A DNA stretch of 64,000 bases from Longimicrobiales bacterium (GTDB lineage: Bacteria; Gemmatimonadota; Gemmatimonadetes; Longimicrobiales; Gaopeijiaceae): the NCBI GenBank assembly GCA_965219445.1, contig CBDCNQ010000002.1, forward strand, positions 288,001-352,000. Direction: 5' to 3'. Below are positions 1 through 64,000 of this stretch, piece by piece (position 1 is the stretch's first letter; each line of letters starts with the position of its first letter). The position numbers and the translations under genes are program-made. The notes beneath the pieces were generated by a model. It was not told the DNA's origin. It saw only the letters and a program-made list of their open reading frames with translations, and ran no database searches.

Positions 1-299
1 GCAGGTGTACCTCGGGGCGAAGCCCGAGGCCGAGTTTTCTTGAGCGTGTTTCTAACGGCGTCGGCCCCTGTGGGGCTTTGGCTCGCTGCGGGCTGCTCAG
101 CCCATCTCTCTTGGGGTGACCACCGCCGTCCTTGCCTCCCCAACACGCCGACGTGAAGAGGGGCTCACGGTCCCACGGAGGCAGTCTGCCGCCGCAAGCG
201 GTAGAGCGAAGCGCTGACCGAAGGGGGACCGTGAGCCCTTCTTCCACCCGAAGAGAGCCCTCGATTGCCCCGAACTCCCCGGCAGTGTGATCTTCCCAT

Positions 300-1235
300 A
301 TGAATTCCGATTCGCCCCTCCCAGACGCGGAGATGCCGACCCGAGCCGGTTATGTTGCACTCCTAGGCCGTCCCAACGCGGGCAAATCCACGCTCATGAA
401 TCGTTTGCTCGGGCAAAAACTCAGCATCGTCACGGCCAAACCCCAGACAACTTGGCAACGCGTTACGGGTATCCATACTACGGACGGGACTCAGGCTATT
501 TTCCTCGATACACCGGGCCTCCTTCTGGCAAAGGATCTCTTTCAGCACTCGATGCTTGAAGAGGCGCTGGAGGCGGTGAGGGAGGGGGATGTCGTCCTGC
601 TTCTCGTGGACGCTACCGATCCGCTCCACGACGCGGAAAGAAAGGCCATATCGGATGCACTCTCCTTGTCGACGGCTCAGTTGATCGTCGTGATCAATAA
701 GATCGATCAGGCCGGACCCGAGGAAGTTGTGACGATCTCCCAATGGGCCAAAGCTGAACTCCAGGCCGATGCGCTCGGAGTGTCGGCGCTTCACGGTGAG
801 GGAGTGGAGGCGCTGTGGTCTGAGATCGAGGAGGCCTTACCCGAAGGGCCGTTCCTCTACCCACCGGACGACATCGCGGCCGCGCCGGTCCGGTTTTTCG
901 TAGGGGAGCTCATCCGGGAGACCGTGTTCGAACAATTCCGCGAGGAGGTCCCTTACTCGATCTTCGCCGCGGTCGACGAGTTTCGTGAGGACCAGGACCC
1001 CGTCTATATCAAGGCGAATCTTTTCGTGGAGAGGAACTCGCAGAAGGGGATCCTAGTTGGGGACCGGGGGACCGCAATCCGTGAATTGGGTCGGGCGTCT
1101 CGCGAAAAGATCGAGGAATTCATCGGACGACGGGTTTACCTCGAGCTGCGAGTCAAAGTGCGCCCAAAGTGGCGACGGAGGGAAAAGGACCTTGGTCGGT
1201 TCGGCTTTCGGGTGCCCGGGAGGATACAGCGGTAA
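300..1235 (+). CDS. era: GTPase Era
   Basis: GRPNAGKS, QTT, DTPG and NKID GTPase motifs; C-terminal KH domain (REEVPY, SQKGILVG). Confidence 0.97.
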   Translation: MNSDSPLPDAEMPTRAGYVALLGRPNAGKSTLMNRLLGQKLSIVTAKPQTTWQRVTGIHTTDGTQAIFLDTPGLLLAKDLFQHSMLEEALEAVREGDVVLLLVDATDPLHDAERKAISDALSLSTAQLIVVINKIDQAGPEEVVTISQWAKAELQADALGVSALHGEGVEALWSEIEEALPEGPFLYPPDDIAAAPVRFFVGELIRETVFEQFREEVPYSIFAAVDEFREDQDPVYIKANLFVERNSQKGILVGDRGTAIRELGRASREKIEEFIGRRVYLELRVKVRPKWRRREKDLGRFGFRVPGRIQR

Positions 1236-2227
1236 TGATTAGAACATGGCAGATCTTGCTCGTCGTCCTGCTGGCGCTGGTTACATCGGGTCACGTTCTG
1301 GGTCAGGACACTCCCTCTGATCTATCCGCTCCCGAAGGAGCCCTTTTTCTGCTGTTACCCGTGGGAGCCGAAGGCATATCGCTTGGGCGTGCCATGACTG
1401 CGGTCACCAGCGCGGAGTCAGCGTTCTGGAACCCGGCCGGGCTTGCGGGTCTCGACCGGAGCGAGCTCGTGATCATGAGGGGAGATCCGCTCGCGGGTGT
1501 ATCGACCGCACTCTCGTGGTCCATCGCACGCCAGCCGCTCGGCGTACTGGGTCTCTCGTACCATCTGCTCGACGGGGGTGAACAGAACCTCGTAGACGAC
1601 CAGCAGAATGTCCGTGGTACGATCAGCATCCGGAGTCACGTCGGTGTGGTCTCCGCCGCGACACGCCTCGCCCGTTGGCTCGACGTTGGCGTGAACATGA
1701 AGCTGGTGCGATTCGATCTTGCCTGTCGTGGGCAGTGCGATGACGCCGGGGTCCAGTCAAGCGGTTGGGCCGGGGACGTCGGCCTCCAGGCACAGCCACT
1801 AGAGAATGTGCCACTCCGATTCGGCGCCATGGTGGCGCACTTCGGCCCGAGGTTCCAGGTCGTCAACGCTGCTCAAGCCGATCCTCTCCCGACCAGGATA
1901 AGGCTCTCGGTCGCCTACGAGGTGCTCCAGCACTTCGACCCTCCGGCGGATTTGGCACTATGGGTTCGGTTCGAGGTCGAGGATCGCCTGAAACAGCTTG
2001 GGAACGCTCCATCCTACTACGTGGCGACCGAATTGGTGGCCGGAAGTACCGACGCGATCTTCCTTCGGGCCAGTCACGCGAGGGAGGAAATCAAAGAGGC
2101 CGACGAAATCGCCTTCGGCCTGGGATTGCGATACCAGCGATTCGAACTCGCGCTGGCGAGGAGTTTCACGTCGTCGATTCTGGAGGGGAGTGAACCGGTC
2201 TACGTGTCATTTGGCCTCCTTTTCTAG
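1235..2227 (+). CDS. PorV/PorQ-family outer-membrane beta-barrel protein
   Basis: Signal peptide; FLLLPVGA..SLGRA and FWNPAGLA motifs; C-terminal aromatic residue; ATG overlaps the era stop (TAATG). Confidence 0.75.
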   Translation: MIRTWQILLVVLLALVTSGHVLGQDTPSDLSAPEGALFLLLPVGAEGISLGRAMTAVTSAESAFWNPAGLAGLDRSELVIMRGDPLAGVSTALSWSIARQPLGVLGLSYHLLDGGEQNLVDDQQNVRGTISIRSHVGVVSAATRLARWLDVGVNMKLVRFDLACRGQCDDAGVQSSGWAGDVGLQAQPLENVPLRFGAMVAHFGPRFQVVNAAQADPLPTRIRLSVAYEVLQHFDPPADLALWVRFEVEDRLKQLGNAPSYYVATELVAGSTDAIFLRASHAREEIKEADEIAFGLGLRYQRFELALARSFTSSILEGSEPVYVSFGLLF

Positions 2228-3125
2228 AAGGCGGGTCCCGCGACGAAGCCTATTCTGGGCGAGCCTGTTCGCCGTGGCTTCGGTGCCGGGATGGGATGGG
2301 GGAGCCGCCTCTGCCCAGGTGCTCGATCCGTGCCCCGTGCTTGCCGAGCCACATTTTCTGGTGCTCCGTGCGCAGACCCCATGCCCCTTGGCGGCGGGCC
2401 ACCAGGATGCGCACGAGCCTCCGGCCTTGAGCCCCGGCCGGGCGCTTCTCTATTCCGCGCTCGTTCCGGGGCTCGGACAGCGTAAGCTGGGCAAGGGTCG
2501 CTGGCTCGCCTACCTGGCAGTCGAGGGCGCGGCCTGGATCGCGTTTGGCCATCAGCAGTGGTCAGCAACCGATGAGAGAGGTCAGTATCGGGATCTGGCA
2601 TGGGACGTGGCTCGCTCGTTCGACGGCCCCAGGATGGATGGGGATTTTCCCTACTACGAAGCCATGGAGAAATTTCTCGCGTCCGGCGCTTTCGATTCGG
2701 ATCCCGGTGCTCCAGGTCTCCAGCCCGAGATGGACCCGTCCACTTTCAACGGCCAGGAGTGGCTTTTAGCCACCCAGATCCATTTCCCTCCTGGCTCGAA
2801 TCCTCTTCCCGGTGACCCGGAGTACGAGGCCGCCTTGGCGGACTATCGGGCCCGCGCTTACGACGAGCGCTTCGAATGGTCCTGGGCCGGGCAATCGACG
2901 GCTTTGACGGACTATAAGGAACTGATCGACTCGAGCGACGGATCCTTCAGGCGCGCATCACAATTTCTGGGTGTCGTCATCGCAAACCATCTCCTGAGCG
3001 GCATCGATGCCTTCGTGACTGCGAGGATACAGGGCTCCGGACGGAGTCAGACCGAGGTCCAGATTCGCCTCATACCTCCAGACGATAGGAGTCGGCTCGG
3101 GCTCGTCCTTCAGGTGAGACATTGA
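2190..3125 (+). CDS. hypothetical exported/membrane protein (start uncertain)
   Basis: Long ORF filling the gap to rnr; signal-like N-terminus; SALVPGLGQ motif and hydrophobic segments. Confidence 0.7.
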   Translation: MNRSTCHLASFSRRRVPRRSLFWASLFAVASVPGWDGGAASAQVLDPCPVLAEPHFLVLRAQTPCPLAAGHQDAHEPPALSPGRALLYSALVPGLGQRKLGKGRWLAYLAVEGAAWIAFGHQQWSATDERGQYRDLAWDVARSFDGPRMDGDFPYYEAMEKFLASGAFDSDPGAPGLQPEMDPSTFNGQEWLLATQIHFPPGSNPLPGDPEYEAALADYRARAYDERFEWSWAGQSTALTDYKELIDSSDGSFRRASQFLGVVIANHLLSGIDAFVTARIQGSGRSQTEVQIRLIPPDDRSRLGLVLQVRH

Positions 3126-3144
3126 CGTCGAGTGAGGGATTGAC

Positions 3145-5286
3145 GTGGCTCGGAAGGTGAAGATCCCCTCTGAAGACTCGGTGCTCGAATACCTCCGCCA
3201 CTCCCGACGGGGCCCGATGAAGGCGAAGCGGATCGCGAAGGGGCTGGGGGTGGCGCCGCGGGATTTTCGGGAGTTTCGGGCTCTCCTCAGAAGTATGCTC
3301 GAGCGGGGGCACGTATACCGTGTGAAAGGGCAGCGTTTCGCTGTGCCCGAGAAGGTCAGCCTCGTTGCGGGCCGGGTTGCGGTTACGCAGAAGGGCGACG
3401 GCTTCGTGACGCCGGACAAGGGTGGGCAAGACATCTTCGTGCCGGGCCTCTCCCTGGAGTCCGCCATGGATGGCGACCAGGTGTTTGTCCGAGTGGAGGG
3501 GCGTCCACGCGGCCGCAGTCCCGTTGGACGTGTGATCAAGGTTCTGGACCGAGCGCACGAGACGGTGGTGGGCACCTTTCACAGCTCGCGCTCCTTCGGG
3601 GTGGTTCACCCCCGAAATCGTCGAATATCCCCAGAGATCTTGGTGGCTCAGGGAGAGGAAGCGACGGCTTCGGAGGGTGACATCGTGGTCGCCCGCATCA
3701 CGACGTACGGTAGTGGCAAGGTTGGGCCGATGGGCCGCGTCGAGACGGTGTTAGGGAAATCGGCTGATCCGGGCGTCGACATCCTGTCCGTGATCCACGA
3801 CCACGGGTTGCCGTTGGCCTTTCCGGACGGCGTCGTTGAGGCGGCGCGTCAGGCCGTGGTCCATCGAAGGAAGGATCCGGGAGACCACCGCACCGACCGG
3901 CGGGACCTTCATGTATTCACCATCGACCCGGCGGATGCCAAGGACCATGACGATGCGCTCTCGGTCCGGTCTCTCGGAGACGGGTCCTGGGAGGTCGGCA
4001 TCCATATCGCCGACGTCTCCCATTTCGTTAGCGCGGGGGACGAGGTGGACCTGGAGGCCTTCAAGCGGGGCACGAGCGTCTACCTTGTGGACCGGGTCAT
4101 TCCGATGCTCCCACATGAGCTATCGACCGACGCCTGTTCTTTGCTTCCGGACACGGACCGGTTCGCGGTGTCGGTCTTCGCTACGGTGGACTCGGCCGGC
4201 CGCGTCCGAGACTCCCGGTTCGAACGCACGGAGATCCGAAGCAGGCATAAGCTCAGTTACGAAGAGGCGCAGGCCGTCTTGGACAACGAAAAGGCGATCG
4301 ATCCCGAGACGGATGAGGCCCTCCGCTCCCTGGCGACCCTTGCCGAAATCCTGCGTGAGAAACGGAGGGCTCGTGGCTCACTGGACTTCGACCTACCGGA
4401 GGCCCACGTGCTGCTGAGTGAAGGGGGTAAGCCGGTCTCGATCCTTCGGATCGAAAGGTTGGAAAGCCACCGCCTTGTCGAGGCCTTCATGCTGCTCGCC
4501 AACGAGGTCGTGGCGCGTGTGGCGGGAGTAGAGCGGTTGCCGATCCTCTACCGGGTACATGAGCCCCCTCCCACCGACAAGATGCGGGACCTGCGAACGC
4601 TCCTGGGCCGCCTCAGTTACAGTGTTCCCAAGGGGAAGATCTCGCAAAAAGACCTACAAGCGGTACTCGAGCAGGTCGAGGGGCGGTCCGAAGAAAAACT
4701 CGTCTCTACGGTCATCCTCCGGTCCATGAGCCGAGCCCGGTACAATGCCCGAAACCTCGGCCACTACGGCCTGGCGTCGGACTGGTACACGCATTTCACG
4801 TCGCCTATCCGGCGGTATCCGGATCTGTGGCTGCACCGGGTTCTCACGCACACCCTCGTCGAGGGTAGCACTGCTCCGGAAGACTGGAAGGGACAGGATC
4901 TCGAGGAAAAAGCGGAGCGTTGCAGCGTGCGCGAAAGAGTCGCAGAGGCCGCGGAAAGAGAAAGTGTAGACCTCAAGAAGGTCGAATACATGGAGCGGCA
5001 CCTCGGCGACGAATTCTTCGGCACGGTGTCCGGCGTCACGTCCTTCGGGATTTTCGTTCTCCTCGACGACGTCTTCGTGGAGGGACTGGTCCACGTGAAC
5101 AGCATGACCGACGATTATTACATCTTCCGCCAGGACCGTTACATGTTGGTCGGAGAGCGGTCGCACCGTACCTTCCGTCTAGGGGACCGCCTGGAGATAC
5201 AGGTGGCTCGCGTCGATAAGGAGGAACTTTTTATCGACTTCACCATTGTAGACTCATCGAAAACCTCGAAAAGGGCGAGGTATTGA
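3145..5286 (+). CDS. rnr: ribonuclease R
   Basis: Cold-shock domains, RNB catalytic motif TIDPADAKDHDDA, HFTSPIRRYPD, C-terminal S1 domain. Confidence 0.96.
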   Translation: MARKVKIPSEDSVLEYLRHSRRGPMKAKRIAKGLGVAPRDFREFRALLRSMLERGHVYRVKGQRFAVPEKVSLVAGRVAVTQKGDGFVTPDKGGQDIFVPGLSLESAMDGDQVFVRVEGRPRGRSPVGRVIKVLDRAHETVVGTFHSSRSFGVVHPRNRRISPEILVAQGEEATASEGDIVVARITTYGSGKVGPMGRVETVLGKSADPGVDILSVIHDHGLPLAFPDGVVEAARQAVVHRRKDPGDHRTDRRDLHVFTIDPADAKDHDDALSVRSLGDGSWEVGIHIADVSHFVSAGDEVDLEAFKRGTSVYLVDRVIPMLPHELSTDACSLLPDTDRFAVSVFATVDSAGRVRDSRFERTEIRSRHKLSYEEAQAVLDNEKAIDPETDEALRSLATLAEILREKRRARGSLDFDLPEAHVLLSEGGKPVSILRIERLESHRLVEAFMLLANEVVARVAGVERLPILYRVHEPPPTDKMRDLRTLLGRLSYSVPKGKISQKDLQAVLEQVEGRSEEKLVSTVILRSMSRARYNARNLGHYGLASDWYTHFTSPIRRYPDLWLHRVLTHTLVEGSTAPEDWKGQDLEEKAERCSVRERVAEAAERESVDLKKVEYMERHLGDEFFGTVSGVTSFGIFVLLDDVFVEGLVHVNSMTDDYYIFRQDRYMLVGERSHRTFRLGDRLEIQVARVDKEELFIDFTIVDSSKTSKRARY

Positions 5287-5371
5287 CCTGGTGAGGTAGA
5301 GACGCGGTGTTGACAGCCACCAAGGGTCACCACTACGCTCGCAACGTCCATCTCCCCAATTGCAAGGTGGC

Positions 5372-6328
5372 ATGTCCACACGGCCGATCGTGTACAAGGG
5401 CTCGTGGCCCGGAAAGTGGTCGGATCTGCTTTCCCGGTTTTCGGCTCGACATGACCTTCCCCTCGAGACCACTGAGGAACTCGAGGAAGTCCACGCGTTC
5501 GTCAACCGTGCGTTCCCGTCGTGTCTGGTGCTGGAGGGCGCGAGCGATACGGAAGACGCGCTTGCTCTCTGCTCTGATCTGAAGAAGGACCCGTTCACCG
5601 CGGTCGTACCGATCGTCGTGTTGGTTCTGGCCGACCAGACGGACCTGATCTCTGACTGGCTCGCGGCAGGAGCCGACGAGGTCGTCTCCGAGACCCACTC
5701 CGAACGGGAGCAAGATCTACGGCTCGGGCTCGTAATCCGACGCGCCCAACGGGATGTCGCTGTGCATCCAACGACTCGGCTTCCGGGGACCGTCCAGATC
5801 GAGCGAGATATCGGTGAACGTCTCCGGATCGGAGAGGAATTCGCCGTATGCTATGCGGACCTAGACAACTTCAAGGAGTTCAACGACCGATACGGGTATA
5901 ACCACGGGGATCACGTGATCTTGCTGCTCTCCCGGATCCTTCGGGATGTGGTTCGCGGGCTTGCACCGGATGGATTCGTGGGTCACATCGGCGGCGATGA
6001 CTTTATCTTCATCCTCAACATGAAGTATCTTGAAAGATGTTGCGACGAGATCATCTATCTCTTCGACGAGCTCATCCCGTATCAATACACGGTGGAGGAC
6101 CGTCGCGCCGGTTATTTTCTCGGGAAGGACCGCCGGGGCAGCATAAGACGGGTTCCGCTGATGACGCTTTCGATCGGTGTCGTCACGAACCAGATCCAGC
6201 CGTTTTCGCACACGGCCCAGGTGAGCGAGTTAGCTGCAGAAATGAAGACCTACACGAAGTCGCTCCCCGGCTCGGTCTATGCCGTAGACCGTAGACGGCC
6301 ATTCAAAGAAGAAGTCGAGCAACCATGA
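5372..6328 (+). CDS. diguanylate cyclase (degenerate receiver-like + GGDEF domain)
   Basis: DLDNFKEFNDRYGYNHGD and GHIGGDDF motifs. Confidence 0.88.
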   Translation: MSTRPIVYKGSWPGKWSDLLSRFSARHDLPLETTEELEEVHAFVNRAFPSCLVLEGASDTEDALALCSDLKKDPFTAVVPIVVLVLADQTDLISDWLAAGADEVVSETHSEREQDLRLGLVIRRAQRDVAVHPTTRLPGTVQIERDIGERLRIGEEFAVCYADLDNFKEFNDRYGYNHGDHVILLLSRILRDVVRGLAPDGFVGHIGGDDFIFILNMKYLERCCDEIIYLFDELIPYQYTVEDRRAGYFLGKDRRGSIRRVPLMTLSIGVVTNQIQPFSHTAQVSELAAEMKTYTKSLPGSVYAVDRRRPFKEEVEQP

Positions 6329-6957
6329 CGATTACGGTTTCCTGTCCGTCCTGTGAAACGTCCTTTCCCGTCGACCCGGACAAGGTCCCGGCAGAAGGAG
6401 TACGCGCGCAATGCAGCGTCTGTCCCGAAATCTTTGACGTCGATAAACCGAATGGGGTCAGCCCCGAGGCAGCCGATCCCCTGGAAGCTGCTGCGGTGGA
6501 TCTACCGGGGGTCGAAGGGTCCCTCGAGACAACCGATTACAGCGTCACAGAAGACGAGGCGACCGACGGAGACATCGACCTGGGCCCAACCGAGGACTAC
6601 GCGACCGGAGACGTGGCGATCGACATCGGGCCGGTCGACCCGCCCGCAGCGGGGGTCGTCGAGTCGTCGCCGGAAAGTCCGGGTGCCATCCGATTCGGTC
6701 GGCGTAGCCCCGAGGATAAGGCGAAGAGCTTGGCGAGGAGCCTGGTGTCAGACTTGATCGCCTACAATCCCGAGAAACACAAAGAAGCGCTAGCGACCGA
6801 GACCCTACAGGAGGTCTTCGGCGAAGAAATAGAGAAGTCCCTGAAGGAATACCAGGAGCAGGTAGAGCCTGACGTGATGGCCCGGGGCTCATTCTTCAAC
6901 GATGCCCTCAACTCGATCCTGGCTGAGGGACAATCAATCTTCACCCTCGACGACTAA
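6325..6957 (+). CDS. zinc-ribbon (MJ0042-like) domain protein
   Basis: N-terminal CPSC...CSVC; acidic linker; helical C-terminal domain. Confidence 0.8.
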   Translation: MTITVSCPSCETSFPVDPDKVPAEGVRAQCSVCPEIFDVDKPNGVSPEAADPLEAAAVDLPGVEGSLETTDYSVTEDEATDGDIDLGPTEDYATGDVAIDIGPVDPPAAGVVESSPESPGAIRFGRRSPEDKAKSLARSLVSDLIAYNPEKHKEALATETLQEVFGEEIEKSLKEYQEQVEPDVMARGSFFNDALNSILAEGQSIFTLDD

Positions 6958-6991
6958 GAGGCTGGTAGGCTGGAATATATTCCCGGCAGCC

Positions 6992-7027
6992 GAGGGGTCG
7001 TCCTTGCGGACGGCCCCTTCTTGCGTT
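6992..7027 (+). terminator. probable intrinsic terminator
   Basis: GAGGGGTCGTCC-TTGC-GGACGGCCCCTT hairpin followed by a T-rich tract, just after the stop at 6957. Confidence 0.65.
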
Positions 7028-7098
7028 GAATGGACTTCGAGAAGGGTGACCCACTCCCCTTCCGATCACCTTTCTAGGACGGAAGAGATCCCGTGGCG

Positions 7099-8212
7099 AT
7101 GACCAAGGAAGGCCTCCAGCGCTTGGACGTGATCCGCGGACTCATCTCCGACCTTCGGGGGTATCTTTGACGTCGACGGGAAGAGCGTTCGAATTGAGGA
7201 ACTCGACAAGCAGATGGCTGCTGCCGGATTCTGGGACAACCAGGATCAGGCGCGCGAAGTCATCGCCGAGTCGAATCGCCTGAAGGGTTGGGTCGAACCC
7301 TGGAAGAGACTGGACGAACAGTCCTCCGACCTCATCGAAATGGCCACGCTCCTGGAGATGGAGTCGGATGATGATCTCGAGGCGGAATGGCTCGCCGAGG
7401 TCGAGGAAATGGAACGCCTCATCACGGCGCTCGAAGTCCGTACAATGCTCCAGGGAGCCGATGATCATCGGGGGGCATTACTCACGGTTCACCCAGGCGC
7501 GGGTGGCTTGGAGTCGCAGGATTGGGCCGAGATGCTGACCCGCATGTATACGCGGTGGGCCGAGCGCCACGGCTATAGCGTCAACGTGCTCGATATGCAA
7601 CCAGGCGATGAGGCCGGGATCAAGAGCGCGACGCTGGAGGTCTCGGGGGAGGACGCCTACGGCTATCTGAAGGCGGAGAAGGGCGTACACCGGCTCGTGC
7701 GTATATCACCCTTCGACGCTCAGTCGCGGCGGCATACGTCCTTTGCGAGCGTGTTCGTGTATCCGCAGGTGGACGACGAGATCGAAATCGAAATCGACGA
7801 GTCGGATTTACGCATCGACACGTTCCGTGCATCCGGCGCAGGCGGGCAGCACGTGAACAAGACGGATTCCGCGATCCGGATCACCCACGTTCCCACGGGA
7901 ATCGTCGTCTCCTGCCAGCAAGAGCGGTCTCAGCACAAGAATCGCGCGACGGCCATGAAGATGCTCAAGGCCGGACTGTACGAGCGTGCTCTGGAGGAAC
8001 AGGAGAAAGAGAAGGCTGTGCTCGAGGCCACGAAGACGGAGATCGCGTGGGGGAACCAAATTCGGTCCTACGTCTTTCAGCCCTATACGATGGTCAACGA
8101 TCATCGGACTGAAGTGAAGGTCGGTGACGTGAACAAGGTGATGGATGGTGACCTCGATCCATTTATCGAGGCTTACCTGAAACGGTCCGCCGGACAGGGT
8201 GCGGGAACTTGA
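7099..8212 (+). CDS. prfB: peptide chain release factor 2 with programmed +1 frameshift
   Basis: ATG at 7099 is in frame with CTT TGA C at 7165-7171, preceded by an SD-like GGGGG; downstream frame has SPF and GGQ motifs. Confidence 0.96.
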
Positions 8213-9774
8213 CTGAATCTTCGCGGGGGAGTGAGGCTGAGGCACTCACGTCCGAGGACCTGAGCCAAGTCAGGCGGCACCGCCAGAACAAGCTAAAGGC
8301 GATCCGGGAGCGGGGCCTCGAGCCGTACGCGTATACGTATGACCGGACCCATCTCACCGTCGAGGCCGCCTCGCTCTTCGAGCAGGCCGAGCAGGCAGGT
8401 GAGCTCGATGAGAACCACCGGGGGGGCCGGGTGTCGGTCGCGGGACGCATCACGAGTTACCGGTCCCATGGGAAGAGCGCGTTCGCGCATATCGAGGATC
8501 GCTCCGGTCCGATTCAGGTCTATTTCCGCAAGGACGTACTCGGAGACGAGCCGTTCGAGACGCTGGAATTGCTCGACCTCAGTGATTGGATCGGCGTGGC
8601 GGGCGTGCTCTTTAGGACACGCACGGGAGAGGTCACCGTACAGGTGCAGGACTGGACGCTCCTTTCGAAGTCCCTGCGGCCGCTCCCCTTCGGGAAGACC
8701 GAGACGGACGGGGAGACCGGGGAACGCAGCACGTTTAGCGGATTCACGGACAAGGAAGCCCGGTACCGACAACGGTATGCGGACCTTGCGGTCAATCCCG
8801 ACGTCCGGGAGGTATTCCGGGCCCGCGCCAAGATCATCTCGGAACTCCGCAGCTTCTTGGACGGTGAGGATTTCCTGGAAGTGGAGACGCCGGCCCTTCA
8901 GCCTCTGTACGGTGGGGCCGCGGCGCGTCCGTTCCTCACCAAGCACAAGGCTCTGGACCGGAACCTCTACCTTCGGATCGCCGACGAGCTCTACCTCAAG
9001 CGGCTCATCGTCGGGGGTTTGGGGCGTGTGTACGAGATCTGCAAGGACTTCCGGAACGAGGGCATCGATCGTTTCCATAATCCCGAGTTCACCATGCTCG
9101 AATTCTACCAGGCCTTCATCGACTATAAGGGCTTGATGGACCTGACGGAGCGTATGTTGGAGCACGTGGTTCGGTCGGCGACGGGTTCGCTCGAAATCGA
9201 CTACCAAGGCTATGAGATCGACTTCGCCGGACCCTACGAGCGTGTGCCTATGCTGGACAGCCTCTCCGAAGCCCTCGGAGCCGATGTGCGCGTGCTTTCC
9301 GCCGACGACCTGCGAGCCCATGCCGAGCGCTTGAAGCTCCCCGATCTCGAGGGAGCTGGCTGGGGCAAGCTCATCGATAAGCTCTTCGGGGAACTGGTTC
9401 AGCCGAAGCTGATCCGGCCCACCTTTGTGGTGGACCACCCCAAGGAGCTCAGCCCCCTCGCAAAGCAACATCGCGACGACCCCGACCTCACCGAGCGGTT
9501 CGAGCTCATCGTCGCGGGGGAGGAAATCGCGAACGCCTTCTCGGAGTTGAACGATCCGATCGACCAGAGGCAGCGCTTCGGTGCCCAGGCCCGGCTCAAG
9601 GAAGCTGGCGATGACGAGACGCAGCCGATCGACGAGGACTACCTGAGGGCCCTCGAATACGGCATGCCTCCGACTGGAGGCCTGGGCATGGGGGTCGATC
9701 GGCTGACGATGCTCCTCACGGATCAACCCTCGATTCGCGACGTGATCCTTTTCCCCACGCTCCGCGACGAGTGA
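8209..9774 (+). CDS. lysS: lysine--tRNA ligase (class II)
   Basis: OB fold; YLRIADELYLKRL, FRNEG, GMPPTGGLGMGVDRL. Confidence 0.97.
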   Translation: MTESSRGSEAEALTSEDLSQVRRHRQNKLKAIRERGLEPYAYTYDRTHLTVEAASLFEQAEQAGELDENHRGGRVSVAGRITSYRSHGKSAFAHIEDRSGPIQVYFRKDVLGDEPFETLELLDLSDWIGVAGVLFRTRTGEVTVQVQDWTLLSKSLRPLPFGKTETDGETGERSTFSGFTDKEARYRQRYADLAVNPDVREVFRARAKIISELRSFLDGEDFLEVETPALQPLYGGAAARPFLTKHKALDRNLYLRIADELYLKRLIVGGLGRVYEICKDFRNEGIDRFHNPEFTMLEFYQAFIDYKGLMDLTERMLEHVVRSATGSLEIDYQGYEIDFAGPYERVPMLDSLSEALGADVRVLSADDLRAHAERLKLPDLEGAGWGKLIDKLFGELVQPKLIRPTFVVDHPKELSPLAKQHRDDPDLTERFELIVAGEEIANAFSELNDPIDQRQRFGAQARLKEAGDDETQPIDEDYLRALEYGMPPTGGLGMGVDRLTMLLTDQPSIRDVILFPTLRDE

Positions 9775-11039
9775 TGTCCTCTCCCTCGCCGCGTCGTGGA
9801 TTGGAGTGGTACGTCGCGCGACGGTATATGGCGTCCAGGCGTAGAGGCCGCCTGTTCTCCTTCATCACGTGGATCGCGTTGGGTGGAGTGACGATCGGGG
9901 TCGGCGCTCTCGTGGTCGTGATCGGCGTGATGTCGGGAATGCAGGAAGATCTCCTGGGAAAGATTCTGGAGTCCTCTCCCCACGTGCTCATCCAGCAGCA
10001 GGGCAGCAGTCTACGGATGGATGACTGGGAGACGGTGGCCGAGCGAGTCCGGCAAATCGAAGGCGTCGAGGCCGTCGCCCCCTGGGTCCTCACCACAGTC
10101 ACCGCTCTTCGGGGGAGATATTCGCAGTCCGCCGACATGTACGGGGTGGCCCTCGATGTAAGGGGACCGGCGGTCACCGAGATGGAGGCCCGGATTAAGG
10201 AGGGGGCTCACGACCTCGGTCCGACCGACTCCGGCCTCCCACCCATCCTGATGGGAAGCCGGCTCGCAGCCCGAATGCAGGTCTTGAACGGAGACACACT
10301 CACACTGATCGCCTTCGAGAACCTGACCGTGGACGTGATGGGGATGCCCTCTCCCAGCATGCGTCAGTATGAAGTCACTGGGACTTTTACGACCGGCATG
10401 TACGACTATGACGTCAAGAACATCTATGTGCCGATCGAGGCGGCACAGGAGCAGTTGGGTATTCTGGACCGCGACCAGGTTTCCGGGCTCGGGGTACGGG
10501 TCGACGATCCTGATCAAGCGTTATTGGTGTCAGACCTGATTCAGAACTCGCTCGGCAACGAATTCTATGCCGTCAGTTGGAGCACGACCAACCGGGCCCT
10601 CTTTTCGGCGCTCGAGCTCGAGAAGCTGGCCATGTACCTGATTCTGACGCTGATCGTCGTCGTCGCCGCGTTCAACATCGTTAGCACTCTCGTGATGGTG
10701 GTGGTGGACCGAACGCGAGAGATCGGCATCCTCAAGTCCATGGGAATGACGGACCGCATGATTCTCAGAATCTTCATGCTCCAGGGCCTCTCCATCGGAA
10801 TCATCGGTACCACCCTGGGGACGGTAATCGGATTGGTGCTCTCTTGGGTGTTGGACACCTTCGAGATCATCACGATTCCGGCGGAGGTGTACTTCGTCGA
10901 GAACCTACCGGTCTCGGTCCACGCGACCGACGTCGGGATGATCGTGAGCGTAAGCCTTATCATCGCTTTCCTGGCCACGATCTATCCCGCGCTGAAAGCA
11001 TCTCAGCTTGAGCCCGTCCAGGCGATCCGGCATGAATAG
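9771..11039 (+). CDS. LolC/E-family lipoprotein-releasing ABC permease
   Basis: FtsX/MacB topology; VAAFNIVSTL, REIGILKSMG; upstream of a LolD-like ATPase. Confidence 0.9.
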   Translation: MMSSPSPRRGLEWYVARRYMASRRRGRLFSFITWIALGGVTIGVGALVVVIGVMSGMQEDLLGKILESSPHVLIQQQGSSLRMDDWETVAERVRQIEGVEAVAPWVLTTVTALRGRYSQSADMYGVALDVRGPAVTEMEARIKEGAHDLGPTDSGLPPILMGSRLAARMQVLNGDTLTLIAFENLTVDVMGMPSPSMRQYEVTGTFTTGMYDYDVKNIYVPIEAAQEQLGILDRDQVSGLGVRVDDPDQALLVSDLIQNSLGNEFYAVSWSTTNRALFSALELEKLAMYLILTLIVVVAAFNIVSTLVMVVVDRTREIGILKSMGMTDRMILRIFMLQGLSIGIIGTTLGTVIGLVLSWVLDTFEIITIPAEVYFVENLPVSVHATDVGMIVSVSLIIAFLATIYPALKASQLEPVQAIRHE

Positions 11040-11754
11040 GCCAGATATACCGGCGCGTGATCCCGCTCCCTCCGCCGTGGAGGCGCGGGAACTAAGTAAG
11101 GTGTTCGTCGGTGGAGACGGCCGTGAACTCGTAGTATTGGCGGGGGTAAGTCTACGCGTTGAATCGGGGGAGACCGTCGCGATCGTGGGGAGTAGTGGGG
11201 CTGGGAAGTCCACGCTTTTACATTTGTTGGGTGGGCTCGATCGCCCTACATCGGGTGGCGTCCTCCTTGGAGGTCGCGAAATATCGGAGGTGGATGGAGA
11301 CACACTCGCACGCATCCGAAACCGCGGTGTGGGGTTCGTCTTCCAGTTCCATCATCTTCTCAGAGAGTTTACGGCGTTGGAGAACGTGATGATGCCTTGC
11401 TTGATCGCCGGATGGCCGCAAGGGGCCTCGGAGCAGAGGGCCCGGGAATTGCTGACGCAGGTTGGCCTCGACGAACGCCTATCCCATCGCCCCGAACAAC
11501 TTTCGGGTGGAGAGCAGCAGCGTGTCGCGGTCGCGCGGGCTCTTGCGGCCGAGCCGCCACTGCTTCTTGCCGATGAGCCCTCGGGCGATCTGGACAGACA
11601 GACGAGTGAGGAACTGCACGACCTCCTGTTTCGCCTTCGGGCGACCCAGGGCCTCGGCATGGTCCTCGTGACGCACAACCAGGAGTTGGCCAGTCGAGCC
11701 GACCGGATCCTCGAGCTGAGGGACGGCCGGCTTCGCGAAGCCGCTCCAGCTTGA
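11032..11754 (+). CDS. lolD: LolD-like ABC ATP-binding protein
   Basis: GSSGAGKS, FVFQFHHLL, LSGGEQQRVA, LADEP. Confidence 0.88.
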   Translation: MNRPDIPARDPAPSAVEARELSKVFVGGDGRELVVLAGVSLRVESGETVAIVGSSGAGKSTLLHLLGGLDRPTSGGVLLGGREISEVDGDTLARIRNRGVGFVFQFHHLLREFTALENVMMPCLIAGWPQGASEQRARELLTQVGLDERLSHRPEQLSGGEQQRVAVARALAAEPPLLLADEPSGDLDRQTSEELHDLLFRLRATQGLGMVLVTHNQELASRADRILELRDGRLREAAPA

Positions 11755-11760
11755 CGATCG

Positions 11761-12285
11761 ATGAAAGGCAAAGGAGCCAAACAACCCTGCGATCAGTGTG
11801 GCGCCACCGACGCCGTCGTGCATCTCACACAGATCGTGAACAACGAAATGAAGACCTCCCATCTTTGCGAGCAATGCGCGGCCGTGAAGGGTGTCGAGGG
11901 AGGTGAGGAGCCCACCAACTTTCCTCTCACCGGATTCCTGGCCCAACTGACCGACGCACCGGGCTCCCAAGATGCTCCCGAGGCGTTGGGCCCGTGTTCT
12001 TTCTGTGGCCTTACCTTTGAAAACTTTCGTGAGGCGGGCCGGCTGGGTTGTCCGCACTGCTACACAACCTACGAGTCCTATCTGAGAGGACTCCTCCGGC
12101 GCGTGCACGGAAGCACCCAGCACGTGGGCAAGGTCTATCTACCTCCGGATCCAGCGGCATCGGACGTAGATAAGCAGGTAGAGGTTCTCCGCCACAAGCT
12201 CCAGCGTGCAGTGGACTCGGAGGATTTCGAGAGGGCGGCGGGGCTGCGTGACAAGATCCGGGGGCTGGAACCGGCCGGGAGCTGA
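11761..12285 (+). CDS. mcsA: McsA, protein-arginine kinase activator
   Basis: Four CxxC motifs, GRLGCPHCY, C-terminal UVR motif EDFERAAGLRD. Confidence 0.92.
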   Translation: MKGKGAKQPCDQCGATDAVVHLTQIVNNEMKTSHLCEQCAAVKGVEGGEEPTNFPLTGFLAQLTDAPGSQDAPEALGPCSFCGLTFENFREAGRLGCPHCYTTYESYLRGLLRRVHGSTQHVGKVYLPPDPAASDVDKQVEVLRHKLQRAVDSEDFERAAGLRDKIRGLEPAGS

Positions 12286-12294
12286 TGACACAAC

Positions 12295-13425
12295 ATGAGT
12301 GACCTCCACACCCTTCCCAACCATGGCCTCGGATGGCTGGACGCCAGTGGAGACCATGCCGACGTCGTACTGTCTACTCGCATTCGACTCGCTCGCAATC
12401 TTCAGGGACACGCGTTCGGACCGCGAGCACGGGTCAACGACCGCGAGGCAGTCCTCGAGCAGACCCGCAGAGCGACAGACAAGGTTGAGCTCCTCGCCGG
12501 ATCGACATTGCTCGAACTACCTGATCTCGATCACCGGAGCCGCGGGATGCTTCTCGAACGGCGACTCGCCTCCCGGGAGTTACTGGGCGATGTGAAGACG
12601 GGTCCCTCGCGAGCCACCGCGGTTCTGCTCGCCGCCCAGGACCCGCTCAGCGTGATGGTGAACGAAGAGGATCACCTCCGCCTCCAGGGCTTGGTATCCG
12701 GGCTCCGCCTCAGAGAAGCGTGGAACCTGGTCGATCGACTGGACGAGGAGCTGGGGCAGGAACTCCCGTTCGCGTACCATCACGAATTCGGCTTTCTGAC
12801 CAGTTGCCCCACCAACGTGGGTAGTGGGCTTCGCGCGTCGGTTCTCGTGCACCTCCCGGGCTTGGTTCTCACCAAGGAAATCGGGAAAGTGCTACAAGGT
12901 CTCGGCCAGGTCGGTCTCACCTTTCGTGGCCTCTATGGCGAAGGCTCCGAGGTGGTGGGGAATTTCTTTCAACTCTCGAACCAGACGACACTCGGAAAGA
13001 GCGAGGAAGAGCTCATCGAACACCTCGAGAAAATCGTCAGGCAGGTGATTCAGTACGAGGATCAAGCCCGGCAAGTGCTCCTTAGGGATGCGGCCCAGGT
13101 CACGGAGGACAAGATCTGGCGCGCATACGGGCTTCTACGGTATGCTAGGTCTCTTCCCTTCGAAGAGTTGATGAATTTATTGTCCGGAATTCGCCTGGGA
13201 GTAGGCCTGAAACTCCTACCGGAGCTCCGGGTATACACGCTCAACAAGCTCATGATTTTCACGCAAACGGCTCATCTTGAACAGGCGGCCGGGCGTGATC
13301 TTCCGCCCTCGGAGTGTGATGCCCACAGGGCGGCGTATGTGACACGGATCTTGTCGAAAGAGGGGCCCGTAGCCCCGGGTGACGCGATCGAAGGCACCGA
13401 TACCCCGGCAGAGGGATTAAATTGA
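12295..13425 (+). CDS. mcsB: protein arginine kinase McsB
   Basis: STRIRLARN, NEEDHLR, TSCPTNVGSGLRAS. Confidence 0.95.
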   Translation: MSDLHTLPNHGLGWLDASGDHADVVLSTRIRLARNLQGHAFGPRARVNDREAVLEQTRRATDKVELLAGSTLLELPDLDHRSRGMLLERRLASRELLGDVKTGPSRATAVLLAAQDPLSVMVNEEDHLRLQGLVSGLRLREAWNLVDRLDEELGQELPFAYHHEFGFLTSCPTNVGSGLRASVLVHLPGLVLTKEIGKVLQGLGQVGLTFRGLYGEGSEVVGNFFQLSNQTTLGKSEEELIEHLEKIVRQVIQYEDQARQVLLRDAAQVTEDKIWRAYGLLRYARSLPFEELMNLLSGIRLGVGLKLLPELRVYTLNKLMIFTQTAHLEQAAGRDLPPSECDAHRAAYVTRILSKEGPVAPGDAIEGTDTPAEGLN

Positions 13426-13429
13426 TAGC

Positions 13430-15910
13430 ATGAACTACAATTTCACTGACCGGGTCCGAAAAGTGCTGGCGATGGCCAGGGAAGAGGCGATCCGCCTCCA
13501 GCACGACTACGTGGGCACCGAGCACATCCTCCTCGGTCTCATCCGTGAGGGCGAGGGAGTAGCTGCGGCCGTGCTCACGAACCTGAATGTCGATCTCGAC
13601 CAGATTCACGAGCAGGTCGAGGAGTCGGTGAAGAAGGGGAAGGCCACGATTGCGCTCGGTGAGCTCCCTTACACGTCGCGGGCCAAGAAGGTGCTCGAGT
13701 TCGCGATGGCCGAGGCGCGAGAACTCAGTCACTCCTACGTCGGCACGGAGCACCTCCTTCTCGGGTTGTTGAGGGAAGAGAAAGGGATCGCGGCTCAGGT
13801 CCTCAACTCATTGGGTATCGGGATGGAAGAGGCCCGCTCAGAGACCCTCAAGGTGCTCGGGTCCGACGTGGGCCCAGCAGAGCCGGCGGGGATCGGGGGC
13901 GGAACGTTCACGCCGCCGGCGGGGAAGGGGGACAAGAAGTCGAAGACCCCCGCGCTCGACCACTTCTGCCGGGATCTGACCGACCTGGCGCGACAAGGAA
14001 ACCTGGACCCCACGATCGGGCGAAGAACCGAAATCGAACGAGTGGTGGAGATCCTTTGTCGTCGCAAGAAGAACAACCCGGTGCTCATAGGGGAACCCGG
14101 TGTCGGCAAGACCGCCATCGTAGAGGGGTTAGCCCAACTCATCTCCCGCAACGAGGTGACGGACGCCCTGAAGGATCACAGGGTGCTGGCCCTCGACATG
14201 GCGGCGGTGATCGCTGGTACGAAGTACCGTGGCCAGTTCGAAGAACGACTCAAAGCCGTGATGAACGAGATCTCACAGAACCAGGGCGTTGTTCTCTTCA
14301 TCGACGAGCTTCACACGCTTGTGGGAGCCGGTGCAGCGGAGGGCGCCATTGACGCGTCCAACATGCTCAAGCCCTCGCTATCGCGTGGAGAGCTCCAATG
14401 TATCGGCGCGTCGACGCTCAACGAATACCGGAAATACATCGAGAAGGACGGTGCCCTCGAGCGCCGCTTCCAGCCCGTCATCGTAGAGCCCCCGACGGTC
14501 GATGAGACGGTCGAAATTCTGCAGGGTCTGAGGCAGCACTACGAGGACCATCATCGGATCGTGATCCCCGATGATGCACTCCGGCAATCTGCGAAGCTTG
14601 CCGACCGATACATCACTGATCGGTTTCTCCCCGACAAAGCCATCGACGTCATTGATGAGGCGGGTGCGCGGGCACGCATCGCGGCGCAGGTACCGCCTCC
14701 GCAAGTCGAGGAGCTGAAGGAAGAGCTCGCCGAGATCGCCGACCGAAAGGAAGGGGCGATCCGGGACCAGGACTTCGAGCGGGCAGCCGAGCTCCGGGAC
14801 CAGGAGCGCGCGCTTCAAGATCGGATCAAGGCCGAACAAGAGCAGTGGGAGGAGGAGCGCAAGCAGCACCGCCCCGAAATCCAATCCGAAGACGTCGCGT
14901 TCATCGTAGGTCGGTGGACTGGGATCGCGGTGATGAGGCTCCAACAGGCCGAGACCGAGCGCCTGGTCCAGATGGAGGATGAACTCCACAAGCGGGTGGT
15001 TGGCCAGAACGATGCCATCCTAGCCATTTCGAGAGCCATCCGAAGAAGTCGTGCCGGCCTGAAGAACCCCCTGCGTCCCATCGGATCCTTTATTTTTTCC
15101 GGGCCGACGGGGGTGGGAAAGACGGAGCTCGCTCGGGCACTGGCAGAATTTCTCTTCGCCGATAGAGAAGCTCTCGTCCGCGTGGATATGAGTGAATACA
15201 TGGAGAAGTTCTCTGTGTCCCGGCTGATCGGTGCGCCCCCCGGATATGTGGGATATGAGGATTCTGGGGCCCTTACGAAGGCGGTCCGGCGCCGTCCGTA
15301 CTCGGTCGTCCTGCTCGACGAGATCGAAAAAGCGCACCCGGATGTGTTCAACATCCTTCTTCAGGTGCTAGACGAAGGACACCTCACGGACAATTACGGC
15401 AGAGTGATCGATTTCAAGAACACGGTTTTGATCATGACGTCCAATCTCGGAGCCAGAGATATCTCCAAGGGTGGCAGTCTCGGGTTCCACGATGGCGAAC
15501 ACAAGAGCTCGTACGACGTGATGCAGGCCAAGGTACGCGACGAGATCGAGCGGGCGTTCAATCCGGAGTTCCTCAATCGGGTGGACGAGACCATCGTATT
15601 CCATACCCTCGACCGTGACGAGATCGGACAGATCGTTCACATCCTCATGAAGGAGATCGACGAACGGCTGGCGGAGGAAGATCTCACATTGTCGCTCTCC
15701 GAAGCCGCGACGGGCTTCTTGGTGGACAAGGGTTTCGACCAAAAATTCGGGGCTCGCCCCCTGCGCCGCGCCATCCAACGATACCTGGAGGATCCCCTCT
15801 CCGAGAAAATCCTGACCGCCGAGTTTTCCCCGGGAGACGAGATCGTCGTGGATGTCAGTGAAGACGGCGAGGGCCTCACCATGGTGGTGGCATCGCAATC
15901 CAAGACCTGA
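13430..15910 (+). CDS. clpC: ATP-dependent Clp protease ATPase ClpC
   Basis: Two Clp_N repeats, two AAA+ modules ([16 protein letters not shown]), UVR middle domain. Confidence 0.96.
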
Positions 15911-15927
15911 GCGGCGGTACCCCAATC

Positions 15928-18357
15928 GTGCATCAGTCATTGCGTTCGAATCCAGCACGCCGCATTCCGATTGGGCTCCTCGTATTGTTGGCCATGCCTT
16001 TTTCGGCCACCCAGGCGCACGCCCAGCAACCGAGCGGGCCGCTCGAGCCCGTCGTGATCGACTCGGTGGACGTGGAAGGAAACGTCCGCCAGACCGACCT
16101 CTCGATCCTTGCCATGGGCGGCCTCAACCGAGGCTCCGCCTACACGATCTTCGATATCCAGCGTGGGACCAAGGCGATGTGGGCCACCGGCCAGTTCAAG
16201 GACATTCGGGTTCGCGTGGAGGGTGATATCGGTGATCGGGTGACTTTGGTCTGGGAGGTTGACGAACAGGACCTTATGAGAAACGTCACCATCACCGGGT
16301 TGACGAGCGTGGATCAGGGTGAGGTCGGCGACACGACAGGCCTTTTGCAGGGATTCCCGTATTCACCGGGCGCCGTGATCGAAGCAAAGGCGTTCATCCG
16401 AAGCCAGTTGGCCGCGGAGGGGATCCCCTTCGCGAACATCGAAGAGCGTATCGAGCGCGTCCCGAGTCGCAGCAAGGAGATCATCCTTTTCCTCGACGTC
16501 GAGGAGGGGACGCGAGTCACGGTCGCGGACGTCACGTTCACTGGAAATACGATTTTCACCGACAGCGAACTGCATGGAGCCATGTCCGTCCAGCCCGAGG
16601 GGTTCTGGTGGTGGCGGTCGGGTTCGTACGATCGAGAGAGATTCGACGAGGATCTACGAGTCGGTCTTCCGGATTTCTACGCCGCCAGCGGCTATCTCGA
16701 TTTCAATGTGCTGGGAGACTCTTTGGTCATCGATCCCGTAACCGGCAAGACACGGCTGGAGATTTCGGTCGACGAGGGCCAGCAATACCTTCTCAGAGAA
16801 TTCACCATCGAGGGCAACGCCGAATTCTCGACTGACGAGCTCCAGAGGATCTTCGAGCCCGAACGCAGCGGACTCTTGGGGGGGTCAGATTCGGGCGATG
16901 CAGGACTCCCCGTTTTTGACAATGCCAGCTTCCAGGACGCCACAGCCGACGTAGGCCAACTGTACCAGAATGAGGGATTCCTTTACGCTCGGGTCGTCCC
17001 CTTTGTAAGGCAGAATCCAGCCGAGGAGGGCGAGCGACCCACGGTGGATGCCGGGTGGGAAATCGAGGAGGGGCCGCAGGCGTATATCAGCCGGGTCAAC
17101 ATCGAAGGAAACGAGTACACGTATGAAAGGGTGATCCGCGACAAGATCTTCGTCCTTCCGGGGGACGTGTATTCGCAAGAGCGGATCATCCAAAGTTTCC
17201 AAAGCATCTCGTCACTGGGCTTCTTCGAAGTACCGATGGAGGTACCCTCCATTGTTCCCAACGAGGACGGGGATGTGGATGTCACGTTCACCGTGACGGA
17301 AAAGCCGACCGGGGCCGTCAACTTCGGCACCTCCGTGGGGGGCGGTACCGGTGGCCTTGCCGGCTTCATCGGGTATGATCAGCCCAATTTATTCGGGAGG
17401 GGCAAGTCTGGGTCCTTGAGGTGGGACTTCGGTGAGTACCAAAACAACCAGACCGTCACCTACTCGGACCCGGGCGTCTTCGGGTCTCTCGTCAGCGCGA
17501 ATATCAGCCTGTTCAATGCCCGGGACCGATTCATCTCGTTCCGCTCCGGCAGAAGACGTCGCGCGGGCGGCGAGTTCCGTTTAGGCTTCTTGCTACCCGG
17601 AGCACGGTTTACGCGATTCTTCGCGGGGTACGGACTGTCTCACACCAAGCTTTCGCTTCAAACCGGCAGCACCGATACGTCGCTGTTCGGAATTGCGCCG
17701 GGCACACAGAGCACCGCTTCGTTCGGGATTACACGGTCGACTCTGAATCACCCGCTATTTCCCACGGTCGGTTCGCGCCAGTCGGTCAACGTCGCGTTCA
17801 CCGGGGGTCCCCTCGGGGGTAATGGGAAATTCGTCAAATACACCGCCGATGGGAGCTGGTGGCTCCCGATTGGGTCAATGGGTGGAGATGAGAACGCGGC
17901 GGGCTCGGGAACCATCTTCGCGCTTGGCATGACCATGCGGCTGGGCTCCGTCCAAGGGAACCATGAACGATTCCCGTTCGAGCAATTTTGGATGGGTGGC
18001 GTCCAATTCGGACAACAGCTCCGCGGATATGACGAAACCACGGTCACCCCCTTCGGATTCTTCCCCGACCAGTCCACGGCGATCAGGGACATCGCTCGGC
18101 TCGGCAGCGCGTTCTTCTCCATGACGAGTGAGCTCGCCATGCGGCTCGGTAGCCAGATGTCTCTCTCTATCTTCATGGATGCCGGTAACGTGTGGCGGAG
18201 CACCGGCGAGATCGATCCGACCCAACTCTTCAGAGGGGCCGGTATCGGTGTCCAATTGGTCACCCCGTTCGGGCCCATCGGGCTGGACTACGCCTACGGA
18301 TTCGATAAAACGATACCGGGCTGGCAACTACACTTCCGCCTCGGACCCGGCGCGTAA
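15928..18357 (+). CDS. bamA: outer membrane protein assembly factor BamA
   Basis: Signal peptide, POTRA repeats, LRGY motif, TPFGPIGLDYAYG C-terminal barrel strands. Confidence 0.95.
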   Translation: MHQSLRSNPARRIPIGLLVLLAMPFSATQAHAQQPSGPLEPVVIDSVDVEGNVRQTDLSILAMGGLNRGSAYTIFDIQRGTKAMWATGQFKDIRVRVEGDIGDRVTLVWEVDEQDLMRNVTITGLTSVDQGEVGDTTGLLQGFPYSPGAVIEAKAFIRSQLAAEGIPFANIEERIERVPSRSKEIILFLDVEEGTRVTVADVTFTGNTIFTDSELHGAMSVQPEGFWWWRSGSYDRERFDEDLRVGLPDFYAASGYLDFNVLGDSLVIDPVTGKTRLEISVDEGQQYLLREFTIEGNAEFSTDELQRIFEPERSGLLGGSDSGDAGLPVFDNASFQDATADVGQLYQNEGFLYARVVPFVRQNPAEEGERPTVDAGWEIEEGPQAYISRVNIEGNEYTYERVIRDKIFVLPGDVYSQERIIQSFQSISSLGFFEVPMEVPSIVPNEDGDVDVTFTVTEKPTGAVNFGTSVGGGTGGLAGFIGYDQPNLFGRGKSGSLRWDFGEYQNNQTVTYSDPGVFGSLVSANISLFNARDRFISFRSGRRRRAGGEFRLGFLLPGARFTRFFAGYGLSHTKLSLQTGSTDTSLFGIAPGTQSTASFGITRSTLNHPLFPTVGSRQSVNVAFTGGPLGGNGKFVKYTADGSWWLPIGSMGGDENAAGSGTIFALGMTMRLGSVQGNHERFPFEQFWMGGVQFGQQLRGYDETTVTPFGFFPDQSTAIRDIARLGSAFFSMTSELAMRLGSQMSLSIFMDAGNVWRSTGEIDPTQLFRGAGIGVQLVTPFGPIGLDYAYGFDKTIPGWQLHFRLGPGA

Positions 18358-18366
18358 ATTGGAGCT

Positions 18367-18900
18367 ATGGACACTATGCAACGCCTAATTTTGATTCCCG
18401 GTTTCCTGGCCGTCCTCGCTTCCACGGCGGTCCATACGGCGGCTCAGAGTCCACTGAAGATCGGCTACATCAACTCGCAAGTGATCATCGCACAAGACCC
18501 TGCGGCCACGGCCGCTCAGGAGCAGTTTCAGCGCGAGATGGTGCCCTTCGAAAGTGAACTTCAAGCCCTCGAGGCAGAGATCGCGGACCTTCTCAGTCAA
18601 TATCAGGCTCAGCAGATCACGCTCACCGCCAACGCTCGCAGGACGCGCCAGGATGCAATCGTCCAAAAGCAGGAAGCCTATCAAGAGCGCATGGCTCAGA
18701 TCGAGGCAGAGGCTGCCCGCCGCCAGCAGGAGTTGGTGCAGCCCATCATGGAACGGATCAACAGCATCATCCAGGAAATCCGTAGTGCGGGCTCCTATAC
18801 TTTCATTTTCGATGTTGCGGGCGGCGGCTTGATCGCAGCGGACGAATCGTTCGACCTCACTCTTGAGGTCATGGAGAGGCTGGCGGCGGGAGCGCAATAG
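18367..18900 (+). CDS. skp: OmpH/Skp periplasmic chaperone
   Basis: Signal peptide, KIGYINSQ, coiled coil, position between bamA and lpxD. Confidence 0.9.
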   Translation: MDTMQRLILIPGFLAVLASTAVHTAAQSPLKIGYINSQVIIAQDPAATAAQEQFQREMVPFESELQALEAEIADLLSQYQAQQITLTANARRTRQDAIVQKQEAYQERMAQIEAEAARRQQELVQPIMERINSIIQEIRSAGSYTFIFDVAGGGLIAADESFDLTLEVMERLAAGAQ

Positions 18901-19983
18901 ATGTTCCCTGAGCCCGCCCGGCTCACCCTTGCCGAGCTGGCAGCGATGGTAGGAGGACGGGCCGCAGGCGACCTCGATATGCCGATTACCGGGGTCACGT
19001 CGCTCACGCAGGCAGGTCCCTCCGATCTCGGGCTTCTGGTGGACTCCCGTTATTCTCACAGCGCGGGCGAAAGCGCCGCCGGGGCCATCCTCGTCTCCTC
19101 CAGATTGGAGGGTACCTTGGACACGGCTCAAAGCCGGGTGGTGGTAGAGGACCCTCGCCAGGCGCTACCGACCATCCTCGAGCACTTCTATTCAGAGCCC
19201 AGCCCTCGGCCAGGACTCCACGAGACCGCGGTCGTCGCCGAGGACGTGCATTTCGGTGAAGGCGTGTCGGTGGGACCGTACGTGGTGATCGAAGAGAACG
19301 TCGTGATCGGGGAGGGGACGACCCTACATGCCCATGTGGTCGTCCGCAATGGAGCACGACTGGGCGGGCACGTGACTCTTCACCCACACGTCGTAGTCTA
19401 TCCACGTGTACAGCTGGGCGATCGGGTCGTTTTACACGCCGGAGTGTGCGTGGGCGTGGACGGCTTCGGGTACACGCGCTCGGGGGAAGGACTGGAGCAA
19501 ATCCCGCACGTCGGAGAATGCATCATCGGCGACGACGTGGAGATCGGTGCGAACAGTTGTGTGGACCGCGGCTCTATCGGGCGCACGGAGCTGGGGGCAC
19601 ACGTGAAGCTGGACAACCTGGTCCACATCGCGCACAACGTCACGGTGGGTCCCCGAACGGTCATGGCGGCGCAGGTAGCGATCGCCGGATCTACTCGGGT
19701 CGGAGCCGACACGATGTGGGGCGGACAGTCAGGCGCGATGGATCATATCTCCGTCGGTGACGGGGCCCATATAGCGGGGCAAACGGGCCTGACCGAAGAC
19801 GTAGCGGCGGGGAGTACGATGGGGGGCTTGCCGGCTCGACCCCTCAAAGATTTCCTCAAGGCGCAAGCTCTTCTTTTCCGTCTCGACTCACTTCGCCGTC
19901 GCGTCCGCGTTCTGGAGCGTCTTCTCGCTTCCGGCGAGGACAGGAGTGCTTCTAACGAAGACGAAGGCCGCGATGATCCCTGA
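18901..19983 (+). CDS. lpxD: UDP-3-O-acyl-glucosamine N-acyltransferase
   Basis: Hexapeptide repeats; [28 protein letters not shown]. Confidence 0.95.
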
Positions 19984-21262
19984 GCAGCCTCAGCAACAAA
20001 CCCTTGCCGGTGAGTATACGCTCGAGGGCGTGGGCGTACATTCTGGAGAGAACACATCCCTGACCATGGGACCCGCCGCAGCGGGTGGTGTGCGCTTCCG
20101 GCGCGTAGATCTCAGAGGGTCACCCGAAATCCCGGCTGACCTCGATCACGTGGTAGCATGCGAAATGGGGACGAGTCTGGGCGCGGGTGAGGCGAAGGTC
20201 CAGACGGTCGAGCACATCATGGCCGCCCTTTACGCATCGGGGGTCGATCATGCGGTCATTGCGTTGCGAGGACCGGAGGCGCCGATCCTGGACGGCAGCT
20301 TCCAACGCTACCTGGCCGCCGTCTCGGACGTGGGCACGGTGGAGTTGGAGGCACCCGCCGAGGTAATCTCCGTTCAGGGGCGGCTGACGGTGACCACTCC
20401 GGCTGGCTCATCCTACGAGGTGACGCCGGCGGATGCTCTCCGTGTGTCCGCCACCATTGATTTCGAGCACCAGTCGATCGGGCGCCAACATAGTACCTTC
20501 GCCATGAGCGAGGAGGCGTTCCGCCGTGAAATCGCCCCTGCGCGCACGTTCGGGTTCCGTCATGATGCCGAAGCCTTGAGGGCCCGAGGGCTCGCTCAGG
20601 GGACGTCCCTCGAAAACACCATCGTTCTCGACGCCGAGGGAATAATGAACGAGGGCCTTCGGTTCGACGACGAATTCGTAAGACATAAGATCGGAGATCT
20701 TATCGGGGATCTGGCCTTGATCGGTCGACGTGTACGGGGGCATATCGTCTCCCAGTGCCCAAGCCATGAAGGGAACATCAAACTTGCGAGGACTCTCTTG
20801 AAGCACGCCCAAACAGCTTCGCACGACCTTCCGATGGAGGTGGACCGGATCATGGAGTACCTTCCGCACCGGTATCCATTCCTCCTGGTGGATCGGGTCT
20901 TGGAGTTCGAACCCGAGAAGAGGATCGTGGGCCTCAAGAACGTCACGATCAGCGAACCGTACTTTCAGGGGCACTTTCCAGGTCACCCCGTCATGCCAGG
21001 GGTCCTCATCATCGAGGCCATGGCTCAGGCGGGTGGGCTTCTCCTGATGGACTCGGTGTCCGAGCGCGAAGACAAGGTCGTGTATTTCATGTCGCTGGAT
21101 AACGTCAAGTGGCGGAAGCCGGTCATTCCGGGGGATCAGCTCGTCTTCGAGGTCGAAATGGTCCAGTTCCGCCGGAACGTGTGCAAGCTTCGCGGCGTAG
21201 CGAAGGTGGAGGAGGAGGTGGTCGCTGAGGCGGACATGATGGCGGGAATCGTCGATCGATGA
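19973..21262 (+). CDS. lpxC-fabZ: bifunctional LpxC / FabZ (start could be GTG at 19946)
   Basis: LpxC motifs [16 protein letters not shown]; FabZ motifs [25 protein letters not shown] in one ORF. Confidence 0.95.
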
Positions 21263-22068
21263 ACACCAGCCCTTGGAGTACGGGCGGGACAGTCGAGTCC
21301 CTCGTCCATCCGACCGCCATCATCGATCCCGACGCGAATGTGGCGCCGGGCGTGATCGTTGGACCGTATTCGATCATTGGACCAGGCGTTGTGGTCGGAC
21401 GGGGCACGGTGCTCGGGCCACACGTGCTGTTGGAGTGCGATACCACGCTTGGGGAGCAGTGCCAGATCGCCAAAGGTGCAGTGATCGGTAGTGATCCACA
21501 GGATCTCAAGTACGAGGGGGAGCCCTCCCAGCTGTTTGTGGGCGACCGCACCGTAGTGCGTGAGTATGCCACGCTCAACCGTGGCACACGGGCCTCGGGG
21601 AAGACCGTGGTGGGAAGTGACAGTCTGATCATGGCGTACGCTCACGTGGCTCACGACTGCGAAATCGGCAACCACGTCGTCCTCTCGAATGCGGTGAACA
21701 TGGGTGGTCATGTGGTGATCGAGGACTGGGCGATCGTCGGCGGTCTCACCGCGATCCATCAGTTCGTTCGTATCGGGGCGCATTCGTTCTGTGGGGGCGG
21801 ATCCAGGGTGCCGCAAGACATACCGCCTTACCTCAAGGTGGCCGGAAATCCGGTCAAACCCTACGGGCTCAACAGCGTCGGATTGGAGAGGAGGGGCGTC
21901 TCCGAGGATGTGAGACGAGCCTTGAAGCAAACTTACCAAGTTATTTTCCAGTCTAAACTTACACTAACTAAGTCCCTGGATATTGCTGAGCGCGAGGTGG
22001 AGCAGATCCCGGAGGTCCGGCATCTATTGTCGTTCATTCGCTCCAGCAAGCGCGGCGTCACGACCTGA
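21259..22068 (+). CDS. lpxA: UDP-N-acetylglucosamine O-acyltransferase
   Basis: PQDLKY, HVAHDC, HQFVRIG, hexapeptide repeats. Confidence 0.96.
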   Translation: MNTSPWSTGGTVESLVHPTAIIDPDANVAPGVIVGPYSIIGPGVVVGRGTVLGPHVLLECDTTLGEQCQIAKGAVIGSDPQDLKYEGEPSQLFVGDRTVVREYATLNRGTRASGKTVVGSDSLIMAYAHVAHDCEIGNHVVLSNAVNMGGHVVIEDWAIVGGLTAIHQFVRIGAHSFCGGGSRVPQDIPPYLKVAGNPVKPYGLNSVGLERRGVSEDVRRALKQTYQVIFQSKLTLTKSLDIAEREVEQIPEVRHLLSFIRSSKRGVTT

Positions 22069-22107
22069 GCGGTCGCGGTGGGACGCGCCACTGCGAAAGG
22101 GAATACT

Positions 22108-22242
22108 ATGTCGCTGATACGCATCCGCCGGGATCGGAAAAAGAACTGGATCGACAGGAAGGCGGGCTGGTCTCCGCGCGGACTCACGATCCTTCTTATC
22201 GTGCTTCTCGCCGTGATTTGGTATCTGGGTTACCGATTCTGA
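22108..22242 (+). CDS. small 44-aa basic single-pass membrane protein
   Basis: MSLIRIRRDRKKNWIDRKAGWSPRGLTILLIVLLAVIWYLGYRF; AAAGGGA upstream; fills the lpxA-lpxB gap; below the ORF-track cutoff. Confidence 0.65.
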   Translation: MSLIRIRRDRKKNWIDRKAGWSPRGLTILLIVLLAVIWYLGYRF

Positions 22243-23396
22243 ATCGCTCGGGTCTGAAGCTTTCGGACGGGAGCGCTGACCCCACGATCCTGGTGCTCGC
22301 CGGCGAAGCCTCCGGTGATGAACATGCCGCGCGCCTCGTCGTGGCCCTGAGGGACCGGTGGCCACGGAGTCGGTTCCTCGGCATCGGCGGTGCGCGAATG
22401 AAGGGACAGGGGGTCGAACTACTCGCCGACCTCGACGGGCTGGCCGTCATGGGAGTCGCCGAGGTTTTCCCGCGACTCCCCTATCTTCATCGCCTGAGAC
22501 GGCGGCTCATCTCTCTGTTGGACAGCGGCGTCGTGGATCTCGTGATTCCGGTCGATTACGCGGGCTTCAATCTCCGCATCGCGAGGGCCGCCCGCCGGCG
22601 TGAGCTTCCCGTGCTCTACTATATCGCCCCGAAGGTCTGGGCGTGGGGTGCTGGCCGAGTAAAGAAACTGGCCGCCTATACCAACCGGTTGGCGTTGATT
22701 CTCCCCTTCGAGGTGAAGGCGCTGGAACGGGCCGGGGCGAATGCCACTTTTGTCGGACATCCCCTGATGGAGACGCACGCGCCGGAGCCTGAGCGACAAG
22801 CATTCTGTCGTCGGTGGCGTCTCGACGCCCAACGCCCGATTCTGGCGCTCCTCCCCGGATCCAGGCCCCAGGAGCTACGCCGTCACCTGGCCGTGTTTCT
22901 CGACGCGGGTCGCACGGTCCAGGATCGAGGGGGCGACGTACAGCTCGTATTCGCACGTGCTTCATCGATTCCGTCCTCGGCGTTCCGTACCGTCGGCGTA
23001 CCGGTGGTCGACGACGCTCGAAGCCTTCTCGCTCATTCGGCGGTGGCCCTGGTGAAATCGGGCACTTCAACGCTCGAGGCGGCCCTCGAGGGAACCCCGT
23101 GCGTGACGGCGTACCGAACGCATCCGGTCACGTTTGCCTTGGCGCGTCGCCTCCTACGAGTCGACCACATTGCGTTACCGAACTTGATCGCGGGACGAGA
23201 TGTTGTGCCCGAGGTGCTCCAGAATCAGGCGACCCCGCACCACCTCGCCGACCTTCTCCTGACGCTTCTCCCACCCGACTCTGCCGAGCGAGCCGAGATG
23301 ATTTCCGGCTTTCAAGGAATACGGGCCGCACTCGGCGAACCAGGGGCATCGTCGCGCGTAGCCGAGCTGGCGGTGGATCTTCTGGAGAACACGTGA
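22218..23396 (+). CDS. lpxB: lipid-A-disaccharide synthase (start uncertain)
   Basis: AGEASGD, YYIAPKVWAW, LLPGSR, KSGTSTLE. Confidence 0.95.
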   Translation: MVSGLPILNRSGLKLSDGSADPTILVLAGEASGDEHAARLVVALRDRWPRSRFLGIGGARMKGQGVELLADLDGLAVMGVAEVFPRLPYLHRLRRRLISLLDSGVVDLVIPVDYAGFNLRIARAARRRELPVLYYIAPKVWAWGAGRVKKLAAYTNRLALILPFEVKALERAGANATFVGHPLMETHAPEPERQAFCRRWRLDAQRPILALLPGSRPQELRRHLAVFLDAGRTVQDRGGDVQLVFARASSIPSSAFRTVGVPVVDDARSLLAHSAVALVKSGTSTLEAALEGTPCVTAYRTHPVTFALARRLLRVDHIALPNLIAGRDVVPEVLQNQATPHHLADLLLTLLPPDSAERAEMISGFQGIRAALGEPGASSRVAELAVDLLENT

Positions 23397-24064
23397 GACC
23401 CGCGTTGACTCGGGCCGGGCCCGCCGTGGTGGGCCTCACGGGCCGATATGCACTGAAGGCTCTTTTTCGTACCCTCCGCGTTCAGAGCACGGGCCAACAC
23501 CACGTGCTGAGTCTCAGGCAAAAGGGTACGCCGGTCATCTTCGTCTTCTGGCATGGTCGAATGTTGCCCTTGGTCCACGTCCATCGTTCCGAGGGCACCG
23601 TCGTACTCGTCAGCGAACATCGTGACGGGGATTACGTCGCAGGGCTTCTGCGTCACTTCGGCTTCGGGACGGTGCGAGGCTCGACTACGCGTGGCGGCGT
23701 ACGGGGATTGAAGGGACTGATCCGCGCAGCTCGTAGAGGACTGGATCTCGCCATTACCCCTGATGGCCCCCGAGGCCCCAACCGTGAGTTGAAGCGCGGC
23801 GCGCTGATCGCCGCACAAATCACGGGCCTCCCACTCGTCCCGGTAGGGGTCGGCGTCACTTCCGCTTGGCGCGCCCGAAGTTGGGACAGGCTCATGGTGC
23901 CCAAGCCATTTTCGACAGTGCGTGTCGCCTACGGTCGCCCCAGTTTCGTCGCGAGACATGCGGACCGGGCCGAAATCGACGATGTGGTCGGGTCGCTCAG
24001 ATCGGGACTGGTCGACCTCGCCGCCCAGGTCGGAGACACCGAGGCCGACACCAATCCCTCGTGA
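23393..24064 (+). CDS. DUF374 / lysophospholipid acyltransferase-family protein
   Basis: FWHGR, SEHRDG, VRGST, ITPDGPRGP, SWDRL; GTGA overlap with lpxB. Confidence 0.88.
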   Translation: MRPALTRAGPAVVGLTGRYALKALFRTLRVQSTGQHHVLSLRQKGTPVIFVFWHGRMLPLVHVHRSEGTVVLVSEHRDGDYVAGLLRHFGFGTVRGSTTRGGVRGLKGLIRAARRGLDLAITPDGPRGPNRELKRGALIAAQITGLPLVPVGVGVTSAWRARSWDRLMVPKPFSTVRVAYGRPSFVARHADRAEIDDVVGSLRSGLVDLAAQVGDTEADTNPS

Positions 24065-25089
24065 ACCGTCCAAGCGCGTGGCTCAGACGATCGTGGGACG
24101 GACAGAGCGGCCCCTTGGGCCGGATCATGATGGGCCTATTTCTCCCTGCGGAGGCGTTGTACCGAGGGGCCGTCCTTCTCCACAACCGGTGTCATGATCT
24201 CGGTATTCTGCCGGAATCCGAGGGCGGCATCCCTGTCATCTCGATCGGTAACCTCGCGGTCGGGGGGACAGGAAAGACACCGGTCGTGTTGTGGCTCATC
24301 ACGCGCCTCACCTCGATGGGGCACCGGCCCGCCGTAGTAACCCGGGGTTACGGTTCGGACGAGGTTCTGCTGTACGGGTTCCGGAATCCCGGTGTGCCGG
24401 TGGTGGTCCAGAAGTCGAAGGTCCAGGGAGTCGCCAGGGCGGCGAAGGAGGGGGCCACGGTGGCCGTCCTGGACGACGGCTTTCAGCATCGGGCAGCGAA
24501 AAGAGACGTCGACATCGTGCTCCTCGCGGCGGAGCAGGGGGCCGAAGGCCCCTTGCTTCCCCGTGGGCGCTTCAGGGAGCCACTGGGCGCGTTATCACGC
24601 GCCGACGCCGTCGTAATCAGCCGTAAGGTCGCCACCCGGGACGAAGCGTGCGCCGTGGGGCGCCTGGCCCTGGAAACGGCACCCGAGGCTGTTTTGGGGC
24701 AGATCCATCTCGCGGAGGACATTTGGACCGGCTTGGAGGGCGACCCACCGGCGGGAGCAGACGCCGGACCTCCGAGCGGTGATCTCCTAGCCGTATGCAG
24801 CATCGGAGAGCCCGACGGATTCCACAAGATGGTTCGCTCGAAGGCCAGCGGGGCGGTAGAGTGCATGGCCTTCCCGGATCACCACCCGTTTTCCGACAGG
24901 GATGTGCGCCGGATTCTGGAGCAAGCAGCCGGGAGGCCCGTCGTCATCACCGAGAAGGACGCTGTAAAGCTGAGGACGTTTGCGAAAGAAATGCCAAAGA
25001 CATGTGTTCTGCGCCTGCGGGTTGCGTGGGACTTCGGACAGGACGCCGTCATGGAACTCATTCGGCGAGCCCTGGATAAAGGCCCATGA
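24061..25089 (+). CDS. lpxK: tetraacyldisaccharide 4'-kinase
   Basis: IGNLAVGGTGKTP, LDDGFQH, FPDHH, TEKDAVK. Confidence 0.95.
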   Translation: MNRPSAWLRRSWDGQSGPLGRIMMGLFLPAEALYRGAVLLHNRCHDLGILPESEGGIPVISIGNLAVGGTGKTPVVLWLITRLTSMGHRPAVVTRGYGSDEVLLYGFRNPGVPVVVQKSKVQGVARAAKEGATVAVLDDGFQHRAAKRDVDIVLLAAEQGAEGPLLPRGRFREPLGALSRADAVVISRKVATRDEACAVGRLALETAPEAVLGQIHLAEDIWTGLEGDPPAGADAGPPSGDLLAVCSIGEPDGFHKMVRSKASGAVECMAFPDHHPFSDRDVRRILEQAAGRPVVITEKDAVKLRTFAKEMPKTCVLRLRVAWDFGQDAVMELIRRALDKGP

Positions 25090-25607
25090 AGATCACGGCC
25101 ATCGTCGTCGGGCCGGCTGGCGCTCCCTTTAAGGATGCCATACTCGAATACGAAAGACGGGCGGGACGGTATTGGAAGTTCAATGTGATCGAGGTAGCGT
25201 CGGGTGGGGGGGGGAAAGCGAAGGCCCACCCGGATCGTGTGATCGAAGCGGAAGAGACTCTTCTTCTCGCTCGACTCCCGGAGGACGCACAGATCGTCGC
25301 GCTTACGCGCACGGGCCGAGGTATGAGCTCGGCGGAGCTGGCCGGCTACCTCCAGGATCATGCGCTCCATGCGACCGCGGACGTGTGTTTCGTCGTTGGA
25401 GGAGCATTCGGCCTCGGCGCTGGTATCCTGGACCGCGCGCAAAGACGGTGGTCCCTTTCCGACTGTACGCTTCCGCATGAGCTGGCCCGACTCGTGTTGG
25501 CCGAGCAGTTGTATAGGGCCGGGACCATTGTCAAGAATGAACCCTACCACAAAGGACCGTCATCGACGAGCCAGCGGGTACGGTCGCCGAAGGGCCATCG
25601 TGCATAG
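25086..25607 (+). CDS. rlmH: 23S rRNA pseudouridine-1915 N3-methyltransferase
   Basis: SPOUT motifs VGGAFG, TLPHELARLVLAEQLYRA, EPYHK. Confidence 0.93.
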   Translation: MKITAIVVGPAGAPFKDAILEYERRAGRYWKFNVIEVASGGGGKAKAHPDRVIEAEETLLLARLPEDAQIVALTRTGRGMSSAELAGYLQDHALHATADVCFVVGGAFGLGAGILDRAQRRWSLSDCTLPHELARLVLAEQLYRAGTIVKNEPYHKGPSSTSQRVRSPKGHRA

Positions 25608-25643
25608 GATCTGGATCTGGAGGACCGACTGAACCTCGAGCTA

Positions 25644-27230
25644 TTGATAGGACGACCCTCGGGCACACCCCTGTTTGAGGAATACCTGCGCGGGGGCGGG
25701 GCGGTGGCTTCCTTCTACTCGGGGTCCTGGCAGGACCCGAAGGCCTATCGTGCCCTCTTGGATAGAGTCGACGAACGCTTCGATTCGGATGCCCGACGAC
25801 GAGCCCTCGAGGCACTGAGGGTCCCGGAGAGCATCGACCAGGGGCGGCTCGAGCGATGGATCGCGGAACGCGGTGTCGTGGTCACGACTGGCCAGCAGCC
25901 GGGACTCCTGGGAGGCCCTCTCTATTCACTCTACAAGGGCATCTCGGCGGTTCGCCTGGCGGAGCAGCTCGAGGAGTTGCTGGCCCGGCCCGTGCTCCCC
26001 GTTTTCTGGGTGGCTTCGGAGGATCATGACTGGGATGAGGCGGACCACACGTACCTCATCGGCACGGAAAACGAACTGGTCCGTCTTCAGGTGGCCGATC
26101 CGGGCCACGCCCACCGGGCTCTGCACCGTATTTCACTCGGCGAGGAGTTGACGGATGTGGTCGAGCAGGCCGTGCAAAACCTTCCGTCAACAGATTTCAG
26201 CGCTCGCTACGTCGACCAGCTTCGTGAGGCCTACAAGCCGGGGACAACCCTTGCGGATGGTTTCGCCGGGATTCTCTCCGACCTCTTGGCGCCGCTGGGT
26301 ATGTGCTTCGCCGACGCGGCGGCGCCCGCCGTCAAGGAGCTCTCGGGACCACTCCTGTTAGCGGAGCTCGATCGAGCCGAGGCGCATGAGGCCCTGCTCC
26401 GGGAGAATGCGGACAAGCTCGAAAGCGCCGGCTTTTCCCCGCAGGTGCCCATCTTGGAGGGCGCGGTCAATCTCTTCCTGGAGGGTCCCGAGGGACGGGA
26501 GCGGATCTACCGGAACGGGAACGACTTCGAGCTTCGCCGTTCCCATGAGTCGGTGTCGTCAGTGGAGGTACGTGAGCGTGTCCAATCCGATCCACTCACG
26601 CTGAGTCCGAATGTACTCCTCCGGCCCGTGGTCGAGAGTACGATTTTTCCCGTGATCAGCTACGTGGCCGGTCCCGGCGAGGCCGCTTATTACGCGCAGA
26701 TCAAGAGGCTCTTCGAGGCCCACGGACTCGTGATGCCGGTGATCTACCCCCGCCATGCCGTAACGGTGGTCGAGGCCAAGGTCCGAAAGAAGCTCGACAA
26801 GTTCGGCTTGGATGTGGAGAGCCTTCAACGTCCCCTGCACGAGATCGTGTCCGATATCGCGCGGGAGGAAGTGCCGGAGGTTGTACAGCGAACTCTCGCG
26901 GAACTCAAGAGCTCGGTGGCTCGGGGTTCGGATGATCTTCTCAAAGCCGCGACAGGCATCGATCCCACGCTGGAGGGTCCGGTCACGAACGCCCGAAACA
27001 ATGCCCTTGCCGCTTTTCAGGCCGCGGAACGAAAGATCTTACAGAGCGTAAAGCGGGAGAATGAAGTCGCGTCGAGTCAGCTCGAGGTGGCGCAACGCCA
27101 CCTCTTTCCGGACGGGCAGCCCCAGGAGCGCATGCTAACGCCCTTTTACTACCTGACTCGCTACGGGAGCGACTTTGTGGCATCCCTCGCCGAGAGGTTT
27201 ACGGTGGATTTGGATGACGAGACGGAGTAG
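25644..27230 (+). CDS. bshC: bacillithiol biosynthesis cysteine-adding enzyme BshC
   Basis: VTTGQQPGLLGGPLY, FWVASEDHDWDE, SPNVLLRP, GPGEAAYYAQ, PQER. Confidence 0.93.
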   Translation: MIGRPSGTPLFEEYLRGGGAVASFYSGSWQDPKAYRALLDRVDERFDSDARRRALEALRVPESIDQGRLERWIAERGVVVTTGQQPGLLGGPLYSLYKGISAVRLAEQLEELLARPVLPVFWVASEDHDWDEADHTYLIGTENELVRLQVADPGHAHRALHRISLGEELTDVVEQAVQNLPSTDFSARYVDQLREAYKPGTTLADGFAGILSDLLAPLGMCFADAAAPAVKELSGPLLLAELDRAEAHEALLRENADKLESAGFSPQVPILEGAVNLFLEGPEGRERIYRNGNDFELRRSHESVSSVEVRERVQSDPLTLSPNVLLRPVVESTIFPVISYVAGPGEAAYYAQIKRLFEAHGLVMPVIYPRHAVTVVEAKVRKKLDKFGLDVESLQRPLHEIVSDIAREEVPEVVQRTLAELKSSVARGSDDLLKAATGIDPTLEGPVTNARNNALAAFQAAERKILQSVKRENEVASSQLEVAQRHLFPDGQPQERMLTPFYYLTRYGSDFVASLAERFTVDLDDETE

Positions 27231-27241
27231 CTTCAGACATC

Positions 27242-27520
27242 ATGATTTCGATGATCTTTCTCCTCGTCCTCCTGATCCCGATTTTGGCGATCGTGCTGGA
27301 TTCCCCGGTGGGGCGAGCCCTCGCCGGACGCATGGAGCGTCGCGGGCTCCCCTCCGGATCTGACGACCTGACCTCCGAAAGGCTCGCTTACTTGGAGGGA
27401 GAGGTGGAGCGGCTGACCACTGAGGTGCGGAGGCTCGAGGAGGAGACCCAGTTCCTGAACAAGCTCCTCACCGCGCGGCCCGCCTCGCAGGTGCTCCCGC
27501 CCGGTGACCAGAGCCGTTAG
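27242..27520 (+). CDS. hypothetical small membrane-anchored coiled-coil protein
   Basis: N-terminal TM, SPVGRALA, coiled-coil tail; operon position. Confidence 0.75.
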   Translation: MISMIFLLVLLIPILAIVLDSPVGRALAGRMERRGLPSGSDDLTSERLAYLEGEVERLTTEVRRLEEETQFLNKLLTARPASQVLPPGDQSR

Positions 27521-29153
27521 CCCCCCCTCCAGAGCCGCCGAACGCTCCCGCGCTGCCTTCACGGTGGGCGCGGGCATTTTTTTCAGCCGTATCAGCGGGT
27601 TCGTCCGAAGCGTGCTGCTGGCCTCGTTCTTCGGAGCGTCAGGTCTGATGGACGTCTGGGTCGCGGCGACGAAGATCCCCAACGTGATTCAGAATCTTCT
27701 AGGAGAGGGGACACTCAGCGCCTCCGTGATTCCCGTGTACGCGGAATTTCTGGAAGAGGGGCGAGAGGAAGAGGCCGGCCGATTCGCCGGAGCCGTTCTC
27801 GGCATCCTCATGGTGGTGGCGGGAGGAGCCGCGCTCCTGGGGATGCTCTTGGCGCCTGTTTTCGTGCCGATTGCATTCTTCAGGTGGGACCCGGAAAAGC
27901 TGGCGCTCACCACGATCATCGTTCAGATCCTGTTTCCGATGACCGCCGTGCTCGTGGTGTCGGCATGGGCACTTGCGATCCTCAACAGCCATCGCCGGTT
28001 CCTGGCGTCGTATCTGGCTCCGGTCGCGTGGAACGGTGCGATCATCGCAACCCTAGTGGTGGTGGGGCTCGGCTTCGGCTGGTCCGGGCGTCAATTGCTT
28101 CTCGCGGCGGCCTGGGGTGCTCTGGGGGGCGGGATTCTCCAGTTTACGGTGCAGCTCCCGTACGTGGTGCCGCTCCTCGAGCACTTCCGTCTTTCCCTGG
28201 ACCGGAGCGTGAGCGGGGTGGGGGAGGCCGTCCGAAATTTCGTGCCCGTCGTGTCGGCCCGCGGCGTGGTCAACATCGGCAGCCTGCTCGACGTCATCGT
28301 CGCCGGGCTCCTCGCAGAGGGAGCACTGGCCGCTCTCGGATATGCCCAGATGCTGTACCTGCTCCCGATTTCCCTTTTCGGGATGGCCATCGCCGCCTCC
28401 GAGCTGCCTGAACTTTCCCGGCAGCGAAAGGCCCCCGCCAGCGAGGTCGCCTTACAGGTCTCAGCGGCCCTCGAGCGGATCCATTTCCTCCTTCTACCCT
28501 CCGTCGCCGCCTTCCTTCTGCTGGGCGACCTGTTTATCGGGGGCCTCTATCAAAGGGGCGAATTTCGGACCACCGACACGCCGGTCGTGTACGCCGTGCT
28601 CGCCGCGTATGCGCTGGGTCTCCTCGCGTCTTCAGGGTCACGGGTCCTATCCTCCGCTTTCTATGCGATGCGAGACACCCGGACTCCCGCTCGGATGGCC
28701 TATCTCCGCGTGGTTGTCTCCTTGGCCGTCGGCATCTCCCTGATGTTTCCGCTCGACCGGTTCGCCTCCGGCCAACTCCACTACGGAGCCACCGGTCTCG
28801 CACTGGGCGCGTCCGTCGCCGCGTGGCTGGAATACGCCCTGCTGAGGAGGCATCTGGCGAGGGTGCTCGGACCGCATGGCCCCGCCCGGTCCGTCAGCCG
28901 TCGTATTTTGGGAGCGACCGCCCTCGCGACACTCGCCGGAGCAGGCTCCAAGTGGATTTTGGGATCGACCGTGCCCCTTCATGACGGAGTGATCATGGGA
29001 TTCTTCGGTGATTCCTTGCTCTGGCTCGTACAGCCTGCGCTGGCAGCGAGTACCGCCTTCGTGTTTGGTGTCGTATACCTCATTGTGACCGCCCGTTTCG
29101 GTGTCGGCGCACCGCTCCACCAGCTCTTGGGGCGGGAACCCGAGCACTTCTGA
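27504..29153 (+). CDS. murJ: lipid II flippase MurJ
   Basis: SRISGFVR, IPN..LGEGTLS, FYAMRDTRTP; many TM helices. Confidence 0.94.
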   Translation: MTRAVSPPSRAAERSRAAFTVGAGIFFSRISGFVRSVLLASFFGASGLMDVWVAATKIPNVIQNLLGEGTLSASVIPVYAEFLEEGREEEAGRFAGAVLGILMVVAGGAALLGMLLAPVFVPIAFFRWDPEKLALTTIIVQILFPMTAVLVVSAWALAILNSHRRFLASYLAPVAWNGAIIATLVVVGLGFGWSGRQLLLAAAWGALGGGILQFTVQLPYVVPLLEHFRLSLDRSVSGVGEAVRNFVPVVSARGVVNIGSLLDVIVAGLLAEGALAALGYAQMLYLLPISLFGMAIAASELPELSRQRKAPASEVALQVSAALERIHFLLLPSVAAFLLLGDLFIGGLYQRGEFRTTDTPVVYAVLAAYALGLLASSGSRVLSSAFYAMRDTRTPARMAYLRVVVSLAVGISLMFPLDRFASGQLHYGATGLALGASVAAWLEYALLRRHLARVLGPHGPARSVSRRILGATALATLAGAGSKWILGSTVPLHDGVIMGFFGDSLLWLVQPALAASTAFVFGVVYLIVTARFGVGAPLHQLLGREPEHF

Positions 29154-29163
29154 GGATCCGGCA

Positions 29164-31002
29164 GTGGTCCAACTCGTGCTTCAGGATCAGCTCAAGAATC
29201 TACCCACCCGCTCCGGCGTGTACTTGTTCAAGGGGGCCGGGAGCGAGGTCGTCTACGTCGGGAAGGCCGGCTCACTGCGACCCCGGGTACGGAGCTATTT
29301 CAGCGCCTCCAGCCAGTCACCGAAGACGCGAGAGATGATGCGGCACGTCGTGTCATTGGAGACCATCGTCGTGGGCTCGGAGGCGGAAGCCTTGATCCTC
29401 GAAGCCAACCTGATCAAGGAGTATCAGCCGCGCTTCAACATTCAGCTCCGCGACGACAAACGGTACCCCTATATCAAGGTCACCACGAAGGAGCCGTTTC
29501 CGAGGGTCTTCGTGACCCGGAAGCTTCACGACGACGGGTCCAGGTATTTCGGACCGTACACGTCGGTAGGAGTGATGCGTGAGGCCCTCGAGGTCATCAA
29601 GCGGCTCTATACGGTCCGCTCCTGCAGTTACGATCTTCCCCGAGAGGCGCCGGAACGTGCCTGCCTGGACTACCATATCGGACGGTGCCTCGCCCCATGC
29701 GTCGGTTTACAGGACCAGGCCTCGTATGGGGAGATGATCAGGGAGATCCTCAAGATCCTGGACGGCGACACCGAGGGCGTGCGCAATCGGGTCGAGGGCC
29801 TCATGCAGGAGGCCTCGGAGGGTCTGGAATTCGAGCGCGCCGGCCGTCTTCGCGACGTCCTGTCCGGGCTCGACGCCTTGGCACGTCAGCAGCGCGTGGA
29901 GCGACTCAGGGGAGGGGATTATGACGTCGTAGGTCTGGCCCGCGACGGTGACCTGGCCGCCACCGTCGTCCTGAGAATCAGATCGGGGGTACTCCTGGGC
30001 CGCGACACGCAGAGATTTGCGAACGTCGGCGACGAGACCGATGCCTCCTTGATCACCACGTTCGCGTCCCGGTATTACCTGAGCAGTGGGACGAGAGGGA
30101 CCCGCCGAGGGTCGCATCTCCCTCGGGAGATTCTGATCCCGGCGGAATTCGACGATAGAGAGTTGATCGAGGAAATCTTGTCCGACGAGGCGGGGAGAAA
30201 GCTCCGCGTCTATGCCCCGAAAAAGGGGACGAAGGCACGGCTGTCCGAACTCGCGGCCGACAATGCACGCCACGCCCTCGAGGACCGCCTCACCGCGCTG
30301 GAGCAGGTCGAAGACCGGGCCGACAGCGTGCTTTACGATCTACGGGACCGCCTCGATCTGAAGATCGTCCCCCGTCTCATCGTCTGTGTCGATATCAGTC
30401 ATCATCAGGGATCTGAGACCGTGGGAAGCGCGATCGTATTCGAGAATGGCGCACCTAAGAAGAGCGAGTACCGGCATATGCGCGTCAAGGGAGAGTGGGG
30501 GAACGACGACTACCGCTCTATGGCGGAAGTCGTTTCCAGATATTTTCGGCGCAGGGTGGATGAGGAACGGCCCATCCCCGATCTTCTCGTCGTCGACGGC
30601 GGAAAGGGTCAACTCGGCGCCGCCCGGGGCGCACTCGAGGAACTCGGCGTGACCGATGTCGCCCTCGCGGCGTTGGCAAAACGAGAAGAGGTCATCTTCC
30701 GCCCCGATCGATCCGATCCCATCCGTCTCGGACCAAAGAATCCCGCCCTCCATCTCCTGCAGAGACTCCGTGATGAGGCTCATCGATTTGCCGTGTCCTA
30801 CAACCGTAAATTGAGGAGCAAGCGAACCCTGCGAAGTGATCTCTCTCAAATCCCCGGGATTGGCCCCGAACGGCAGAAACTCCTGCTCTCACGTTTTGGG
30901 TCGGTACGTGGCGTACGGGGGGCTACGGCGCAGGAAATAGCACGACTTCCCGGAATCAGCGAGACGCTTTCAGTGCGGATACTCACCTACCTGGGAAACT
31001 GA
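29164..31002 (+). CDS. uvrC: excinuclease ABC subunit C
   Basis: GIY-YIG (GVYLF..YVGKA), UVR motif, DISH, VDGGKGQ, RDEAHRFA, HhH. Confidence 0.96.
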   Translation: MVQLVLQDQLKNLPTRSGVYLFKGAGSEVVYVGKAGSLRPRVRSYFSASSQSPKTREMMRHVVSLETIVVGSEAEALILEANLIKEYQPRFNIQLRDDKRYPYIKVTTKEPFPRVFVTRKLHDDGSRYFGPYTSVGVMREALEVIKRLYTVRSCSYDLPREAPERACLDYHIGRCLAPCVGLQDQASYGEMIREILKILDGDTEGVRNRVEGLMQEASEGLEFERAGRLRDVLSGLDALARQQRVERLRGGDYDVVGLARDGDLAATVVLRIRSGVLLGRDTQRFANVGDETDASLITTFASRYYLSSGTRGTRRGSHLPREILIPAEFDDRELIEEILSDEAGRKLRVYAPKKGTKARLSELAADNARHALEDRLTALEQVEDRADSVLYDLRDRLDLKIVPRLIVCVDISHHQGSETVGSAIVFENGAPKKSEYRHMRVKGEWGNDDYRSMAEVVSRYFRRRVDEERPIPDLLVVDGGKGQLGAARGALEELGVTDVALAALAKREEVIFRPDRSDPIRLGPKNPALHLLQRLRDEAHRFAVSYNRKLRSKRTLRSDLSQIPGIGPERQKLLLSRFGSVRGVRGATAQEIARLPGISETLSVRILTYLGN

Positions 31003-31167
31003 GCGCCAGTGCGTGTCCCAGGACACCACACTAGAAAAGTTCAAACGAAGTGAACCCTGGCAGGTGTTTTGCTGTATGTTGTAGAGAATCTCCGCCCTGA
31101 TCGAGGCGGTTTCACGGCAGACCGCGCTCGTTCGCGGGCCGCATCACACGTTTCAGGAGAAAATCGG

Positions 31168-32538
31168 ATGTACTTCGGGGCCAGGATGCTCATCCTCACG
31201 GCGGGCGCCGCATTGATGCCTCACTTCGCCGAGGCGCAGGAGCCGCGCACGAGTCGGTATACTGCGATATCTGCGTTGCGGATCCAGGAGGCGCGGGGCG
31301 TGGAGAGCGACTCGCTCCGCGCGGAAGCTTGGGCTGAGGCGCTCCAGACCGTCTACGATGGTCTCCTCAGGGAGATCGACAATCCCGAGGCTTATCTGCA
31401 TCTGGGAATAGTTCACGCCGAGCTCAACCACTACTTAGCGGCGGATAGTGCGTTCGATCAGGCCGAGGCGATGTACCCGGAGTACGTGAACGAAGACGCG
31501 GGGACCACCTCATACCGCTTTAACGGATGGGTCGCAGCCTACAACGATGCGACCGCCTTGTTGGATGCGCAGGATCCCGAAGGGGCGGTAGAGATGTTCA
31601 GGGTCGCGAACATGCTTTTCGATAAGCGTCCCGAAGCGTACCTGAACGTTGGGGCCCAGCTGGTCGGTCTGAATGACCTCGATGGGAGCATCGAGGCTTG
31701 GCAAAGTGCCATCGCCGTAATGGAATCTCCTGACGCCGACCCCGGAGATGAAGCGACCCGCGTGGCGTGGGACACAAACTTATGGACGATGGCTTATACC
31801 AACCTTGGGCGAGTCCTCCAGATGGCTGAACGTACCGAGGAAGCCATTACCGTCTACCAGGCACTACTCGAACGCTATCCGGACAACGGGGAAGCGCGCA
31901 GTTCTCTGGCCGTGATGCTCGCTGCCTCTGGCCAGGGGGATGACGCGCTTGCGATCTTCGATCAAATCCTCGAGAGTGAAAACGGAACCCCTCTCGATTA
32001 CTACAATGCCGGTGTGTCACTGTACCAGGCCGAGGTGTTTGAAAAAGCCGTCATCGGGTTCGAGAAGGCGCTCGAACGAGTGCCCATGTACAGGGATGCG
32101 CTTCAAAACTTGGTCCAAAGCCTCAACACGATGGAGGCCTGGGAGGCCCAAATCCCTTATTCGGAGAGGCTCCTCGAGCTGGATCCCCACAACGAATTCG
32201 TCTACCAGTTGCATATCCGGGCGCTGGTTCAGGCTGGGCGTCAAGCGGATGGTGTCGCCCTACTCGAGATCATGCAGGCATTACCATTCATCACCGACAA
32301 TATCCTGCTTCAGCCGATGGCCGCGGGTGCGAGCGTTTCGGGCGTGGCCGTAAACAAGACGTTGCCGCCGGGCACATCCGTCACGCTGCGCTTCACGTTT
32401 TACGACAACGTGGGGAACCCTCTCGGCACCGAAGATACCGAGGTCACGATATCTGACCCTGACGTAGCCCATCAGTTTCAGGTTTCCTTCGAAGCGGACC
32501 AGGAGGTTATGGGATATGGCTACGAGTTCGTGAGCTAG
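31168..32538 (+). CDS. exported tetratricopeptide-repeat protein
   Basis: AGGAG RBS, signal peptide, multiple TPR-like helices, beta-rich C-terminal domain. Confidence 0.85.
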   Translation: MYFGARMLILTAGAALMPHFAEAQEPRTSRYTAISALRIQEARGVESDSLRAEAWAEALQTVYDGLLREIDNPEAYLHLGIVHAELNHYLAADSAFDQAEAMYPEYVNEDAGTTSYRFNGWVAAYNDATALLDAQDPEGAVEMFRVANMLFDKRPEAYLNVGAQLVGLNDLDGSIEAWQSAIAVMESPDADPGDEATRVAWDTNLWTMAYTNLGRVLQMAERTEEAITVYQALLERYPDNGEARSSLAVMLAASGQGDDALAIFDQILESENGTPLDYYNAGVSLYQAEVFEKAVIGFEKALERVPMYRDALQNLVQSLNTMEAWEAQIPYSERLLELDPHNEFVYQLHIRALVQAGRQADGVALLEIMQALPFITDNILLQPMAAGASVSGVAVNKTLPPGTSVTLRFTFYDNVGNPLGTEDTEVTISDPDVAHQFQVSFEADQEVMGYGYEFVS

Positions 32539-32545
32539 GGCCATC

Positions 32546-32618
32546 GCGGGCGTAGCTCAGTTGGTAGAGCATCAGCTTCCCAAGCTGAGGGTCGCCGGTT
32601 CGAGTCCGGTCGCCCGCT
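32546..32618 (+). tRNA. tRNA-Gly (CCC), CCA not encoded
   Basis: GCGGGCG/CGCCCGC acceptor stem, GCTC/GAGC D stem, TCAGC-TTCCCAA-GCTGA anticodon arm, GGTTCGAGTCC T arm. Confidence 0.97.
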
Positions 32619-32663
32619 TAGAGGGAAAAGGCATAGCTTAACAACTCCCTTCCAGGAATTGGA

Positions 32664-33827
32664 ATGATGGTGGGCCACGGCAGCGCGTTCGGCATATTGA
32701 TGGGCGTAGGAATTGGAACGCTCTTCCTCCTTCCAGCCCACGCTTCGGCACAAAGGGGAGTTGATCCACCGGACCCGTGTAGCACAAACGTCCTTTACCT
32801 GTCGGTGTTGGAGGGCCTGATTGCTTGCGCCGAGCAGGGGGACGCCGGAGACCAACACACGCTTGGACTGATGTACGCCAATGGTAATGGCGTCGCGGAG
32901 AACGATGCGGAAGCGGTCCGATGGTTTCGGATGGCCGCCCAGCAAGGACGTGCTTCCGCCCAGCACAACCTTGGACTGATGTACGCCGAGGGTGACGGCG
33001 TTTCCGAAGACGATGGGGAAGCCGTACGCTGGTATCGACAAGCTGCCGAGCAAGGATATGCTCCAGCCCAGGGAGCCCTTGGAGTGATGTACGACAACGG
33101 TGACGGTGTCCCCCAAGACAATGCAGAGGCCATACGCTGGTATCGGCTTTCCGCCGAGCAGAGGTTCGCGGCAGCCCAGTTCAACCTTGGAGTGATGCAC
33201 GAGCAAGGTGACGGCGTCCCGGAGGACGATGGGGAAGCCGTACGCTGGTATCGGCTTGCCGCCGAGCAGGGGTTTGATGAAGCTCAGTTCAACCTTGGAG
33301 TGATGTACGAGCGTGGTGACGGCGTCTCCGAGGACGCTGCCGAGGCCGTACGCTGGTATCGGTTAGCAGCTGGGCAAGCGTATGCTCCAGGCCAGTACAA
33401 CCTTGGAGTGATGTACGCCGCGGGTACCGGCGTCCCGGAGGACGATGGGGAAGCCGTACGCTGGTACCAGCAAGCTGCCGAGCAAGGGTATGCTTTGGCC
33501 CAGTTCAACCTTGGAGTGATGTATAGCCGGGGTGAAGGTGTCCCCGAGGACGATGTCGAGGCCGTACGCTGGTATCGGTTAGCTGCTGAGCAGGGGGATG
33601 CTTTAGCCCAGACCAACCTTGGATTGATGTACGCCAATGGAGACGGCGTCCCGGGGGACCTCGTCTTCGCCTATATGTGGTTCTACCTCTCCGCAGCTCA
33701 AGGAAACGAGACTGCGCAGCGCAACCATGAAGCGATCGAGCAGTCGATGACTCGTGCACAAATCGCCGAAGCGCAAGGGCTTACCCGGGAGTGGATAGCG
33801 ACGCATCCCCAGGACAGGGGCAACTGA
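32664..33827 (+). CDS. secreted Sel1-like repeat protein (8 repeats)
   Basis: Signal peptide; eight 36-aa AEQG..AQ.NLG.MY..G.GV..D..EAVRWY units. Confidence 0.95.
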   Translation: MMVGHGSAFGILMGVGIGTLFLLPAHASAQRGVDPPDPCSTNVLYLSVLEGLIACAEQGDAGDQHTLGLMYANGNGVAENDAEAVRWFRMAAQQGRASAQHNLGLMYAEGDGVSEDDGEAVRWYRQAAEQGYAPAQGALGVMYDNGDGVPQDNAEAIRWYRLSAEQRFAAAQFNLGVMHEQGDGVPEDDGEAVRWYRLAAEQGFDEAQFNLGVMYERGDGVSEDAAEAVRWYRLAAGQAYAPGQYNLGVMYAAGTGVPEDDGEAVRWYQQAAEQGYALAQFNLGVMYSRGEGVPEDDVEAVRWYRLAAEQGDALAQTNLGLMYANGDGVPGDLVFAYMWFYLSAAQGNETAQRNHEAIEQSMTRAQIAEAQGLTREWIATHPQDRGN

Positions 33828-33882
33828 GCAGAAGGCCCTCGGTAGACCGAATTGCGCCACCGGAACCCCATGGAGACGCCCA

Positions 33883-34302
33883 GTGCGAGGATCTATTGAC
33901 ACAGCACTCACGGCTGTCGGCATTTCTCTCTTAGTCGGCTGCAGTGACCCAGTAACTCCGGAGACGGTCGCCGGAACCTATGTGGCGACCACCTTTACTC
34001 TGTCCGGCGCAGTCACAGAGGACGTGCTGGAGGCCGGCGGCAGCCTCACCATTACTTTCGATGCGGGCGGCACGACGTCCGGGAGTCTCTTCCTGCCCGC
34101 CACCTCGTCGGCCAGCGAAGGGGTGGATTTCACTGCAGATATGGCCGGGACGTTCGACCTGACGGACGACGATCGCATCCGCATGGCTCAGGACGCTGAC
34201 AGCTTCGTGCGGGTCCTCAGGTGGAAGGTGGACGGTAATCTGATAAGTGGTAGCAACACGGTTGCGGGTGTGACGGTTACGGTTGTTCTGAGTCGCCAGT
34301 GA
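33883..34302 (+). CDS. putative lipoprotein
   Basis: Lipobox LVGC; beta-rich mature domain. Confidence 0.75.
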   Translation: MRGSIDTALTAVGISLLVGCSDPVTPETVAGTYVATTFTLSGAVTEDVLEAGGSLTITFDAGGTTSGSLFLPATSSASEGVDFTADMAGTFDLTDDDRIRMAQDADSFVRVLRWKVDGNLISGSNTVAGVTVTVVLSRQ

Positions 34303-34328
34303 GAGGGCTCAGCCGGAATCGGGATACT

Positions 34329-35699
34329 CTAAAGGTCGGCCGCTCCGGCCATCCAGCCCGTCATACCATCCGATGATTGCACGTAGAGGTACCCCTCGTA
34401 GCTGCCCAGCACGGCGACATCTGTTCCCGCCTCGACGTCTTCCATCACTGGCGCGATAGGGCTCGGGGAACTGAACAACACGGATCCGCTCTCGACGAAC
34501 TGGTTTCGGAGGGGCTGAACAACCGCCTCCGTCAATCGAGCGGCGACGAAACCGCCCTGACCATTTGGAAGCCGGACGCGATACCAGGACCCCGAGGCGG
34601 CCAGGACACGCAGCGGCGTGGATTCCTCGAGTTCGGCGACGACCTCCGTGCGGGTACTGGGCCCCTCTCTCAGATGAATGCCGCCGTTGACCGTTCGGGT
34701 CCAGGCCCCGACGTACTCCAGTGGAGCGGATGGATCCGGCAGCACCTGCGGCGGCTGAAAGAGATAATAGTACGGATCGACCGAGCCCTGCCGGCGGATG
34801 TAGACGCCGAAGTGGAGATGGGGCGGAGTCGTGCGAGCGTTGCCGGTGTTGCCCACGAAGCCCAAGAGTGTTCCGCGCTGGACATCCATCCCGTCTCGCA
34901 CGACCTGACTGTCGAGGTGGGCGTAGTAGGTCCGGGTCACCTGGTCGGAGTCTCGCACCCAGACCACCTTCCCGCCGATGCGTGTGGTCTCGACCCTGTA
35001 AACCCGCCCGTTGGTCCCGGACAGGACCGGAGTCCCGCGGGGTGCGAAGATGTCGACACCGCGATGATCTCGGCTGCCACCGTCCCGAGAGTCACCGTAG
35101 AAGCTCAAGACGGCTCTCGTGTCCCGCTCGGCCACGGGAAAAGCGATCGACGCGGCAACGCGAAGCTCGATCCGATACCGGCCCCCGTGGAGGAGCTCCG
35201 GTTGCATTCGCACGACGTATTCGGCTCGCCGTGTGGAGACATACTCGAGAGCCTCGGTGAGGGAACCGGAGGACAGGACCGGGAAGGGACTGCTGGAGGC
35301 ATCCTCCGGCATCCGGTACACGTCGATGAACATCCGAAACGGATCTCCTCCGTCCAGGTCCGCTTCGATGGAGAGCCGTTGGCCGCGCCTCAGCTCGACG
35401 CGATAGCTACGAGCCTCGGGGGTCTCGGCAAATAGGAAGCCCTCCTCTTCGAAGGGAAGCGCGATGGTCGGGGCGTCCCTCAGAGATCGCACGGCGGCAC
35501 TCGCCCACTGCGTACCCAGAGCGGTCTCTGTGAGCTTCACGGCACGCAGAGATTCCATGTAGGCTTCGTGAGGGGTCTGGTCACGAAGCTTATTCTGGAT
35601 CTGATCCACCTGATCGCACGCGTTCAACGCAAGAGCGGCCAGGCACACCAAGGCCGTCCATCCCGAGCACGGAGCGTTCACGTTCCTCAGAGGCTTCAT
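34329..35699 (-). CDS. M23 peptidase lipoprotein with SH3b domains
   Basis: LNAC lipobox; HRGVDI, YYAHL, PPHLHFG; SH3b-like segment LREGPST...WYRV. Confidence 0.92.
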   Translation of the reverse strand: MKPLRNVNAPCSGWTALVCLAALALNACDQVDQIQNKLRDQTPHEAYMESLRAVKLTETALGTQWASAAVRSLRDAPTIALPFEEEGFLFAETPEARSYRVELRRGQRLSIEADLDGGDPFRMFIDVYRMPEDASSSPFPVLSSGSLTEALEYVSTRRAEYVVRMQPELLHGGRYRIELRVAASIAFPVAERDTRAVLSFYGDSRDGGSRDHRGVDIFAPRGTPVLSGTNGRVYRVETTRIGGKVVWVRDSDQVTRTYYAHLDSQVVRDGMDVQRGTLLGFVGNTGNARTTPPHLHFGVYIRRQGSVDPYYYLFQPPQVLPDPSAPLEYVGAWTRTVNGGIHLREGPSTRTEVVAELEESTPLRVLAASGSWYRVRLPNGQGGFVAARLTEAVVQPLRNQFVESGSVLFSSPSPIAPVMEDVEAGTDVAVLGSYEGYLYVQSSDGMTGWMAGAADL

Positions 35700-35840
35700 C
35701 TTGATACGGCCCTCTACATCAATTCGGTTAAAGGATCTATTCGGACGGTGGGTAACTTTCATCGCCTTCTACAAAAATTCAACCGTATCCACGAAATTCC
35801 TATAACTTCGGTCCTTCCCCTCGCTCCACGGTGCAATCCC

Positions 35841-37112
35841 TTGGTACGAATCGCTGGAATAGAATCCGGTAGCGTCGCCGAAGATCTCCACTTGGAGATC
35901 GGTACGCGCATCATCCGAATCAACGGGCAACGAGTGCGCGACGGCATCGACCTCACGTTCCTCCTGGCCGACACGAAGCTCGAGCTTGAGACGTTGGGCC
36001 CCGAAGGTCAAGCGGCCCTTTACGACATCGAGCGAGAGCCGGGCGAACCGGTCGGAATTATCCCGGCCCCGGACACGATTCGGGAGTGCGGGAACAAGTG
36101 TGTCTTCTGTTTCATCGATGGAAATCCGCAAGACGTGCGGGAGAGCCTGTGGCTGCGTGACGACGACTTCCGTCTTTCCTTTACGTACGGAAACTACGTG
36201 ACGCTGACGAACCTGGGCCCGAAAGGGCTGGAGCGTCTGGTGGAGCAGCGTATCAGTCCGCTCTACGTGAGCGTCCATGCCACGGAGCCCGAGGTCCGGA
36301 TCCGACTGTTGGTCAACGATCGCGCGGGTTTGATCATGGAGCAGCTTCGCTACCTGACCGACAATGGTTTGGACGTTCACACACAAGTCGTGCTTTGTCC
36401 GGAATGGAACGATGGGGCGCATCTGGACCGGTCCATGGAGGACCTCCACGGCCTCGGTGAGGGCGTCCTGTCGCTCTCGGTGGTGCCCGTTGGACTCACG
36501 AAGTACAACCTCGGGCGTCCCGTCCGCCCACTCACGAGAGACGAGGCCCGGGGCGCCATCGAACAGGTGGACCGATTCCGTGAAACGGCGATGCGGGACC
36601 GTGGTATCGGTTGGTGTTACGCGGCGGATGAGCTCTATCTGATCGCCCAGCAGGACCTTCCGGAAGACGCTTACTACGACGAGGGAGCTCTGACCGAGAA
36701 CGGCGTGGGGGCGCTCAACGGTTTCATGCGCCAGTTCGAGGAAGGCTTGGACGGCGTCCCCGAACTCCCGTACCGGAGAATACGAGTCGTCACAGGGCGT
36801 TCGATGGCACCCTTCTTCCAGGAAAGGGCAGAGCGGCTCGCTGAGGCGACCCATGCTGAGATAGACGTAGTCACGGTCGTGAACGACTTCTACGGAGAAA
36901 GTGTGACAGTCGCGGGACTCCTTTCCGGTGGCGATATCCAGGCGAGCCTGGGCGAGCCCGCGGCAGACGAACTGCTTCTTCTTCCCGCAGAGGCAGTCAA
37001 CGCGGACGGGCTGTTCATCGACAGCATGCCGTTGAGCGAACTGACGACTGCCTTGTCTCCCGCCGCGGTCGTGACCGGCTACGAGATCACCGAGTGCCTC
37101 AAGGGTCTTTAA
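35841..37112 (+). CDS. PDZ + DUF512 radical-SAM-like Fe-S protein
   Basis: CGNKCVFCFIDG, DDDFRLSF, LYVSVHAT, ENGVG; commonly found upstream of der. Confidence 0.9.
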   Translation: MVRIAGIESGSVAEDLHLEIGTRIIRINGQRVRDGIDLTFLLADTKLELETLGPEGQAALYDIEREPGEPVGIIPAPDTIRECGNKCVFCFIDGNPQDVRESLWLRDDDFRLSFTYGNYVTLTNLGPKGLERLVEQRISPLYVSVHATEPEVRIRLLVNDRAGLIMEQLRYLTDNGLDVHTQVVLCPEWNDGAHLDRSMEDLHGLGEGVLSLSVVPVGLTKYNLGRPVRPLTRDEARGAIEQVDRFRETAMRDRGIGWCYAADELYLIAQQDLPEDAYYDEGALTENGVGALNGFMRQFEEGLDGVPELPYRRIRVVTGRSMAPFFQERAERLAEATHAEIDVVTVVNDFYGESVTVAGLLSGGDIQASLGEPAADELLLLPAEAVNADGLFIDSMPLSELTTALSPAAVVTGYEITECLKGL

Positions 37113-37163
37113 GCACGGCGATGTACGAGCGCGACGACACGTGGGTTAAGGACGGCGCGGGCG

Positions 37164-38507
37164 ATGAGTAAGGGCGGGCAGGCGAGCGGGCAGGCCAAGG
37201 GGATTCCGGTCGTCGCGGTCGTGGGCCGGCCCAACGTGGGCAAATCCACGTTTTTCAACCGGGTGATCGGCGGTCGCGTGGCTATCGTCGACGGCCGTCC
37301 GGGGGTCACCCGTGACCGAAACTTTGCGAAGGCCGATTGGGCGGGACGCCGCTTCTTCCTTGTCGATACGGGAGGAATTATCGAGGGAAGTGTCGAACCG
37401 CTGGACCGGGCGATCCGGGAGCAGGCCTATGCCGCGGTCCAGGAAGCGGACGTGATCCTTTTTCTCGTGGACGGCGAGGCCGGGATCCACCCACTCGACG
37501 AGCGCTTGGCAGGGATCCTCCGGAAGAGTGGTCCACCGGTGCTCCTGGTCGTCAACAAGATGGACAACCTCCCACGCGACTCTGGGCATCTGGATTTCTG
37601 GAGGCTGGGGATGGGCGATCCCTTGCCCGTGAGCGCCATCTCGGGAAAGGGCTCAGGCGACCTGCTCGACGCCATCGTCGCCAAGCTTCCCGAACACCGG
37701 GACACTCCGGAGGAGGAGGGTGTGATCCGGGTCGCGGTCGTCGGCAAGCCCAACGTGGGCAAATCGAGTTTCGTGAACCGGCTCTTCGGTGAAGAGCGAA
37801 CGGTGGTCAGCGAAGTCGCCGGAACGACGCGGGATCCGGTGGACAGCCAAATGCAGTATCACGACAATACAATCGTTTTCGTGGACACGGCCGGCTTGCG
37901 CCGCCAGTCAAAGGTGAAGGACTCCCTCGAGTATTATTCCGCCCTCCGGACGGCCAAAGTCGTGAGGGAGACCGACGTGTGCCTGGTCCTCGTCGATGCC
38001 ACGGAGCCGATCCACGTGCAGGACGTCAAGGTGGTGGAGCAGGCCTGGGAGGCGGGCGCCGGCGTCATTCTGGTCGCCAACAAATGGGACCTGGTCGACA
38101 AGGACCATATGACGGCGGCCCAGTTCGAAAAGGATCTCCGCCTGCGGGCTCCATTCCTCAAGTGGGTGCCTGTCGTGTTCACGTCGGCCCTGTCGGGCCA
38201 GCGCGTCCGGAAATGCCTCGACCTGATCCTCGAGGTTCAAGATGTGCGGCACGAACGCATCCCGACGGCTGAGGTCAATCAGGCGCTCGCAGCGCTGCTG
38301 CGACATCAGCCCCCACCTCATAGCAGGGGTCGCCGAGTGAAGCTTCGGTACGGCACACAGGTATCCACGGCGCCCCCCACGTTCGTGTTCTTCGCCAATC
38401 TCCCGAAGGCCCTGCCCGAGCACTACATTCGCTACGTCCACAACAGCCTCCGTGACCGTTGGGGATTCGTGGGGAGTCCTGTACGGGTTCGCTTCAGGGA
38501 GAACTGA
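37164..38507 (+). CDS. der: ribosome biogenesis GTPase Der
   Basis: Tandem GTPase domains (GRPNVGKST, GKPNVGKSS) and C-terminal KH-like domain. Confidence 0.97.
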   Translation: MSKGGQASGQAKGIPVVAVVGRPNVGKSTFFNRVIGGRVAIVDGRPGVTRDRNFAKADWAGRRFFLVDTGGIIEGSVEPLDRAIREQAYAAVQEADVILFLVDGEAGIHPLDERLAGILRKSGPPVLLVVNKMDNLPRDSGHLDFWRLGMGDPLPVSAISGKGSGDLLDAIVAKLPEHRDTPEEEGVIRVAVVGKPNVGKSSFVNRLFGEERTVVSEVAGTTRDPVDSQMQYHDNTIVFVDTAGLRRQSKVKDSLEYYSALRTAKVVRETDVCLVLVDATEPIHVQDVKVVEQAWEAGAGVILVANKWDLVDKDHMTAAQFEKDLRLRAPFLKWVPVVFTSALSGQRVRKCLDLILEVQDVRHERIPTAEVNQALAALLRHQPPPHSRGRRVKLRYGTQVSTAPPTFVFFANLPKALPEHYIRYVHNSLRDRWGFVGSPVRVRFREN

Positions 38508-38512
38508 TCCAC

Positions 38513-39190
38513 ATGAGCCCCTTCGTGCTCCTGGCTCTGGCGTACGGTGCCGGCGCGACGCCGACGAGCTTCTGGCTGGGGCGAGTCGTGTACGGGGTGG
38601 ATCTACGCACGGAGGGGAGTGGCAACCTCGGAGGCACCAACGCCTTCCGGGTGCTCGGGTGGAAGGCGGCGCTTCCGGTGATGCTGGTCGACATCGGGAA
38701 GGGATGGCTCCCGGTCTGGTATTTTCCGCAAATCCAGCCCGCGACGTCCCCGTCGACCTGGGCTCTGGCCTATGGTGGAGCGGCGGTCCTCGGACACGTC
38801 TTTTCGTTTTGGGTGGCGTTCAAGGGGGGGAAGGGAATCGCGACGAGCGGCGGTGTCGTCCTGGGCCTCGCGCCCGTCGCGGTGGCCGTGTGCCTCGGAG
38901 TATGGCTCGGCGTCGTCTCGCTGACGCGCATCGTCTCGTTGGCCTCGTTGAGCGCGGCGCTCACCTTGCCCGTAGTCGTCTATCTGCTGCCGGGGCGAGA
39001 GGGAAGGACCATGGTTTGGTTCGCGGGCGCCCTCAGTGTTTTCGTGGTCTGGTCGCACCGCTCGAACATCAAACGCCTCCTGCGTGGGGAAGAGACCTCC
39101 TTCCGGAAGGCCGAGCCGGAGCACGCTCCAGAGCGTGGGCCTGAACCTGGTCCCGAGCGTGGTCCTGAGCCAGGTGAAAACCGGGCGTGA
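38513..39190 (+). CDS. plsY: glycerol-3-phosphate acyltransferase PlsY
   Basis: GSGNLGGTN, FKGGKGIAT, HRSNIKRL. Confidence 0.95.
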   Translation: MSPFVLLALAYGAGATPTSFWLGRVVYGVDLRTEGSGNLGGTNAFRVLGWKAALPVMLVDIGKGWLPVWYFPQIQPATSPSTWALAYGGAAVLGHVFSFWVAFKGGKGIATSGGVVLGLAPVAVAVCLGVWLGVVSLTRIVSLASLSAALTLPVVVYLLPGREGRTMVWFAGALSVFVVWSHRSNIKRLLRGEETSFRKAEPEHAPERGPEPGPERGPEPGENRA

Positions 39191-40194
39191 GCCGCGTCGC
39201 AGTGGTGGGCGCGGGAAGCTGGGGAACGGCGCTTTCGGCTATCCTCTCAAAAAAAGGGCACGACGTGTACCTGTGGGCCTTCGAGCCCGAAGTGGCTGAG
39301 CAGATTACCCGGAGCAGGGAGAATGTCTCATACATGCCCGGCATCCACCTTCCCGAAAACCTGAAAAGCACGACGGATCTGGCGACGGCCGTTCGGGGAG
39401 CCGAAATCGTCGTATCGGTGAGCCCCGCCCAGTTCGTGGGAGCCGTGATGACAAAAGCGGCTCCTCATATCGAAGAGGAGGCCCTGGTCGTCAGCGCCTC
39501 GAAGGGCATCGAACTAACGACGCTCCGCCGAATGGACGAGGTCATGACGGACATTCTGAGCCCTACACAATTCGACGGATTCACGGTGCTCTCGGGACCC
39601 AGCTTCGCCTTGGAGGTCGCAAAGCAGATTCCGACCGCCGTGGTTGCGGCGAGCGACAGCGCAGATGCCGCGTTGGCCGTGCAAGACTTGTTTCAGACCG
39701 AATGTTTCCGCGTGTACACCGGAAGTGATGTCATTGGCGTGGAGCTAGGCGGGGCACTGAAGAACGTCATCGCGCTCGCAGCAGGACTCGCGGCCGGCCT
39801 TGGGTGTGGCCATAACACGCTTGCCGCGCTCATCACGCGTGGCCTCGCGGAGATGCGCCGTCTCGGCGTCGCCATGGGTGCCCAGGCGTCGACGTTTTCA
39901 GGCCTCGCGGGCATGGGTGACCTCGTCCTCACCTGCACTGGGACTTTGAGCCGAAACCGCACGGTCGGCTGTCGTCTCGGTCAGGGAGAGACCCTCGAGA
40001 GCATCCTCGGGGAAATGTCGGCTGTCGCGGAGGGGGTCGCGACCGCGCACGCTGTACATGATCTCGCCGCCCAGTATGGGGTAGAGATGCCGATCGCCGA
40101 AGAGGTGTTCGGAATATTGACCCTGGGCACCGATCCGAAGCGGGCGATCAAGAACCTCATGGAGAGAGATCCCAGGCCTGAAGACTCCTTTTGA
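39187..40194 (+). CDS. gpsA: NAD(P)H-dependent glycerol-3-phosphate dehydrogenase
   Basis: GAGSWGTA, SGPSFA, GALKNV, GDLVLTC..SRN. Confidence 0.96.
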   Translation: MSRVAVVGAGSWGTALSAILSKKGHDVYLWAFEPEVAEQITRSRENVSYMPGIHLPENLKSTTDLATAVRGAEIVVSVSPAQFVGAVMTKAAPHIEEEALVVSASKGIELTTLRRMDEVMTDILSPTQFDGFTVLSGPSFALEVAKQIPTAVVAASDSADAALAVQDLFQTECFRVYTGSDVIGVELGGALKNVIALAAGLAAGLGCGHNTLAALITRGLAEMRRLGVAMGAQASTFSGLAGMGDLVLTCTGTLSRNRTVGCRLGQGETLESILGEMSAVAEGVATAHAVHDLAAQYGVEMPIAEEVFGILTLGTDPKRAIKNLMERDPRPEDSF

Positions 40195-40233
40195 GGAAGC
40201 AGTTGCCCAAGATCGAATTCGCACCGCGAACTA

Positions 40234-40298
40234 GAGAGGATTGGATACGCAGAGAGAATTGACGCCGAGAGGTTGACGCAGAGAGGATTGAATACGCA
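40234..40298 (+). repeat. four tandem imperfect 14-18 bp repeats
   Basis: GAGAGGATTGGATACGCA / GAGAGAATTGACGCC / GAGAGGTTGACGCA / GAGAGGATTGAATACGCA. Confidence 0.8.
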
Positions 40299-40675
40299 TG
40301 GACACGGACGAACCCATCGCAAAAAAGGCGTACTACTCGATCGGTGAGGTCTGCGATCTGACCGGTTTGAAGCCACACGTCCTACGCTACTGGGAGACCC
40401 AGTTCGAGCTTCTTCACCCTACGAAGAACCGAGCCGGCAATAGGGTCTTCCGCCCCAAAGAGATCGAGTTGATCCTTCTCGTCAAGCACCTCCTTTACGA
40501 AAGGAAGTTCACGATCGACGGCGCTCGGCAACGGCTCTTGGACATGCGAAAGGGCGGTGAAATTGCCGAGGGCGGAAGAGACGCTGTGAGCAGGGATTTC
40601 CTCACGGGCATGAAGCAGGAGCTGCTACAAGTGAAGGAGGTATTGGCCGCGCCGCCCAGTCGTCTGAATTCCTGA
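40298..40675 (+). CDS. MerR-family transcriptional regulator
   Basis: YYSIGEVC..LKPHVLRYWE HTH; FTIDGAR. Confidence 0.92.
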   Translation: MDTDEPIAKKAYYSIGEVCDLTGLKPHVLRYWETQFELLHPTKNRAGNRVFRPKEIELILLVKHLLYERKFTIDGARQRLLDMRKGGEIAEGGRDAVSRDFLTGMKQELLQVKEVLAAPPSRLNS

Positions 40676-41424
40676 TGCGAATTCTCTGCACCAACGACGA
40701 CGGATACCTGGCAGTAGGCATTGGGGTCCTCGCCTCCGCAGCCAAAGGGCTCGGTTCGGTTACCCTCGTGGCTCCGGACCGGGAGCAGAGCGCAACCAGC
40801 AACTCGCTCACGCTCCATCATCCGCTGCGCGTGCGCCGTTCGGTGGACGGAGCCCTGGTCGTGGATGGGACGCCGACGGACTGTGTCATCCTTGCGATCA
40901 ACGAACTCATGGACCGGCGCCCGGACTACTGCTTCTCCGGGATCAACCACGGGGCCAATATGGGGGAGGACGTTCTCTACTCGGGGACGGTGGCGGGGGC
41001 GATGGAAGCCACGGTGATCGGCATCCCGTCGATCGCGATTTCCTACGCTGGTGATGCGTTCGAGAACCTGGCCTCCTGGGAGGACGTGGTCACCTCTGTG
41101 CTCCGTGGAATCATCGAAAGAGACGACTTTCCGGCCGACACTTTTTTCAACGTCAATCTCCCCCCGATCGATCCGGCGCAGGTCAAGGGCGTACGAATCA
41201 CGTCGCTCGGTAAGCGGCGATACAGCGACAGCTTGACCAAGGCCGTCGATCCGTCCGGCCGGGATTACTACTGGATCGGGGGTGGAGAAGTCAGCTGGAC
41301 GGTGGCGGAGGATTCCGACTTCACGGCCATCCGAGAGGGGTACGTCTCGGTCACCCCACTCCACCTCGATCTCACCAACTACAAGCTCCTCGAGGAGATC
41401 CGCGGATGGCGGTTGAGCCTCTAG
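40675..41424 (+). CDS. surE: 5'/3'-nucleotidase SurE
   Basis: NDDG, GTPTDCV, SGINHGAN, YSGTV, VSVTPL. Confidence 0.96.
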   Translation: MRILCTNDDGYLAVGIGVLASAAKGLGSVTLVAPDREQSATSNSLTLHHPLRVRRSVDGALVVDGTPTDCVILAINELMDRRPDYCFSGINHGANMGEDVLYSGTVAGAMEATVIGIPSIAISYAGDAFENLASWEDVVTSVLRGIIERDDFPADTFFNVNLPPIDPAQVKGVRITSLGKRRYSDSLTKAVDPSGRDYYWIGGGEVSWTVAEDSDFTAIREGYVSVTPLHLDLTNYKLLEEIRGWRLSL

Positions 41425-42092
41425 ACGAGCGCAGTTTCGCCGGATACCGGCGGAAGCTCATAGAGCAGATCCGCGGGCGGGGGATCGACGATCTGGCGAT
41501 CCTTCAGCTCTTCGATCACGTTCCCCGGCATCTTTTCCTGCCCGAGGGCGTGTGGCCCAGGGCCTACGAAGATGCACCGATCCCGATCGGATACGGTCAG
41601 ACAGCGTCCCAACCGTCGCTTCAGGCCCTTTACCTCTCGCTCCTCGACATCACCCCCGACGACAGGGTGCTGGAAATCGGGACGGGGAGCGGCTTCCTCA
41701 CGGGCCTGCTGGCGCTCACGGCCGACCGTGTCTACTCGGTCGAGCGGATCCGAGAACTCTCTGTTCGGGCGCGGGCCGCGCTGGACCAGATGGGGGTCAA
41801 GAACGTTGCGCTGATGGTGGGGGACGGCACGATCGGCTGGCGGAAGTATGCCCCATTCGACGTCATCGTGGTCTCGGCCGCGTCTCCCTCCGTACCGCCG
41901 GCACTCATCGACCAGTTGGCCGAGGGCGGGCGCATGCTCATCCCGGTTGGAACTCGAGAGCGGCAGGAATTGGTGCTGGTCCGGCGGGAGGACGGTGAAA
42001 TCCATCAGGAATTCCTTCACGGCGAATGCACCTTCGTACCCCTTCTCGGGCGCTTCGCGTGGGCCTCGGACACGTCGGAGGACGCCACTTGA
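41406..42092 (+). CDS. pcm: protein-L-isoaspartate O-methyltransferase
   Basis: IGYGQTASQP, VLEIGTGSG, APFDVI, FVPL; follows surE. Confidence 0.95.
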   Translation: MAVEPLDERSFAGYRRKLIEQIRGRGIDDLAILQLFDHVPRHLFLPEGVWPRAYEDAPIPIGYGQTASQPSLQALYLSLLDITPDDRVLEIGTGSGFLTGLLALTADRVYSVERIRELSVRARAALDQMGVKNVALMVGDGTIGWRKYAPFDVIVVSAASPSVPPALIDQLAEGGRMLIPVGTRERQELVLVRREDGEIHQEFLHGECTFVPLLGRFAWASDTSEDAT

Positions 42093-42733
42093 CCGACCCG
42101 GCCTCCAAGGGCCTCGCCACCGCCGCTCATCCCAGGGCGCCAGGGTGGGTACGCCGACTGTATGACTGGGTCTTGCACTGGGCCGACACGCCCTATGGCC
42201 TCCAGGCGTTGGCCGTCCTCGCTCTCGTTGAGTCATCCGTCTTCCCCATCCCACCGGATCCGCTCCTCATCGCGCTTTGCCTCGGTGCCGCCGCTCGGGC
42301 GCTTCGTTTTGCGGCGGTCGCGACCGTCGCGTCGGTATTGGGTGGGGTGCTCGGCTATGGCATCGGCGCCCTGGTGTGGAGCTCGGCGTCCGGCTTCTTT
42401 TTCGAGTACGTTCCGGGTGTGACCCCTGAGGCGTTCGCCACGGTGCAGGGCCTCTACGATCGTTGGAACTTTTGGGCCGTTTTCGTAGCCGGACTGACCC
42501 CGATCCCCTACAAGGTTTTCACGATCTCTGCCGGTGTCTTCGTGATCAACTTTCCCGTGTTCGTATTCGCCAGCACCCTGAGCCGCGGACTCCGCTTCTT
42601 TTTCATGGCGGGCCTGATTTACCACTACGGGGAGCCGATCCGCTCGTTCATCGACCGTTATTTCAATCTCCTCACCTGGATCTTCGGCCTACTACTCGTT
42701 CTGGGCTTCGTACTGATCGAGGTCGTCCTGTAG
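42089..42733 (+). CDS. YqaA/DedA-family membrane protein
   Basis: ESSVFPIPPD, TPIPYKVFTI, SRGLRFF. Confidence 0.9.
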   Translation: MTDPASKGLATAAHPRAPGWVRRLYDWVLHWADTPYGLQALAVLALVESSVFPIPPDPLLIALCLGAAARALRFAAVATVASVLGGVLGYGIGALVWSSASGFFFEYVPGVTPEAFATVQGLYDRWNFWAVFVAGLTPIPYKVFTISAGVFVINFPVFVFASTLSRGLRFFFMAGLIYHYGEPIRSFIDRYFNLLTWIFGLLLVLGFVLIEVVL

Positions 42734-42839
42734 TCTAGAAATACATCTGTTTACGCTTTCCTAGAGCACCCCTATATTGCAACAGTCGGTCTCGATTCCG
42801 ATCCCGCCAGCGGGAGCAAATAAAGGGCGCGGTGCTAAA

Positions 42840-43163
42840 ATGATTCCGGAAGACGCATTCATCTCCCCGGACGATCCGATGATCCCGGACGAGTTCCGGG
42901 AGGCACTCATCTCTCCTGAAGAGCCGCTCACGCCGCGAGAGGAGGAAAGTGGCGTCGCGGTCGGTATGGACGGGTCCACTCAGCGTGAGGTGGCGGCCGC
43001 CGACGTAAGCCTCCACCCCGAGAGAGTGGCGGACATCCTCGAGTCCGTGTCGGCCGATCTCAGAGAGAACGGGATCATTGGTCTTCAAGGCGAAGGGGGA
43101 GCGTCCACGTTCGAAGAGGACCTGAAGTCCCACTTGGCGGAGTATTTTTCAAAGTACCACTGA
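42840..43163 (+). CDS. hypothetical acidic protein
   Basis: ORF coupled to the next gene (TGATG overlap); internal repeat MIP.D..ISP. Confidence 0.6.
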   Translation: MIPEDAFISPDDPMIPDEFREALISPEEPLTPREEESGVAVGMDGSTQREVAAADVSLHPERVADILESVSADLRENGIIGLQGEGGASTFEEDLKSHLAEYFSKYH

Positions 43164-43948
43164 TGCGCATTCCCATTTGGGCGGCCCTGGCCCTTGTGGG
43201 CCGCCTCATGATCCCCGTCGCGGGGCACGCTCAGGAGCTGCCCGAGTGGCTTCTGGCGCTGAAGCTCCCCAACTCTGGCGCCAAGTCGATTATGACGCCC
43301 TCCGCGTGGGGAGCAGCTTACGGAGCGGTCTATCTCGGCGCCGGAGCCGCCGAACGTACACCGTACCTCACCTCCGCGGACGGCATCCTGGGGATGGGGT
43401 ACGGGTTGGGCGATCCCATTCTCACAGCTGGACTCCAGCTCGGCACGACCGTATCCGACCTGAGCGAGTTCGGCAATGTGTCGTTCTCTTTCAAGATCCA
43501 TCGGTATCTCGCTAAAGGAACGACCATCGCCCTCGGAGCGGAGAGCCTCCTTTCAAATAACGAATTCGCAGACGACGCCGGATCCACCTTCTACCTCGTG
43601 GCGAGCCATGTACTGCAGTCGCTCGGATCGAACCGCCCCGGCATCGGCCGTGTCCACGTGAGTGCCGGCGTCGGAACGGGCCGCTTCGCGAATAAGAGTG
43701 GTCGGGATTTCGCGGAGGGGAAGGGAAGCACCGGGACGATCGCCTTCGGGAACGTCGCCATTGAGGTGGTACGGGACGTCAATGTCATCGTCGAGTGGAG
43801 CGGGACGAATCTAATCGCTGGGATGAGTACGACGATGCGGCTAATGACGATGCCGATCGCATTTTCCATCGGCCTTGCCGACTTGACAGGATACAGCGGA
43901 GACGGAGCCCGCCTGGTCGCCGGTGGCGCGGTGGCCCTATCCCTTTAG
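43163..43948 (+). CDS. hypothetical exported protein, possible beta-barrel
   Basis: Signal peptide (AHA-Q), alternating amphipathic strands. Confidence 0.7.
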   Translation: MRIPIWAALALVGRLMIPVAGHAQELPEWLLALKLPNSGAKSIMTPSAWGAAYGAVYLGAGAAERTPYLTSADGILGMGYGLGDPILTAGLQLGTTVSDLSEFGNVSFSFKIHRYLAKGTTIALGAESLLSNNEFADDAGSTFYLVASHVLQSLGSNRPGIGRVHVSAGVGTGRFANKSGRDFAEGKGSTGTIAFGNVAIEVVRDVNVIVEWSGTNLIAGMSTTMRLMTMPIAFSIGLADLTGYSGDGARLVAGGAVALSL

Positions 43949-43959
43949 GAAAACGAGCC

Positions 43960-44388
43960 ATGCGTACGATAATCACACTTGTTATGGTCACAGCAGGGTC
44001 CCTCCTCGCGGTGACCGGACCAGCTACAGGCCAAGAAGTAAACTCGGACGTGAGCATCCCCCTCCCTAGGGAGATCGTGACCACCATCCCGGCGGTCAGC
44101 GGCCTCTTCATCGGACCGGATAGGTCGCAAGACCAAATATTCCAGGGCGCTTTGGATGACGCCGAAGTGGGCGTCTTGGATGAGGCCGAGGCGAGAGAGA
44201 CGCTCGGTGACTTCATGACCTCCCTTATGGTCAGAGCCGGGATCATCGAGACCGTGAGCGAAGCCGATCGTGTGGCCGAGTCGGGCGAGAACTCCGAAGA
44301 CGGGTCTTGGCCGGCTTGGACGGGTCGGACTCCGCTGACGCTCTCGGTAAGTCGAACCGGACGATCCGAAGCGCTGCGGCGGCGCTGA
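43960..44388 (+). CDS. hypothetical exported protein
   Basis: AGGA RBS, signal peptide ending ATG-Q. Confidence 0.6.
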   Translation: MRTIITLVMVTAGSLLAVTGPATGQEVNSDVSIPLPREIVTTIPAVSGLFIGPDRSQDQIFQGALDDAEVGVLDEAEARETLGDFMTSLMVRAGIIETVSEADRVAESGENSEDGSWPAWTGRTPLTLSVSRTGRSEALRRR

Positions 44389-44412
44389 ACGGTTTCTGGG
44401 AGGCGACAATCA

Positions 44413-44811
44413 ATGAAGGAACTCAAGGTCGAAACTGCAACCCAGAAACTATACTGGGACAGCGAGAATGAGATCGTGTGGGGTGAACTCTTCGGAAACC
44501 AAACAACAGAGGAACTCGCCAAGGAAAATATCGACGCACAAGAGAGCGTTCGTGATGGCATGAACAAAGCGAAAACCCGTGTGCTTGTAGATATGACCGC
44601 GGTAACTGAGATATCGAAGGAGGCGCGAGATTACTTCGGTAATGAAAGAACGGCTTCCATCCAACGGGCCACGGCATTGTTGATAGCCTCACCGGTAAGC
44701 AGGGTAATCGGCAACTTCTTCATGGGCCTCAATAAGCCAATCTCGCCAACCAGATTATTTACAGATCCCGACAAAGCGGTTCAGTGGTTACATACGTTCA
44801 GCGATGAGTGA
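44413..44811 (+). CDS. STAS/SEC14 (SpoIIAA-like) domain protein
   Basis: VLVDM....ISKEARDYF, A.ALLI.SPVSRVIGNFF..LNKP..PTRLF pattern; GGAGG RBS. Confidence 0.75.
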   Translation: MKELKVETATQKLYWDSENEIVWGELFGNQTTEELAKENIDAQESVRDGMNKAKTRVLVDMTAVTEISKEARDYFGNERTASIQRATALLIASPVSRVIGNFFMGLNKPISPTRLFTDPDKAVQWLHTFSDE

Positions 44812-45658
44812 GGAGCAACCCGATGAGCGATGGGACGCCATCCTGGGAATGCTTGAGAGTATCGCTTCTCTGGACTTCTCCCGAAGCCTTCCGATAAGTG
44901 ACGAAGCCGACAACATAGATGCTGTCGCTTCAGGCCTGAACATGCTGAGTGAGGAGCTGCACGCCAACGTGGTGGAAAGGTCGAAGCTCGAAGCAATCGT
45001 CGAGGAGCTTGAAAGGTTTGGGTCTATGATCACCGCCAACAGCGATCTCATGGCATTTGTGGATCCGGCGTTTACGCATCGGGCGGTGAACCAAGCCTAC
45101 TGCGATGAATACGGACGGACCCAAGACGAGATCCTCGGACACATCTTAGCCGAAGTGATTGGGGAGGAGGTTTTTGAACAGACGCTGAAACCCCACTTCG
45201 AACGTTGTCTTGCGGGCGAGCAGGTGGCCTTCGGATTCTGGTGGGACTCGCCGTATCGGGGCCGTCAGCACATCGATACGCAATACAACCCGTTCTTCGA
45301 GACCGATGATTCAGTGTCGGGAGTCGTGGTGCATGCGCGGGACACGACCGAGCAGAAGAGCACCGAGGACCATCTCAAACGGTCGGTCACGAAACTCGAA
45401 GCGGCGAATCAAGAGATGGAGGCGTTCGGCGACGCCCTGGCGCACGATCTGAGGAGCCCTCTGCTGATTGTCACCAACTTCAGCCATCAGCTCCTCGAAA
45501 CCCTCGGCCCCTCGCTCGATGGACAATATCAAGACGACCTCCAGCGTATTTCATCCGCGGGTCGGCACATGACGCATATCATCGATGACCTTCGCGACCT
45601 CGCTGACGTGAACCGTAGCGAGATCAGTCGAAGGGAAATCGACCTATCTGCGCAGGGG
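44804..45658 (+). pseudogene. PAS sensor histidine kinase, truncated after HisKA by an IS3 element
   Basis: HAMP-like N-terminus, PAS (FVD..HRAVNQAY), H-box AHDLRSPL; kinase-like sequence stops at the IS end; no HATPase domain seen in the window. Confidence 0.88.
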
Positions 45659-46774
45659 CAAGGTGGTCCCGGTTTTTTGGACAGGTCGTTAAGGTGGATT
45701 CCAGAGCGGAAGAGGAGGCACCGAGATGGCCAGGAAGAGACGGCGGTTCACGGCGGAGTTCAAGGCACGGGTAGCGCTCGAGGCGCTGCGCGAGCGGGAC
45801 AGCGTGCAGGCGATCGCGGCGCGGCACGAGCTTCATCCGAACCAGGTGACCACATGGAAGCGGCAGCTGCTCGAAGGGCTGCCGGAGGTGTTTGCCGGGG
45901 GCGCGGGCCGCAAGGCCGCCCTGGAGCACGAGGCGAAGATCCGGGACCTGCACGCCAAGATCGGGGAGCTCACGGTCGAGCGGGATTTTTTTCGGCGCGG
46001 GCTCAAGCGCTGAGCCGGGCGGAGCGGGGGCGGATGATCGAGCGGGACGGACCGCTGAGTCTTTCGAGGCAGTGCGCGCTGCTGGGCGTGAGCCGGTCGT
46101 CGCAGTACTACCGGCCGAAGGGGGAGAGCGCCGAGGACCTGGCGCTCATGCGGCGCATGGACGGGCTCCACACGGCGTATCCGTTCTACGGGAGCCGGCA
46201 GCTGATGCGGCATCTGCGCCGCGAGGGCGTTGCCGCGGGCCGGCACCGGATCCGGCGGCTCATGCGCCTGATGGGGATGGAGGCGACCTACCGGCGGCCG
46301 CGCACGAGCGTGGCGAGTCCGGAGCACCGGGTCTTCCCCTATCTGCTGCGGGGCCTCACGATCTCGCGGGCGGACCACGTGTGGTGCGCGGACATCACCT
46401 ATGTCCCGGTGACGCAAGGGTTTTTCTACCTGGTGGCTGTGATGGACTGGGCGACCCGGCACGTGCTCGCCTGGCGGCTGTCGAACACGATGGACGCGTC
46501 GTTCTGCGTCCAGGCGCTGGACGACGCGCTGGGCTGGAGGGCTCCGGAGATCCTCAATACGGATCAGGGCTCCCAGTTCACCAGCGAGGCGTTCGCCGAC
46601 CGGGTGCTGGGTGCGGGCGTGCGCTTCTCGATGGACGGCCGGGGCCGCTTCCTCGACAACATCTTCATCGAGCGGCTGTGGCGGTCGCTGAAGTACGAGG
46701 CGGTGTACCTCTACGAGCTCCGGGACGGGCCCGACGCCCAACGCATCATCGGCTCGTGGATCGACTTCTACAAC
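45659..46774 (+). mobile_element. IS3-family element, right end missing (boundaries approximate)
   Basis: Putative IRL AAGGTGGTCCCGGTTTTTTGGACAGG; orfA 45726-46013 (RRFTAEFKARVAL); T7 run at 45986-45992 in the orfA/orfB overlap; orfB DDE (ADITY, TDQGSQF, FIERLW) ends before the usual RPH motif. Confidence 0.9.
45726..46013 (+). CDS. IS3 transposase OrfA (HTH)
   Basis: MARKRRRFTAEFKARVALEAL..IAARHELHPNQVTTWK; GAGGAGG RBS. Confidence 0.9.
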   Translation: MARKRRRFTAEFKARVALEALRERDSVQAIAARHELHPNQVTTWKRQLLEGLPEVFAGGAGRKAALEHEAKIRDLHAKIGELTVERDFFRRGLKR

Positions 46775-46956
46775 AAGTACAGCAGTATGATCGCGAACAT
46801 CGTCCCATGCGGTCCCATAGTATTCCGTAAAGCGTTTGATTACAATGTGATACGGCATATCAGAGCCGTGTTCACAGGCTCCCTCTTGTGCCGGGTCGTA
46901 CCGTATTGTACCATTGTGTATCCGTCGATATGTGATACACAGGTAGGATACACCAC

Positions 46957-48153
46957 ATGCGTAAACGACCCCTTACGGCCGCCTTCGTGGCGCGAGTGAA
47001 GACGCCGGGACGCTACGGCGACGGCGGGCTCGGCGGGCTCGGCCTGTACCTCCGCGTCCACCGAATGAAGTCCGGGCGCGTCTCCAAGTCCTGGGGCCAG
47101 CGCATTCGAGTGGGAGGGAAGCCGACCAATCTCGGACTGGGCTCGTACCCGGTCGTGACGCTCAGGGAGGCGAGAGAGAAGGCGCTGGAGAACAGGCGGG
47201 CAGTCCATTGGGGCCACGACCCGAGAGACGCGGGGGTTCCCACCTTCGAGGCGGCCGTCGAGAAGGTGATGGCGATCCACTCGCCGACCTGGAAGAACCC
47301 ATCCCGCATGGCCGGGCAGTGGCGGCAGACGCTGCGGGACTACGCCCATCCGCGCATCGGCCGGAAACGTGTGAGCGAGGTCGCGACGGCCGACGTGCTC
47401 GCCATCCTCAAGCCCATCTGGTCGAGCAAGCCCGCGACCGCGAGGGCCGTGCACCAGCGGATCGGCGCAGTGATGAAGTGGACCGTCGCGAAGGGCTACC
47501 GGCCGGATAACCCGGCGGGGGACGCCATCGCCGCCGCGCTGCCGCGTAACGGCAACGCCATCCGGCATCACAAGGCGCTCCCGCACGGCGAGGTGGCGGC
47601 GGCTCTGGCCAAGGTCCGCGACTCGGAGTCCCATGCCGGTGTCCGGCTGGCGCTCGAGTTCATGGTCCTGACCGCGACACGCTCGAACGAGGTCCGGGGC
47701 GCGGCGTGCGACGAGGTCGAGCTCGATGTCTGGACCATTCCCGCCGACCGCATGAAGGCGAAGCGCGAGCACCGGGTTCCCCTGTCGGGGCGGGCCTTGG
47801 AGATCCTCGAGGAAGCCCGGAAGCTCCACGGCGGCGGCGAGATCGTGTTCCGGGGCGCGAAGGGAGGAAGGATCCACGCCTCGATGTTCAGCAAGTCGCT
47901 CCGGCGTCTCGGCATCGCAGGAACGCCCCACGGGATGAGGTCCTCGTTCCACGACTGGTGCTCGGAGACGGGCGTGGCGCGCGAGGTGGCGGAGGCGGCG
48001 CTCGCACACAAGGTCCGCAGTCAGGCCGAGGCCGCCTACGCCCGCTCGGACCTGCTGGACCGCAGGCGCGAGGTCATGCAGGCTTGGGCCGGATACTTGG
48101 CTGGCGAGACTCTAGAACCGGAGGCCCCGCCGATGCAAAGATCTCTCCGCTAA
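46957..48153 (+). CDS. P4-type tyrosine integrase with arm-binding domain
   Basis: GLYLRV, LGLGSYPVVTLREAR; catalytic R (TRSNE), K (MKAK), HGMR, LAH and Y (AAYAR) all present. Confidence 0.95.
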   Translation: MRKRPLTAAFVARVKTPGRYGDGGLGGLGLYLRVHRMKSGRVSKSWGQRIRVGGKPTNLGLGSYPVVTLREAREKALENRRAVHWGHDPRDAGVPTFEAAVEKVMAIHSPTWKNPSRMAGQWRQTLRDYAHPRIGRKRVSEVATADVLAILKPIWSSKPATARAVHQRIGAVMKWTVAKGYRPDNPAGDAIAAALPRNGNAIRHHKALPHGEVAAALAKVRDSESHAGVRLALEFMVLTATRSNEVRGAACDEVELDVWTIPADRMKAKREHRVPLSGRALEILEEARKLHGGGEIVFRGAKGGRIHASMFSKSLRRLGIAGTPHGMRSSFHDWCSETGVAREVAEAALAHKVRSQAEAAYARSDLLDRRREVMQAWAGYLAGETLEPEAPPMQRSLR

Positions 48154-48870
48154 CTCTTCCCCCACCTTCATCTAAGGCGCGAGTCTCAGTGCGTCGCGGC
48201 TGACGAGTTCTCCATGCCTCGACGACCAGAATGATGCCTTATCTCAGTAGACTCGTGCGACTCCAGGATAGCCTCTCTCCCCCCACTCGGCGAAAGTCAG
48301 CCCCTGAGGGTCCCACACGATACGGGGAAACTCCTTCTCCAGTCGACACGCTAACTCGGCCGCCTCGGGCACGACGAGCACGACCCTGGGACGCTCGTGG
48401 ACGGATAGCTCCTCGAGAAGATCCTTGTAGGAGCTGCCATCACTCGGGCTAAAGGAGTAACCGATGCTTATTACGATCGGATGTGATCGCAGCAATTCCA
48501 GCGCCTTCGACCGCACTCCCATCAGGAACTCCTCCCGGAGACCTTCGGCCTTCGCCGGGACGGGGGCGATGACACGTTCGGTTAGGTCTGGATTGTATCC
48601 CAAGCCACCCTCGGCGCGTATGTACGGAGAAAACAAGTCTCGCAGAGAGTGAGAATCGAACATGAACTTCGGACGGTCATACCACTTCATCAATGGGATG
48701 CCCTGCTCTGCCGCAGACTCAAAGGCATCATAGGGGCATGGCGACCGCTACCGGTACCGATCAGCAGCGAAGCAGCCCGAAGACGAAGAGGCGTTCTCCT
48801 CCGGGAACGGGTGCGCGTTCATCATTGTTCGCGCAAGGAAGCAACCCACCTATCCAAGAGGAGAACGCCG

Positions 48871-49926
48871 ATGGAGAGATATATCGGACTCGACGCACAC
48901 GCGTCGAGCTGCACGCTGGGGATCGTAGGACCCAGCGGCAAGCGCTTGGGCTCGCAGGTGGTGGAGACGAACGCGCGGGCGCTGATCGAGGTGCTGCGAG
49001 GGATTCCGAGGAACCGGCACTTGTGCCTGGAAGAAGGGACGCTGTCGGGGTGGCTGTACGAGGTGCTGGAGCCGCACGTGGAGGAGCTAACGGTGGCGGG
49101 GGTCGGCAAGAGCCGGGGCCCGAAGACCGACAAGCTGGACGCGTTTGCCCTGGCGGAGAAGCTGCGGATCGGATCACTGGAGACGAGGGTCTACAAGAAC
49201 CGGGGCCAGTTCAGGCGGCTGGGGGAACGGGCGAAGAGCTACGACTTCCTGGTCGGCGACACGGTGCGGGTGAAGAACCGGCTCAAGAGCGTGCTGCGCT
49301 CGAGAGGAGTGGCCTACGGCGCGGGGCGCTCGGTCTACTTAAAGCGCGACCGGGAGGAGTGGTTGGCCAAGCTGCCGGAAGCGAGCAGGACGACGGCCGG
49401 GTTGCTGTACGAGGAGCACGACGCACTCGTGGCATTGAGGGCGAAGGCCGAGAAGGCCTTGCTGGCGGAAGCACGCAAGCATCGAGAGTGGCATGTGCTG
49501 AAGACGTGCCCGGGTCTGGGTCCGATCCGGACGGCGGAGCTCCTGCCGGTGGTGGTGACGCCGTACCGGTTCCAGAGCCGGAGCAGGTTCTGGGCGTACT
49601 GCGGACTGGGCGTCGTGATGCGGAGCTCGTCGGACTGGGTGCGGGGTCCGGGTGGGCGGTGGGTAAGGGAACCGGTACAGCAGACGCGGGGGCTGAATCG
49701 GAACTTCAACCACACGCTGAAGCGTGTGTTCAAGGGCGCGGCGACGACGGTGATCGGTCGGGCCGAAAACGAACCCTTGTACCGCCACTACGAGCGACTC
49801 CTGGAGGGGGGCACGAAGCCGAATCTGGCGAAGCTGACGATCGCGCGTCAGCTCGCCTCGATCGTGCTAGCGGTGTGGCGCACGGGCGAAGCGTACGACC
49901 CCAAGAGACTGGAAGCGACGGAGTAA
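48871..49926 (+). CDS. IS110-family DEDD recombinase/transposase (351 aa)
   Basis: YIGLD, CLEE, KTDKLDA RuvC-like motifs; PGLGP; YCGL...RSS serine motif; GAGGAG RBS. Confidence 0.95.
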   Translation: MERYIGLDAHASSCTLGIVGPSGKRLGSQVVETNARALIEVLRGIPRNRHLCLEEGTLSGWLYEVLEPHVEELTVAGVGKSRGPKTDKLDAFALAEKLRIGSLETRVYKNRGQFRRLGERAKSYDFLVGDTVRVKNRLKSVLRSRGVAYGAGRSVYLKRDREEWLAKLPEASRTTAGLLYEEHDALVALRAKAEKALLAEARKHREWHVLKTCPGLGPIRTAELLPVVVTPYRFQSRSRFWAYCGLGVVMRSSSDWVRGPGGRWVREPVQQTRGLNRNFNHTLKRVFKGAATTVIGRAENEPLYRHYERLLEGGTKPNLAKLTIARQLASIVLAVWRTGEAYDPKRLEATE

Positions 49927-50292
49927 ACCGGGCCGGGATCGGCGAGCGTGGGGTCGAAAGCGGTCACAACATGGGGTCCGACGAAACGGAAGCGAACCGG
50001 TTACAGGGGACAGCATCCATACACACCGTGGGCCGGGGCAGAGAGCCCAAGCCCCCACTCAAAGGCTATGCACCCCTGGAGAGCCGAACGAAGCGATGGG
50101 CCACAGAGTCCCAGATAGAAGGATGGTTCCCGCTCCAGAGCGGAGAACGCGACGGCTGTGAACGTCTTCCGGACTGCGATGCGGACCCTGCGAGCGCACC
50201 CCTCCCCACCCTGAGTCGTCGACCGGGCAATCCAAACCATGCGGACGCCGACGGTCAAAAAATGAGCCGACGGCGCGTGGGGAAGGTGCGTC
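49927..50292 (+). ncRNA. putative bridge/seek RNA of the IS110 element (ends not determined)
   Basis: Stem-enclosed loops carry CACACC (50022-50027) and ACTCAAAGG (50057-50065), matching the target, and ATAGAAGG (50115-50122), matching the donor end. Confidence 0.82.
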
Positions 50293-50315
50293 TTGACCGC
50301 CAGCCCCATAGAAGG
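50293..50315 (+). promoter_or_regulatory. -35 half of a circle-junction promoter
   Basis: TTGACC plus 17 nt to the element end; joins CATCAT (48726-48731) when the element circularises. Confidence 0.7.
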
Positions 50316-50880
50316 TGTGACGCAGCGTGTACACGAGAAGGCTCCCGTGAAGGTGAAGGACAAGGTTCCGAGAGTCCTGAACGTCGTCCGTCTCGGCAGT
50401 GGGTCCTCGCCCTACTTTGACGGGGACACCGTATCCGTCGAGCGGAGACCAACGCCCAGCGCGGAGCAGCCCGTATTCCAAGAAGGAATCGTAGTTGAAC
50501 GACAGGTATGAGCTCTCAGGGAAGTCATCGATCATACGGCAGTACGGGTTGCCGTGATGATTAGGATCCAGCAGCCGTCGAGCGAGGTAGTAGTCCGCCT
50601 GCATGAGTGTATCGCACAAGCGTTTGATTGGCGCCGAGTCGCGAGAGCCCAGGGCATCGGCGAGCCGATTCTCCACTTGGTCTGGAGACACGGCCTCGGA
50701 AGAGTCGGGGAAGCAGATGCTTGGGAGGTCGCCGACCAGCGGATAGCGGCAGTCGATTTCGTACTCTCCGATATAGATCGACTCGACACGGATCGAGCCG
50801 GCTAGGCGCCGCGCATCCGCGCCGAACCCGGCTCCGACTAGAAAGAGGGGTGGTGGTTCGCTCGGCGACGTAGTCGTTTC

Positions 50881-51480
50881 TTAGCAGTCCTGGTAGTTTG
50901 CTTCCATGCAGGCGCGAGCCAGGTCCGTCGCCCGGCTGATCTCCACTGGGGTCATATCACGTTCGAGGCGGTCCCGCACTTCTCCAGCTGAGTCGTGCCC
51001 ATTGGCGCTGGCGATATTGTACCACATGTGCGCGAGTGTTAGGTCCTTGAGGACGCCCAAGCCGGAGTCGTAAGCCGCCCCGAGCGCAGCCTGTGCATCG
51101 GTGTTGCCTTTTTCGGCAGCTAGGCGGTACAAGCGTAACGCTTCGGGCAAATACTTGAGGGCGCCTTCGCCCAAGGTATAGGCCTTTCCGAGGGCGGCCT
51201 GTGCGGCGGCGTTGCCCTGCTCTGCGGCCATGTGGAACCAGCGTACCGCTTCCGCACGATCCTCAGGGGCACCCTCGCCCAACCAGTAGGCGACCCCGAG
51301 ATTGTACTGTGCGTCGGCGTGGCCCTGTTCGGCGGCTTGGAGCCACCAGCGTACCGTCTCGGCACGGTCCTGGGCGACGCCTTCTCCACTCCTGTAGGCC
51401 CACCCGAGGCGGTACTGCGAACCGGCGTGGCCCTGTTCGGCGCCCATCCGGAACCAGCGCGCCGCCTCGGCATCGTCCTG
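50881..51480 (-). pseudogene. Sel1-repeat protein, N-terminally truncated
   Basis: About 4.5 Sel1 repeats and a typical AHMWYNIA..ARAC tail; upstream sequence is integrase/mobC debris with no signal peptide. Confidence 0.8.
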
Positions 51481-51485
51481 GCGGG

Positions 51486-51533
51486 CCGCACGGCTTCCAC
51501 TCGAGCTTTCGCGACTGGGCGGTGCAGGAGACG
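51486..51533 (+). pseudogene. tiny tyrosine-integrase fragment
   Basis: Translates PHGFHSSFRDWAVQET, the HxxR box region of P4-type integrases. Confidence 0.7.
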
Positions 51534-51534
51534 A

Positions 51535-51643
51535 GGCTGCGAGCGGCACGGCGGCGGCCGCGGTCTTGGGCCTTGGCCCACCAGTCGGCGAGTTCGGCCG
51601 GCGATACACGGGTGGCGGCTGTGACGGTGCGGTGATCGGCCAT
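51535..51643 (-). pseudogene. mobC-like N-terminal fragment
   Basis: MADHRTVTAATRVSPAELADWWAKAQ resembles KIRASEAERAEWHAKAR of the mobC at 58948; same position relative to the oriT-like repeat. Confidence 0.55.
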
Positions 51644-51738
51644 CAGGACGCGCCGCCGAGGGGGGAAGGGGCGCGAGCCCCGCCCGCGAACTCCGCCGGA
51701 GCGCGGGTGTCGGGGGGATCGAAGGGGGGCGGAGCCAT

Positions 51739-51796
51739 CCCTCGCCAGCCCCTGCCGGGGACCCGCGAAGCGTGGCCCCAAAGGGTAGGCTGGCTC
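51739..51796 (+). repeat. oriT-like sequence, copy A
   Basis: 50 bp (51739-51788) exactly reverse-complementary to 58858-58907, then CTGGCTC; internal hairpin; next to a mobC remnant. Confidence 0.7.
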
Positions 51797-51885
51797 CTGA
51801 CTGCTAACGGGTCATGAGCCAGCCTTCGCGCCCCCGCTCTTCAGCGCCTGACGGACTCGTCCGCCTGCGCTGCGAGCGCGGCGGA

Positions 51886-52260
51886 TCAGCGGGCCGGTTC
51901 GGCCTCCGGGTCCCGACGCTCGCCCGCGAGATAGGCCGCCCAATCGTCCATGAGCCGACGCCGACGCTTGAACAGATCCGTGCGCCGATAGGCCGCCTCG
52001 ACGACCTCGCGCGGATGATCCGTCTATTCCGCCGCCCAGTCCCGGAACGACGACCGGAAGCCGTGCGGCACGGCCGGGATCTTCAGGTCCCCGAGCAGTC
52101 GCGACAGCGCCATGCCCGTGAGTGGCTTTCCGTGCACGCTCGGAAACACGAGCGGGCTTTCGTCCCCGGCCACGCGCGCTTCCTCCAGGATCTCTAGAGC
52201 ACGCCGACACAGCGGGACCCAGTGCTCACGGTTCGCCTTCGTGCGCAGGGCCGGGATTCC
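51886..52260 (-). pseudogene. tyrosine integrase C-terminal remnant with an internal stop
   Basis: IPALRTKANREHWVPL..PHGFRSSFRDWAAE*TDHPREVVEAAYRRTDLFKRRRRLMDDWAAYL; LAH segment deleted. Confidence 0.88.
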
Positions 52261-52544
52261 GTACAACAGGAGTAGCCGTCCATGGGCCTGAGAGAGACCG
52301 TGCGTGCCGTCGCCAACTGAGAGGGCACAGTCTCACGGGTGAGTAGGCGCCGGTTGAGTCACCCGGGGAATTCTGGTATCAATACGGCGAGGAGTATTCC
52401 TACGGTGACGAGGGCCACCGAGAATAGCCAACGCAATGATCACGGCTAATACAGTCCGAACTCGATAGGAAGGCCCAGCGTGGGTCCCACGTCTCTTGAT
52501 TCCGAGGACAACCGGGTAGTGGGCACATTCCATTCATACGCCAC

Positions 52545-52730
52545 ATGAAGATCATCCAGAATATCGCAGGCGTCTTGCTCGTCCTGATGGGCGGGATCTG
52601 GTTCCTCCAAGGCATTGGGGTCTTGCCCGGTAGCTTTATGAGCGGTCAGGTGAAGTGGGTGGTCTACGGTGGAGTCGCTGCGGTAAGCGGCCTAGTCTTG
52701 CTCATCATCGCAAATCGCCGACGGCGTTAA
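52545..52730 (+). CDS. small two-TM membrane protein
   Basis: GGIWFLQGIGVLPGSFMSGQ motif between two hydrophobic helices; basic tail. Confidence 0.75.
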   Translation: MKIIQNIAGVLLVLMGGIWFLQGIGVLPGSFMSGQVKWVVYGGVAAVSGLVLLIIANRRRR

Positions 52731-53537
52731 GCTTCGTAACTCCCGCACCACCCTGATCGTCACCGGCTCGTCCAGCTCCCCGCCGGCCGAGCTTCGACTC
52801 ACTTAGAAGCACCCTCCAGGGCGGCATCCGGTCGCGCTCAGCCGGGCGCCGCAGTGCATGAGCGGGTCCTCATAGGCCGCGTCTCGACCCGTAACCGCCA
52901 TGGAGACGCTGACGAAGCACTTTGAATCGCGAGTGGCCAGGGACGTCGAGGGCAACTGGTAAACTGGGACTGAGGGCAAGGCGTCCTCAGAGATATGTGG
53001 GTCGAAACCGAAGAGGACTACCGGGGCAAGATCCAATGGGACGCGGGGTGGGAAACCTCGGCGCACCCCCGCTCCGGCAAGACATTTCCGAGAAATAGTT
53101 TGAAGGACCACGGCCTCGGTCTGAATCGCTCTGTTGGCATAGGCAAATTATGTCACAGCCATAACATATTTGGGCTATTTACGTGACCCTTGGGACGGGT
53201 TAAGCATGCCTCCATTCGGAGGTTGCCGGACTGTTATGCGCAATACCGTTAGGCAGCACCAGACTCGATCCAGTCTGACGTGACACCCGGAGGTAATTTT
53301 CTGGGGATGCGAACGCTGTCGGCTCGCGCGACAGGAGCGGCCTCGAGGACGGGACTCGGGCGGCTGAGCCACGATCCTTCACGCCGTACCGTTGCCGGCA
53401 TTGCCCGACGCCGAGCTTCTCGGCGGTCCCGAAGTCGCCTGCTCTGGCCGGTGCGTAGACGACAGCCCTCCGCTGTGGAATCAGTGATCGACATCGTGGA
53501 ATAGGTGATCGGGAATACGGAGGGGGGGGACCTTCCG

Positions 53538-56180
53538 TTAGTCGATCAAGACCGCTTCTTCGACCAACCGGCGCTGCTCGCGTTTGTGACTTCCCGGCGA
53601 TCCTGTCGCCGGACTGGCCGACTCTGGGCGGCAGACGACGCGTGAGAACGATCCGGGAAACCGCATTTGGAGGTGCGTCCAAGCGCCCATGTTCCTCGGC
53701 TCCTCCTGCGCCCACCAGACTTCCGCGTCGCCGAACGGCGCCAAGGCATCATTGATCGTTTCGAGGCTGAGGGGATAGAGTTGCTCGAAGCGGATGATGG
53801 CCAAGTCCTGTCGCTCGGCCTCGTCCCGAGCTGCCCTTAGGTCGTAGTAGAGCTTGCCGCTACAGGCCAACACGCGCCTAACCCCGCTCGGCTCGACCTG
53901 CGGATCGCCCAGAATCCTTTGAAAGCGCCCTTCCGACAGCTCGTCTAGGCCGGACAAAACCTGACGATGACGCAACAGACTCTTTGGTGACATCACAATC
54001 AGCGGCTTGCGCCACGGACGAACCATCTGGCGGCGTAAGAGGTGGAAGTATTGCGCCGGTGTGGTTGGATTGACGATTTGGATGTTGTCCTCGGCCGCCA
54101 GTTGCAGGAACCGTTCAAGCTTAGCGCTCGAATGCTCCGGGCCCTGGCCCTCGAATCCATGGGGTAGCAGCATTACCAATCCGCTCCACAAGGTCCACTT
54201 GTCCTCACCGCTGGAAATGAATTGGTCGATGATCACCTGGGCGGCATTGACGAAGTCCCCGAACTGCGCCTCCCAAATGATCAGGCCGTCCGGGAATTCT
54301 AGGCTGTATCCGTATTCGAAGCCCAGCGGGCCGGCTTCCGAGAGCGGGCTATTGTGAATCTCGAACGTACCCTGGCGTGGGGAGAGGTGCTGGAGCGAAA
54401 CGTACGGGAATCCCGTTTCGGCATCGCGCACTACAGCGTGCCTGTGGGCGAACGTGCCGCGCTCGCAGTCCTGGCCCGTCACACGCACGCGAAACCCTTC
54501 GAGCAGCAGGCTTCCAAGCGCCAGCGCCTCAGCACCCGCCCAGTTGACCGGTCGCTTGCCGTCGGCCATTTCGGTGCGCTGCCCGAGCAAGCGGACGATA
54601 CGTCGATTGGGAACGATCTCCTCCGGCGTCTTGCCTAACTTCTGCAAGATTGCCCTGAGGCGATCCGCGGGCACGCCGGTATCGACTTCGGGAACTTGTG
54701 TGTCCGCGCCGAGGTTATAGCCTGACCAATCGCCCGTCACCTGATCGCCGACGTAGATGTAGTCCTTGCTTCTCGCCGAAGCCAATTCCTTCTCAAGGTG
54801 TTCGCGCCGCTCGATCGTGATCCGCTCAGCTTGCTCCTCGGCAATTCCGCCTTGGCGCAGGAGGTGGTGCAGGTAGGCTTCTCGAACCGGTTTGCGCCGC
54901 TCGATGGCCTGATACAGCAGCGGCTGCGTGAAGCGGGGATCGTCAAGCTCGTTATGGCCGCGCCTCCGGTAGCCGTACATATCGATCACGACGTCGCGCT
55001 GATACTCGTTTCGAAAGTCGACCGCAAGTCGGACAACCTGGGCCGTTGCTTCAGGGTCTTCTCCGTTCACGTGCAGGATGGGCACCTGCAGCATCTTCGC
55101 TATGCCACTGGCGTAGATTGCTGAGCGCGCTTGCCACTGGGTCGTCGTGAATCCGATTTGGTTGTTGATGATTATGTGAACCGTGCCGCCGACAGAGTAG
55201 CCCGACAACTGGCTCATGTTGAGTGTTTCCTGCACGACGCCTTCTCCTGCGAAGGCGGCGTCGCCGTGGAGCAGAATGCACAGGCCATGCCTTCGCTCAG
55301 TGTCACCTTTCCGGTCCTGCCGGGCTCGCAGGCGGCCGACGGCGACGGGATTGACGAATTCGAGGTGGCTCGGATTAAAACACAGGGAAAGCCGGAGGCC
55401 CCCGCCTTGGGAGCTCGTCCATCTCGTCTGGTAGCCGAGATGGTATTTCACGTCCCCCCGCCCTTCGTAATGCACGTGATCCGCATCGGCGAATTCACGG
55501 AAAATTTCCTGGGCGTTCTTACCGATGACGTTGGTGAGGACGCTGAGGCGGCCGCGGTGCGCCATGCCCATAACGATATCGTTGACTCCCTGCCGGCAAG
55601 CTCGTTCGAACAGCAAGTCGAGTAGCGGGATCAAGGTCTCGCAGCCTTCCAGCGAAAAGCTTTTTGAGCCGAGGAATCTCTTTTGGATGAATTCCTCAAA
55701 GATGGTGGCGTCGGTCAGCTTGGTCAGGATTCGCAACTTGCGTGCTAATGAGAGGTTGACACGATTGCCGACGGGTTCCATCCGCTGCTGGAGCCACTCG
55801 CGTACTTCCACGTCGTCGATGTGCATGAATTGCACGCCGATCGAACGCGTGTAGGTCTCACGGAGCCGTTCGATGACTTCGCGAGGGGTGTCCAGCCCGC
55901 AGCCCGAGAGCGTCTTCGGCGAGATCTTCCTGTCCATGTCTTGCGAACGGAGGCCGTAGTAGTCCGGATCCAATTCGGGGCTCATGCCGGGGGCGATCTC
56001 CAACGGATCAATGCGGGCGTCCCTATGGCCCTGGACCCGGTAGGCCCTGACGAAGTTGTCGAGGCGGTGCTGGAGGTCCACGTCGACGGCGAACTCTTCT
56101 CTTGGATGCTGCTGGTCAGTTGCTTCGTTCACGGGCCCTTCGATAGATACGCCACCCAGTCCGGCACTCCGACCTGACAA
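53538..56180 (-). CDS. sucA: 2-oxoglutarate dehydrogenase E1 (N-terminus appears degraded)
   Basis: GMAHRGRL, GDVKYHLG, NPSHLE, HGDAAFAGEG, WEAQFGDF, GQGPEHSS, QEEPRNMG. Confidence 0.93.
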   Translation of the reverse strand: MSGRSAGLGGVSIEGPVNEATDQQHPREEFAVDVDLQHRLDNFVRAYRVQGHRDARIDPLEIAPGMSPELDPDYYGLRSQDMDRKISPKTLSGCGLDTPREVIERLRETYTRSIGVQFMHIDDVEVREWLQQRMEPVGNRVNLSLARKLRILTKLTDATIFEEFIQKRFLGSKSFSLEGCETLIPLLDLLFERACRQGVNDIVMGMAHRGRLSVLTNVIGKNAQEIFREFADADHVHYEGRGDVKYHLGYQTRWTSSQGGGLRLSLCFNPSHLEFVNPVAVGRLRARQDRKGDTERRHGLCILLHGDAAFAGEGVVQETLNMSQLSGYSVGGTVHIIINNQIGFTTTQWQARSAIYASGIAKMLQVPILHVNGEDPEATAQVVRLAVDFRNEYQRDVVIDMYGYRRRGHNELDDPRFTQPLLYQAIERRKPVREAYLHHLLRQGGIAEEQAERITIERREHLEKELASARSKDYIYVGDQVTGDWSGYNLGADTQVPEVDTGVPADRLRAILQKLGKTPEEIVPNRRIVRLLGQRTEMADGKRPVNWAGAEALALGSLLLEGFRVRVTGQDCERGTFAHRHAVVRDAETGFPYVSLQHLSPRQGTFEIHNSPLSEAGPLGFEYGYSLEFPDGLIIWEAQFGDFVNAAQVIIDQFISSGEDKWTLWSGLVMLLPHGFEGQGPEHSSAKLERFLQLAAEDNIQIVNPTTPAQYFHLLRRQMVRPWRKPLIVMSPKSLLRHRQVLSGLDELSEGRFQRILGDPQVEPSGVRRVLACSGKLYYDLRAARDEAERQDLAIIRFEQLYPLSLETINDALAPFGDAEVWWAQEEPRNMGAWTHLQMRFPGSFSRVVCRPESASPATGSPGSHKREQRRLVEEAVLID

Positions 56181-56412
56181 AGAACTCGCTGCAAGGCATC
56201 CGGGTCGGTCAAGTAGGTCGGCGAACGGCTCCTCGACGACTGCATGGTTGCAAGTTGGCCACCCTCACCAGCGAGGATAGCCTGTGCGTTGCGATGAATC
56301 CAGTTGCAAAAACTCAGACTCCACCTGCAGCCGGCCATGGGTGGTGTGGTAGGTGAGCGATCGGCTCAAGCGGCCCCAAGCTCGTGGCTAAGCCAAAGTG
56401 GGCTCGTCGGGT

Positions 56413-56433
56413 TGACCTGACCCCCTGAAACGA
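56413..56433 (+). mobile_element. solo IS3 terminal inverted-repeat fragment
   Basis: TGACCTGACCCCCTGAAACGA is the exact reverse complement of 62617-62637. Confidence 0.8.
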
Positions 56434-56760
56434 GAGGATGCCCTCCAGCGCGTCGACATCGAGCCGAGCGGCGAACGCGGCGTACTCGAGCGCCTGCGCG
56501 ACCACGTCCCGCGGCGTGCGGTCCCGTTTCAACTCGATCACGACTGCATTCCCCTCGCGATCTACCCCAAGCAGGTCGATGCATGCCCCGAGGTCGGTTG
56601 GGACCTGGCGCCCGATGATCAGAATCTGTCCATCTTCAAGAATCCCGTCGGGGTTGGACTCCAGCCACTCCTCAAGGACGGATTCCTCATGATCCACCTT
56701 GAACGGCAACTGCTCGTACTCGGTGAATTCGCCGTCAGATCCAATGTTAAAGACTCTCAT
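56434..56760 (-). pseudogene. NucS/DUF91-like PD-(D/E)XK endonuclease, C-terminally truncated
   Basis: ESVLEEWL, IIGRQV, IDLLGVD, VIELKRD, AQALEYA; GGAGG RBS; runs into the IS end fragment. Confidence 0.8.
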
Positions 56761-57280
56761 GTTGGGGCTGCCTCCTTCGTCGCCCGGACGATCAAGTTAG
56801 CCAATGAGCCGTAGGGGCGAACCCCAAACCTCCTTCTCACCAAGATCGGGCAGCCCTGGAATTTCGCCGTAGGACCTGCCGTGCTCGCCTTTGGAAAAAC
56901 CGTCTTCTAGCCTCATCCGCCCGCCTCGTATTGCTAGGTGTTCGTGCTTCGCCGCCGACCACGGACGTAAGCGGCGTTTAGGATCTCGGGAGGGTCGCCT
57001 CGGCAGCCGTAATCGGCCACCCTGCGACGTTCTATAGCAGTGCCGAGATGAGCGATCCCGAACTCGCCCGTGCCCTCGGCGGGGACGCCGACAGTGACTG
57101 GGGCTGAGCCTACAGAGGGGGCCGACTTGGAGATAGAATTGCGGACAGCCAGCTTAGATGGAACAGTGGGTGGAGGTGCCGGGCCAGCGCGAGGGGGAGA
57201 ATCGAACGGCGCACCGATCCGTTGATTCGCTGGCCTCTCTATCGGTCCTCAACAGCCTTCCCGCTAGGGATCATTGGAAC

Positions 57281-57409
57281 GGGAGCGACCCCTGGAGGGC
57301 GGGGGCTGGGTGTGAAAACACACCTAGCTCCAAGCCCGTACCAGGCCCTCGGCCTGGGGGGTCGCTCCCTTCCCGGTCGGTGCTGCCCCGTTCGGGGCAG
57401 CCGGCCGGG
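57281..57409 (+). other. highly structured non-coding element
   Basis: 12-bp closing stem, 13-bp and 7-bp inner hairpins, then a long hairpin at 57372-57409. Confidence 0.6.
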
Positions 57410-57543
57410 CCGCGCCGTGCGCAACTGCAAGCAGGCACAAGGGATAGCAAGCCATGACCGTGTGAATCGCGACCGGGGCCATGTGTGCATCGACCCCTGA
57501 CGTGTCTTGCACATCGTAGTCCTGGCGTGGCGCGTCGGCTTCC

Positions 57544-58797
57544 TCATCGGAACCGCGCCCGCGCGAGCCGGGCCGACTGCCATGTGGCGGTGCGGTGGAT
57601 CAGCCCCCGGCCTGCCTGCCTGCGATCCCGCTCCTTCAGCGCGATCATTCGCCTGAGTCCGCCCTGGATATCGCCGCAAACCTCCTTGAGCAACCGGACA
57701 TCCCCCTGACGAATGGCGTGCTCGATCCGGGCGATCTCGAGGCTGACCTCCATGTCGAATTCGGATGGGCGTGGGTCTCGAGCCCAGTTATCGAGCGTCG
57801 TCCCGGCCCGGTTCAACTCCTCCCAGGTCCGGGCGACAGCGACGACTTCGATCCTGCGCCCGCGTTCCCTGATCGCCTTCCAGAGCTCGCGGTGCGCCGC
57901 ACCCCAGGAGCGGAGTGCCGTCGCGGTCTCGTAGCCCGGATCGACGTACACGAACACGGCACGCTCGGCGTCCAGCGCGACCGGCAGTTTGAGCGGGAAG
58001 TGGCGCCGGGTGTTCCCGGCCGCTCCCCGATAGACTCGCCGGGGCAGGAGTCGGCGTTCGATGCCGAGCGCCTCGAACGCCCGAACCTTCTCCGGCTCGG
58101 TCGGTAGCCACGGCAAGTCGGGATGCTCGAGCACATAGTCGAGCGAGAGGAGGCGCCGCATCAGCACTTCCGTAGAGGCGATCCGGCGGTGGCGGATGTC
58201 CTCGGCGCCGAGCGCCCGGTAGATCCCGCGCCCGAAGATCCGGCACACGCGGCCGATGCCGCTGATGCCGCTCACGTTCTCTTCGACAGCCACGCCCTGC
58301 GCGATGAGGGCATGGACGGCGCGCCGCACCTTCTCGGTGTGACAACCCAGGAACCTCGTCCACTGCGCCCGGGTGAAGACGCCACTGTGGAGGCAGGCCA
58401 GGGCCGGGTTCTCGCCCGTGCTCTGCACCGCCGCGATGTTGGCCCACATGTGGGCGAGCAGAAGGTCCCTCGGCACGCCCGAGCCGGTGAAGTATGCTGT
58501 CGCCAGGAACGCTTGCGCCCCAACATCGCCCTTCCTGGCGCACTCATGATTCCCGGCAATATCATCCGGACCGGCGCGGCAAAAATCCTGCCCCGAGACC
58601 TCGGAAGCGGGGGCCAGGATCAGGGCGGCGAGAACCGCTAACGGCGACACCCTGTGGAGGCTCACGGCTTCGCCGCTCGCTTCTGACACCCGGAGCCCTT
58701 GGGAGAAACTTTTCAACATCCTACACACCTTCCACGGCGAGCCCTCTAACGGGGGTATTATCTGTGTTGGCTTCGTTTCACACTTTGAGAATGCCAT
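57544..58797 (-). CDS. chimeric ORF: signal peptide + single Sel1 repeat fused to a mobile-element hypothetical protein (start uncertain)
   Basis: LAVLAALILAP..Q signal; GDVGAQAFLATAYFTGSGVPRDLLLAHMW; abrupt switch near 58410 to ALACLHSGVFTRAQW..LLSLDYVL..WLPTE. Confidence 0.6.
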   Translation of the reverse strand: MAFSKCETKPTQIIPPLEGSPWKVCRMLKSFSQGLRVSEASGEAVSLHRVSPLAVLAALILAPASEVSGQDFCRAGPDDIAGNHECARKGDVGAQAFLATAYFTGSGVPRDLLLAHMWANIAAVQSTGENPALACLHSGVFTRAQWTRFLGCHTEKVRRAVHALIAQGVAVEENVSGISGIGRVCRIFGRGIYRALGAEDIRHRRIASTEVLMRRLLSLDYVLEHPDLPWLPTEPEKVRAFEALGIERRLLPRRVYRGAAGNTRRHFPLKLPVALDAERAVFVYVDPGYETATALRSWGAAHRELWKAIRERGRRIEVVAVARTWEELNRAGTTLDNWARDPRPSEFDMEVSLEIARIEHAIRQGDVRLLKEVCGDIQGGLRRMIALKERDRRQAGRGLIHRTATWQSARLARARFR

Positions 58798-58849
58798 AGC
58801 AGCTTCGACGGCGTCCGCACCCGGAGTCTGGTACGCCGTTACGTAGTGA

Positions 58850-58907
58850 GAGCCAGGCTACCCTTTGGGGCCACGCTTCGCGGGTCCCCGGCAGGGGCTG
58901 GCGAGGG
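58850..58907 (-). repeat. oriT-like sequence, copy B
   Basis: Inverted copy of 51739-51796 (57 of 58 identical), 40 bp upstream of mobC. Confidence 0.7.
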
Positions 58908-58947
58908 GCTGTGCCCCCTCTGACCCCCCCAACGGCAACGGCATATC

Positions 58948-59322
58948 GTGGGCGCTGGACGCGACGTGTGGGTGAAGATCCGCGCCAGCGAGGCGGAGCG
59001 TGCCGAGTGGCACGCCAAGGCCCGCTCCGCAGGGTTAACGCTGTCGGATCTGGTGCGCCGGTCGGTTGGCCGGGTGCGCACCTGGACCGTGGCGCACGCC
59101 GAGGTCGAGCGCGAGCGCACCCGGCAGGTCGCGCGCATCGGCAACAACCTCAACCAGATCGCCCGCTGGGCCAACACCTATGCCTCAGCAGCCGAAGCCG
59201 TCGCCCACCTGGTCCCCGTCGGGCGCCCCGCCCCTCGAAACACCACGGGATCCCGTGCACACTGTGTCATCATGGGAATCGCTCCACGAATCAGGGTAAG
59301 TCACTGCCAATACTACCCTTGA
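58948..59322 (+). CDS. mobC: MobC-family relaxosome accessory protein (C-terminus probably disrupted after about 59200)
   Basis: Ribbon-helix-helix-like N-terminus and ARIGNNLNQIARWAN; no relaxase follows. Confidence 0.85.
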   Translation: MGAGRDVWVKIRASEAERAEWHAKARSAGLTLSDLVRRSVGRVRTWTVAHAEVERERTRQVARIGNNLNQIARWANTYASAAEAVAHLVPVGRPAPRNTTGSRAHCVIMGIAPRIRVSHCQYYP

Positions 59323-59539
59323 CCCATGTAGACGTCCCATCACACGCAGCCCTGGTGAGCGATCCGGGCTAGCCTCCTCGCCAATCTACTTTCCAGGGAA
59401 ATCGGGTGCGGTAAAGGGGTGACGATGGAGGAGCCTGGCGTGAGCATGATCGTCGGGGTTCGCCTCGCCGAGGCTTTCGAGGCCGCGGGGGGTCTGAAAA
59501 GGGGTCGCCAGCGAGACGCGTCCGGTTCTCGGACGCGCG

Positions 59540-61582
59540 TCAGCGTGCCGGAAAGCCGGATCGGCGAGCGGCGAATGCCTCCAGGGCCCGTACATGCGCG
59601 AGGGCGATCCGTCTCTGGACAGCCGGATCTCGGAGGGCGGCTTCCTGCTCCGGGATCATCATGAAGAGCGCCTCAGAGAGGATGGAGGGCATCCAGCTCG
59701 GACGCACGACGGCAAGGTCCGCCCTTTCGATCCCGAGGTCTCTCGTTCCAAGCTCCTCCAGCAATTCCTGCTGGAGGAGTCGAGCGAGTTCCGCCGATGG
59801 AGGGTGGAAGTAGTAAACGCTTGTCCCGTGGTTCGCTCGGGGATCAACGCCGTCGGGGAACGCGTTGTTGTGAACGGACACGAGTAGGTCCCCGCCTGCA
59901 TCGACCGCGATCCGGGGTCGATCGGCGAGCTCGACCGTCTCGTCTCCGGTCCTCGTCAGGATCACGTCGGCGCCCCTCTCCTCCAGGAAGTCCCTCAGGG
60001 CGAGGGAGACCGCGAGATTCGCGTCCGCCTCGGCGAGCCCGGTCGGCCCTCGCGTGGCGCGGTAGGCGCCCCCGTGTCCCGGATCCACGACCACGCGGAG
60101 GCCTCGCAGCGGCGCAGACGGATCGATCCCGGGAGGTCGGCGGATCCGGAGCACCACGGCTCCCGACGCATCGAAGAACGCCTCGTAGCCCCACACGGGC
60201 GCGTTCAGCCGCACGCTCACGCGGTAGACCTGGTCAGACGGCTGGCTCCACTCCGCCCGTTCGACGAGAGGGTCCATCTGCCCGTACTGGAAGAAGTTCG
60301 TGCGGCTGACAGCCCCGAAGACCTCCAGGTGGAGAACGCGCTCTTCGGCCACGACCTGAAAGGGGAGGCGCTCGGGCAGGGGGATTCGGACGTCGATGTG
60401 CCCGGGCTCCGGATAGAGGCGGACGTCCCCGACGAAGGCGCTGGGAGGAGGGGTCCCCTCCGCGAGCAGGTGGACCTCGCACGCAGGCACCCACGCGGAG
60501 CGGTTTGGCGCCAGGCCGACCCGCAGCATTCCGTCGCGTTCACCGGTGATCTTGAGAACCGTCCCCTCGGGCCAGAAAAAGTGGTAGGGTCCGGCGACAT
60601 CGTTCCGACCCCGAACCCGCCACTCCGAGGGCGCGTCCGGAGGCGGAAAGGCGGCGGCCACCCGAGGGCGCTCGGGCGAGAGGATGGCCAGGTTTAGGCG
60701 GAGAGGGGTCCTGACCGTGTCCGCTCCCAGGATCAGCTCGAAGCGGGCTCCCTCGGCCTCGGGAGGGAGCCCGCCCACGGTGGGCCGCGGAACCTCCGCG
60801 TCTGCCGCCACCACGGCCCGCGCGGGGAGCACCCCCTCGTAGCGGACCGTCGCCCTCTGCGGAGCGGGCCGGGCCTCCGGGCGCTGGGCGACCAGCGCCC
60901 CGCCGGTGTCCGCGGCTACATCGAGCGCTCCCGCCTCGACCAGGCGGATGCGGTCGCCCCCCGAAAAGACCAGCCAAGCATCACCCCCCGGGGTGCCCCG
61001 GAAGCCGACCTCGATCGGCTCCCCGGGCCCCGCCGCGGAGGATCCGGAAGGGTAGCCGGACCCCGCCATGATCGCGAGACCCTCCAGAGGCGGGGACGGG
61101 GAAGGGGGGAGGCGGACCGTGCGCTCGAGCGTCGCGGTCACGCCGTCCCGTTCGGCGACGAGCCGGTAAACTCCGTCCGGGGGAACCGGCAGGAAGGCAA
61201 GGAATCCCCCGTTGGAAGCGACCTCCACAGGTGCCCCGTTGACGGTCAGCCGGGCCCTTCCGGAACCCGTCGAGCCGAAGAGGAAGTTTCGGTCGCGCAC
61301 GGCGAGGGCGGCGCCCTCCGCCGGGTAGCCGACCTCGAGGCTCACATCGCCGTCCGCGAAGGGGATCGGCGGAAGCGAGGGGACGCGCTCCGCCCCCGCC
61401 GTGCCCGGCACCGGGAACGGGGGCATTCTCCCGGCTCCTCCTCCCATGGCCTCCGGCATCGCTGCCGTACAGGCCGGGAGGGCGACGGCCCCGAGGCAGG
61501 CGCACGCAAGGGCGAGGCGGGAGAACCGCCGGGGAGCGGGGCCCTTCGGGCCGGTTCGAGCCATTCGCCTCGCGTCATGCAT
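59540..61582 (-). CDS. N-acetylmuramoyl-L-alanine amidase, putative lipoprotein
   Basis: LPAC lipobox-like; Amidase_3 motifs VVDPGHGG, EADANL, LTR, VSVHNNA, PSILSE. Confidence 0.92.
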   Translation of the reverse strand: MHDARRMARTGPKGPAPRRFSRLALACACLGAVALPACTAAMPEAMGGGAGRMPPFPVPGTAGAERVPSLPPIPFADGDVSLEVGYPAEGAALAVRDRNFLFGSTGSGRARLTVNGAPVEVASNGGFLAFLPVPPDGVYRLVAERDGVTATLERTVRLPPSPSPPLEGLAIMAGSGYPSGSSAAGPGEPIEVGFRGTPGGDAWLVFSGGDRIRLVEAGALDVAADTGGALVAQRPEARPAPQRATVRYEGVLPARAVVAADAEVPRPTVGGLPPEAEGARFELILGADTVRTPLRLNLAILSPERPRVAAAFPPPDAPSEWRVRGRNDVAGPYHFFWPEGTVLKITGERDGMLRVGLAPNRSAWVPACEVHLLAEGTPPPSAFVGDVRLYPEPGHIDVRIPLPERLPFQVVAEERVLHLEVFGAVSRTNFFQYGQMDPLVERAEWSQPSDQVYRVSVRLNAPVWGYEAFFDASGAVVLRIRRPPGIDPSAPLRGLRVVVDPGHGGAYRATRGPTGLAEADANLAVSLALRDFLEERGADVILTRTGDETVELADRPRIAVDAGGDLLVSVHNNAFPDGVDPRANHGTSVYYFHPPSAELARLLQQELLEELGTRDLGIERADLAVVRPSWMPSILSEALFMMIPEQEAALRDPAVQRRIALAHVRALEAFAARRSGFPAR

Positions 61583-61609
61583 GCCTGGAGTCCCTCCGTT
61601 TCCGCCCGC

Positions 61610-62637
61610 TGACCTGCCCCCAAGAGCGGTACCACATCCTATGTTAGTCCCAGCACCTGTGGAGGGCCGTGAAGGACGGGCATCCTCAGGAACCAGGGCG
61701 ACGGCTTAATCGCCTCAGGGGCCGGGGGAAAGCCGCCGCAGGCGCTGTAGGGTCGGACGGTATTGTACTCGCGCCTCCATTGCTCGACCAGCACGGCCGC
61801 CTCCGCCAACGAGTAGAAGATCTCCCCGTTCAACAGCTCGTCCCTGAGCTTGCCGTTGAAGCTCTCGTTGTAGCCGTTCTCCCACGGGCTGCCCGGCTCG
61901 ATAAAGAGCGTCTCGACGCCCACGCGCCCCAACCACCGCCGCACGAGCTTCGCGGTGAACTCCGGTCCGTTGTCCGACCTCAGATACTCGGGAGGCCCGT
62001 GTCGGACGAACAGATCGGCCAGCACCTCGAGCGAGCGGATCTTGCGAGCCACCACGATCGCCAGGCACTCCCTCGTGTGCTCGTCCAGCACTGTCAGCAG
62101 CTTCAGCGCACGCCCGTCGTGCGTCCTCGAGGCCACGAAATCGGACGAACAGACGTGGCCCCGATACAGCGGCCTCAGCCGGATGCACGATCCGTCGTTG
62201 AGCCACAGCCGACCTCGCTTCGGCTGCCGCTGCGGCACCTTCAGCCCCTCCTGCCTCCAGATCCGCTCCACCCGCTTGTGGTTCACCCCCCAGCCCTCGA
62301 TGCGGAGCATGTCCGTGACGCGTCGGTAGCCGTAGCGGCCGAATCGACTCGCGAGTCGCACGATATCACCCCGGAGCGCCCCCTCGTCACTCGCCACTTT
62401 CCTCGCCCGGCGCTGCGTCGTGCGTGGCTGCCCGAGCACCCGGCACGCTCTCCTCTCCGACGCCCCGAGCTGCTTCACGGATTTGCCGCGGGCCAGACCG
62501 ACCTCTGCCTCCCGCAGTGCAGTGATGATCTGCTCCGGAGTGGGTCGCTTCCTTCCCATCCTGACCTCCTCGCTGAAAAACTTCAGACCAGGTCGATCCT
62601 AACATTGCACCTGGTTTCGTTTCAGGGGGTCAGGTCA
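61610..62637 (-). mobile_element. IS3-family element with internal deletion (1028 bp)
   Basis: Terminal IRs TGACCTGCCCCC.. and TGACCTGACCCCC..; ORF 62559-61639 fuses the orfA start (PEQIITALREAE) directly to orfB (SERRACR, RSDNGPEF, PGSPWENGYNESFN); no target duplication seen. Confidence 0.92.
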
Positions 62638-63132
62638 ATGCTGCTGGTCAGCTGGACCGGCCTGTTGGACAAAATGTCCGCACGGACGAGAGACGAGCCG
62701 GACGCCGAAGCAGATATCCGGCAGTTGAGAGGACTCGCCGATTTTGCCGAGGAAGGACGATTTCGGCCCATGCGTGACGGCGGTGAGGACTTTGGTCCGG
62801 ACTCCCGCCACATGCGGGACATGAAGCGGCTCATCGACGCCGCAACCGAACAAGGAATTGCGGAAGGATGGGCGTCTCGAAGGGGCCTGAACCGGACTCC
62901 GCGTGCGTACGGCTACGGTCGGTACTTGAGGCTCGCTGATCGTGTCGTGTGGTTTGGCGTCCATACTGAGCGGTGGGAACGCGATGGCGAGACCCCGTTG
63001 TGGCTCGATTACGGGAATGACGGCTGGGTGCCGATTCCGATCGCCAAAGATGTCGTTGAGTACCCCGACATCCTGGACGGTGTTGTGGCCACACTGCGAG
63101 ACTTCGCGGAAGCCTCCGAGAATCGGCGTTAA
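62638..63132 (+). pseudogene. C-terminal part of a hypothetical protein cut by IS3
   Basis: Protein-like reading frame (LVSW..LL..M..DIRQLRGL, YGRYLRL, WFGV, TPLWL) begins exactly at the IS end. Confidence 0.6.
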
Positions 63133-63526
63133 TGTGTCGACAACCAGCCCGTCAAGTGAGGCCCCACCCGCGCAGCACCGCTGGATCGGAGCTCACTGAA
63201 CCGCTCCGGCTTCCGAAGTGGACGGGCACGAGGATCAATGGCTTCGAGACGTCGGCTCGAGCCGGCTGCCCGAGATGCGTCTATACCAAGCTCGCGGTAA
63301 CTTAGCCAAGTAGGCGTAGTCCGCGTCTTCACGAGTGCACACTGTTCCTCGCCACGCACATCGGTTGCCTCAGATCGGGGTCTCTCAGAGAGATGCACGG
63401 AGGATTCGGAGCGGTGATGGCGGGGACGACGGTGGGCGGGAAGAGCCAACTACTACAAGCCACAGGCCGACATGGAGGACACCGTCTGGTATACGCGCTT
63501 GGCCTACGGAGCGGCCTTCAAGGCCA

Positions 63527-63673
63527 AAGTATGGGCGGCCCGTCGTCGTGCTGGCGGTGGAGGAATACGAGCGGCTTAAGGCGCTGGAGAGGGCCAGTCC
63601 CAGAAAAAAGACAAGAACCGAAGAAAGACCGACAACGAATGATTGCAGACCATCCGATGAGGTCCAACGATAA
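63527..63673 (+). pseudogene. Phd/YefM-type antitoxin C-terminal remnant
   Basis: KYGRPVVVLAVEEYERLKAL; N-terminal half absent. Confidence 0.6.
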
Positions 63674-63721
63674 CTGCTCGACGCCGGCCGAGACGTGGTT
63701 CCGGCCGTCGCTAGAGGTAGC

Positions 63722-64000
63722 GTGGTGATCCGGGCACCCGTCCGGCTGGTCGATGCAGGATGGGGCCAGGAGCTGACGGCAGCTATTTGCGCGGACCGCA
63801 GTGACGTACGCATCGTCTGCCCGTTCATCAAGGAACGTGCACTTGAACGTCTCCTGTCGCATCGGCCCGGTGACGTTCGGGTGATTACCCGATTCAACCT
63901 GGCCGATTTCTCTGCAGGCGTCAGCGATGTGAAGGCCCTGCGAGTGCTACTCGACACCGGTGCCAGCGTCCGCGGTATCCGGAACCTCCATGCCAAGTTG
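63722..64000 (+). CDS. phospholipase-D-like (HKD) nuclease-domain protein, runs off the window
   Basis: RIVCPFIK, VITRFNLADF..GVSD..AL, RNLHAKL; GAGG RBS; open to the window end. Confidence 0.78.
   Translation, partial: MVIRAPVRLVDAGWGQELTAAICADRSDVRIVCPFIKERALERLLSHRPGDVRVITRFNLADFSAGVSDVKALRVLLDTGASVRGIRNLHAKL

Follow-up and report, generated by a model that had tools for sequence, protein, structure and literature searches.

An IS110-family insertion sequence with a right-end RNA whose loops match target and donor, found in IS256 left terminal repeats

The window analysed here, a stretch of 64,000 nucleotides of Longimicrobiales DNA, carries a 1590-bp insertion sequence (48725-50314, plus strand; ends GCATCAT... 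and ...ATAGAAG), delimited from its copies, an empty allele and the crossovers of homologues. In all likelihood it belongs to the IS110 family, is apparently active, and is of the IS1111-like type that has its RNA in the right end, with loops that guide both target and donor. The original prediction of an intact IS110-family recombinase followed by a right-end RNA, with a first loop for the target, a second for the donor and the right guide placed 5' of the left, is borne out. The element represents a well-supported new case of a known RNA-guided mechanism, and not a new mechanism.

By analogy with the rest of the family, the element would form a circle with the junction ATAGAAG/GCATCAT (the slash marks the point of joining, here and below), thereby creating a promoter; the right-end RNA would be processed and bound by the recombinase, and catalysis would be carried out by DEDD residues plus a serine. 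In the proposed scheme TACACACC pairs with the top strand to the right of the crossover and CTCAAAGG reads the bottom strand to its left, whilst ATAGAAGG reads the left donor and ACGAAGC probably the right. The natural target in this lineage is a resident IS256, in its left terminal repeat, GAGCTAGGATCAAAG/GGTGTGTAAA. IS256 would multiply independently, supplying new targets, and would putatively be inactivated by the splitting of its repeat after base 15.

The element, its copies and its recombinase

There are 22 full copies of the element in this genome, 98-100% identical to one another. Their right ends vary only by one additional A, which falls outside the loops, and at two sites immediately past the stop codon. 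The empty allele of the window site was found on one contig, from run X4, which skips exactly 1590 nt with a 4-nt ambiguity. Exact removal of 1590 nt restores a minus-strand frame of 285 codons, as opposed to 127 or 136 codons if one nucleotide more or less is taken. The frame test thereby defines an interrupted host gene, with its 5' part at 50315-50691 and its 3' part at 48244-48724 (both minus strand); the former has a weak SIR2-like match to PF13289 (E=0.0019, 18.7 bits against a cut-off of 24.5). Comparison with empty sites shows that no base is gained or lost on insertion, and that at most one G is shared.

Local alignment of the two ends reveals a short and imperfect subterminal inverted repeat, with its left arm, GGGGC-A-TGGCG, at 48733-48743 and its right arm, CGCCAGCCCC, at 50298-50307 (plus strand). 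In the inferred circle junction a candidate -35 box, TTGACC (50293-50298, plus strand), would stand 17 nt from CATCAT (48726-48731, plus strand), a candidate -10 box. Promoters of this kind, formed at circle junctions, are described for the family in the available portions of PMC11187229 and PMC11208160. No circle junction was present among the contigs of three sequencing runs.

A number of further observations concern the copies and their surroundings. Two haplotypes, one of them marked by a 6-nt insertion near 48848, are combined as mosaics in the 22 copies, and in several a 1-nt deletion at 49899 alters the last codons. A relict left end from a related IS110 element (83%; G000:C2:661546-661602, G000 being this genome) has the flank GGGATAGG, which is the commonest guide among homologues. 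The right ends at three loci (L156, L065 and G000:C5:1612735) join the element's own guide loop or ORF; these self-joins occur at short donor or target half matches, consistent with half-match recombination. Two others, L062 and L174, have an additional AAG at the right junction. Within the window the element sits in an island-like region, in which 45726-48153 holds a phage-type tyrosine integrase (46957-48153, Pfam) and a two-ORF element, presumably IS3-like, interrupting a sensor-kinase-like gene. A different repeat of 1.57 kb occurs with 100% identity at G000:C2:526541-528110 and some 20 further places.

The recombinase (48871-49926, plus strand) is a protein of 351 aa in which both PF01548 and PF02371 score above cut-off. 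D8, E54, D87, D90 and S253 are invariant in an alignment of 15 homologues, and the DEDD positions align with those of IS621, to whose profile the protein has a distant match (E 3.9e-6). The NCBIfam IS110 model (NF033542) gives 112.8 bits over the full length, below its curated cut-off of 140, which we read as divergence because both Pfam domains pass. A weak HMM match to TIGR-Tas (57.6 bits, cut-off 100) was set aside, as the DEDD domain is present. Several broad marks of the IS110 family are found: the Pfam domains, a structured RNA with covarying loops, and insertion that is specific for site and orientation and brings no net duplication.

Narrower placement within the family is less straightforward. 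As in IS1111 elements, the longer non-coding region lies downstream of the transposase gene (388 nt, against 146 nt upstream), and in all homologues scored the top-strand complement (50020-50027) precedes the bottom-strand match (50058-50065). The IS1111 subterminal repeats as defined by Siddiquee et al. are near-perfect over 11-13 bp, with extensions of 7 bp on the left and 3 bp on the right; here the match covers 10 bp and contains an indel, at distances of 8 and 7 nt from the ends. Similarly, the motif GL-P----S(t)G is replaced by GLGVVMRSSSDW, with neither the P nor the G in any of 15 homologues. In a tree of 20 proteins, among which there is no verified canonical IS1111 member, the window clade is monophyletic (100/99), and the tree does not resolve the backbone or the sister group. 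On account of the repeat, the motif and the tree, the element was kept out of the canonical IS1111 group: it is an IS110-family member which, judged by its organisation, appears to function like an IS1111-type system.

The clade is a large one, with 3,083 protein clusters at E <=1e-20 among 8,000 scored, and its identity to annotated IS110 elements is at most 27.6% among the 40 best plasmid matches. It occurs in the supplementary table of PMC11208160, and on the sequence comparisons the recombinase appears to belong to a deep clade with no ISfinder name among the rows listed there. Named records with recombinases 95-100% identical are metagenome-assembled genomes of Longimicrobiales (Gemmatimonadota). 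Among viral contigs, a single-protein search returned no relatives and an alignment search one weak match.

Guides, covariation and RNA fold

Two segments of the first internal loop match the target. The right target guide, TACACACC (50020-50027, plus strand), base-pairs with the IS256 left repeat's top strand, GGTGTGTA, at 8/8 positions, and with six contiguous bases at the window site. The left target guide, CTCAAAGG (50058-50065, plus strand), fits the window site at 8/8 and the IS256 repeat, ATCAAAGG, at 7/8. The words first noticed, like the stems, are present as described: ACTCAAAGG at 50057-50065 equals 48717-48725, CACACC at 50022-50027 is the reverse complement of GGTGTG at 50314-50319, and ATAGAAGG at 50115-50122 equals 50308-50315. 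Over 20,000 mononucleotide shuffles of 49927-50292, ACTCAAAGG, CACACC and ATAGAAGG arose in 0.16%, 17.6% and 0.6%, respectively, and all three together in none.

Since none of the 22 copies differs from the others in its loops, covariation cannot be sought within the genome, and homologous loci were instead collected from genome scans, metagenome scans and relatives. Sufficient downstream sequence was available at 147 loci. The target-loop motif was present in 109, and the other 38, distant relatives near 40% identity and broken ends, were dropped; de-duplication left 27 left guides with their left flank (two rows with a mis-extracted guide were retained in the test) and 40 right guides with their right flank. 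The loops change along with the flanks, which is the outcome expected of guides; loops held constant beside differing flanks were not what was found. The summed identity of the left guide reaches 7.0/8, against 4.48 when permuted (maximum 5.48; 0/10,000). Covariation is seen at positions -2 and -4 to -8 and is absent at -9 and -10, whilst -1 and -3 hardly vary. A 9-nt guide was accordingly discarded (position -9, 0.19 against 0.18 permuted): the 9/9 match first proposed does exist as a string, but its first A lies outside a guide of 8 nt. For the right guide, the best of three registers gives 5.35/7 against 3.22 permuted (maximum 4.0; 0/10,000), although about 10 of the 40 unique guides match their own flank at <=4/7. 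These permutations ignore relatedness and so overstate significance, yet the guides differ in many independent ways. The first internal loop is thus shown by covariation, in so far as comparative sequence can show it, to read the target through both guides.

The second loop presents the left donor guide, ATAGAAGG (50115-50122, plus strand), and in 42 of 46 unique sets the first 7 nt of this guide equal the right end of the element that carries it. At its third position guide and end agree without exception (A/A 26, G/G 20, discordant 0). Covariation shows this loop to be, at sequence level, a reader of the left donor. The right donor guide is probably ACGAAGC (50088-50094, plus strand), a discontiguous match making 5/7 pairs with GCATCAT at positions 1, 2, 4, 5 and 7 (58 unique sets). 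Position 5 is G-C in 52 sets, A-T in 4 and G-T in 2, and all four G-to-A changes accompany a C-to-T change in the left end; the assignment accordingly turns on one covarying position in four related elements, the other paired positions being near-invariant, in part because they were built into the search pattern. The relaxed pattern used for the donor loop recovered 119 loci with a target loop and 111 with a donor loop. Of the two candidates proposed at the outset for this guide, GAAGC(G) is the better; GATGC (50178-50182) falls outside the conserved region and was rejected, occurring in just 21 of 92 homologue segments. A register using GATG (50095-50098) was likewise rejected, as it varies whereas the left end is constant (pairing 0.60 and 0.83 at two positions).

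The guides are held in a conserved structured core (50004-50150, plus strand; ends approximate) comprising a target stem-loop, a donor stem-loop and a short 3' hairpin, as predicted by RNAalifold from 54 of the 109 RNAs, chosen to be <88% alike. The outer stem, CAGGGG (50004-50009) with CCCCTG (50073-50078), lies where it was first drawn. Both sides change in 17 of the 30 consensus pairs and 95% of cells in the alignment are paired; none of 500 shuffles reaches any of the measures, and slid controls collapse to 34-54% paired. Folding of 49927-50292 as a single sequence, as originally suggested, does give two internal loops, but the fold does not stand out from those of shuffled sequences (z -1.45, with 9 of 100 shuffles folding as well), so that the support for an RNA structure comes from the comparative signal. 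Rfam returned no match at E <=1 in 48600-50500, and RNA run X20 (share 0.09) yielded a single contig, inside the ORF.

Target choice and the crossover

In 21 of the 22 full copies the left junction lies within the left inverted repeat of an IS256. The host element is about 1.39 kb long, scores 297.7 bits with NF033543 (cut-off 150) and is bordered by duplications of 8-9 bp. The left flank in these 21 is the start of the repeat, GAG(C/G)TAGGATCAAAG, and the right flank is GTGTGTAAAA in 19, a probable intron in one and a tandem self-piece in one. With partial elements included, 23 IS256 left repeats are occupied, all after base 15 of the 25-bp repeat, at the same base and in the same orientation. 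Five left repeats are free, every one with changes within the guide footprint. Of the right repeats 29 are intact, with no insertion in any of them. At one occupied repeat a further insertion of about 1.9 kb (G000:C4:1169766-1171669, minus strand) lies 3 nt past the element's right junction; its ends, GTGG...CCCGAT, resemble those of a group II intron.

The window copy is the sole full copy outside IS256, and is a near-cognate off-target insertion in a host gene. Its target halves are CTCAAAG (48718-48724, plus strand) on the left and, from the empty allele, GTGTG (50315-50319, plus strand) on the right. The guides fit the IS256 repeat at 7/8 on the left and 8/8 on the right, and the window site at 8/8 on the left and six contiguous bases on the right; by a simple match count 34 free genomic sites, one of them an altered IS256 end, score at least as well as the window site. 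The window site had been put forward as the programmed target, a position that must be given up, the dominant target being the IS256 left repeat.

Relatives show both similar and altered targeting. Two of them, with proteins of 97% (L067) and 68% (L166) identity, have ATCAAAGG and are inserted in the same left repeat of IS256. In a third (L069, 94%), with the guides TCACTAGG and TACGCACC, the left junction lies in the right repeat, the right junction not being repeat. Counts of left ends as occupied, free with an intact footprint, and free but altered are 23, 0 and 5 in this genome, 5, 0 and 10 in G417, 6, 2 and 3 in G007, and 2, 0 and 2 in G272, those of relatives being made with a fixed-length pattern that is blind to indel alleles. 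The intact empty repeat, GAGCTAGGATCAAAGGGTGTGTAAA, has 44 exact copies in G443, 5 in G444 and 1 in G007. G443 has the same guides with one occupied and at least 44 free intact left ends, indicating that targeting is not always saturating; G444 has none occupied and at least 5 free intact. Two other insertions by relatives may be noted: L287 in G417 is a second off-target copy, with the left flank GTCAAGAG and a left-guide match containing a 1-nt bulge, and a 40%-identical relative in G005 (15 copies, including L036, L040, L043, L046 and L049) is inserted at CTAAC/GTCTCTGC, which resembles an integron attC site, its loops matching this target by eye.

It is attractive to consider these patterns as an arms race, in which a core-free clade, with a right guide sliding by 1-2 nt, is a programmed parasite of IS256, and IS256 escape is answered by guide retargeting; taken as a whole this is a tentative reading which we regard as rather doubtful. 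On it, the element would fill and probably inactivate IS256 left ends, and the guide would be retargeted from the left to the right repeat in G444. In genomes rich in the element, free IS256 ends are altered at the target, as are all 5 here and all 10 in G417. The altered left-end alleles include GATCGAAG, GATCAGAG, ATCAAATG and GTGAGT, and escape by means of such free ends stays a lead, because three of the five here resemble excision scars or polishing errors. That the altered ends are scars of excision, or artefacts of assembly or polishing, and not selected escape alleles, has somewhat less than an even chance of being right, and bears on the arms-race lead only. It fits these three ends well, as each consists of GATC followed by the closing bases of the element's right end, and they sit in host bodies identical to those of occupied copies; it fits less well in G417, where ATCAAATG is found in eight copies and another allele in two, both unlike the element's end, and none of the 10 free left ends is intact.

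A distinct question is how the occupied repeats arose. Most of them might go back to a few insertions, later multiplied by gene conversion or as part of an IS256::IS110 composite, in place of repeated RNA-guided insertion. Many of the host copies are identical or nearly so (0-6 differences), the IS110 elements are mosaic as described above, and target-site duplications are exchanged among host copies, all of which composite spread would account for; on C2-C5 of this genome these duplications are swapped in pairs and 3-cycles, through rearrangement between copies or mis-assembly. However, near-identical IS110 copies also reside in host variants lying 21, 46, 154 and 280 alignment columns from the main group, so that several insertions must be independent, and the 25-bp repeat is split after base 15. 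Composite spread as the main route is for these reasons unlikely, if by no means negligible, and repeated RNA-guided insertion is the preferred reading.

The crossover itself can be placed from the origin of the junction bases. The supposed GG core does not behave as one unit. Its first G follows the guide (G 18, A 8, C 1; n=27) while the donor keeps G, so that this base, two before CATCAT, derives from the target. ATAGAAG is followed by G in 34 of 40 unique guides and by another base in six, whilst G is almost always found before CATCAT, which makes the latter G element-derived. In G417 the five occupied sites read GATCAAAG/GCATCAT...ATAGAAG/AGTGTGTAAA, equal to the full 25-bp repeat, and the target, GATCAAAG/AGTGTG, lacks the second G. 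Together these place the crossover at ATAGAAG/GCATCAT with at most one shared G. An extent of 48726-50315 had been given earlier; its length of 1590 nt stands and, owing to shared bases, it is equivalent in this copy, but from the crossover position the element is better written as 48725-50314.

An IS621-like arrangement, with a 2-nt GG core common to target and donor, overlapping guides and a fixed register, was the form in which the core had been predicted. It accounts for the window copy taken alone, whose junction is ambiguous over AAGG, and for the G that follows the right end in most guides. It is nonetheless improbable, given that in 8 of 27 cases the first G turns to A together with the guide and the donor G stays unchanged, that six of 40 guides have a non-G after ATAGAAG, that the G417 sites keep the full repeat length without a second G, and that at the main target the two guides overlap by 1 nt. 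A core of at most one base is preferred, with a register that appears to vary: the loop position facing the base immediately right of the crossover is 10 in ten, 9 in four and 8 in five unambiguous cases of the 40. For the window RNA it is 9 at IS256, as against 8 at the window site, and both empty sites are known; among homologues the empty sites are unseen, so that junction editing could mimic a sliding register. The window event could be mainly a left-guided half match, by analogy with the half-match recombination described for IS621 in the available part of 10.64898/2026.08.31.748434. Finally, that the matches are chance or DNA-level remnants without guide function, for which the ordinary single-sequence fold (z -1.45) and the frequency of the 6-mer alone (17.6% of shuffles) might be cited, can hardly be credited when the target guides on both sides covary with their cognate DNA, as does the left donor guide, and the stems around the variable loops show covariation of their own.

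Significance and comparison with known systems

The element provides a fully mapped, multi-copy bridge/seek RNA with dozens of naturally reprogrammed relatives, which are material for learning pairing rules beyond IS621 and ISEc11. If the core of 0-1 nt and the sliding register are true, target choice would be freer than with the CT core of IS621, and also less exact. Its targeting of IS256 provides a simple means of asking whether elements guided by RNA restrain the spread of other insertion sequences; a literature search for IS256 as an IS110 target, judged by titles and listings, returned no paper describing it. Were the wider reading correct, insertion sequences would be engaged in an RNA-guided arms race, and the recombinase would be core-free and programmable.

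Parallels can be drawn with several known systems. IS4321/IS5075 and ISEc21 are, in the partial accounts available, also IS110-family elements programmed against mobile elements (the Tn21 terminal inverted repeats and IS3 transposase genes, respectively), whereas the target here is the IS256 left terminal repeat. ISGdi15 and ISMno22, named members of the 40 best plasmid matches, share a weak full-length similarity (about 24% identity) with the window recombinase but fall in a separate clade of the tree.

The IS621 bridge RNA, as presented in the accessible part of PMC11208160, likewise has two internal loops, target then donor, with the target loop variable and the donor loop conserved; DEDD plus serine is also common to both, as would be a junction promoter and, probably, discontiguous right-donor pairing. 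By contrast, the window RNA lies in the right end of its element and that of IS621 in the left, and the guide order is reversed. The window element lacks a 2-nt core read by all four guides, its right target guide is 7-8 nt with a variable register, and its protein is only distantly alike.

The reversed guide order, although correctly noted at the outset, is not unusual, as it equals the order published for IS1111 seekRNA in the section of PMC11187229 available, and right-end bridge RNAs are predicted in most IS1111 elements in that of PMC11208160. The IS1111-type seekRNA elements ISEc11, ISKpn4, ISPa11 and ISPst6 (PMC11187229, same section) resemble the window element in having a non-coding region downstream of a DEDD recombinase of about 340-350 aa, a top-strand complement 5' of the bottom-strand match, no target duplication, and naturally retargeted relatives. 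Against that description, the window element has neither the 11-13 bp near-perfect subterminal repeats with 7/3 bp extensions nor the GL-P----S(t)G motif, carrying GLGVVMRSSSDW at its C-terminus, and it possesses a second, donor-matching loop made evident by covariation.
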